Assembly (NCBI GenBank): GCA_033442325.1
Contig: JAWQFM010000013.1
Span: forward strand, 962,885 to 1,026,884
Source: Salpingoeca rosetta
Taxonomy: Eukaryota > Protista > Choanoflagellata
Reading direction: 5' to 3'
DNA: 64,000 nt
The position numbers and the translations under genes were made by a program. A model generated the notes under the pieces. The model saw nothing but the letters and a program-made list of their open reading frames with translations, searched no databases and was not told the origin of the DNA. Positions 1-64,000 of this stretch are shown in pieces. Each line of letters opens with the position of its first letter. Position 1 is the first letter of the stretch.

Positions 1-33
<33 letters not shown>

Positions 34-47
34 ACACAACGGCACAG

Positions 48-377
48 GAGACGTGTGCTGCATCGGAGTGGCAGGAGAGCGGGTGCTGTGCCGTGTGCAC
101 GCTGCAGAACGACTGCACGTCGTGCGTCAACACCCCTGGGTGCGGCTGGAGCTACGATCGTGCAGAGTGCTTGTCAGGTGCGCAGCATGGACCTGTGAAA
201 GCGCGTTTTGAAGTTGAAATGGGTTGAAGCTGAAATGGTCTGCACCCACGACATGCCGGACAGAAATGCTGTCGTGTTTGCCAACCGCAGAGCTACACTT
301 GCCCATCACATCACCAGCACCACATTCACGCGCTCACACACACACACACCCACACACGCACACGCACACACGCACAC

Positions 378-410
<33 letters not shown>

Positions 411-3400
411 CACACACACACACGAACCCTTTCACCATACCCACACCCACCGCGCAGGCGCGTACACACAGGGCAGCTGCGAGCCGACCACGTGGTACCA
501 GCTGCACGAAGCAAACGTGACACAGTGCCTCCACCCTCCAGGTGCCGTCTTCAACGACACCAGCGACAGCGTCGACACGGAGTAGGTTGTGCTTGGGGCA
601 GCCCGCACTGTAGATGGGTTCAGATGTGCACGTGCCATTCGAAGGATGACCCACCACACCTGCATGTCACTGCTCACCAACACCCTTCCCGCCACCATTT
701 GTTGTTCCACCTCCCCCCTCCACTTTTCCAAACACAGTGTTGTATTTGACTGGTGCAGCGGCCACGGCACGTACTCCTTTGACGACAACACGTGCACATG
801 CGATGCCGGCTACTTTGGCGCGGACTGTGCACGCGAGGTGCGGTGGTGCTGGCATGACGAGGACACGTGCCGCTGTGCTTTTGAGTGTTCTATCCTGTGT
901 TGTATTGTGTGGAAGTACATGTTCCTATTGTGTTGCCCACGTTATTTCGGCAATCAAGCTGACCTTCCTGAACACCATCACACCATCACAACCCCATGTA
1001 TTCTTGTGGTTGCAGTGCCCTGGCGGTGCCAGCAACCCGTGCAATGGAAACGGCGAATGCGACGCACTCACAGGTGTGATTGACCTGGTCACAGCTTGAC
1101 AAGATCACAAACGCACGTGGTGCATTGTGCACCCCGTCTTGTGTGATTATTGTCCAACACAACACCCGACGCGTTGTGTGAGGCACAATGAGCACACTCT
1201 GACCACCACCCTAACCCACCACTACCCTACTCCATCACCACCACCTTACATCGTTGCAGGCCAGTGCTACTGCGACTGCGGGTTCGCGGGCGCCAATTGC
1301 TCCATCACGGGCTGCCCGTGCACAGACGAGTTCTGCTTCCTCAGCGAAGATGGTGCCTGTCCCCTCCTGTGCGGCCGCAAGTACGTGCATTCGAGGACAA
1401 GAGGAGGAAGGGGTCGGGTTGGTGACGGGGAACGCGTGTGGGTGTGCGATTTGTGTGTGTGTGTGTGTTTGATGTAAGTAACAGCAACATCTGGTGCGGG
1501 GGTAGGTCTTGAACGTTGCATTCTTGCTACACACATACATAGAGACACACACTACACACGCACACGCACACACACACACTACACACTCACTCAACCGCCC
1601 ATCCACATGTGCGTGCACTGCAGCCTGGCAAGCAAGTGCACGGGGTCGGATGTGCTCGAGCTGCCCGTCGCCGATCGCCCCTCCGCCCGCATCGCCAGTG
1701 ACGCCGGCCGGTGTGCGTGCACGTCCAAGTTCTGGGGCCCATCGTGCAACATGACCTGCCCCGGTGTCAACGACGACGGCTCTGGCGACGTCTGCGGCGG
1801 TCTCGGTGAGCAATGCCACATGTGAACAGCGAGGAGCAGGACGGAGGAAGTTGTGTGTGTGTGTGTGTCGCGCTTGTATGTGTGCGTGCGTGTGTGTGTG
1901 CGCGCACACTGTATCGTTCGCGTACAATGTGCCTGCAAGCAAATCACGCCTACACAGCTGTACCGCCTTTGGTGCTGGTGTGACTGCTTCTCACACTGTG
2001 CAATCTTCTCTCGTTTCTTCGTCCAGGCTCTTGCAGCGTGGCGGATGGCACGTGCTCGTGCGAGCCCTGCTACGCACCCAATCCAACAACGGGAATATGC
2101 GAAGACGCGCCCTGCCCAACTTGTCTGGTGAGTGCAGAGGCTTGCATACACACACGTGTGTAAGCAGACATGTGTGCACTCGCCTTTGCCACCAACAGCT
2201 GCTCGTCTTGATCTCCATCGCGCTTGACAGTATGGTCGTCATCCGCTGCCACCCTCAATACCTCACACCAACAACCGGCCTGACCCCGGCTGCGCCAACG
2301 TTGCTTTTGTGTATCAGTTTGACGGCGAGTGCGTGTGTGTCAACGGAGAGAAGACGTGCAGCTGCAAAGGACAGCGCGACGGCGACACATGTGAGCTCTG
2401 CAACTGCCTGAACGGCGGCAGCTGCAACGCCATCACGGGCGAGTGTGACTGCGCTGCCGGCTTCTACGGAGACCTGTGCGATTTTGCCTGCACGCGTGAG
2501 ACCCTGTGCAACGGCCATGGTACCTGCAACGGCCCGCTCAGAAGGTGTGCACGCGTAGTTTGTGTGTGCAGGCGTACACGTGTGCGTGTGCGTGTGTGCG
2601 TGTGTGTGTGCGCGTGTGTGTGCGTGTGTGTGTGTGCGTGTGTGTGTGCGCGTGTGTGTGCGTGTGTGTGCATGCGCGCGGGGATGTGAGATCCCCTCCT
2701 TTGCGAACATATGTTTGCGGTTGTGCCAACAAGATTGTCTTGGCTGCCTTTCATGCATGCAACCTCACAAGCCACTATCATCACCGCCACCCTTGGCTGG
2801 GTGCAGATGCGACTGTGACGCGGACTATGTTGGTGACGAGGACCATCAGTGCGAGTTCTACTGTCCCGCCGAAGCCTGCCTGAACAACGGCACCTGCAGC
2901 CTCTCCAACGGAACATGCCTCTGCCAAATGGTGCGCAACATTCCCTGGCGCGCTGGCGCTGGTGGCTGTCATACTACAAACACAACACAACACAACACAA
3001 CACAACACAACACAACACAACACAACACAACACAACACAACACAACACAACACAACATATACAGATGTTTTCTTGTGTTGTGTGACTTGAAAAGTTGGGC
3101 TCCAATGGCCATTCGCAAACGCACACGCACATGCACGTGCTGATGTTCTTTGCCTTGACCACCTTCCCTCCCATCCTTCCTTCCCTTCCCTCCAGGGCTA
3201 CTTTGGCGCTTCGTGCCAGAACAACACGTGCCAGCTCGACCCGTGCCAGAATGGCGGGGCTTGTCGCATGGACTTTTTCAACAAGGAGTTTGGCTACACG
3301 TGCGAATGCCAGCCGGGCTTCGAGGGCCAGAACTGCGAGGTCAGCGCTTTGTCTCGTGAGTGCGTGTATACATGTGCATGTGTGTGTGCATTCGTGTGCT

Positions 3401-6400
3401 TTGCCGTGTATTGCTGCGTTTCCTTGAATATGTGCCTGCATGCATGTGTGGATCTGCTTGCTGCATCACGAGTTGGTTGCATCACACATGCCTGTGCCCG
3501 CTCCATCGACACTTGCACACTCACCCACTCGCTCACATCTCATTTGCAAATCATCAACGCAACAACAACATCCCTGCCACTCCCTGCATTCACCGCTTTC
3601 AAAACTGCCCCAACTGCTGCCAGGTTGACATTGACGAATGCCTGCTGGGCAACGACTGCTACGGCGCTGACTGCATTGACAAAATCAACGGATACACGTG
3701 CAAGTGCAAGCCGGGTTACATTCGCGTGACGCCAACGGCCTGCGTGGAGATTGATGAGTGCCGTGTGGGTGTGCACTTTTGCGACGAGCATGCCACGTGC
3801 ATGAATGTTCCTGGCGGATACGAGTGCGTGTGCAACGATGGATATGCCGGCACCGGGTTCGCGTGCTCCAACGTGGACGAGTGCGCACTCGGCACGCATA
3901 CCTGCGATGACCACGCAACATGCGCTGACACAGAAGGTGTGGCCATGTGTCGTGTGTGTTTGTAAGGGTGGGAGGGCTGTATGCGTGTTCGCGCGCATGC
4001 GTGTGTAATTATGTGTGCAGGGGTGTGTAATTATGTGTGCAGGGGTGTGTAATTATGTGTGCATAGGTGTGTGAGTGTGCATGTGGATGTGTGTGTGTGT
4101 GTGTGTGTGCCAGTGTGGCGATCTTTCTCCAATTCCTCGACCTCACCACTTAAACCCACACTCACATGCACCCCGCATGCACTGTTGTTTTATCACCGCA
4201 GGGAGCTTCACGTGCACGTGCGGTGACGGGTATTTGGGCGATGGCCTGACAACAGGCGTCGGCTGCCAAGGTGTCGTGCTCTCACATAGTTCTGTTGCAG
4301 GAGTGTATCATGGCCACACGCGCGCACATGCACATGCTGCTGTTGTTGTCAACGAGCTTCGTCTCTGCGTGCTTGCATGCATGCATCATTGAGAGGATAC
4401 TCTTCGCAGCTCTGAGCACGCGTCACCACTCGTGAACTACCACCACTCCCTGCTCGCTCGCTCGCTATGCTTTATCTCATTCGTTGCCGCCCCCTTGATT
4501 CCACACATGGCAGAATACTGCTGGGACAACCCGTGCATGTACGGCGGCGAGTGCACGTTCACGCGCGACAACTACACGTGCACGTGTGCGTCTGGGTACG
4601 AGGGCACCAACTGTGAGCTCAATGCCACCGTCTGCGCGGCTCTCTCCCCCTGCGCCCCCGGCGCCACGTGCATCAACGGCCGCGTTGTTGCGCCGGGCGA
4701 ATTCCCACAATTCACATGCAACTGCTCAGCAGGTATGTGCAGTGTGTGTGCGTGTGTGCGTGTGTGTGTGTGTGGGGGGGGGGTATTGCATGGTGTGTGT
4801 AGTGTATAGTATGTCTTGTATGGTGTGTGTGTGTGTATATTCTGTGTGTGTACTCTGTATGTGTGTGTGTGCGCGTCTTACTGTGTACATGCATGTGTCG
4901 TGTACACATTCGCGTTGTCACAATGGTGTGCCGCATCACCATACCGCAACCGTGTTATGTCTGAATACGATAGAGCTTGGGCATCCAAGCTGCACTGTAC
5001 TGCGACCAGCAGCTTCGACACAAACCGTAAGTGGTGGTGTTCATGTAAGCGGGTGATGGCTAGTGATGGCTTCTTTGCAACACATGCACGTGTAATTGCA
5101 TCTGTTGCTTCACCTCACCAGTAACCACCCACCCACGCACTCGCATACACACACGCACACACACACATGTTCACACATACATGCATCGCCAGCTGCTTGA
5201 GGGCAAGACGGCACCATTTGTGTTCGCTGCCATCGGCGGTGGTGCGCTCCTGCTCTTGATTGTCGTCGCCGTTGCGCTTCGACGCCGCAGCAGCAGCAAC
5301 TCCACCGACACAAAGGTGAGACCTCGTATGATGGAAACAAGATCTGGCATGAAGAGCGTGTGTGCGCATTTGTGTCTGATGCTGTTGTTCGTGTTGACAC
5401 AACTCGAAATCACCACGTACCATCGTCGCTCACACTGTTGTCATACCAATGCGCATGTACACATGTCAAATCCATCACCACCACTGCCACCCAATCAGAC
5501 TGCATCCGACATGGCTGATGACAGTACAGCAGCAGCAACAACAACAGCGGCGACTGTGGCACCAGGTGTTGGCGATGCACTCATGGCCAGTGAAGCAGAC
5601 GGCAAGGCAGAGGTTCTGCACAACACAGGTAAGCAGTTGCTTGTAGTGTTGATCGTAGGCACATGACTACCCAAGTCTATGAATGGTTCGCTCGTGTATG
5701 TGTGTGTGCGTGTGTGCGTGTATGTGTGTGTGCGTGTGTGCGTGTGTGCGTGTGTGCGTGTGTGCGTGTGTGCATGTGCGTGTGTTTGAATGTGTGTGTG
5801 TGTGCGTGTGTGCGCGTGTGCGTGTGTGCGTGTGCGTGTGCGTGTGTGCGTGTGCATGTGCGTATGTGCGTGTGAATGAATTTCCAGCCTCATCACTGAG
5901 CACTGACGCCCACCTATGCACGGACACTGCGTGCACGGGTTGACACAGACAACGCAGCTGTTGACGACGGCGATGCAAGCGCTGCAGCGTATGCGGACAC
6001 GAGTCAGCTGCGGGAAAGCGTGCTGGTTGAGGATGAGAGCGATGACGGCGAGGACGACTATGCGCGTGCACACGACGTTCGCGCTGGCGCTGCTAGCGAG
6101 GATGACTACGACAACACCCGCGGCGGGAACATGAAGAGCGATGTGGGCGATGATGACGATGACGACGACGACACATACGCATCAGCACACGCTGTTGGCG
6201 CGGTGGAGTCTGAGTATGAGGACGACGAGAATGAAGCCACAGAGCCCGCGGCAATGGCAAGCAAGCCAGTGGCGAACACCAACGGCGACAGCCAGACCAC
6301 AGCATCCTCCTCGTCACCATACTACGCAGTGAACAGCAACGGGAGTGTTGGGGAGCACAGCGTTCCCGTGTATGAGGCGCTGCGACGGAACGAGTCTTCG

Positions 6401-6448
6401 AGCGTGCTGCTGGCTAGCACGCTTGCAGAGTTTGCCGATAAGCAGTGA
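48..6448 (+). CDS. Single-pass cell-surface protein with PSI domain, multiple EGF and Ca-binding EGF repeats, TM helix and acidic Tyr-rich cytoplasmic tail (multi-exon, 5' end upstream of window)
   Basis: Spliced exons give [21 protein letters not shown] (PSI-like, ~48-177), [17 protein letters not shown] (~738-837), [38 protein letters not shown], and [35 protein letters not shown] (Ca-EGF, 3623-3936). TM segment [21 protein letters not shown] followed by RRR (~5218-5288). Last exon ends at TGA 6446-6448. Confidence 0.85.
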
Positions 6449-7264
6449 TGTGATGCGCCCTCCTGTGCACCTGCTTTGACTCTTGCACGTGGCTGTTGAC
6501 GTGATGCTTTTTGATTTGTGTGTGGTTTCGCGTGGGGAGTGGGATATGACATTGGCTTGCGATGTGGAGCAATGGTATTGGCTAGCTTTTGTTCCAACGG
6601 AAGTGCCCTCGTGCAAGGCGGGTGTGGCGGACACATGCGCTTGTGCAAAGTGATTGGTAAATGGATCATGGCCTTGATGTGATTTGTCGTCTGTTTAATT
6701 GGTGTCTGCACTGACTTGCTGTGTGGCTGTCTCTGGTCGGGTGTAAAACACGAACAGAGCCGGCAAGCACAACACCGGCAGCGGCGCTGTAATGGCATTG
6801 CATTGCATGCAAGAGCATTCACATACAGCAAGCAGCCCAACGCGACACCATCCAACAAAACACAAGACAGTATTGGGGGGGGGGGGAGAGAAGGGTAGTG
6901 TCAGCACGAAGACAAACAAACAAAGAAGGAAGGGGGGGGGGGATGGCCTGAGGCTGTCGACGAAAAGTTGGTGGGTTGAGGAGTTGGTCGAGTATGCGAC
7001 AACAAGAGAGCGGTTAAACAAGCAAGCACACAAGCGCGACGAGGGGCGGAGTGCGTGCTCAGAGGCAAACAACGAGTTGGCTCACGTACACATCACATCA
7101 TCCCACGCAACACATGATACGCCACGCATCATCAAAGGTCACAAACAAAACACAGCATCAAGTGCAACACGCGCGCGCGTGCTTGTTCAGCCGGAGTCAC
7201 GTCTCGTTGTCGACAACACACAAACACAGCAGGCACGACCAGGCGTCGCCAGGGGCGACGGTGC

Positions 7265-10053
<2,789 letters not shown>

Positions 10054-11046
10054 CTCGGCACACAACAACACGCAGTGAAGGTGGAGGGGAGGTTGGTGGT
10101 CGAAAGAGGAAAATGCAGCAGCGACCAGCACCAAGCAAACACGCGGTCGCACAAGCACCAACTTTGGAGGCTTGGAGGAGAATCTTGACGAATGTCTTCA
10201 AGCAAACACGAAAATTGGCCGTGCCTTGAAAGTCGTCATTCCCAGGACGAGAAAGCGACATCACAAAGCGCATTACCCATCCATCTTCTTGTTTTTGTTT
10301 GGTTGTGCTGGCTGGCTGTTCTCTTGCTGCAGGCACAACCGCAACTCCCACACACACAGAGGCTGACTGCTTGCCTGTTGGCTTGGTGAGTGGAAGTTGG
10401 TTGGTTGGTTTGGGAGTGATGTGTGTGTGTGTGTGTGTGTCACGTATGCATGTGTGTCACGTATGCGTGTGTCTTGTGCATCATGCATGTGGCATGTCTC
10501 GGTTTCTCGCGTGTGATACGACGTGGTGTGAATCATATGTCGTGCCTGAAACGTTAACAACGAACAACGAGCAACAGCGCACTTGTCATTGTGTGACCAC
10601 GGCTTTTCACAGCCAACCCCAGCAAGCCAACACGGTGGTGCCTGCATTCATTTCATTGTACGAGCCAAAGGCTCTGATTCCTTGCTTCATTTCACTCACG
10701 TCACCTGATTGGTTTTGTTTGACTGCACACACCACTGTGACACCACACTCCCACAAACAAACTTGCCTGCTTGACACCATCATCCACCATGATGAATGAA
10801 CCTGCGGCACCGGTTGCAGCACCCCCAAGGAGGTTTTGGGTTGCAGATCGCATCGGCCTCATCGACGACAACCGCGCGGGCGGCTGCAGCGGAGATCGTG
10901 CCCACAGCCACCAACAACAACAGCCTTTGTTCGCTGACCAGGAGTACGCTGTGGTTCTGCGGAGAGGTCAACGCCGGAAAGGAGACGCAAGGAGAGCAAG
11001 CAGCAGAAGAAGCCGGCTCTCGTGGAGTCAGCGACGCGCTTCCGTC

Positions 11047-13138
11047 ATGTCTGTGTTCTCTCAAGTCAAGAAGCACTTTAGCCGGCACAAGGAGCACGCG
11101 GCCCATGCGGGGCCGGCCTCAACAGATGTCGGGTCCACAGCTGTCATCGGCCGCTATGCTGTCCACATCACCAGCAAGCTCGCCGAGGGTGCGTGCATGA
11201 GTGAGTGAGTGAGTGAGTGAGTGAGTGAGTGAGTGAGTGAGTGAGTGAGTGAGTGAGTGAGTGAGTGAGTGAGTGAGTGAGTGAGTGAGTGAGTGAGTGA
11301 GTGAGTNNNNNNNNNNNNNNNNNNNNNNNNNNNNNNNNNNNNNNNNNNNNNNNNNNNNNNNNNNNNNNNNNNNNNNNNNNNNNNNNNNNNNNNNNNNNNN
11401 NNNNNNTGAGTGAGTGAGTGTGTGTTCAGACGAATCTGCTTTGCTCTCCATTACGTTTCATGCAAAACGGGCTGCTGTGTCATAGGCGGGTTTGGCTCTG
11501 TATTTGTTGCGGAGGATGACCAGCACCAACGTTACGCTCTCAAAAAGGTGCGGGGGCAGTGCGTACACGTGTGCATGTTTGGTGTGTGACTGTATGGCAT
11601 CGTGTGTGTCTGTATCTTGTTGTGGTTTGCAAAATTGTCTGCAATTGCGAGATGTACACGCTGTGCATTGCCAACATTGACACGAATGTGTGTGTGTGTG
11701 TGTGTGTGTTCATCGCTCTATCCTTCCATGCACAGATGCTTGTGCTGGACCAGGAATCTCTTGAGGCAACAACACGCGAAGTTGAACTGATGGTGCGTAC
11801 GTGCGCGTGTGCGTGTCAGGGTGTGTATGTTTTTGTGCGTGAGGGTGTGCGTATGTCTGTGTGTGTGTCAGGTTTTGTCTGAGAGTATGCAAGTCATGCG
11901 ATGTGCACTGCTTTGAGTGTCCGTTTGATGCCATGTGTTCAAACTACCGCCTCACTTCATCACCACCACCACCACCTCCACTGCCATCATCATCATGATC
12001 ATCATCATGATCATCATCGTCGTCATCATCGTCGTCGTCGTCGTCGTCGTCGTCGTGGCGCAGAAGCGACTGCCAGGACACAGCAACATTGTGCAGCTGC
12101 TTGCATCGGAGGTGAAGCCCAACGGCCGCCACGCCGAGGTGCTCCTCCTCATGGAATACTGCCCAGGTGCGACGACTCTGTGTCGTGGACTGTGCTGTAG
12201 TGGATTGTGTCATCTTTGTGCAGCGTGTGTTTTCATGTGATCGCTGAACTCGTTGCGACAGTCGTTCTGCCAGGGTATCGTTGTGCCAACCTGACCCTCA
12301 CAGCTATGTAACAACACAACACACACACACACACACAACCCCTCGCAAACATGTACAACACAACACACAACACACAACACACAACACACACACATACACA
12401 CACGCACGCACACCAGGTGGACATGTTGTGGACATTATGAACCGGCGGCTGAAGAAGCCGTTTACAGAATCAGAAGTGCTGAAGGTGAGGTAGCTGACAC
12501 CCACGCACATATGCTCATGGTGACGTGTATGGCTGCCTGTGCATGTTATGTGCGTGTCGTGTGTGGAAGTGTGTGTGTGTGTCTCGTGTGTGGAAGTGTG
12601 TGTGCGTGTGTNNNNNNNNNNNNNNNNNNNNNNNNNNNNNNNNNNNNNNNNNNNNNNNNNNNNNNNNNNNNNNNNNNNNNNNNNNNNNNNNNNNNNNNNN
12701 NNNNNNNNNNNNNNNNNNNNNNNNNNNNNNNNNNNNNNNNNNNNNNNNNNNNNNNNNNNNNNNNNNNNNNNNNNNNNNNNNNNNNNNNNNNNNNNNNNNN
12801 NNNNNNNNNNNNNNNNNNNNNNNNNNNNNNNNNNNNNNNNNNNNNNNNNNNNNNNNNNNNNNNNNNNNNNNNNNNNNNNNNNNNNNNNNNNNNNNNNNNN
12901 NNNNNNNNNNNNNNNNNNNNNNNNNNNNNNNNNNNNNNNNNNNNNNNNNNNNNNNNNNNNNNNNNNNNNNNNNNNNNNNNNNNNNNNNNNNNNNNNNGTG
13001 TACAGCTTGAGAATGTGCTGCTGGGCGCAAACAAGGGCAGCTTCAAGCTGTGTGACTTTGGCAGTGCAACAACAAAGGTGAGGACAGTACAGATACACGT
13101 GCGCAGATGAAAACGGACACATGCACACAGAGCGACGT

Positions 13139-13224
<86 letters not shown>

Positions 13225-15490
13225 CACGCCCCTCGCTGCGTGTGCAGGTGATTGTGCCTGGAGAGACAATGGCCATTTCGTTGGCGGAGGAGGAAATCGG
13301 GCGGTACACAACCCCGCAGTACCGTGCACCAGAAATGATCGACCTATATCAGAAACGCACCATCGACACCCGCGCTGACGTCTGGGTACGCGACTTGAAG
13401 AGAAAGGAGAGGGGTTCAGTGTTGTTTGTGTGTGTGTGTTATGTGTGTGTAATATGTGTGTGTGTGTGCGCGCGTGCGTGCGCGCGCGTGTATGTATAAT
13501 GTAATGTGTGTGTGTGTGTTTGGTGAAGAGAGGGGTGTGATTTGGCCTTGTCATGGTGTGGTTTGAAACATTTCTGACACCTCGTCACTGGGCACATTTG
13601 TGTGTGTGTTCACAGGCGCTGGGCTGTCTGCTGTACAAGCTGATGTTCTTCGCTGATGCGTTTGAGGACTCCACGCTCTCCGTCCTGAACGGCCGGTGCG
13701 GGCACTGTGTTGTGCGTGCTGTGCTTTGTGCTTTGTGCACTGTGTTGTGCGTGCTGTGCTTTGTGCTTTGTGCACTGTGTTTATGTGTGCTGTGTGCCGT
13801 GTTTTGTACTTGTGTTGTGTGTTGCGTGTTGCGCATGTCGTGCGTGTTGTGCGTGTGCACCCGAGTTTCGTGACTGCTGTGTTATTGTGTGCTCACAAGA
13901 TACTGCATGTGCATGCGACTGCCAACAGATACAAAATCCCGGATGATCACTCGTTCTCGCAGGAGCTCATGGACCTTCTTGGTACGCGAACACACACACA
14001 CACACACGCATGGTGCAGGTGGTGCATTTATGGTGCACACATTTGGAGCATGTTGACACTCAACCCATCAGTATGCACAAACAAACATGAANNNNNNNNN
14101 NNNNNNNNNNNNNNNNNNNNNNNNNNNNNNNNNNNNNNNNNNNNNNNNNNNNNNNNNNNNNNNNNNNNNNNNNNNNNNNNNNNNNNNNNNNNNNNNNNNN
14201 NNNNNNNNNNNNNNNNNNNNNNNNNNNNNNNNNNNNNNNNNNNNNNNNNNNNNNNNNNNNNNNNNNNNNNNNNNNNNNCGATGTGCACTGCTTTGAGTGT
14301 CCGTTTGATGCCATGTGTTCAAACTACCGCCTCACTTCATCACCACCACCACCACCTCCACTGCCATCATCATCATGATCATCATCATGATCATCATCGT
14401 CGTCATCATCGTCGTCGTCGTCGTCGTCGTCGTCGTGGCGCAGAAGCGACTGCCAGGACACAGCAACATTGTGCAGCTGCTTGCATCGGAGGTGAAGCCC
14501 AACGGCCGCCACGCCGAGGTGCTCCTCCTCATGGAATACTGCCCAGGTGCGACGACTCTGTGTCGTGGACTGTGCTGTAGTGGATTGTGTCATCTTTGTG
14601 CAGCGTGTGTTTTCATGTGATCGCTGAACTCGTTGCGACAGTCGTTCTGCCAGGGTATCGTTGTGCCAACCTGACACTCACAGCTATGTAACAACACAAC
14701 ACACACACACACACAACCCCTCGCAAACATGTACAACACAACACACAACACACACACACATACACACACGCACGCACACCAGGTGGACATGTTGTGGACA
14801 TTATGAACCGGCGGCTGAAGAAGCCGTTTACAGAATCAGAAGTGCTGAAGGTGAGGTAGCTGACACCCACGCACATATGCTCATGGTGACGTGTATGGCT
14901 GCCTGTGCATGTTATGTGCGTGTCGTGTGTGGAAGTGTGTGTGTGTGTGTCTCGTGTGTGGAAGTGTGTGTGTGTGTGTGTGTGTGCGTGTCATGTGTGT
15001 CGTGCACGTTGTTTCCAGATGCAAGCGTTCATGTCATAGCCTCATTTGCCTGCTTCATGCTCACCATCACCACCACCACCACCACCACCACCACCACCAA
15101 CACGATAACGGCTATCGCGACTCAATGATTATGATAACCACTACCATCCACCATGGAGGGAATTTTGCTGAGTGATGATGGCGATGGCGGCATTGCACAG
15201 GATTGATCATATGAGTCCACCGCGAAACTAGTAGCGGATGCTCCCGTGCATGATGATGGCTGTGTACATGTGTGCGAAAGAGTATAACTTGAGTATTTTT
15301 TGTGGTTAAGAGNNNNNNNNNNNNNNNNNNNNNNNNNNNNNNNNNNNNNNNNNNNNNNNNNNNNNNNNNNNNNNNNNNNNNNNNNNNNNNNNNNNNNNNN
15401 NNNNNNNNNNNNGGCAGTGCAACAACAAAGGTGAGGACAGTACAGATACACGTGCGCAGATGAAAACGGACACATGCACACAGAGCGACG

Positions 15491-15577
<87 letters not shown>

Positions 15578-16788
15578 CACGCCCCTCGCTGCGTGTGCAG
15601 GTGATTGTGCCTGGAGAGACAATGGCCATTTCGTTGGCGGAGGAGGAAATCGGGCGGTACACAACCCCGCAGTACCGTGCACCAGAAATGATCGACCTAT
15701 ATCAGAAACGCACCATCGACACCCGCGCTGACGTCTGGGTACGCGACTTGAAGAGAAAGGAGAGGGGTTCAGTGTTGTTTGTGTGTGTGTGTTATGTGTG
15801 TGTAATATGTGTGTGTGTGTGCGCGCGTGCGTGCGCGCGCGTGTATGTATAATGTAATGTGTGTGTGTGTGTTTGGTGAAGAGAGGGGTGTGATTTGGCC
15901 TTGTCATGGTGTGGTTTGAAACATTTCTGACACCTCGTCACTGGGCACATTTGTGTGTGTGTTCACAGGCGCTGGGCTGTCTGCTGTACAAGCTGATGTT
16001 CTTCGCTGATGCGTTTGAGGACTCCACGCTCTCCGTCCTGAACGGCCGGTGCGGGCACTGTGTTGTGCGTGCTGTGCTTTGTGCTTTGTGCACTGTGTTG
16101 TGCGTGCTGTGCTTTGTGCTTTGTGCACTGTGTTTATGTGTGCTGTGTGCCGTGTTTTGTACTTGTGTTGTGTGTTGCGTGTTGCGCATGTCGTGCGTGT
16201 TGTGCGTGTGCACCCGAGTTTCGTGACTGCTGTGTTATTGTGTGCTCACAAGATACTGCATGTGCATGCGACTGCCAACAGATACAAAATCCCGGATGAT
16301 CACTCGTTCTCGCAGGAGCTCATGGACCTTCTTGGTACGCGAACACACACACACACACACGCATGGTGCAGGTGGTGCATTTATGGTGCACACATTTGGA
16401 GCATGTTGACACTCAACCCATCAGTATGCACAAACAAACATGAAACACACAAGCGCACACATCCAGCGCATCGCCACTTCGGCACCTCCTCCACTATGCT
16501 CACACGCTTGTTCTGCACATCGCTCCCCAATTTGTAGCGTCGCTGCTTGAGCTTGATCCAGACAAACGAATCACCGCGCCAGAGGCGTGCAGGGTGAGTC
16601 ACTGATGTTGTACACACACACCCACACCCACACCCACACCCACACCCCCCCACCCCCACACACACACACGCAACCAATGCCGTTCTCGTGGTGCCCACGT
16701 GCGCTCGTGACGGACATTTTACCAGCCAATTCGACACGTTTCTTATGCATCATGTACCACTCACACCACACCCACCCACCCACACACA

Positions 16789-16879
<91 letters not shown>

Positions 16880-18124
16880 CACGGCCTTCAGCGGTGCTTT
16901 GAGCTGCGCGACATAAAGTGTCCCCTCGTGCTCCCTGCGCGCGGAGACAGACACTCAACGTCACCAGCCGCAGCCACCTCACACCACCGTGACCGCGCCC
17001 ACGAACATCAACACCAGCATCAGCATCAACAGCATCAACATCGTCATGCCGACAAGGGTGCAAGGCGGACAACACCATCGCCGCACGCCTGCATCTCTTC
17101 TCCACAGACACCGCCCGTGAGTGAACACACACACACACACACACTTGTGTGCATCATGCTCATGAACCTTAAGTTTGCGTGCGTGTACGAGCTTGGTTCC
17201 TTCTGCTGTTCCTCTCCTTCCTTTCTTCTTCTTCGTTCTTCTTCGTTCTCCTTCATGGCAATCCACAGCTCATCTTCTCTCCCCACCCTGCCTTGATCCA
17301 CAATACACTCACGCCATTATTGCCTTGTTCTCCCCCCCCCCTGAATCACCACAGCAACCCGCGGATCCGTTTGCATCAACGCCTGCCCGCGTCCCCATGG
17401 GTCGCATACACCACCACGAGCACAACAAGCATAACAGCGACGACCAACACCAACACCAACACCAACACCAACACCAACACCAAGAACAGCAGCAGCAGCA
17501 ACATCAGCAGCATGACGCGATACAACGACCCTCGCGCAAGGGCCACGCTCGTTCCGCCAGCAACCCGTTTGCCAACCCCATGCACGACGAGCCAGAGTGG
17601 CCGACGACACCAGAGGGCCAGGTCATTCGTGCAAATGCACACGCGCACGCACACGCACCGCAGACGGCGCCGCCAGCAGCCCACGCCCGCAAGGCACGCA
17701 CGCTCGCGAAGGCAGCATCGGTTGATGCGGCGAGTGCACACGCGGTGGATGGTGAAGCCGCATTGGGGTTTGCCACGCCGCCGTTTGCTGCCGACCACAC
17801 GCACACGCCTGCGACTGCGATCGCGAACGGAGAAAAGCGCCGCGCACCCAACACAGCGATTGGCATCCGGCACAAGCGACAACCGAGCAACCCGTTTGAA
17901 GCGGCAGCCAGGATGGGCAGTGGCACTGGTGATGATGGTGATAATGATGGTGATGATCATGATGGTGATAATGATGGTGATGATCATGATGGTGATGATG
18001 ATATCAAGGCAGTCGGGTCATCAACGAAAGGAGTGCTGCTCTCCTCCTCTAATGGCAGCGGCGTTGCATCTAATCCATTCACCCCAATCGGCACGCGGTG
18101 AGAGAACGTGTACATGCGGGCTTG

Positions 18125-18201
<77 letters not shown>

Positions 18202-19584
18202 TTGCAGTTTTCCTGTCATGCACTCCCACCCTTCACGTTGATGCAACCACCATTCTCTCATCAACTGTCACCCTCTCTCCTCTGCATTGCATCATCATCG
18301 TCTGTGTTGTGTCCACGCCAGGCCACCGGCTGATCCCTTTGCACCAACGCCCGCACGACAGCGCGCACCACACACAAACCTCTTTGATGACACGCCTCCA
18401 GGTGCGTTGGGTTTTCATGTTTTTCATCAAGCACGTCTGCGTGTACGTTCGTACAAGTTTTGTGCGTATGGGCGTGTGTGTGTGTGTGTGTGCTGCATCA
18501 CTCTCTCCCGTGTGTGTGCTCCTTGTCTTGGCTGCAATTTCCTTCACCAGCCAATCCCTCTCCCCTCTTCTCTGTTACCAACCCGCCTCCTTACCACGGC
18601 CACCACCTTCATCGCCATAATTGCAGGGAGTGGTGTGAGCTCAACGCTCGACAGCCCGTTCACGTCCACCATCGCTGCTTCAACAGCGCGGCCGCGCCCG
18701 CACGCGCGAACACAGGCGTCAAAGTCAACGAGCGGTGCGAGTCGACCAGCAAGCACTGCCGTTGCACCCGACACGGGGCGTGTTGGTGGTGATGATGCTG
18801 GTGGTGGTGATGGTGGCAGCCGTGGCCGTGGGGGCGGTATCGCTCCATCGAATCTCCGACGCAGCGCGCCGCCATCAACGAAACACAAGACAGCAGCCAG
18901 GAGGGCAGCCACCAACCACACAGCCGCCGCAACAACAACAGCAACAGCAGCGGCAACAAGGGCACCTCCGTCTCGCCCACCGCCACCGCCGCTTGTGCCG
19001 CGATTACCAAACAGCAAGCGCAGTGCAACCAACACACCGGGCAGCAGCGCCCGCAACAGCCGCGGTGGCAGTGGGGCAACATCCCCTCAACCACGCCATC
19101 GCGCCCACAGAAATGGCATCGGAACGAGAAATGGCGGTGGTGGTGGTGGGGTGGTGGTGGTGTTGGTCATAGTGGTGGTGGGCGCAAACAGAGCGGTGCC
19201 GTGACGCCGACGTTTGCTGCAGACAACACCAACCCGTTCAGCAGTCTCGTGTCCGCCAGTTCAACGCCTGTGACCGCACACACTGGCAGCAGAAGGGGTG
19301 GCGATGATGGTAATGATGACGACAACACGGGTGTCAGGGCGGCGAGTGAGCTGTTCGCGTCAAAACCAACGAGCACACGCACAACACCCGCCCGCAAGCG
19401 GGCTGTGGCGCCACCGCGACGACCAAAGCCGCCAGCAGTCACGCCAAGAGGAGCACGACCAGCGTCCACAGCAGCACAGTCACAGGCAGGGACAGCGCCA
19501 GAGACGCCACACAAACAGCGCGATGATAGTGACATGTATGCAGATGACATGGACGATGTTGACGGCCCAGAGTCGTTCATTTGA
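11047..19584 (+). CDS. Numb-associated kinase (NAK; AAK1/BMP2K-like) Ser/Thr kinase with long low-complexity tail carrying NPF/DPF motifs
   Basis: Exons give KLAEG-GFGSVFVA..YALKK, REVELM-KRLPGHSNIVQLL, EVLLLMEYCPG-GHVVDIMN, LENVLL..FKLCDFGSAT, EEEIGRYTTPQYRAPEMIDLY (NAK-typical), ADVW-ALGCLLYKLMFF. The HRD exon is not visible and probably lies in an N-gap. The frame is open upstream to ATG 10789, so the start could be earlier. Internal duplicate copy 14279-16444 and a frame break near 19150. Confidence 0.88.
12612..12997. other. Assembly gap (N run); other gaps at 11307-11406, 14092-14278, 15313-15412, 63477-63576
   Basis: Runs of N. Confidence 1.
14279..16444. repeat. Near-identical second copy of 11899-14091 (kinase exons and introns), adjoining N-gaps; probably an assembly or haplotype duplication
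   Basis: Intron and exon sequences match apart from microsatellite length and isolated substitutions (ctgaccctca vs ctgacactca). The copies abut gap 14092-14278 and each contains its own gap. Confidence 0.9.
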
Positions 19585-19593
19585 TGTGCGCGC

Positions 19594-19759
<166 letters not shown>

Positions 19760-20133
19760 CGTTTGTTGGGGTGCCGGTCATGCTGGTGCAACAGCAGCAG
19801 CGGCAACTGCATTAGGTTGTAAACGGTTGCGTGCTTGCGTTGTTCGTACCCCCGACCCAGTGTTGTTAGCGTTGTGCCATCACTTTGTGCGCGTGTGTGC
19901 CTGTGCATGTGCTGTGTGTGTTTGCCCATATCTGTGCTTGCGTTTTGTAGTCGACCCCTTTGTGTTTTTCCCCGCGCTGGCTAAGTGGGACGATGTTGTT
20001 GATGGTGACGTGACGACAGTCGTGATGATGGCCGAGTAAACAACAGCTTTCACCAGTGTGTTTGTACGATCGGTGAGCACAGCTGTTTCAAGTTCTTGGT
20101 TGTTTGTTAATAGGTGGTGCAGTGATGCGACAG

Positions 20134-20179
<46 letters not shown>

Positions 20180-20435
20180 GCAAAGGGCTATCACACAACG
20201 AAGGTCTCCTAAAACCGAAAGGCGAACACGCAGGGAAAAAACAAAGAGAAAGCACAGCACGGAGCAGACAAACGGGGTAGCCTCAAATCACAACACTGCT
20301 CAATGGTAGCAGGTTGCACCTGTGTGCGGGCAGGCACTACCACACCACGGGCCCACCACGACCACATCACCATGCCATTGCGACCATCATGGCATCACCA
20401 CATGGCAGACAGGACAGCACGTGCGGCGGCGCGGT

Positions 20436-21610
20436 TCAGAGCCCCTTGTTGAAATACACGGTGTCACCGGTGAAGCCCGCTGCCTTGAGTTTCTCCCGGC
20501 ACTCGCCCTCCAGCTGGTCCACATGCAGCGAACTGCACACCAAGCACGGTGAAGCAGGAGGTGTACGTGGGTGTGAGTGGGTGAGTGAGTGGGGGAGTAT
20601 GCGTGAGTGAGTGAGTGAGTGAGTGAGTGAGTGAGTGAGTGAGTGAGTGAGTGAGTGAGTGAGTGAGTGAGTGTGTGTGTGTGTGAGTGAGTGAGTGAGT
20701 GAGTGAGTGAGTGAGTGAGTGAGTGAATGAGTGAGTGAGTGAGTGAGTGAGTGAGTGAGTGAGTGAGTGAGTGAGTGTGTGCGTGTGTGTGTGAGGGTGC
20801 GTGAGTGTGTGAGAGAGTGTGTGTGAGTGTGTGAGAGAGTGTGTGTGAGTGTGAGAGGAGTTGGCTGGATGGACAAGAGCAATCACGATTGTCTGCGTAC
20901 CTGGTCTGAGGGAAGATGGCACATGCGAGCGGCGTTGCAAAGACGAGGCTGAACAGAAGAAAAGAAAGAAAACCCCAACGTGTTGAATGGGAAGATGAAA
21001 TGGTGTCACGAAAGCGCACAGGTGCAAAGTGGCTGTGAGGTTCAGACATGGTGGTGTGGAACACAACAGCAGCACCACATTGCACGCAACAACACCACCA
21101 ACACTACACCAGCACACGTGTATGATGCATGTATGTATGTGCATGTGTTGTGTTTGACCATCGCACCAGAGGCCGCAGAGGACGGTTTGGAGTGGAAGAA
21201 GGAGAACAGGCATGCGCTGTTTGGAGACAGAGGCGACGCAGACACACACGCACAAGCAGATGAAAAAGCGGACCACATGCAGGCGTACGTATTGTTGATA
21301 TGCATTGCACCAACGTGAGTAGATGGGGTGTGCGTGTGCGCTTTGTGTGCGCTTTGTGTGCGCTGTGTATGTATGTGTGTGCGCGCGTGCACATGAGTGC
21401 TGACCTTGAAGAAGGGCTTGTGCTGGAGGCGGTTGGCAACGAGCGGTGGAATCGCTGATGGTGATGACGATGACGATCGAGGTGATGTTAGAGATGAAGG
21501 CAGGGTGGGCAGGCGAAACCCAAGTGAGGGGTGCAGGTATCCACACACACAAGCAAACAAGCAAACAAGCAAACAAGCAAACAAGCAAACAAGCAAACAA
21601 GAAGACAGGC

Positions 21611-21641
<31 letters not shown>

Positions 21642-22295
21642 AGACAGAGAGACACACACACAGACACACAGACACACAGACACACACACACGCGCGCGCG
21701 TGCGCGAGGCGGGGGCGACGTACTCATTCCGGGGATGGCCATGATGATGCGCGAGACGACGACAAGGGAGATTGCCTTTTTGGCGGCGGTCTTGGACTCG
21801 ACAACGCCACCGTCGGCACTCGTGATCGCGCAGCCCTTCTCATCGCTCAGCCCAATGCCGTGGCGAAGCTCCCTGAAGACAGAGGCGTGTGCACGTATGT
21901 GTGTATGTTCATGTGTGTGTGTATGTGTATGTGCGTGTGTATGTGTGTGTGTGTGCGTGAATGGAATAGGGAAGAAAAGACATCACATTGAAAACAGCAA
22001 AAGCCACACAATCTCTCCACACACAGGCACATACGTGCAGGCACACACGTGCACGTGTACGTACGATTCACGCATTGCAGGGATGTTGATGCAGTTTGCA
22101 GCTGCGACGGCAGCAAAGGGGACGAGGCGGCCGACAATGCCGTGCGCCAGCGCGGGCGAGTGCTGTCAACACATGCACACACACATGCACACACACACGA
22201 ATATGTATGAATGTATACACAAGCAGTTCGCAGGTATGGTGAGGATGTTGCTCATTACAACATGCTACAGTGAATGGTGCCGAGAAGACGCTAGA

Positions 22296-22380
<85 letters not shown>

Positions 22381-23118
22381 CAACACAACAGCCACACCTC
22401 ACCTTGATTGCATAGTTGAGGCCGAGTGCGGTTGCTGTTGCGGCGCCTGTTGCTCCCGTGTACGCGAGAGCGAGCTGCCTGGTGTTTTAGGCGGGAAAGT
22501 CAAGGAATTACAGAAAGCTGGCAGGTGAGATGCTACAACCACATGTGCATGCATGCCAAACAGAGTTTGTTGAACACGCACACACATACACACACATACA
22601 TGCACAGCCGCGCACGCGCGCACATGTTCATGGCTGCATGCGTCGTACTCGTTTGAGATTGGGTTTGAAGCGTTGCGGTTGGTGTAGTTGACAATGGCGT
22701 TGAAGGACTGGTTCACCCACTGCCACAGCACAACCTGCGGTGTCGTTCTGAAACGCACGCAAAAACACAGGCAGACAGACAGGCAGATATACACGCAGGC
22801 AGACACGCATGCGTGCACGCGGTGTTGGAGAAGAGTAAGTGTGAGCCCACAGTCCAAGCAGGTCCTCGCACGTGCGTGGTGTACATATGGCATGATCCAG
22901 CGACAGAAACGCGACGTGGCACACACACAGCAGGTACACGGGGGGGGGGATGGCTTGCATGTTCGCTTTGCACTGACTTGTAGAAGGTGAGCATGGCGCC
23001 CGTGATGAACATGTTGCCCCAGACTTGGAACGACATCCGGCCAACCATCGTCTGCAGCTCTTTCTGCACAATGCCCAAGGTTGCGCAGTGCAACAGAACA
23101 CACACACACACACACATA

Positions 23119-23163
<45 letters not shown>

Positions 23164-23741
23164 CGGACGTGAGCGCGCGTTGCAGTTGCGGGCTGTTCAT
23201 TGGCATGTTGGTCAATAGACACACCAACGAACCGTTTGGGGGTGGAATGCGGAATCGAAGATGCGCTTGGCTTCTCGCAATTCGGTCTCTGTTGTGTTTG
23301 GCGGCACACGATCCTCCCTGCGGATGAAGTGCGGCGAGTTGAGTTTGTGTGTGTGTGTGTGTGTGTGTGCGGATCGTGCCGTGTTTGTCCTGCGTGTATA
23401 TCCGCACACACAGACACAGACACAGACACACAGACTCATACACAGACACAGACACACAGACTCATACACACACACACACGCGCGCGCGCACACACACACA
23501 CAGACACAGACACATGCGCAAACAGCAAAACTCACTCGTAGGCGGACATGAGCTGCTCTGCTTGGAAGAGGCGTTCCTTGGAGAGGAAGGCCAGGCGTGG
23601 ATCTGTGACTGAGAAGAAGTGCTTCGCCCGGCCCCAGTATGTTTTGAGGTCATACGGAGACTTTGACAGATCCACCAGCGACTTGATGGAGCCTGGCTGC
23701 GGTGGCGTCCCGCCACCTGTTCCAGTGCACTCGCCACTCAT
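20436..23741 (-). CDS. SFXN: Sideroflexin (mitochondrial tricarboxylate/serine carrier family), multi-exon
   Basis: [21 protein letters not shown]; [11 protein letters not shown]; [18 protein letters not shown]; [20 protein letters not shown]; [20 protein letters not shown]; [10 protein letters not shown]; [11 protein letters not shown]; C-terminal VYFNKGL-stop. All are sideroflexin hallmarks. Confidence 0.96.
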
Positions 23742-24154
23742 TGCTGTAGATACCTTGCTCCTCCTGCCTTTGGTTGGGCTTCCCTGCTTGCTTGCTTGCT
23801 CCTGCTTCTCAGGTGTTGGAGGTGTTTCGTGTCGAGGCTGTCGTGAGGAATAATAGTGTGGAACCATGCGTGAGCGAGTGGCGTGTTGACGTGCGACGTG
23901 AGACAAACACAGTCGCCGTGTTTGGATGGCAGGTTGAGCAAGAACAGCGTGCACCACAGCAAGCCAAGCACCCAAGACCACCCACCACGCACGTTGCGGA
24001 AATGCTAGCTGTCTACGACACCACAAAATACATTCACACAAAGCCACCCTGCCGCTTGCTCGATACAACTGTTGTCAACACCACACACACACACACACCA
24101 CCTTCTCCTCCCTCACCCCCTCCCCAACACCTCCGCCTCCAACTTTTCCTCGCG

Positions 24155-25375
24155 ATGCGACGCACGCACGAGATTGACTATGTGTCGTGGGCCGGCGACC
24201 TTGCGTACGGCCTGGGCATCTTCGCCTTTGTGTTTGCGGCCATTGGCGTGTTCACCCCGGCATGGGTTGACCACCACATTGACGTGGAGGACACAAAGGT
24301 CACTTTTGGACTGCCAGACAGTGCCCTGCGCAACAAGTCGCGCATCGTCGGCCGTGGTTTCTTCCAGGTGTGTGTGTGTGTGTGCGAGTGAGTGTGTGTG
24401 TGAGTGAGTGCAAAGAAGATTAAGGGAGCATGCATGTGTGTGAACTGAGCACTTAAACACACACACGCACTCACTCACACTCGCACACCACACACACGCA
24501 CTCGCCCACACTCACACCACACACAACACACACAACACACACAACACACACACACTTGCACAGGCCTACGAGTTCAACGGCTTCGGCGTCGTCACCCTTG
24601 TGCCGTACCTCTTGAGTGATGATATGGGTTCCCTGGACCCCTTCTGCGGGCCTCGCAACGTCACTTCCTCGCTCCCCGTGCTGCAGACCATCAGCGCCAT
24701 CGACGACCCCGTCATCGGCACGCGCGACCGCCGCTACAACTCCGGCGACTGGTGCACGCGACGCGAGACTGCCGCGGCCTTCACCATTATCTCCCTCATC
24801 TTTGGCCTGGTTGCCGTCTTCTCCACCGTGGGCGCGCAAAAGGGCTGGTGCAGCCAGACCCCCTACATTATCTCCATCATTCTCGTGTTTGGATTTGCCC
24901 TCATTGGTACCAGCATCATGGGCGCCTACATCGATGAGGAGCAGAGCCGCGTAAACGACCAGGCCATCCAAGACCGCTTCTTGCCCTTCAAGCAAAGCAT
25001 CCGTCCTGGCTACTCATTCGGCCTCTATATCCTGGGGTGAGTACACCACTCACGAAGAGAGTGATAGAGAGAGGAATTGTGTGTGCGTGCGCGTGTGTGC
25101 TTGTGTGTGTTTATGTTGGTGGGGGCATACACACACGCCACAGGAAATGTGAGCGAGCAGTGTTGACTGTGGACATGAAAGAGCATACATGCCTCTTGTT
25201 GTTCTTCTTTGTTCTTCCTTCCCCTCACTTTTACTCCGTGTCCACTGCCACCCTGCCGCACCGCACATGCAGCCTGCTCCTGTACGCCGCTGCACTGCTC
25301 CTGGCGATTATGGAGCGCTGCTGCTGCAACAAGGACGAAGTTGGCGGCGCCGAGAAGCGCGAGAGTGACGCATGA
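24155..25375 (+). CDS. Four-TM membrane protein, claudin/PMP22/EMP-like superfamily (paralog A); exons 24155-24367, 24564-25036, 25273-25375
   Basis: TM1 followed by TPAW, then GFF in loop 1, two loop Cys (DPFC, DWC), R..AAAF before TM2, TM3, GYSF before TM4, and a juxtamembrane CCC. Exon phases join cleanly. Confidence 0.75.
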
Positions 25376-26217
25376 GTGACGCATGAGGACGCATAAGCGA
25401 GCATGGGCGCGTGCTTGTCAGGCATGACTCGTCGTGCACCCACCTACCAGCTATGCCTCAACAGTTGGTGCATCCACTCGTGTCTGTCTCCATCTGTCTC
25501 TCTGAACTTCTCTGTCTGTCTGTCTCTCCTCCGTCGTTTATCATCATGTCATCCCCCCCTTGTACAGCCAGTGCCAGCAACGTGCGCAGGTGCGCAGGTG
25601 CGCGGTGGCGTTCCATCAACGAACCTTCCTTCCTGCCAACACCCGAGCAAGCGTTTGTTTGGTGCTGCTGTCGCTCACTTCTCTTGCCCTTCTGTATCCA
25701 AACAATCTGTATGCGACACGAATGGTTCCTTTCTTTCTTCCTAAACCCCCCTCCCCCTTTCTGTATCCAATCAGCCAGCTTTTTCAGTCGTACCTGTTCT
25801 TGTGTCCAACATACATGTTTTTGTTGTTGCTGCTTGTGTATGTTGTGGTGATGCGACGTGACATGACAGCATCCATATTGTGCCGTCCAGTGTCCGGTAT
25901 ACACAGCAAGGTTCTTCTGCAGTCAGTACATACAACTCTCGTCTGTCTTGTCTGTGCACGCACATCTGTGTTTGTTCCACTTGAGCAAGCGAGTACATCT
26001 GTGTGTATGTTGTATTGCACACCACAGCACCATGCATTTGAGTCAGTTCATCCACCAACCCACATACAGCGAGTGGCGTGATGTGCAAGCTTGCGATGTG
26101 GGGCACGCATGGCATTTGTCACACACACACACAACAAGAAAGCACGACAGGTGAAGCGAGGCCGATAGATACAGCAATGGCATCAACACGGGAAGTAATG
26201 AACGTGTGTATACGCAG

Positions 26218-26252
<35 letters not shown>

Positions 26253-26443
26253 CAACATGCATGACAGCAGCACCAGCAGCAACAACAACAACAACAACTT
26301 AAAACCAACAACAACCACACACAAGACACATATAAGCAGCCACACGGCGACACTAGATACGAAAGCACACGCGGTGATGGTGGCGAGCAATCTACAATCG
26401 ACAACTACAGCACAAAGTTCCACCCCATTGCCCAGTCGACGCA

Positions 26444-27453
26444 TCACGCCTTGCTGGCCTCAAGCTTGAGCGTGGGCATGCCACCCTCGACCTTGCCCTC
26501 GTGGCAGCACTTCTCAAAGATGGCAAGGAAGAACGCGCACACGTAGAGGATGACGCCAAAGGCAAACACGATGAGGCTGTATCCGCCGACAGTCTGCTGC
26601 TCAAAGGGGAAGAAGCGCTCGTCGATGGGCCTGCGGTCGGCCTTTCTGTTCTCCTGGTCGATGAAGCCGCCCATGATGCTGAGGGTGATGAGGCCCATGA
26701 AGAACACAAAGATGATGCTGATGATGAAGGGCGTCTGGTTGCACAGGCCCTTCTGCGCGCAGGAGGTGGCAATGACGGAGGAGAAGGCGAACAGGCACGT
26801 GAACACCGCAAACACGGATGCGGCCTTGCGCTTCTCGCACCACCCGTGGCTGTTGTAGCGGCGTCCGCGATAGAACCCAGGCACCTCCTCGCTCATCTGG
26901 CGAAGGAGGGGGAGGGAGGACACGGTGTCGTTTGAGCCACAGAAGGGGTCAGCGAGTGTGCCGTTGGCGTCGTCCACGTAGAAGGGGATGATGGTGTATT
27001 GCGCGTATCCGTCAAACTCCAGAGCGTTGAAGAGCCCGCGGGAGAACACGTAGTCTGCGCGGGACTTGCCATTGGGCAGCGTCATCGCCGTGTCGGCCTC
27101 CGTGCTCACCCACGCTGGCGTCGCTGCGCCGACGATCAGCATCACAAAGGCAAGGATGCCCAAGCCATAGGCAAGGTCACCCAGCCATGACACGTAATCA
27201 ACCTGGTCATGTGCGTGCGGTGTGTGTGGTGTGTGTGTGTGTGTGGTGGGTTGGTCGTGAGTGGTGAGGGCAAGCGATCTCAAGTTGCGCAGAGCTACGA
27301 ACACAAGACAAGAAAAACACCACAGAAAGAAATACACAGCCACAGACACACAGACACACACAACCACAGACACAGACACAGGCAGATACACTCACTCACT
27401 CACTCACTCACTCACTCACTCACTCACTCACTCACCTCAAGACGCTCGCGCAT
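26444..27453 (-). CDS. Four-TM membrane protein, claudin/PMP22/EMP-like superfamily (paralog B); exons 27453-27436, 27202-26444
   Basis: MRERLE|VDYVSWLGDLAYGLGILAF..TPAW..RGLF..DPFC..WCEKRKAASVF..GYSL..EKCC. Aligns end to end with paralog A. Confidence 0.78.
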
Positions 27454-28116
27454 GATGATAGGGGGCGGGGTGGAGACAGAAGAGCAGTCAGCGGTAGTGG
27501 ATGTGGTGAGTGGTGGGCGGAGGCAAAATAAGAATGATGCCAGCTTGGACCGTCACACGTGTGTGTGTGTGTGTGTGTTTTTGGGGAACGAAAGACTTTC
27601 AAGGACGATACATGATGACGTTGGATTCCATGCACAAATAACGTGGTTCTGTCTGTCTCCATCTCCCGGCGCCTCTTGCACCTCAACTGTTGTCAAAAGG
27701 GTGTTGTATTGTTCGGTTGGTTGTCTCACCACACCACATCAACATCACACCACAGAGACGACGGAAGGGTGTGGACTGGAGAGAAAGCAAAGGGGAAACG
27801 AGACAAACGAACACAAACCAGCGCATGCGGCTCGCACATGCGACGACACAGACAGTCCAGGCACGGAGACAAAGCAGAGACAACAGCGGCTACAGAACCC
27901 AAGAAAGTGAAGCAGTACACAAGCGACTGGCACTTGAACGAGCGAAGGAAGGTGGGGCCACATGACCAAGCATGTGTGTATGTGTTTGCATGTGTGGTGG
28001 CATGTTTGTGTTCGCATGTTTTATGTCTGTGCGTATGTGTGCATGTGTGTGTGTTTGTGTATGCACGTACACGACTGTGCATGCATGTTTGTTCGAGAGC
28101 GCGCGCAAGCACGTGC

Positions 28117-32530
<4,414 letters not shown>

Positions 32531-32674
32531 GCCTGTCGCTTCGAGTTGAGGCAGCGAAGAAGAGGAACGTGTGCGTGTGTTCGGGAGATGGGGGAGGGGG
32601 TCGTGGTGGTGTTTGGTTGTCTGTCACTGCTGTCCAACCAACGGAAAGTGCGCAAAATCCCACATGCAGGCACG
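32531..32674. promoter_or_regulatory. Putative compact bidirectional promoter between SAM-LRR (-) and DNMT2 (+)
   Basis: Only 144 bp separates the two divergent predicted ATGs. Inferred from geometry alone. Confidence 0.5.
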
Positions 32675-32805
32675 ATGAGCAAGATGGATGCTGATGGCGA
32701 TGGTGGGGATGGGACAACACAGCCGCTGCGCGTGCTGGAGTTCTACAGCGGCATCGGAGGCATGGTGGGTGGTTGCTTGTACAGTGTGCCTGTGTGTGTG
32801 TGTGC

Positions 32806-32847
<42 letters not shown>

Positions 32848-32862
32848 CGTGTGCGTGTGTGC

Positions 32863-32958
<96 letters not shown>

Positions 32959-33333
32959 TCGTTGTTGAACCCTCACTCATGTGCGTACACGTGTATGTTT
33001 CCTCGTCATCAGCACGCTGCGTTGAAAGTTGCCGATCCCACAGCGCGTGTGCTGCGTGCGTTCGACATCAACGATACAGCCAACAAGGGTACGCGGGGAA
33101 GGGGGATGAGAAGGGATGCGCCATATCTTGTTGTTCTTGTCAGAGCACCTTGCACCATTGCTCCTCACATTCGATGTGTGTGTGTGTGTGTGTGTGTTTG
33201 TGTGTGTGTTTGTGTACAATCTTGGTCTGCGTCCTGCCAGTGTACAGGCACAACTTCCCAGAGACACCCGTCTGGCAGCGCCTCATTGGTACGCGAGCAC
33301 TAGCACCATGCATCAACACCATGCATCTGCAGC

Positions 33334-33393
<60 letters not shown>

Positions 33394-34494
33394 CCTCTCT
33401 TTCTCGCACTTGCACTCACCCAGGCATGCACATTCACGTGAGCCACGGTCCTCGCGCCACTGACTCCTCCTGTTCCTTCGATCAATCCATCCATCCATCC
33501 TCCCTTCCATCCATCCTCCCTTCCATCCATGCTTCTCCGCTGCGCAGAGTCCATTCCACGCGAGAGGTTTGAGGGCAAGCTGCAGGCAGACATGTACCTG
33601 ATGTCGCCGCCATGCCAGCCCTTCACTCGCACAGGGAAGCAGCAAGGCATCGAGGACAAGCGCAGCACCAGCCTTCGCTTCATCCTCGACCTCATCACAA
33701 CCATGAAGGTGCAGGCACCGCAGTTTCGCGCCAATGTGTGGTTTGATGATGGTTCTTGCCTTTGCGGCGCTGTCACTCGTGCACGCTTCCACCCTCTTCA
33801 TCTCGGCACGCTGCAACGTCGTGCTCATCACATGCCATGATTGCCATCTGCAATGGTTCTTCAGACACCGCCGCGCTACATTCTTGTGGAGAACGTGAAG
33901 GGCTTCGAGTCGTCCAACGCCCGCCAGCCGCTCATATCTGCTTTGCAGTCGCGAGACTACAGCTTCCAAGAGTTTATTCTCTCCCCTGACCAGGTCGGCG
34001 CAGTCCACGCCTGTAACTGCTGTTGCCGCTGCTGTTGTCGTTGCTGCTGCTTGTGCTGTTGTCGTTGCTGTCGTTGCTGTCGCAGTCTCTGCTGCTGCTT
34101 GTGCTGTTGCTGTGCTCCCTCCATTGTGCTCACACTCCACCCACCTTCCTTCCACGCACATCCAAACACAACCAATTCGTCTCTCTTCTTCTCATCATAC
34201 CGCTTCACCGCGAGCAGTTTGGCATCCCCAACTCCCGCCTGCGCTACTTTCTCGTTGCTGTTCGCGCGCCTCTCCAGCTGCCATCGCCGCCCACAGGCAC
34301 CGTGCTCTACCACATCCCGACGCTCGGCGGTGCATTCGCTGACGGCTACTCCCCACAGATTGCCGCGCACTCGTTTCTCCCGCCCGCCCCACAACAGGTG
34401 CGCACACACCATGCCTCACGCAGTGCTGTTATTGCGGCAGCACGTGCACGACGGCGATGCACACACACACAACACACACACACACACACAACCT

Positions 34495-34561
<67 letters not shown>

Positions 34562-34714
34562 GCACGTGCGACAGGTGCCTGGTGTGCCGCCCGTGCGCCC
34601 CTGGACCCTGCGCCCAGTTCGTGCCGTCGGCGCATATCTGTCCGCTGACGAGGGCGAAATTGCCGCAAATCTCGTCCCCATGAAGGCACGCCCGTCGCAC
34701 CCAATGCAACATAC

Positions 34715-34799
<85 letters not shown>

Positions 34800-35783
34800 C
34801 TCATGAAGGCCTCCACCACCTGCTGTTTGTGTGCGTGTGTGTGTTTGCTTTGCAGGTTGTGTTGCGTCATGGCCAGCTGTTTGACATTGTGGACGCCACA
34901 TCCCATCGCACCATGTGCTTCACAAAGGCGTATTCGCACTACGCAGAAGGAACAGGATCCGTTGTCCTGGTGCGTCCGGGACACACATGCGCGCGCACAC
35001 ACACACATGCGCGCACACTTCTTGCTTCGTGTTCGTCGTGGCATTGTGCTTATTGCCGGTGTCGGTGCAGTGTGACATGTACCCACTTCATCCCGCACCC
35101 ACATCTCATTGTGTAACGGCCCAATATGCCGCCTTGTATGTGCACGCGTGCAGGGAGCAAAAGACGCCACGCTGGAAGCCTGCGCGCGTGTATTTGCCGA
35201 GGTGGAGGCGAGTAAGGCCCAACCACCACAGCCACAACAATCATCACCACCACAGTCACACCAATCATCACCACCACAGCCACAACAATCACAGCCATCA
35301 TCATCATCAGCGTCAGCGTCAGCGTCGTCGAAGCCGAGTGACGTGGAGCGGCCGAGGAAACAGGCCAAGAAGCACGAGGGCGCACACGACGATGGTGATG
35401 ATGATGATGACAGCCATGGCGATGATGGCGATGACATGAATGAGGTACAGGAGGGCGAGGGCACGTCCACGGTGACAGCAGAAGCAACAGCGACGCAACC
35501 AACACTGGCGGCTACTGATACAGCAGCTGTTGCAGTGCACACAACAGCCACCACCAACACTGTCAGCACCACGTGTATCGATGCATCCGAGGCGCTGGGG
35601 GCGCTGCGCTTGCGGTGGTTCACGCCACGGGAGATGCTGACCATCCACGGGTTCGCAGACACATACACGGTGCCCGCGGATGTGACGGCGAAGCAGATGC
35701 GGCGGTGCATTGGCAACGGCCTCAACGTCGTCGTTGTTGCTGAGCTCATCAAATTCATGCTTGCAAGCAACCCCGCGGCGTGA
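32675..35783 (+). CDS. DNMT2: tRNA (cytosine-38-C5)-methyltransferase DNMT2/TRDMT1, multi-exon
   Basis: Motif I LRVLEFYSGIGGMH; AFDIN; motif IV MSPPCQPFTR; motif VI ILVENVKGFE; QFGIPNSRLRYF; Dnmt2-specific CFTKAYSHYAEGTGS; LRWFTPRE..HGF; motif X IGNGLNVVVV. Confidence 0.96.
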
Positions 35784-36317
35784 CACGCTGAATGTATGTG
35801 AGTGAGTGAGTGAGTGTGTGTGTATGTGTGAATGTGTGTGGTGTGTGTTCTTGTGTCGAATAGCTGGCAGTCGTAGGCTTGGCTCCCCTCGTGGTAGTGT
35901 ATCTGCTTGTCACGTATGTAATGGCGATCAACAAATGTACACAAGCAAGCAAGCAAGGAAGCAGTGGGCGCGAAAGCAGCTCTCACACAACAAAGCAGTC
36001 TCTCTGGCGAACAAAGCGGCGGGAAAGAGTATCACGAGGGTCATGCATGAAATGAAGACATGTAGAAGAGCGGTGGTGATGGTTGTAATGGGCAACTAAA
36101 ATGGAGGCAAGTTGGGCGTAAGGTCAGCAAGCCAGCAAATGCAGGCAGAGGAAAGCAACGAAACCAAGAATGCACACGGGTAAGCAGGCGGGGAACCGTT
36201 ACGAGTGTGCCACACGCACGTTGTTGTTGACAGCGTGCACTCACACACAAAGCAGCCTCACGCGTTCACACAGGCGTGTCGTGGTTGTGGCATTGCACAG
36301 GTGCCACACGTGTGTCG

Positions 36318-39300
36318 TCAGTAGTCGGTGCGAAGACTGCGGCGGAAACGCGAGCGCGTCACATCCGCAAGCCGCTCGGCCTCATCCCGCTCCTGGGACA
36401 GCTGCACCAGGCGGCGCGCACGACGGGCTGCATTGTTGTTGTTGTTGTGGTGTGTGTGTGCGTGTGTTTGTGTGTATGTGTGTGTGTGTGTGTGTGTGTG
36501 CGTGTGTTTGTGTATGTGTGTGTGTGTGTGTGTGCGTGCGACAGGGCGAGACATTGAGTGAGTGAGTGAGTGCGTGTACATGCATTGTATGTGTGTATGT
36601 GTGTACACGCATTGTATGTGTGTGAGGAATTGTTCTCATAATTAAGTCAACCGTGCGCCACGGATACACAGAGCTGAACATTCCTTCGCACAACGCTTCA
36701 ATGCATGCACACATCAACACAGCCACGTGCTCACTCACATGCGTCAAGGACGTCGTCCACAACGGCTGCTGGCCGCTCAATCACCGTGCGGGTGGAGGTG
36801 TAGTGGGGCGTGGTGTGCCCGTAGCTCGTCGTCGTGTACCGATATGTGCTTGTCTCGAGCGGCCGCGAAATGGTCGTTGTTGTCTCAACAGCATTTGGCA
36901 CGCGCGAGCTCACGTATGTGCGCGTCGCTCGCGGGCGGTACACAGACCTGAACATCGGATGTGCGTGAAGGTGTGCGTGTGCGGTGTGCATGTGTGTTGG
37001 TGTGTTAGTGTGCGTGTGAGTATGCATGTGTGTGTGCGATTGTATACAGTTGCATGCGTGTGTGTGCGATTGTATACAGTTGCATGCGTGTGTGTGCGAT
37101 TGTATACAGTTGCATGCGTGTGCAACGAAACAACATGAAACATCAAACGTGCACAGCAACTTTGTGCACAGAACGGTACACCCCTACTGCGCCCCCAGCA
37201 ATACACACGTCAGCAGATGCGTGCAATCATGCAAGGCTTACTCGTCTGTGGAGGTGGTGGTTGTGCGAGTGACCGATTTGCTAGAGGAGGAGCCTTCACG
37301 ACGACCAATGTATCTGTAGTGAACACAAGGCCATTACGTGCAAGCGACAGCGATCAGTACCTCAGCACGCGATACCACGTGCCACACGTGATGAGATCCA
37401 AACGAACCACGCAGTGCATAAGTGGCGACGATGTGTGAAATGCACGTGCACAATTGTGGATCGCAGACTTTTTTGATAATTGCAACTCAATAACACCTCG
37501 CGTGGCATGACATGTGCACCTGTGCAATTGCTTCAGATCATCCGCCAGCACGCGCTCGCGCTCCTTGCACGACTCCAACTGATTCTGTGACGAGTGCGCA
37601 TGTACATGTGCACGGGTGTGCGTGTGAGTGTGTGAGTGAGTTGTTCAATTGTGTGTGTGTGTGTGAGTTGCGTTTAGTTACGTGTTTGCGTGTGTGGTTT
37701 GTTCGTGCATGTGGATGTGTTGAGATAGATGTAAGGTTTCAAGACGGTATCATCAACATCAACGTGACAGACGAGCGTGGTGCAACACTTTGATGCAACA
37801 GTGCCCCCTGCCCCCCCCCACACACACACACATACACACACTCTCTCTCCGACCACCAACACCAGCCCCTCACACCACGTGATCGCACCTCGAGCGAGCG
37901 CTCCTTGGCGGCCGCTTCGTTGCGAACTTCCGCAAGCTCAACCTCCGCCTTTGTTTTCTCCGATTGCAGCTGTTGTGTGCATGTGATGACGCAATGTGCA
38001 TAGTGTGTGTATGTGTGTGTATGTGTGTGTGTGTGTGTGTTTGAGTGTTTTCGCGAGTCAGAGACAGAACGTGGTGTGAGTGACAGCAAAACCAATGCAC
38101 GCATTCACACCACAGCTTTGCATCAATTCACACACACACACAATCACACACACAAACACACACACAAACACATGGTTCACCCATGTGCACAATCGCATGC
38201 AAGACAGCACACCTCGGCAATGAGCTTGTCCTTGCTTGCAAGGCGGTCGTGGAGTTGGGTTTCATTCTTGCGGAACACCTGCAGCTGCGTCTCTGCAGAC
38301 GAGAGCTGTGCACGGGTGGTGTTGAGCTCCATCTGCAGCTGATGGCGCGTTTGGTCAAGGTCATCTTGCAAACGCGCAGCCCTGTCATGGTGGTAAACCA
38401 GTGTGATGATGCATGATCGAGCAGGTGACAAGTTGGCACATGTGTCAGGTGAGCTGTTGCTTGACTGACCTGAGACTTTGTGTGTGTGTGTGTGTGTGTG
38501 TGTCATACTGGTGGTCTTGCAAACAACTCACATTCACGCACATGCACACACTCAAATTCACACGCAACCACGTACACTCGTAACAACAGCCAGCATGAGC
38601 GCCCTCACCTCTCGCTTGTGCGTGCGAGTTCTTCGCGGAGGGTGCCACGGTCGCTCTCAAGACCGTGTGCCGTTGCTTCCCTGCATAGCACGTGCATTGC
38701 GCACGGAACATCGGCACAGGACGTTGAGACAGCGGCGCGGCGGTGGCAATGACATGAAAGCCTGCACGCTCACGTTCAACACAAACTCGCACACATACCA
38801 CTACACACACGCTCTCACACACACACTACGCTCGCGCGCATCCACAAGTGCCATCACAAGCGTGCACACTCTGCTCCCCACGCTGCCACGCACAAATCGT
38901 ATGTTGATGCCTCCTTTGCCCGCAATTCGGCGCGAAGGGCGTCCACTGTCGCCCGAAGACTGTCGTTTTCGGCGTTTGCCGCTGCCAGTCGCTCCTTGGC
39001 CACAGCAAGGTCAGCATGCGCAGTGCTATTTGTGTGTGTGTGTGTGTTTGTTTGTTTGTTTGGGGCGTGAGACAACCCGCATATTGTTGTGCATGGTGCA
39101 GCAGATGTTGGCATGAGAATACTCCATTCTGCTTGAGAGCTCTGTGATCACACATCACGGCTTATCACAGCAACACAACCACGAACAACAATACGTCGTC
39201 TGCTGTATATGCTGTCGAGTCGACTTGTGTCTTACCCCAGCTGCGTGTCGAGGGTGCGCTCTGCGTTTGATCCGCGGGACTTGGCCTCCTCTGCTTCCTG

Positions 39301-39831
39301 GCGCGCGCGTGACAGGCGCTCCTCAAGTCCAGCAATGACGGCCTGAGGGAGGGGGGGGGGAGATGACAAGCCGCAGGGAATATAGAGAGAGTGAGAGAGA
39401 GTGTGTGTGTGTTTGTAGCGTTAGAGCGGTGTCGAGGACTGTACATGAGTAAAGAAGCCGCGCATGAAGATGCAATTGGAGATGTTGTTCATCCAGACAC
39501 ACACACACACAAACACACACAGCATTTGCAAGCTTACTGACGTTCTTGTCGGCGATATCATCACGAAGCGTACCCGCTTGCGCTTGGAGCTCTACGAGGA
39601 GTTCGTGCTTGTGGGCGTTTTTGGCAATGAGATCTTGCTGGCTGTCCAGGGCCGCATTCAGCCGATCCCTGAAGCAACGTCGATGGCACGTCACAGGGTG
39701 TGAGATGAGCGAAATACCAGGCGCCGTTGTTTGGATGTTGAAAGGTCTTAAGGATAAGTTCTCCGAGTAGAACGACACTGTTGTTGTCTCCTTACCCACT
39801 TCCAAAACTGAACAAACACCCACACCCACAT

Positions 39832-39881
<50 letters not shown>

Positions 39882-39882
39882 G

Positions 39883-39926
<44 letters not shown>

Positions 39927-40688
39927 CGCGCACACACACACATACGCACATCCACACATCCACACACCTGCACGACTTGAGTTCATCCTGGAGCCTGTTC
40001 ATCTCGGATCGATAGAGAGAGGACTCCTCGCGGCTGGCGGCGGCCTGGCGGCGCGCTTCGTCCATTTGCCGCTCTGCCGCGTGCAGCTATGGGCCAGGTA
40101 TGACAGCAAGCAGAGTTTGACAGCATGTGCGTGACGTTGTGAGTGTGTACAATTGTGGGCATGTGTGCATGCACGTGTGCAAATTCGTGAACGTGTGTAT
40201 ATACATGTGTGCAGATGCATGTGTACAGTTTGCCGCATGTGGGTTGGCCGAATGGCAAACGAACGAGGCAGAACCGCTCGCTATTCCTCTGACCTGAGTG
40301 CGAGCAGCATCAAGCTCTCGCTGCATGGCCATCCGCGTCTCGTATGTTGTCTGGCGGCCGTCGCGCGAGCGGGACAGCTCCCCTAAAGGTGGATTGGATG
40401 TGTTGGCGACGCAAGCGCACATGCGCATGTCATGAAAGGGCATTCAGTGAGAAGAGCGAAAGGGCCCGTCAGCCACGAGTATGGGAGCACGCGCGCTGTG
40501 TACTTTGCGGATAGCCGAACCACGGCAAGCACAGCAGCTCTTGTTGTGCACGTGGTGGTGTGCATGTTGTGCATGTTGTGCGTGTTGTGCTGGTTTCGTG
40601 GACAAACACAAAGAAGCAAAGCAATATTCTCACCGAGGTTGATGGCCTCGGCACGACGCTGGCGGGCTGGTGACTTGGGCTGGTCCAT
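36318..40688 (-). CDS. Long coiled-coil protein of unknown function (multi-exon; model approximate)
   Basis: Successive heptad-rich exons flanked by splice sites: [168 protein letters not shown]. Start MDQPKSPA at 40688. Confidence 0.7.
37021..37125. repeat. 30-bp tandem repeat, about 3 copies (GCATGCGTGTGTGTGCGATTGTATACAGTT), intronic
   Basis: Directly visible head-to-tail copies. Confidence 0.85.
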
Positions 40689-40918
40689 CCTTCCCTGTCT
40701 GGTGCTGTGCTGTGTCTCCGTGCGTGTCTCGCAGGTGCAGGGTGCAGGGTGTAGGGTGCTGCTGGAGCAAGGCTGTGTCTGGTCTGTTGCTGCAGCTTGG
40801 TTTGGTGGTTTTGTGGCGATTCAAATTTCGCGGCGAGTCACCAAAACAGAATCGTGCACAGTCAGCAATTTTTTTATCCGAAGTGTGACGACAGGCAAAC
40901 GGGAGGCGACAGGTGAAC

Positions 40919-42203
40919 ATGTCGTGGAGTGTTGGGGTGCGGGAAGATGAGGCGGGTGGTCGCACCGACATCAGGGTGCGCGGTGGGGAGGCGCGCGATC
41001 ACATTGCAGCGTACCTGGAGTACCGACAGCTTGTTGGCGACGCAGATGGCGGCGTGCTCATGACACCAGCTGAATATGAGCGCTACAAAGCAAAGGTGCG
41101 CCTCTGTGTGTGTGTGTGTACGTGTGTGTGTGTGTATGTGTGTACGTCATGATGTTGTGTGTTTGTTTGTTTGTTTTCTTCGTGTGGTGAATGCGATGGT
41201 GCTGCATCACGCACCATCAACTCACAGCACTGATGCGGGTGCTTATTGCTGGTGCAGCTGAAGGCGGAAGGCAAGTACAGGGAACCGCAGAAGCGGTCAG
41301 CAGGAAGGAGGAAAATGACTGAAGCAGAAGAAATGGCCTTCTACGAGAAGCGATACCAAGAACGAGTACGTGCACGGTTTTGTCAAGCCATCGCCCTAGC
41401 AAGCGAGCGAGGTGTACTCTGAACTTGCGTGATTACGAAACAATACTCCTGACGGAGTGTGCAACATGCTGTCTTTGGCCTTCCCCTTACGCTGCTTGTC
41501 TTGTTGTTGTGACTGGCAGAGGAAGCGGGAGCGGGAGCTGGCCAGGCAAGGGAGAAGCGAGCGCGCAGGGGTTGCGGCCGTCATGGCCAATGGCATCCCG
41601 CTTGCACTGCAAGACATGTATCAACAGCTGGAGCTCATGGACCCAGCACCGCCGCTACCACTGCCACCCTCCCACTCGTCCCACGCCCGGGGCAAGCCAG
41701 CTGGAAGCGGCACCAGTCGGTCCGCACCCGGCGCTGACGACGGGCCTGTGATGCCTTGGGATTGCGCGTTAGTGGAGCGAGACACCGCGGCGGCGCCTGC
41801 CTCCACAGCTCGGAGACGCGCTGTGCGTGATGGTAAGAAAGATCAAGCCACCACTCGCACGCGGGCAAAGCCAGCAGCGCAACCACAGAACAGACAACAG
41901 AACCGACAGCAGCGACAGCAGCGACATGGCAGGGGCGAGGGGACGGAGAAGGAAGGAACTGCGCACTCGAGCCGAAAGCCAGCAGAGGACAACGGCAGTG
42001 GTCGTGGTGCGGGCGGTGGCAATGCCGTTGGCACTGCAGTACGGCGACCGCAACAGCACCAGGCACGACCACAACAACAACAAGTGCATAATGGTGCATC
42101 TTCATCATCATCTTCATCATCAGTAACGGCACGAAGAGCGACCACCCCGCGATCCCGCAAGACGGCCAACCTCACCCCCGCCTCTCGCTACACCAAGCGG
42201 TAG
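40919..42203 (+). CDS. FAM221A-like protein (terminal motifs only) with low-complexity C-terminus; exons 40919-41095, 41258-41365, 41520-42203
   Basis: YLEYRQLVGDADGGVLMTPAEYERYKAK and EEMAFYEKRYQER resemble, from recall, the N- and C-terminal motifs of animal FAM221A. Phase-0 introns join in frame. Confidence 0.65.
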
Positions 42204-42397
42204 TGCATGTGCATGCGTCAGCAAACTGTGCGTGTGTGTGTGGGGGGGGGGTGGAGGAGCTGAAGCAAGCAAGCAGGTGAGATAAGCAAACGCGTGCACC
42301 AGTAAACACAGGAGAGGTGATTGAGCAAAGCCGTTATGGCGTGGAAGGAAGGACTTGCTTGAACCAATTTTCCACACATCACATCACCCCATCCAAC

Positions 42398-42593
42398 ATG
42401 TCGCGGTTTGTGGTGGCGCTGCGGCCGTGTGGACAGCTGCGTGAGCGGCTCACAGAGCCCTTGGAGCTGAGTGCTGGAGTGCACATCCTGGGGCGAAGCC
42501 CACAAACCAAAGTGAAGCAGCAGTTGTGCAGCCGACGCCAGATTGAGCTGGATGTCGACACCGCCCGCGGCACCGTCACCCTCAAGCAGGTCA

Positions 42594-42626
<33 letters not shown>

Positions 42627-43106
42627 TGTATGTGTGTGTATGTGTGTGTATGTGTGTGTATGTGTGTGTATGTGTGTGTGTGTGCGGTTGTCTCCTGCTG
42701 GCTGGGCTACCTCTCCCCCTTCCCCCACCTCTCCATGATGAGGCTTAGCTCATGGTCTTGACTTTTGTCTTGAACTGCCACTTCCCCCTCACCTGCCATG
42801 CCGTTGTGCACACGATGAGCAGCTTGGCCCAAACGCATGCTCTGTGAATGGACAAACCATCAGCCGAGGTGACCACGCGACAGCTTGCCTGCTTCTCAGT
42901 CTGCTTATCATGTTATTGGCTAGCCCTTGATGGCTGACGATGAGCGCCCTGGCCTGTGGCACTGCACCTTGCGGGGCAACCACGTTGTTATCCGCAGGGA
43001 ACAGTGTGGCGGTTTCGCGAGGCGCCCGCATCTCCATGTTGGCAGACAGTCCAGACGAGACCACGTTCACCCTGGACATCCACGAGTACGCGCCCTGTGG
43101 CATGTG

Positions 43107-43171
<65 letters not shown>

Positions 43172-45431
43172 GTGTATGTTTATGTGTGTATGTGTGTATG
43201 TGTATATGTGCGTGTGTGTGTGTGTGTGCGGTTGTGGTTGGCCAGTGCCTGCTTGTGGCCTGACGTGGGTTGATCGTCTGTGCACGTATCCCCGCTCCTG
43301 TATTGTGCTTGCCAGGACAACGCCCGAATCAACGCCGCTAACCCAGTTTGACACGTCAGCGTCCAGCACCGCGTCTTCTGTACGACCTGACGCGACTAGT
43401 TTTGACACAAAGCCAAGCGCACATGCCCCAGCCATCACCATCAGTGCGTCGCTGTGTCGTGTGTGTGTGTGTGTGTGTGTGGATGTGTGTGTGTGTGTGC
43501 GTGTATGTTACTGTACTTGCTTGTGCTTTTGGGACGATACGTACCTTGCGCTGCTTAGATCTCACAAGCAACACTGGCGCCGCCACAATCACCATCACCA
43601 ACAATATCACTGCTGCAGACGATGCTGATTCATCGCGCTTGACGACACCAGGTGAGCATTGCCCGCCATGTCTTGTGTTGTGGTATGTGCCCATGTCACC
43701 TTCTCACTCTGACACAACTTGTGGTTCCTGATGGCGCGCAGGGAAGCGGCCATCCTCCCCGCCACACACAACCTCCCCAACGTAAGCGCATAGAGAACCA
43801 TGAATCTGCACTTGCACACGGAAACTCACGCACTCACTCACTAATTCACTCTCACTCACTGACTCACTGACTGACTCACTGACTGACTGACTGACTCACT
43901 CACTGACTGACTGACTGACTGACTGACTCACTCACTCACTCACTCACTCACTCACTCACACACACACACACACTCACTTATTCAATCGTCACACACACGC
44001 ACATTGCACCCCTGCTTGTAGCGTGTATAAGGCGGTGACGCCGTTACTGAAGAAGACACTGGACAGCCCAAGCAGCGCAGCGACAAGCAGCAGCGACGTG
44101 TCACCAGCGAGTGGTACGAACACTCGTGCACACATTGCATGCATGTGTCTGAGCACATCATTTCAACTCGTCCTTGCCTCGTACGTTTATTGTGAGATGA
44201 TGTGTCCTTTGCCTCAAGCCGTGTCGTTCTGAATCTCATGTACACACGCATCCGCATATCCATTGTCTCTCTGAATGTAGCAACAAGGTACAACTCAAAC
44301 GATGTGTGGCTGCATGCGCGCAAACGTGTGTGTGGCTGTGTGTGTATGTGTGTGTGTGTGTTACCCGTCTTTGTCTACGCCTGCGTTTGCATTGTCTCTT
44401 CCATATAACACTACCACATGCACACACACACATACACACACAAATACACACACAAATACACACACAAATACACACACAAATACACACACCAACAAACAAA
44501 CAGGGGAGCGAGGGCGCCAAAGAGGGCGCACCTGCTGGACATTCCTGCACTGCGACAGCACGCGGTCGACCGCAGCACACACGATGACGACGACGATGAT
44601 ACTGACGACAATGGGAGTGGTGGCGGTGATGGGAGTGGTGCAGGGAGGAGGCGAAAGGACAGCAAGCGTGATGATGCATCATCAGCTGTCGGGGCGAGGG
44701 TAAGAGGGCGATCCCCAGCACACCGCGCCGCCGCCATGGACACATCCAAGGACACAGCCCAAACACATCACCCCCACTCACCCGACTCGCCCGACACGCG
44801 GCGCTCCCGTTCGCGCTCGCCCCGATCACGGGCCGTGGCGGCGGGGGGAACGAGGGAAGGGCGTGGTAATGGTGGTGGTGGTGGTGGTGGTGGTGGTGGT
44901 GGTGGTGGTGGTGGTGGTGGTAATGGTGGTGGTGGTGGTAATGGTGGTGGTGGTGGTGGTAATGGTGGGCGGAAGGATGCGTTTGCGGTGCTGATGAGTG
45001 GACAGCAGAGGAGACGGGGCGGCGGGAGGGATGCTGGCGTGCACCTACCCAGCACCCACGCCAATGACGGATCAAAGGCAAGCAAATGGGCCAAATCAGG
45101 GTAAGATCTTGTGGGTGTGGGTGTGGGTGTGGGTGTGTGTGTGGGTGTGTGTCATACACGAACAGGCCCATTCTCTCACCTTTTCTTTCACCACATACCT
45201 TCACACGCACGCGCGTACACGCACACGCACCACCCCACCCTGCAGTGTGGACCACTGGGCAAATGCGCTGACGGAGTTGGTGCGTCACCCGGAGCGCCAT
45301 GCTGATGACATTGTCTACGAGACCGTCGACACGCTCGTCATCAACGACAAGTACCCAAAGGTGGGGCAGGGTGGTCGCTCGTGTGGCGGGGGGTTTGTGT
45401 GTATGTGTGTGTGTGTGTGTGTGTATGTATG

Positions 45432-45471
<40 letters not shown>

Positions 45472-46739
45472 GCAGACTGTGTTTTGCTGTTATGTTGCGC
45501 TTTTCTCGCTCACGCCCCCCCCCCCACACACACACAGGCGCGGTACCACTTTCTTGTGCTGCCCAAACGCGTGATCACGGATCTGACGTGCCTCACCCGA
45601 CATGACCGCCACCTCATCCAGGTTTCCACCATACACACATGCGCCCACTCGTGCACACACGTGCGTGCATGTGTGCAGGCTTTCTTCTTCCTCCTCTTAT
45701 TTCTCCTGCTTGTTCTTGTTCCTGTTGTTCTTGTTCTTCTTCCTCCATCGTCTAATGCTGATGCACTGTTGGCGCTGGCCTGTCGCAACCTGTTGTGCTC
45801 GTGACCTTTGTTGTTCGTCTTGTTGTGCGCATCCCACTGCGCAGAGACTGCAGGAGACAGCCATGACCTTTGGCAAGATGATTCAGGAGGACAAGCCAGG
45901 CGTCAAGTTTCATACGGGGTTTCACGCCGTTCCCAGCATGAAGTGCGATTGCGCACCCGCTGCATCACGTCGCGTTTTGTTCGTGTTCGTGCTGTGTCCG
46001 TGTTTCACTTGGCTGGCTTGAGCATCTCTTCCCGTGCTGCATGTGTCAGCATGTGTCAGCATGTGTTGTCGATCACATTTGGCTCACATTCGTTGTGCCA
46101 GGCCTCACCAGCAGTCGTCGTCATCATTGCATGGTCTCGTGCGTGTTTGCAGTCAAGTGCACCTTCACTTGATTTCGCAGGATTTCGACTCTGTGTCCCT
46201 CAAGAACAAGAAGCACTGGAACTCGTTCAACACGCCGTATTTCGTTCCTGCTCGCAGTGAGTTGCCCGCTTTATATGTGCTTTATATGTGCTTTTGCGAG
46301 TCGCATGTCTGTCCAGGTGTGTTTTTGGTTGTGTGATTGTGTGATTGTCGGCGCACACACACACACCCACACCCACCCACACCCCCCCCCCCCCACACAC
46401 ACACACATGGGTCGCTGAGGTTTGTGTGGTTGTGGGTATATACACACACACATGCTTACAGTCCAGACCCACATCTCCTTTGTCACTCACCCTTGTTCTG
46501 TGCTTTCCTTTTGATGTGCGCCCTTTGCTGAACACTATCATGCATGGTCCGGCAGAGGTGTATGAGATGCTGAAGAATGAGGGCCGAATCCACTTTGATG
46601 AAGCAAAGTCAGTGGTATGGCCCAGGCGGTAGACACAGCCAGCACTGGCTTGTTCCGCCTGTCTCTGTTTTGGTGTTTTGGTGTCTCTCGCACCGGTTGC
46701 TACATGGTGACGTGCTGTGACCTGCTGTCTGAACCGCGA

Positions 46740-46792
<53 letters not shown>

Positions 46793-46944
46793 CCACACAC
46801 ACACACACACACAACCACACACCGCACAACTTCAGGTACAAGGAGTATTTGAAGAAGCCGCTGGTGTGCCACCGGTGTCGCCAGGAGATGCGCAACATGC
46901 CCACCCTCAAGCGGCACCTTAAGGAGCACCTCACCAACCCCTAG
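42398..46944 (+). CDS. APTX: Aprataxin (FHA + HIT + C2H2 zinc finger; DNA 5'-deadenylase), multi-exon
   Basis: FHA: [33 protein letters not shown]: [57 protein letters not shown]. Zinc finger: [18 protein letters not shown] 46942-46944. Confidence 0.96.
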
Positions 46945-47204
46945 CATTGCCGCATCGCTCTGCTGAGACTCGCCACTGTCCGCCTTTGGCCCCTCCCCCT
47001 CCTTTGTTTCCAATCTTTGTGTGCCTTCGCACGCACACACCCTTACTTCACCACCATCGCCATTCCCGTGCTTGCTGCGTCGTTCGTTTTGTGCCTTCTT
47101 CCACCCTTGCACCGCTTGCGCACTGATGTGATGTGATGGTGCAGCATAGAGCAACAGGAGTAGAGACAGCAACAGGAGTAGAGAGGACAACAGGAGCAGC
47201 CGAG

Positions 47205-47280
47205 CAATGGAACAACTGAGCAATGGAACAACTGAGCAATGGAACAACTGAGCAATGGAACAACTGAGCAATGGAGCAAC
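47205..47280. repeat. 16-bp tandem repeat (GAGCAATGGAACAACT), about 4.5 copies
   Basis: Directly visible, with no spacers, downstream of the APTX stop. Confidence 0.85.
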
Positions 47281-47760
47281 GCAGAGACTGAAAAGCAAGC
47301 AAGAGCGCACAACCACGCACACGCAACCACACAAAGCACGAGCATGACCATTTTGTGCAATAATTTTTGTCCGGCAAGCAATCACCCACAACCGCACACA
47401 CTCAGCTTTCTCACCGCACGCGCACACTTCCCTGATATCTGTGTGAACGGTGTGTGTTCCGTTGCTGTTGTTGGTGCTGCTGCGGGCGACCTTTGTCATG
47501 TCATGCGCCTTTGCTTGCTTCAACAGCCATGACACACATCTCCCGGCCGCCGTGTGTCGTGTGTGACGTGGTGTGAAAGCCATGTTGCTTTTCGTGTGTC
47601 GTTCTTTGGTGAGTGAGGCCATTTTCCATGCGTTGACACACCCTGGAACGCCACACGACCTGACCTGACCTGGCCTTTCAAAAAGGTGACACACGTCAGC
47701 ACCACACGACAGCCCAACAGCGACAACCAAACCGGCTAAAAGCCAAGCTATACGGTTACG

Positions 47761-47842
<82 letters not shown>

Positions 47843-47899
47843 CACATACACGCACACGGACGTACGTATCACACATCGCACATCGCACACGGACGCGTG

Positions 47900-50173
47900 A
47901 TGGGGGCAGCGTTGACGGTTGCGACTGCTGAGCCAGGTCGCCGCCATGCACGGTTGAGACGACACAACAAACCATCAGCGTCAGGAGCAGGAGCAGGAGC
48001 AGGAGCCAGCTCAAGAATGAGCAAGCCGTCAAGCCGCCGCCAAAAAGCATCCCCAGGCACGCGCGTCGTGCATTACCCTCGCACACAATACCTGGACACC
48101 GAGCACCAGCGCGCAGGGCACCTGAGCGTGCCGTCAACAGACACGAAGAGCCTGAGCCTGATCAAACTGGCGGACAAGGGCGGAAAGTTTGCCCTCAAGC
48201 AAGGCAAGCAGAAGAAAGGGAAGCAACAGCAGTTCCCCCGGCACCGCCGCGTCCGCCGCAGTCGTCGCAAGCACGACAGCTGCTCCTGCAGCTTTGGTGC
48301 GCCCGCGTGCGAAAAGCACTTTGCCGTTCGCGAGTGGAGCGAGGTGGAGCTCGTGCTCAACCACTCCTCCAGCGGCGCAGGCAGCGCACGCCGCTGCCGC
48401 ATCAACACGCTCAAGACCGACACCACCACCTCCGTCCACTTCTTGGAGCCCGTGTCATCGCCACGCGCCCTGAGCGATGAGAGCGCCGACCCAGTGTATG
48501 TGACGGACGAGCACGGCAACCGCGTCGTTGTCTCCTGGTACCTGCAACTTGAGCGCGATGACCAAGATACGAAGGACAGCGACAGCAGCAGCAGCAGCAG
48601 CAGCAGTGGCGGTGGTGGCGATGGTGTTGGTGGCAGCGACTTGGCCGCCAAGAAGCAGCAGCAGCAGCAGCAGAAGGGACAGCACGAGCCAGGCTGCGAA
48701 GGAGACGCCCACGGCAGCAAACAGACTGGTGATGGCGATGATGTGGTTGAGTCATTCTACAGCGTGCTTGCCACACACAGCGTCACCACGCCAGCTGGCA
48801 TCGCGCCACCCCAGCCGCTTGCCACGATCCAGGAACAGGAAGAAGGAGAAGAGGAGGAACCAGAAGCAGAAACCAAGGGGACGGTGGATGCGCAACATGT
48901 CGAGCAGGCAATCAGCGTCACCGTGTGCGAATCTGAGATTGTTCAGACGCACCGACAGCAGCAGCAGCAGCAACAACAACAACAACAGCAACAACAACAA
49001 CAACAACAGCAACAACAACAAGAGGACAACACGGAGGGGGCAGCAGCAGCGCAGGGGAGCGAGCAGACCACCAATGACAGCAAGAGCGACCCCAAGACCA
49101 ATGCTCACGCACACGACGACGCAGCACAGGAAGTGGAGGAGCAGGAAGCGAGTGAAGCGGACACGGACGACACTTGCTTGTTCCACCACCACCGCCATGC
49201 CTCGCTGGGCGACACCATGGTGTCTTGCCCACTGTCACCGATGGATGTGGTGCTGCGCCAACGCCAGGCCCGCGCAACCGCGCTCGCCGCCGCTGCAACC
49301 GCAACTACAGTGAGCATGGCTTCATCTTCAGACGCCAAGACTGCACCCGCGACCAGCACGACCAGCACGACCAGCACGAGCTTTGCCTCCCTGCCTCAGC
49401 ACAGTGAGCATGAACTAGGAGCAGGAGAAGACCCAGATAACGCTGTGCCAGCGCTCTCCGCCAGCACAGACTCCCTACCCCCACCACCACCGCCGCCACC
49501 GCCGCCACCACCCGCCCCGGAACACGACGCGGCCGAATTGGGTCCGAGCAGCGTCCTGAGCAAGGCTGCGGCGATGGAGGGCCAAACACTGTTTGCTCCG
49601 CGCTCGCCACCACTGCCGCCGCCACCGCCACCGCACATGTTGTGCGGGTCACCATCCCTACCACCATCCCCACCATCCCCACCATCACCACAGTCGCCAC
49701 CGCCACCGACGACGAGGCCGATTGTGGCGTTTCCGCCCCCACCGTCAACCCCGCCCCCACCGCTGCGCGCACAGAGGGATGAGACGCCGCAGCGGCGGTG
49801 CATCTCGTGCCCGCACCATCGCCAGAGGTGGTCGTTCAAGCGCGAGGAGACGACCGAGTTGTGGGTGTACCCGCTGATGGGCGATGCGCAGGTGGGTGAC
49901 CTGCTCCACACCATGCTGACGCCCAAGGCGTACTATGTGCTGTGCCGGTGCTGGTGCAGCATTGGGCACTGCTGGCGCGTGTCATTCCTTGACGATGCCG
50001 GGAGCGTTGTGCACCACAGCCTGGCGCACGCGCCAAACGGGCGGGTGTATGTTGACGGTGTGCTGATGGCGCACCGCCGCTTCAGTGACCTTGCCTCTGC
50101 CCTGTTTGCATGGCTGGAGCTGAACCAGCCCCAGCTGCGCTTTTGTGTTCGCCCATGTATCGTTGTTGTGTGA
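47900..50173 (+). CDS. Intronless ~757-aa protein: possible N-myristoylation site, basic region, polyQ/acidic/poly-Pro linker, C-terminal SH2-like domain
   Basis: Uninterrupted GC-rich ORF free of CA/TG tracts. Starts MGAALT, contains several PPPPP runs, and its last ~100 aa follow an SH2-like pattern (W..LL..YYVLCR..VSF..VVHH..F.DL). Confidence 0.75.
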   Translation: MGAALTVATAEPGRRHARLRRHNKPSASGAGAGAGASSRMSKPSSRRQKASPGTRVVHYPRTQYLDTEHQRAGHLSVPSTDTKSLSLIKLADKGGKFALKQGKQKKGKQQQFPRHRRVRRSRRKHDSCSCSFGAPACEKHFAVREWSEVELVLNHSSSGAGSARRCRINTLKTDTTTSVHFLEPVSSPRALSDESADPVYVTDEHGNRVVVSWYLQLERDDQDTKDSDSSSSSSSSGGGGDGVGGSDLAAKKQQQQQQKGQHEPGCEGDAHGSKQTGDGDDVVESFYSVLATHSVTTPAGIAPPQPLATIQEQEEGEEEEPEAETKGTVDAQHVEQAISVTVCESEIVQTHRQQQQQQQQQQQQQQQQQQQQQQEDNTEGAAAAQGSEQTTNDSKSDPKTNAHAHDDAAQEVEEQEASEADTDDTCLFHHHRHASLGDTMVSCPLSPMDVVLRQRQARATALAAAATATTVSMASSSDAKTAPATSTTSTTSTSFASLPQHSEHELGAGEDPDNAVPALSASTDSLPPPPPPPPPPPPAPEHDAAELGPSSVLSKAAAMEGQTLFAPRSPPLPPPPPPHMLCGSPSLPPSPPSPPSPQSPPPPTTRPIVAFPPPPSTPPPPLRAQRDETPQRRCISCPHHRQRWSFKREETTELWVYPLMGDAQVGDLLHTMLTPKAYYVLCRCWCSIGHCWRVSFLDDAGSVVHHSLAHAPNGRVYVDGVLMAHRRFSDLASALFAWLELNQPQLRFCVRPCIVVV

Positions 50174-50191
50174 TGATGCCCTGGACATGCG

Positions 50192-50261
<70 letters not shown>

Positions 50262-51665
50262 GGCATGACTGCCCCAGCTTCCAATGTGCCTGTTTTGTTT
50301 GTGAAGTTTGTTTGCCTGGTTGTCACAACCTCACAACATCACCTCACAGTATTGCTTATTGCTGAACTCTGTTCATATGATGTCCATATGATGTCCAACC
50401 AATCCTGTACACACAACCAAGTGCAAAGCCCTGAGAGGCCCAGGTTCAGACAAAAAGCATTGTGAGCGCGTGTGAATGGTGTGGAAAGAAGGGGAAAATG
50501 TGGAGGGAGGGTGGTTCACAGCACGGAACGACGAACACCGCCTCCTGCCAAAGCACGTGCGCGACAGCATAAGTTGTAGGAAATTGTGCCCCACCGGGAA
50601 TCTTGAAAGGCGTGGAAGCGCGTGCATGTTTTCGTTCTTTCGTTGTCAAGACGAGTTTTGTTTGTTGGACGTCTGCTGTGTGTTGGTTGGTGTGCGCGCA
50701 TCCCACCAAGATGTGTGTCACATCATCACATCACATCATCACCGATCGGCGGGTGTGGTGACGACAAGAACCTGACAAACAGATGTGGGTGGTGTGAAGG
50801 TTGCCCGCCACGCATGCACGCGTCTCAACGCCAATCAATGGAAGAATGGAGCAGTGTAAACGTGTTCTCAGGCAGGAGATCATGTGTTGAAAATGAACGC
50901 CTGAGCTGGCTTCAGACAAGGCTCTCTATTCTCTCCATTTTGGGCATCAATTCACTGTGGCGCTGAAGCGCGTTGTGTGCATCTGCACCTGCATCACACA
51001 TGATGAAAGAGACAAAGAAGCAACAGCCACACAGAGGCAAGGAAGGAGATACACGAGCGTGACAACAAGGACAACACTAGCACCCAGCATAACCAGCAAG
51101 ACACACACACACACACACGCCACTCAAGGAGCAAGCGTTTAGCATGAGGCGCACAAAACACCAAAACACGTACACACACACACATAAACGCGTACACACA
51201 CACATTAACGCGTACACACAAAACACACACACGCGCGCACACACACACGCACACACAGACAGACACACTTCAGCGCTGGGTGATGAAGTAATGAGTGAGA
51301 CATACAAATGCTGTTGGGGATGGGATACTTAGTCAAGGGGAAATGAAATAAAAACAAGCATCCTACCAGCCAACAAAACAAGCAAGGGGGCCAGTAAGGA
51401 GCAAGGACACAGTGCGAGAAGGAGGTGTGAGGGACATGTCACAATCAGCGCCAATGCGAGCGGCGTTCTGGCTTGATGACGGCAAAGGGAAAGTAGCACG
51501 CTCAAACACTGAGGATGGGGGTCAGCATAACTTGTGGCTTAGGAGCACAGCGAACATGGCCGTGATATGTACAGGCGTTGCTCTGAGACGCAGTGGGCGC
51601 TCGCAGGCGTGAAGGCGTGTGCGCGCGCTTTTCGAAAAATGAAGTTGCAATGCAATGCAGGGTGG

Positions 51666-54298
51666 CTATCCTTCGTGCTCGTCGTCGTCCGGCATATCAG
51701 GTGATAACTGGCGGTTAAAGTCTGCAATCTTTCGACGAAGCACTGTGGTGAGGTGCGTGCGCGTGTGGGAAAAAGATGTGGCTGGGGTGAGCAAGCACGA
51801 CGGAACAAGCAACGCAAAGCAATGGTGACAGAATGCAGATGAAACAGCCACGCGCACTCACAATCAGCACACACACACACACATACACGCGCATGTGACA
51901 GGGGCGAGTTTTGTCACGCCCACCGCACCCAAATTGCACAACCAACGAAACTAACGAAACACAAAACAAAGCAGCACGAACATCAGGCACCCAATCATCA
52001 CAACGGCACCATTCAACACAACATAACACAACACACACACACACACACCACGCACGCACACACACACAACACACACACACACACACACACACACATTGTT
52101 GCATTTTCTTCGGGAATTGGCGACACACGGCGATGGTGCGACAACGCGTGCAGCGGTGATCTAATGTAAGCATGAGGGGTGCGCAGGTGTGACAACAGGG
52201 GGTTTAGCTTCACGTTACAAGAAGGGAAATCCAGAACGCTCAACCACGTTGCGGAGCAACACAGAAAGCAGTCAGCATTCGTACGTTGTGACTGGTCAAA
52301 CTTGAACGACTCCTTGCCACAGGTGTACTGTCGTTCACATCCTCGCGGCATAGTCTTCAAATCTTGGAAATGCGGTCACCAACAGACATCGAAAACGCCA
52401 CCATGGTGAGTCGAGCGGTGCAGGCTGCACAATCACACTCGGCTTTTCTTCGCCTTCTCCTTGTGCGAACGCATGGCATTGATGATGCTGCTGTTTTGTT
52501 GTTGTCGCTGCTGTCTCTCTTGATGATGATGTTGTTGTGGTGGTGGTGGTGGTGAGCACACGATACCTTCAACAAAGGCTTCTAAGGTGTAAGAGGGGTC
52601 AATTGCTCTCTGCTGCCTATCGATCCACTTCAAGATGTCGTTGTACACGCCACTGTAGCACACGTTGCAAATACTGCGCAGTGCGAAGTAACGTCGTCGT
52701 GAGGTGCAGAAAGAGAAACAGAGAGAGAGAGAGTGTGTGTGTGTGTGTGAATAAGTGAACGAGCGAGCAAGCGAGTGTGTGTGTGAATAAGTGAACGAGC
52801 GAGCAAGCGAGTGAGTGAGTGAGTGAGTGAGTGAGTGAGTGAGTGAGTGAGTGGGTGAGTGAGTGAGTGAGTGAGTGAGTGAGTGAGTGAGTGAGTGAGT
52901 GAGTGAGTGAGTGAGTGAGTGAGTGAGGGAGTGAGTGAGTGAGTGGGTGGGTGAGTGAGTGGGTAAGCACAGGCGCTCAAACGTACGACAACGTCGAAGC
53001 ACAATCAACCACGGCCACCACCACCACCACACCTTTTGATGGGTTTGTGGCTGGAGCGATCACAGATGGGGCAGAACTGGTGCTGGCTGCCCGAGGCGTG
53101 CGCTGCTCTGCCCGTGGGCCCGCCCGTGGGCGTATCTGGCCCTGAAGACGGCATGAGCCCGGTGTCCATCGATGGCGAGGGCACGGACGGGGAGTGCTGC
53201 GATGAGGCGGAGTCGTGATATGGCTGTGCTCGCGCAATGGCCGGGGGTGGTAGGCCCGGGCCTGGGCCAAGGTGTGCAGCCCCGCTGGCCGAGGGAAACA
53301 CCGGTGGTGCTCGCGCTGGCCGCTGTGGCGGCGCCTCTGCGGTCTCAAAGAACATGCTTGCCACGCCACGGGCCGTGTCGTGAGCGGCCGGAAGACGGAA
53401 CTGCAGACGTTGCTGCTCGTTGGGTGCGTCCGCTCCGAGACGCTGGAAAGCAAACCCCATCGCTGTGCGCGCCCGCGCACCCGCCCGAAGCGAGCCCCGC
53501 ACATGATGTGCAGGCTGCTGCTGTTGTTGTTCTTGTTGGTACCACTGCTGCTGCTGCTGCTGCGTGTGTGGGGCGTGTGCACTATCGACGCTGGCAGCAC
53601 TCGTGGTGTCGTGCTGGCCACAGGCCCGCGCCATGACGCCCGCCATCACAGCCATCAGCATGTGCTCCTCTATCCGTGCCGTGCCAGGGGCGCGCATTTC
53701 ATTGCCGTTGTTGGCGCTGCCGCTGCCCGTTTGCTCGTCAGCTGCAAGCAGCATGGACTTGGGCGGCAGGCTCCCGTGGCAGGAGATGGGCATTGACTCG
53801 TTAAAGCTCCGCTTCATCCTGTGCCCGCCTCCTTCGTGCGTCCTCATTTCTCCCATCGATGTGGCTGCTGTTGCTGCTGTTGCTGCTGCTGCTGTGGGCG
53901 GCTGTATTGCGGCAGGGAGCTCAATCAGCGGCGTTGCTGCGGACGACAGCTGCGGTTCAGACGCGGGCGCTTCGAATGCATCGTCTGGCTCGAGACGTCG
54001 CCCCACAGGCCACGCCACGTCCAGGGGGGATGGGTCTGCCAGGGAAAGCGGCACCAGAGGTAGCGGCGTCAGGCTGCTGGGCTGTCGCTGCGCGTGTGCC
54101 TGTGGTTGATGTAGCAAGCGAGCAGAGGATGTCGGGTAAAGAGTCGCCAACGCGAGGCCCGTGGAGGCGGGGTTGGGCAAGTGTGAAAGCGAGCAGTGTG
54201 ATGGCGACGTTTGTGCCAGCGCGTCGTGGAAGGCGCGACTCATGTCGAGTTCTGACGCAGCCCAGTCACGAAGGGCTCCCCCGGTGTGCTTCTGCTCC

Positions 54299-54383
<85 letters not shown>

Positions 54384-54913
54384 GTTGTCGTTTAAAGGCG
54401 TCGAGAATGGCGGCGGGAAGGAAGGCAGGCAGGTCGGGGTTCTGCCGTTGCGTGCGCTGTGCCGGTTGCGTGTGTGTCCGAGTGTTGGACCATGCCAGTG
54501 TCATGGACGGCGAAGTGTCCACGTGCTGTTGGTGCTCTGCTTCTGTGCTGGACTGCGAGGGCGCTTGTTGCTGGCGTTGGTGGTGACGGGGCTGGTGTTC
54601 GCGACACCGTGGCACGGCTGCCGGCGGCTGGGGTTGCGATTGGCTGTTGAGGAAGTAATTGAGAACCGTACGGCAAGCAGTTGGGACGAGTGACTGTTCA
54701 CAGCTGGCGGGTACCTGATCATGAATCCACTGCCCAAGCACCTGCTTGGCAAAGGCAAGCTGAGAGACTGCTTCTGCTTGGGTGAGTCGCACGTCACCTT
54801 CGCCACCTTCTTCAAGCAGCTGCTGTTGCTGGTGGTGCTGAGCATGTAAGCCTTGGCTGTCGTCATAATCCTGGCCTGTACTCGAGGTTGGTGTTCGCCT
54901 TCGTAGTGGGTAC

Positions 54914-54992
<79 letters not shown>

Positions 54993-55224
54993 GCTGTTGT
55001 TGTTGTTGTTGTTGTTGTTGCTGCTGCTGCTGCTGTTGTTGCAGTTGCTGTACGGCTGCAAGCAGCGGTGTTGACGATAACAGTGCGGTGCCTGCCTCAT
55101 CGTTGCTGGCGATGGTGTTGTTGTTGTGGTTGTTGTTGTTGTTGCTTGCAGGGGCGTAGCATGTGCTGCCAACCGGGTCGGCGCGCGCTGCCGTTGCCGG
55201 GCCCTGCCCGCCATCTTCCGCCAT
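51666..55224 (-). CDS. PolyQ-rich putative transcription factor with C-terminal 9-Cys double zinc finger; exons 55224-53033, 52673-52567, 52362-52285, 52160-52095, 51742-51666
   Basis: A ~730-aa first exon has two long polyQ tracts and a basic HRMKRS motif. Four downstream exons join in matching phase through GT-AG sites to give CPIC..CNVC..CERQYTC..CTRCRTIAVC and end LRRKIADFNRQLSPDMPDDDEHEG-stop. The exon-3 acceptor is a weaker AAG. Confidence 0.72.
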
Positions 55225-57203
55225 GCCGGGAGGCTGCTGTGTGGCGGAGCATGCAAACGACTGCGCAGGACAACGCCCTGGTGCCACAAAAGGTGGTTAC
55301 CGGCCACTGGGGATGGGTGATGCGAGGGAAGGAGGGTGCTGTGGGTGGGGACGCACTGGCCAATCAACTTGAAACAACTCCATCAAATGTCAACAGCAGC
55401 CTGGGAGTAAAGGTAGGGCTGGCTCGGACAGGGACTCGCTTGGTTCTGGGCCGCATGGCAGAACGATGGGCAAGAACCCCCGGGGGAAGGAGGATAGAAG
55501 AGTGAGTGTTGGAGGGCGCGTGCGAGGTGGGTAAAATTGTGAGAGGCATGGTTGGGGACGAGAGGTAGGAGGAGTGAGTTAGGGGGCGGGGGAGGGTGGC
55601 TGAGACCGGAAGAAGACAACCGAAGAGGTGGTGGCAGCGAAATAATTTTGTGGTGAACTGGTGTGGTGGTGCGTCGTTGCACAAGATGAAAAACACCAAA
55701 CAAACATGTGTTTGTGCGAACGAATGTGTTGGTGTGGTTCGGTCTTGAGTGCTTGGTACGATGGCGGAGTTTGCTCTTGAATGTGAGCGTGATGTGCTGG
55801 AGACGGCGCAAGACTGAGGTGCAGACGCATGTACACGCACCTGTCTGTCAGTGTGTGGTTATTTCTTTGGTGCGCTGTTGTGCTGTCCTCCTCTGGGAGG
55901 CCTTGGAGGGCTCTGGTAAAACGAGCAGAGGTGGAAACAAGAGGAGGGAAGGAAAACAATGGGCAGGCGGGCTGAGGAAGGGCGATGGGAGCTGTGTGCC
56001 TGCTGGGTTGCTGTCGATGGCTGGTGAGGAGGAGGAATGCGAAAAGAACGGGCTGTAGTTGCTGTGGACAACAGTTGAGTGGGCGAGTGGTGCATGTACA
56101 CACCTGGCGATGAGCGTGCAAGCGCACGAAGCGCAAGGCAGGCACGAAGCAGCCGCGAGGGAGTGAGAGGTGAGACATGGTTGAAGGTTGTGTCGTATGG
56201 ATTGTTCAGACAAGAAAAGCGGGGAACACAAGGAGGGGGGGGGGGGAATACAGCCTCTTGAAGGAAGTGGTGCGTGCAATTGCGTGGCAATACCAAGCAG
56301 CGCAGACAAACGCGAACGAAGAAGAAAAAAACAAAAACAAGAAGAGTGCGGCAGACAAGAAGGCAGGCAAGGGAGTGACACGTTGCGTTGCTGAGTGTCT
56401 GTGTGTCTCACCTTCGCTACGACACACGTGTGTTTGTGAGTGAGTTGGTGGTGGTGGTGGTGCTTGGCGAGTCGAGTGGGAAGAAATAAGTGTCGACAAC
56501 GTGCTGGATGCTCTGGGTTGTTTCGTTGCTCCAAATGCAACCAAGCTTGGCGTGGCTTTTGGGGTTTCAGCAGCGGCTCAGCGTTGGCTGAAGAGAAAGG
56601 ATAGTTCCACGTGACCCGAATGCTTTGGACGTCTGTGCAGCGTGCAGATCTACCGACACAGGAGATCAAGGAGAAGAATGTGTGTTGTGTGTGGTTGGTG
56701 ATGGTTGTGCGTCGTGTTTGTGTGAGAGGAGCTTTCGCGCGCGTGCAAGTGGATGCCACCGCATGAATGCAGCGCACAACCGCACGAAGGTGAAGCACGC
56801 GAAGGAATGAAACACAAGAGGATGGCAGGTGGGGACAGGTGGAGGTGATGGTGATGGTGGCGGCGGAGGTGGTGGTGGATGTGCCTGTGTGATGCTTGCA
56901 AGCAACCGAGCTACCAGCCACACGTGTACACAGCACTGCATACATGCAGAACACAGTGCACATGCAACACACACACACACATGCACGCAATGCACACAGA
57001 GCACAGACGACAGATGCACAAGCGACCCAAACCACGTCAAAACACACGCCATGAAAGTACAGGCAGACAGGTGTGTGTTGTGTTGTGTGGTGGCATGGCT
57101 ACACACTACACATACAGGGTGGGGTGTTTGAAGTGCAGGGTATCTGCGAGTTGCAAGTGTGCGAGACGCACGCAAACGCCTCGCTGGCGTGCAGACACAG
57201 CGT

Positions 57204-57235
<32 letters not shown>

Positions 57236-58506
57236 GGAAAGGCAAAGGGCCACCAATTCTCTTCTAACTGGAGGGCACAGCCTTAGTGGTGGAGTGTGGC
57301 TGACTTACGTGTGATGTGACAAGAAGGTTGGCGAGAGCAGAGGAGGTTGTTGATGCGTGCGCAACCGGCACTGCAGCGTGCGTGCGTGTGAATGTGCGTG
57401 TGTGCGTGTGTTGGGTGGGTTTGGACACACGCGGGGTAGAGAGGCAGAAGAGAGGTCAGGGAGAGCAAAGCCCTTTGAGGGTGTTGTGGCGAGCAGAGTG
57501 ATGCCTGGCTGTGGATGACGTTTCGCGTCAGCGAGTGTGGCTGAGACCGTTGGTGTTGGTGGTGCCGTGTAGCTGTGGTACCTGGGTCGCGGCCGGGTGG
57601 TGTGATGGATGACGACCCGTGTATTTTGCCCTCAGAAGCCACCGCCAATGCCAGATGTGGGTGCTCTTACACGCTGCAAACAGGTAGGTTTCACTTCCCC
57701 CACACTGACCACGGAAGAGGGCAGCGCGGGTGGTTGGTCACTCTTGCGGTTTGTTCTGTTTCTGGAGGAAAGAAAGCCAGCGCCAAGACGCAGTTGATGT
57801 GAGCCGGGTAGGCCAGGCCAATCAATCAATCAACACACGGACAGCGTGGGAGAACGCTGCGTCTGCAATCCAACCAACCCAGGTCGGTGAGGAGAGGTAC
57901 GAAGAAGAAGAAGACAAATGCTTGCTCACTTCTTGCTTGCTTGCTTGCTTGATGGCGCGCCGGTGACGCGGGGATGAGGCAAAGGGAAGCCCGCAACGAA
58001 CAAGGCAGGGAAAAGGCAAGGCTAATTATGCGAGGCAAGGCAAGGTGCACCATTGCACGGCAACACGGGTGCAGTCAGTGAGCGGTGCAACTGTCACGCT
58101 GGTTGATTGATGACGGCATGTGCTGGAAGCGGCGGTTCGTTCGTTTGTTTGCTTTCTTGTGGGCTTTGTGGGCTCTGTGTGGTTTGGTGGCTGCCTTGCT
58201 CACGCACCCATGATGCCGCGCTGATGTGTGACAACGTGTCAAGTTGTGTGTGTGGCTTGGGAGTCTTTGTTTTGTGTTTGGTTTTGTGTGGGAACCAGCA
58301 AAGGCGCGCGTTGGTTGCGTGGAGACGAGGCGTGGTTGCACACATCACGTGTCTGTGAATGTTTTGCCCCGCCGCGTGGTGTGTTGCATGCATGCAAAAC
58401 TCGGTGTTTTGTGAACTTTTAGAACAGGCCAACGGTTGGCCAAACCGGGCAATCGGAGCGCGTACGGAGCGCCGTTGTTGCACATCAAAAACACGCATGG
58501 GCGCAC

Positions 58507-61870
<3,364 letters not shown>

Positions 61871-61987
61871 TGTTCATGTCGAGTGTGGGTGAGCACGGCA
61901 GTGGTGAGCACGCAGACACGCGTTGGTCTTCGCACCAAGCACACCACCACACAGTGAGCAAAGAGTCACAGCGCAAACAACAAGACA

Positions 61988-62028
<41 letters not shown>

Positions 62029-62396
62029 ACGCACCAATGTCAGTCATGACTGCGCTTGCTGTCTGTTGCTTGCTGTTGTTGGGCTTGTTGATTTTTATGG
62101 TGTCGCACAACCGCAAACAACTCCACAACAACCAACCAACACCCACGCTCACACGATGATGTGAGATGTTGTGTCACAATCATGTCATCACACACATGCT
62201 GGAAGAACAAACAAACAAACGCACAGCCGCGCATCGTCATATCGTCATGGAGCGGTTCGTAATGTAACACGCATCGCAGGCAACCCAAGCACAACCCAAG
62301 TGTGCGCTGAACACGCGCGCCAACCCGCCGCCATGGCACAAACGTCGTGCCACATCACAACGTCGTGTCAGCCATGAGCAACCACTGGCCCATCGC

Positions 62397-63112
62397 TCAC
62401 TTGAGGAGGGCAACAAGAAGCTTCTCGTAGTCGCCAGAGCAGTCGTCCTGGGCCAAACACAGAGGCGCGCGATACGCCGCAAGCACAGCGTACAGGCAAA
62501 AGGCCATATGAGGTGACGGTTGTGTTCAAGTGAACACGTGAACCAGAGAGCGGCGACAGCGCAGGATACCACCACACTTGCCCCAACGATAACAACCACG
62601 AAAGCGACAACAACGACAACAACGACAACCACTGCAACGCACCTTGACGGCTGCAACAAGGCTCTTCTCGTACTCGTCAATGTACGCCTCGGCAATGTCG
62701 GCGAGATCCTTCTCCGAACTGATGTAATTCGTTAAAATAAAAGAGTGACATAAAAACGCGGAACCAAAGGAGAAGGTTGCATGAATGAGTGCAATTTGTT
62801 CGCGTGAAAATATGGGAGTAATGCTTCACGGAGCGCGCGCGCGCGTGTGTGTGTGTGTGTGTGTGGTGCACGAAATCGCCACAACGGAGCGAGGGTCAAG
62901 CAAACAAGCACGCAAGCAAACAAACAAACAAGCAATTAAGCAAGCGCACCGGGAGACGATGATGCGGATCAGGGCGTCGTCGTCCGTGCCAGCGCCCTAT
63001 CACCACACACACACACATGTCAGCGACGATACAGTAAACGAAAAAGATGATATCTTCCTGATGCAGAGTAAGGCGAAGGCAGACGGGGCTGCAAGTCTCT
63101 CTCTCTCTCTCA

Positions 63113-63181
<69 letters not shown>

Positions 63182-63367
63182 AACAAAGGGTAGCACGACA
63201 CAACCTTGATGGCGCGGTGGAGGCGCTTTGCAAAGAACTTTGGCGGGTTGCGTGCGCACTCGAGAACAGCGAGGAAGGCAAACTCCAGGTCGCCGCTCAT
63301 CTCCTTCTTCACGGCCTTGGACAGGTCGTAGTCGCTGATGCCCCGGTACGCCTCGCACACCGCTGCA

Positions 63368-63453
<86 letters not shown>

Positions 63454-63795
63454 TGTGTGTGTGTGTGTGTGTGTGTNNNNNNNNNNNNNNNNNNNNNNNN
63501 NNNNNNNNNNNNNNNNNNNNNNNNNNNNNNNNNNNNNNNNNNNNNNNNNNNNNNNNNNNNNNNNNNNNNNNNNNNNATGCATGGGATCGCGGCGCTGTTT
63601 GTCCTGCACGCGAAGCAAAGACATGGCAGCAAGCAAGACACAAACGCACATCGGCCTGGGCCTTGTCCTCGTCCACTTCTTCCGACTCGTCGCGGTTGCC
63701 CTGACAAAAGAGATTGGCGTAGATTGGTCCACGGGATCGCGTGAGCATTAGGGACGGGCCACACAGGGGAGGGAAAGGAAGTCGACACAGCGAAA

Positions 63796-63854
<59 letters not shown>

Positions 63855-64000
63855 ACACACACACACACACACACACACACACAACTCAAGCATGCACACC
63901 TGGACGAGGGAGACGAAGATGCGTCGGAGGTGGCCGCCGGTCTCGGACATGATGTCCTCTTCGAGATCGTCGCCATCAAACTTCTCCTTGTACGCCTCAC
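62397..64000 (-). CDS. Annexin (C-terminal repeats; 5' part beyond window, part probably in gap 63477-63576)
   Basis: DLEEDIMSETGGHLRRIFVSLVQ-GNRDES; DLSKAVKKEMSGDLEFAFLAVLECARNPPKFFAKRLHRAIK-GAGTDDDALIRIIVSR-SEKDLADIAEAY..SLVAAVK-DDCSGDYEKLLVALLK-stop. Confidence 0.96.

What the first reader, a model, noticed from the sequence alone, without database searches (positions are those of the whole stretch)
52095..53073. Hidden spliced double-C4 zinc finger with nuclear-receptor-like Cys spacing in a polyQ protein
Seen: no single ORF shows this domain. Joining four phase-compatible exons gives FCPICDRSSHKPIKSICNVCYSGVYNDILKWIDRQQRAIDPSYTLEAFVEDLKTMPRGCERQYTCGKESFKFDQSQHHRCTRCRTIAVC, i.e. C-x2-C-x11-C-x2-C-x38-C-x5-C-x14-C-x2-C-R-x4-C, downstream of ~720 aa of polyQ/low-complexity sequence. 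Known: the nuclear-receptor DBD consensus is C-x2-C-x13-C-x2-C-x15-C-x5-C-x9-C-x2-C-R-x3-C, and NRs are regarded as animal-specific. The C-x5-C D-box-like knuckle, the RCxxCR motif, the ninth Cys and an amphipathic helix after the 4th Cys all match. Differences: no FFRR after the P-box, a longer inter-finger linker, and no ligand-binding domain. Inference: either a pre-animal relative of the NR DBD or an undescribed treble-clef transcription factor family.
Basis: partly seen in the sequence, partly recalled or inferred. Interest (0 to 1): 0.85.

Follow-up and report, generated by a model that had tools for sequence, protein, structure and literature searches.

The report
Choanoflagellate nuclear-receptor-like two-zinc domain gene
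A spliced, expressed gene of the choanoflagellate Salpingoeca rosetta ends in an eight-cysteine, probably two-zinc domain from an unnamed choanoflagellate-only family of about 18 genes. The domain is predicted to fold like the DNA-binding domain of animal nuclear hormone receptors, so it bears on where that animal domain came from.

Summary
The Cys spacing is exactly as stated.

- **Organism and annotation:** the organism is Salpingoeca rosetta. The public model PTSG_05628 starts at an internal Met and skips exon 4, so it lacks the last Cys pair.
- **Family:** the domain belongs to an unnamed family. It has about 18 loci in S. rosetta and members in five other choanoflagellate species. Eight Cys are invariant; the ninth is not.
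- **Sequence tests:** Pfam gives no hit, including zf-C4. A family profile finds no nuclear-receptor chain in the PDB.
- **Fold:** an AlphaFold2 model of an intronless paralog is confident (pLDDT 92). Three structure searches rank nuclear-receptor DNA-binding domains first. The best Z is 7.4, with 83 of 87 residues aligned, including the C-terminal extension helix.
- **Not shown:** shared ancestry with nuclear receptors and DNA binding.
- **Prior work:** a 2019 paper already reported Pfam zf-C4 hits in choanoflagellates (PMC6792448).

This scan had already reached the same reading on several paralogs elsewhere in this genome.

The parts
53033..55224 (-). Exon 1 (2192 nt, aa 1-730). It encodes a Gln-rich, low-complexity N-terminal region with polyQ tracts of 43, 8+21 and 6 residues, and the first Cys pair (C-P-I-C, Cys codons from 53073). 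The annotated model PTSG_05628 starts only at the ATG at 53817.
   Evidence: for the open frame; the X4 contig covers the last ~854 nt and joins to exon 2. Searches give the annotated start.
52674..53032 (-). Intron 1 (GT..AG, phase 2). It contains a (CTCA)n microsatellite of about 47 units and splits finger 1 between the second and third Cys.
   Evidence: the loose end at 52675 reads the end of exon 1.
52567..52673 (-). Exon 2. It encodes the third and fourth Cys (C-N-V-C), followed by Y-S-G-V-Y-N-D-I-L-K, which is helix 1, and the start of the inserted helical linker.
   Evidence: Helix assignment is by alignment to the model.
52363..52566 (-). Intron 2 (GT..AG, phase 1). If it were retained, the frame would stop at 52433.
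   Evidence: the contig record joins 52567 to 52362 directly, and one X18 read lies inside the intron.
52285..52362 (-). Exon 3. It encodes the M-P-R-G-C motif and the C-x5-C knuckle (fifth and sixth Cys).
52161..52284 (-). Intron 3 (GT..AG, phase 1).
   Evidence: joint 52160/52285, seen in 3 X18 reads and the X4 contig.
52095..52160 (-). Exon 4 (66 nt). It encodes R-C-T-R-C-R (seventh and eighth Cys), helix 3 and the non-conserved ninth Cys. This exon is missing from the public gene model.
   Evidence: One search shows it included in transcripts. One search shows P0001 lacks it. Searches show the same segment contiguous in intronless paralogs and in all homologs.
51743..52094 (-). Intron 4 (GT..AG, phase 1). 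It starts with a (GT)n tract and ends C/A-rich.
   Evidence: the loose end at 52095 reads the start of exon 5; the two ends pair in the MFE fold, but z is only -1.1.
51664..51742 (-). Exon 5 coding part plus the TAG stop. It encodes the basic C-terminal helix (L-L-R-R-K-I-A-D-F-N-R-Q-L) and an acidic tail. The transcript contig runs on about 400 nt into the 3' UTR.

Best explanation
This is a real, expressed five-exon gene of Salpingoeca rosetta (PTSG_05628, mis-annotated).

**Protein.** The product is about 839 aa. Roughly 716 residues are Gln-rich and low in complexity, followed by a basic C-terminal domain of about 100-120 aa.

**Domain.** It belongs to an unnamed, choanoflagellate-restricted family. 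It most likely binds two zinc ions through eight invariant Cys, arranged as two successive knuckle-plus-helix (treble-clef) modules. In each module a Cys pair in a loop is followed by a Cys pair at the N-terminus of a helix. The predicted packing of the two modules matches a nuclear-receptor DNA-binding domain, including a long C-terminal helix at the place of the C-terminal extension helix of EcR/TR/VDR. Between the fingers sits an extra two-helix insert, where receptors have a 15-17 residue linker.

**Proposed function (inferred, not shown).** The domain docks on DNA. The helix after Cys 3/4 lies in the groove, and the conserved Arg/Lys of the loops, the C-T-R-C-R motif and the basic C-terminal helix contact the backbone. 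The Gln-rich part acts as an activation or condensate-forming region. There is no ligand-binding domain, so it would be a constitutive or otherwise regulated factor, not a hormone receptor.
For: - **Splicing and expression:**
- **Identity and mis-annotation:**
- **Family:** phmmer against 1.84 billion representatives finds 12 relatives. All the named ones are choanoflagellates: S. rosetta, S. infusionum, S. kvevrii, Hartaetosiga balthica, H. gracilis and Choanoeca perplexa. A profile scan of the genome finds about 18 loci. One environmental contig has the same exon structure.
- **Conservation:** eight invariant Cys plus C-Y, P-R-G-C, C-T-R-C-R and a Pro. The spliced target aligns end to end with all of them.
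- **Model:** AF2 model of paralog P0007:48-169 has pLDDT 92.2 and pTM 0.84, with helices starting at Cys 3/4 and at Cys 7/8.
- **Structure searches:**
  - Foldseek/PDB: most of the best-ranked hits are NR DBDs, TM by target 0.6-0.68.
  - VIA-align against 48,161 chains: the top 8 are all NR DBDs, Z 6.0-6.7, 68-92 residues aligned, 16-20% identity.
  - Second look: 39 NR entries at Z 5.2-7.4. EcR aligns 83 of 87 residues, up to model residue 119.
  - ESM Atlas: the first row is a zf-C4 cluster.
- **Charge:** all family domains are basic, net +4 to +15, pI 8.6-10.
- **Variable positions:** the two residues between Cys 3 and Cys 4, the place of the receptors' P-box, vary among paralogs.
- **Selection:** both strain differences are synonymous.
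Against: - No sequence method links the domain to zf-C4. Pfam gives nothing at E up to 10 for 10 members and the target's pieces. The zf-C4 HMM scan of the genome does not pick up any family locus. The family profile finds no NR chain in the PDB.
- The structural scores are middling. Foldseek E is 0.6-5, Z is at most 7.4, and unrelated helical domains (MCM N-terminus, FF) reach Z 5-5.9.
- The model is of a paralog that is 36% identical, not of the target itself. Zinc geometry could not be inspected.
- Helix 1 reads Y-S-G-V-Y-N-D-I-x-K, with an invariant Asp and few basic residues. This is unlike the receptors' K-G-F-F-R-R and is nearly invariant among paralogs, which fits a core or shared-partner role as well as DNA reading.
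- The target has His where the family has a near-invariant Arg in the first loop.
- Expression is low: 17 reads in three RNA runs.
Confidence: 0.6

Rival explanations
1. True, very divergent homolog of the nuclear-receptor DBD. The family and zf-C4 descend from one double-C4 domain of the choanozoan ancestor, and animals fused one copy to a ligand-binding domain.
For: - The whole NR DBD is covered by the structural alignment, including the C-terminal extension helix, with 16-22% identity that includes the Cys ligands.
- The order and role of all eight Cys are the same, and both have C-x2-C-R at helix 3.
- The family sits in the sister group of animals.
- Pfam zf-C4 hits without a ligand-binding domain were reported in choanoflagellates (PMC6792448).
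- A separate S. rosetta locus gives a sub-threshold zf-C4 hit.
Against: - There is no sequence-level signal.
- hhalign of the family profile against the zf-C4-like S. rosetta peptide gives probability 0.1.
- Spacings differ: x11 instead of x13, x37-50 instead of x15-17, and x6-16 instead of x9.
- The helix-1 motif differs.
- From my own knowledge, not tested here: animal receptor genes usually have one intron between the fingers, unlike the four positions seen here.
Confidence: 0.35
2. A convergent two-zinc module that resembles the receptor DBD only in general arrangement and works in protein or RNA binding rather than sequence-specific DNA binding.
For: - Z values are below 8 and Foldseek E-values are not significant.
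- Helix 1 is nearly invariant and carries an invariant Asp.
- The first C4 alone resembles generic zinc ribbons: L37e at E 0.18, and DZR_2 at 11-16 bits against a cut-off of 27.
- Protein-language-model features point weakly to MYND fingers, score 0.87-0.88.
Against: - NR DBDs, and no other zinc-finger class, fill the top of three independent structure searches. LIM, GATA, MYND and RING are absent from the top 50.
- The domains are uniformly basic.
- The Gln-rich N-termini are typical of transcriptional regulators. This last point rests on general knowledge and was not tested.
Confidence: 0.25
3. The predicted fold is wrong. AlphaFold2 imposed a remembered receptor fold on a Cys-rich sequence from a shallow 10-sequence alignment.
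For: - The alignment holds only 10 sequences.
- The ESM Atlas single-sequence models of P0001 and P0007 are poor, pLDDT 0.41-0.47.
Against: - All five AF2 models score 87.7-92.2.
- The model contains features absent from receptors (two inserted helices), so it is not a copy.
- AF2 did not produce a receptor-like confident fold for the zf-C4-like peptide L010 run without an alignment, pLDDT 44.
Confidence: 0.1

Closest known systems
Nuclear receptor DNA-binding domain (Pfam PF00105 zf-C4, 'double treble clef zinc finger, C4 type')
   Same: - Eight Cys in two consecutive C4 modules.
- A helix starts at Cys 3/4 and another at Cys 7/8.
- C-x(4-5)-C knuckle in finger 2, and C-x2-C-R at helix 3.
- A basic C-terminal helix at the place of the EcR/TR/VDR extension helix.
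- Predicted structure superposes on 68-86 residues of receptor DBDs at 2.2-4.4 A, Z 6-7.4.
   Different: - No Pfam or profile hit.
- Finger 1 loop is x10-12, not x13.
- The inter-finger linker is 37-50 residues with two extra helices, instead of 15-17.
- Finger 2 loop is x6-16, not x9.
- Helix 1 motif is C-Y-[SNG]-G-[VIL]-[YFW]-N-D instead of C-K-G-F-F-R-R.
- The ninth Cys is not conserved.
- No ligand-binding domain. The domain sits at the C-terminus behind a Gln-rich region.
Stand-alone zf-C4 hits in choanoflagellates (Lopez-Escardo et al. 2019, PMC6792448)
   Same: Choanoflagellate proteins with a receptor-type DBD and no ligand-binding domain. That paper already concluded that zf-C4 predates animals.
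   Different: Those were detected by the Pfam model; this family is not. The only zf-C4-like S. rosetta locus I found (contig 23, 16.7 bits, below the cut-off) is a different, single-copy gene. It shows no profile similarity to this family.
Other two-zinc or treble-clef domains (LIM, GATA, MYND, double zinc ribbon DZR_2)
   Same: Cys-rich, zinc-dependent small domains. The first C-x2-C-x11-C-x2-C unit looks like a generic zinc ribbon.
   Different: None appears among the top 50 structural matches. DZR_2 matches only the first 24 residues, below its cut-off. The MYND lead is below the tool's trust level, and the domain has no His ligands.

Membership tests
Nuclear receptor DBD (PF00105 zf-C4) | Scores at or above the Pfam gathering cut-off (21.1 bits) | tested here: not met
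   No zf-C4 hit at E up to 10 for the target's exon pieces, P0001, the intronless paralog and all 10 alignment members. The zf-C4 scan of the whole genome hits no family locus.
Nuclear receptor DBD (PF00105 zf-C4) | Eight conserved Cys forming two successive C4 zinc sites | tested here: met
   Eight invariant Cys in 10-13 sequences, including the spliced target. Which Cys bind which zinc is inferred from the model's secondary structure, not measured.
Nuclear receptor DBD (PF00105 zf-C4) | Canonical spacing C-x2-C-x13-C-x2-C-x15/17-C-x5-C-x9-C-x2-C | tested here: not met
   The target has x11, x38, x5, x14. The family ranges are x10-12, x37-50, x4-5, x6-16.
Nuclear receptor DBD (PF00105 zf-C4) | Fold: two knuckle-plus-helix modules with the two main helices packed across each other | tested here: met
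   Tested on the AF2 model of a paralog, not the target. NR DBDs are the best matches in four searches, with best Z 7.4, rmsd 3.2 A and 83 of 87 residues aligned.
Nuclear receptor DBD (PF00105 zf-C4) | Recognition-helix motif (P-box and K-G-F-F-R-R) | tested here: not met
   The family has C-x-x-C-Y-[SNG]-G-[VIL]-[YFW]-[NHK]-D-x-x-K.
Nuclear receptor (whole protein) | Ligand-binding domain (PF00104) C-terminal to the DBD | tested here: not met
   The protein ends about 25 residues after the domain. Pfam finds nothing in the 730-aa exon 1 product or in P0001.
Nuclear receptor DBD (PF00105 zf-C4) | Sequence-specific binding to DNA half-sites | not testable with these tools
   There is only indirect support: net positive charge in all members.
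Unnamed choanoflagellate eight-Cys family (this report) | Eight invariant Cys with C-Y after Cys 4, P-R-G-C at Cys 5, C-T-R-C-R at Cys 7/8 and a Pro about 8 residues later | tested here: met
   The spliced target carries all of them and is 25-36% identical to 12 members over 112-130 residues. phmmer E-values are 1.5e-9 to 7.5e-4 even without the first Cys and exon 4.
Unnamed choanoflagellate eight-Cys family (this report) | Shared exon structure of the domain | tested here: inconclusive
   Exon-wise hits break near profile positions 20, 59 and 83-84 in at least 5, 7 and 8 loci. The same break between Cys 2 and Cys 3 occurs in L005 and in the environmental contig L041. Exact phases were checked only for the target.
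Double zinc ribbon (PF18912 DZR_2) | Pfam score at or above 27 bits over the whole profile | tested here: not met
   Scores are 11-16 bits, covering only profile positions 3-31, which is the first C4.
MYND zinc finger (PF01753) | Pfam hit and a C4-C2HC ligand set | tested here: not met
   No Pfam hit and no conserved His. The only support is a language-model similarity of 0.87-0.88 with 151-156 shared features, which is in the range of chance hits.

The most novel reading that the evidence does not exclude
This family is the surviving choanoflagellate sister lineage of the nuclear-receptor DNA-binding domain. On this reading, a double-C4 domain with the receptor fold, including the C-terminal extension helix, existed as a C-terminal module of Gln-rich regulators before animals. 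The first nuclear receptor arose when one such domain was joined to a ligand-binding domain.
Probability: 0.33. Interest if true: 0.9.

Novelty: new variant of a known kind. Interest (0 to 1): 0.72.

Why it matters
Nuclear receptors are a hallmark animal gene family, and the origin of their two domains is an open question. The only published pre-animal trace I found is a brief report of Pfam zf-C4 hits in choanoflagellates (PMC6792448).

This finding adds an expanded family of about 18 genes in S. rosetta that sequence models miss. Several of its public gene models are truncated or lack Cys-bearing exons: PTSG_05628 lacks exon 4, P0018 lacks the first Cys pair, and P0007 lacks its N-terminus. 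That may be why the family went unnoticed.

The family is predicted to have the receptor DBD fold, which makes the question experimentally testable in a genetically tractable choanoflagellate. Even if the resemblance is convergent, this would be one of the larger candidate transcription-factor families of choanoflagellates and it has no name.

Tried and rejected
- **Exon 1 search:** The search for homologous proteins with exon 1 residues 400-730 found nothing. The annotated protein was below the length window.
- **Pfam:** single exons, P0001 and the paralog gave nothing useful.
- **PDB by sequence:** the paralog and the family profile gave only L37e-type zinc ribbon hits at E 0.18 and no receptor.
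- **Profile search with alignment A3:** added only two members, P0017 and P0018.
- **Metagenome scan:** one locus only.
- **zf-C4 scan of the genome:**
  - The 24.1-bit hit on contig 31 (L009) lacks the Cys ligands and lies in a junk-looking frame. I rejected it as spurious.
  - The contig 23 hit (L010) is a separate lead. hhalign to the family gave probability 0.1. It has no paralogs. AF2 without an alignment failed, pLDDT 44.
- **DZR_2 and MYND readings:** rejected.
- **Intron 4 end-pairing:** not more stable than shuffles, z -1.1.
- **Literature:** no paper names PTSG_05628 or three paralogs. No supplement detail on the 2019 zf-C4 hits.
- the spliced peptide has no reference and I did not type it. 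So the target's own domain was never scanned against Pfam, folded or searched as one piece. It was only aligned locally in a script, and the fold rests on a paralog. No receptor sequences were available by reference, so no profile-profile test against zf-C4 could be run. The model's coordinates could not be read, so zinc-site geometry was not checked.
Full report
**1. The observation**

The region lies on the minus strand of a eukaryotic, 55% GC window rich in microsatellites and polyQ codons. Joining 55224-53033, 52673-52567, 52362-52285, 52160-52095 and 51742-51664 keeps the frame. Every intron begins with GT and ends with AG, and the product is 839 aa.

No single open frame shows the domain.

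RNA data settle the splicing:
- One 1580-nt contig of run X4 carries exons 2, 3 and 4 back to back (record positions 855-963, 964-1041, 1042-1107).
- Its loose ends read the first 30 bases of exon 5 and the last 30 bases of exon 1.
- The raw RNA-seq run X18 shows the exon 3/4 joint in three reads and the exon 4/5 loose end in four reads, with similar depth over exons 2-4.
- One read lies in intron 2, so retention, which would stop at 52433, is at most minor.
- No exon 4 skipping was reported.
- The two differences between the reads and the window are both synonymous.

**2. Whose gene it is**

The last 285 residues of exon 1 match Salpingoeca rosetta PTSG_05628 at 100% identity. That public model has 348 aa. 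It starts at an internal Met (ATG at 53817) and joins exon 3 straight to exon 5, so it lacks the R-C-T-R-C-R exon.

The upstream 490 residues of my model rest on three things: a 760-codon open frame (chance about 7e-11), the long Gln-rich N-termini of paralogs such as PTSG_02264 (900 aa) and PTSG_00329 (714 aa), and a weak motif match. No reads were laid there.

**3. A family, not a one-off**

A six-frame search of the genome with the tail of P0001 found paralogs. One of them encodes the whole domain in a single exon (L003, also P0007).

phmmer against 1.84 billion representatives found 12 relatives at E of 0.001 or better. All the named ones come from choanoflagellates: S. rosetta, S. infusionum, S. 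kvevrii, Hartaetosiga balthica, H. gracilis and Choanoeca perplexa. One further hit (P0012) is an unrelated repeat protein.

The domain alignment has eight invariant Cys. It also has an invariant Tyr after Cys 4, Gly, Asp and Lys in the following helix, Arg before Cys 5, C-T-R-C-R at Cys 7/8 and a Pro.

Aligned in a local script, the spliced target carries every invariant residue. Exon 4 aligns with the C-T-R-C-R segment of all homologs. That independently shows exon 4 belongs to the protein.

A profile scan of the genome finds about 18 loci. Exon-wise hits break repeatedly near profile positions 20, 59 and 83-84, which are the target's intron sites. One environmental contig has the same layout.

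**4. What the domain is**

Sequence methods give nothing:
- No Pfam family for the pieces, P0001, the paralog or the 10 alignment members.
- Only sub-threshold matches of the first C4 to generic zinc ribbons.
- No nuclear-receptor chain in the PDB with the family profile at E up to 10.

Structure prediction is informative. With the 10-sequence alignment, AlphaFold2 models P0007:48-169 at mean pLDDT 92.2 and pTM 0.84, and all five models score 87.7 or higher. Helices start at Cys 3/4 (residues 25-41) and at Cys 7/8 (87-97). Two short helices (43-48, 53-62) sit between the fingers, and a long helix (99-121) closes the domain.

The structure searches agree:
- Foldseek against the PDB returns nuclear-receptor DBDs for most of the best-ranked hits. 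TM by target is 0.6-0.68 and probability reaches 0.96, but E is only 0.6-5.
- VIA-align against 48,161 representative chains, which does not depend on Foldseek, puts eight receptor DBDs on top. Z is 6.0-6.7, 68-92 residues are aligned, and identity is 16-20%. MCM N-terminal and FF domains follow at Z 5-5.9 with 6-9% identity.
- The second look gives 39 receptor entries at Z 5.2-7.4. For EcR, TR and VDR the alignment runs to model residues 119-122, so the last helix matches their C-terminal extension helix.
- The ESM Atlas search by shape lists a zf-C4 cluster first.

The scores are middling by the tools' own notes. The case rests on the exclusivity and completeness of the match, not on its size.

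As a partial control, AF2 did not invent a confident receptor fold for another Cys-rich, zf-C4-like peptide given without an alignment.

**5. How it probably works**

- **Shown:** the gene is spliced and expressed, and the domain is conserved under constraint.
- **Predicted with good confidence:** two zinc sites built as knuckle-plus-helix modules in the receptor arrangement.
- **Inferred:** DNA binding and a transcription-factor role.

The inference has three supports. All family domains are basic, net +4 to +15. The N-termini are Gln-rich. The two residues between Cys 3 and Cys 4, the receptors' P-box place, vary among paralogs, while the helix face that should pack in the core is fixed.

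Against it, helix 1 has an invariant Asp and few basic residues. The target also has His at a near-invariant Arg.

There is no ligand-binding domain.

**6. Comparison with what is known**

The domain works like a receptor DBD in its predicted architecture. It fails the membership tests that depend on sequence: the Pfam cut-off, the spacing and the helix-1 motif. I therefore do not file it as zf-C4.

The belief that the receptor DBD is animal-only was already revised in 2019, when Pfam zf-C4 hits without a ligand-binding domain were reported in choanoflagellates (PMC6792448). I found no paper naming this family or its S. rosetta genes.

Scanning the S. rosetta genome with zf-C4 gave one plausible sub-threshold locus on contig 23 (L010). 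It scores 16.7 bits, and SF-1, VDR, RXR and GR DBDs are among its best PDB sequence hits. It is a different, single-copy gene with no profile similarity to this family.

**7. Earlier notes of this scan**

Several paralogs elsewhere in this genome were flagged by first readers. Follow-up agents described them in the same terms: a receptor-like fold, no sequence match, and a choanoflagellate-only family of about 17 genes. I reached my reading before seeing these notes and tested each point here. They are not independent evidence.

**8. Verdict**

- Kinship with receptors (about one in three) and DNA binding remain open.
- Novelty: a new variant of a known kind.

**Limits**

The target's own spliced domain could not be handed to the search and folding tools by reference, and I did not type it. 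The fold therefore rests on a paralog that is 36% identical.

Noticed in passing
outside the window: L010:1411-1740:- (genome contig 23, 207782-208111, minus strand): A single-copy S. rosetta open frame of 886 codons holds a peptide with C-x2-C-x21-C-x2-C-I-K-F-F, followed by C-x12-C-x2-C-L-Y-Q-R-C-L-D-V-G-I.
- It scores 16.7 bits on Pfam zf-C4 (cut-off 21.1).
- SF-1, VDR, RXR and GR DBDs are among its best PDB sequence hits (E 0.09-3).
- It may be the kind of stand-alone zf-C4 reported in PMC6792448.
- AF2 without an alignment gave pLDDT 44, so its fold is untested.
   Followed up: partly
window 52095-52160 and 53817-55224: The public gene model PTSG_05628 skips exon 4, which carries the last Cys pair, and starts at an internal Met. 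Other family models are also incomplete: P0018 lacks the first Cys pair, and P0007 is 169 aa inside an open frame of more than 520 codons. The family is therefore under-represented in protein databases.
   Followed up: yes
window 51743-52094 and 52674-53032: Introns 4 and 1 start with GT/GTG-rich repeats and end with CA/C-rich stretches. In the MFE fold of intron 4 the two ends pair, but the fold is not more stable than shuffles (z -1.1). Intron 1 holds a (CTCA)n array of about 47 units and is open in the frame of exon 2.
   Followed up: partly
window 52371-52480: One RNA read of run X18 lies inside intron 2. It is either unspliced precursor or rare intron retention. Retention would end the protein at the stop at 52433, after the first finger.
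   Followed up: no
window about 54652-54774 (aa 151-191 of the 839-aa model): A weak helical motif, roughly L-x-x-A/V-K-x-V-L then L-V-x-x-A-C-x-x-V, recurs in the N-terminal parts of P0003 (343-382) and P0006 (17-50). BLASTP E is 0.45 and 2.4, so it is not significant. It is possibly a second conserved element of the family.
   Followed up: partly
outside the window: genome contig 13, 1454036-1454386 (+) and 1455776-1456090 (-); contig 30, 460368-460490 and 485108-485230: Two family members sit tail to tail about 1.5 kb apart, roughly 440 kb from the target on the same contig. Two near-identical exon hits on contig 30 lie 25 kb apart. Both suggest recent local duplication within the family.
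   Followed up: no
window 47897-50173 (+): The neighbouring 758-codon open frame is rich in poly-Pro, poly-Gln and Ser tracts. Another first-reader note calls it an adaptor with a degenerate SH2-like domain. I did not examine it.
   Followed up: no
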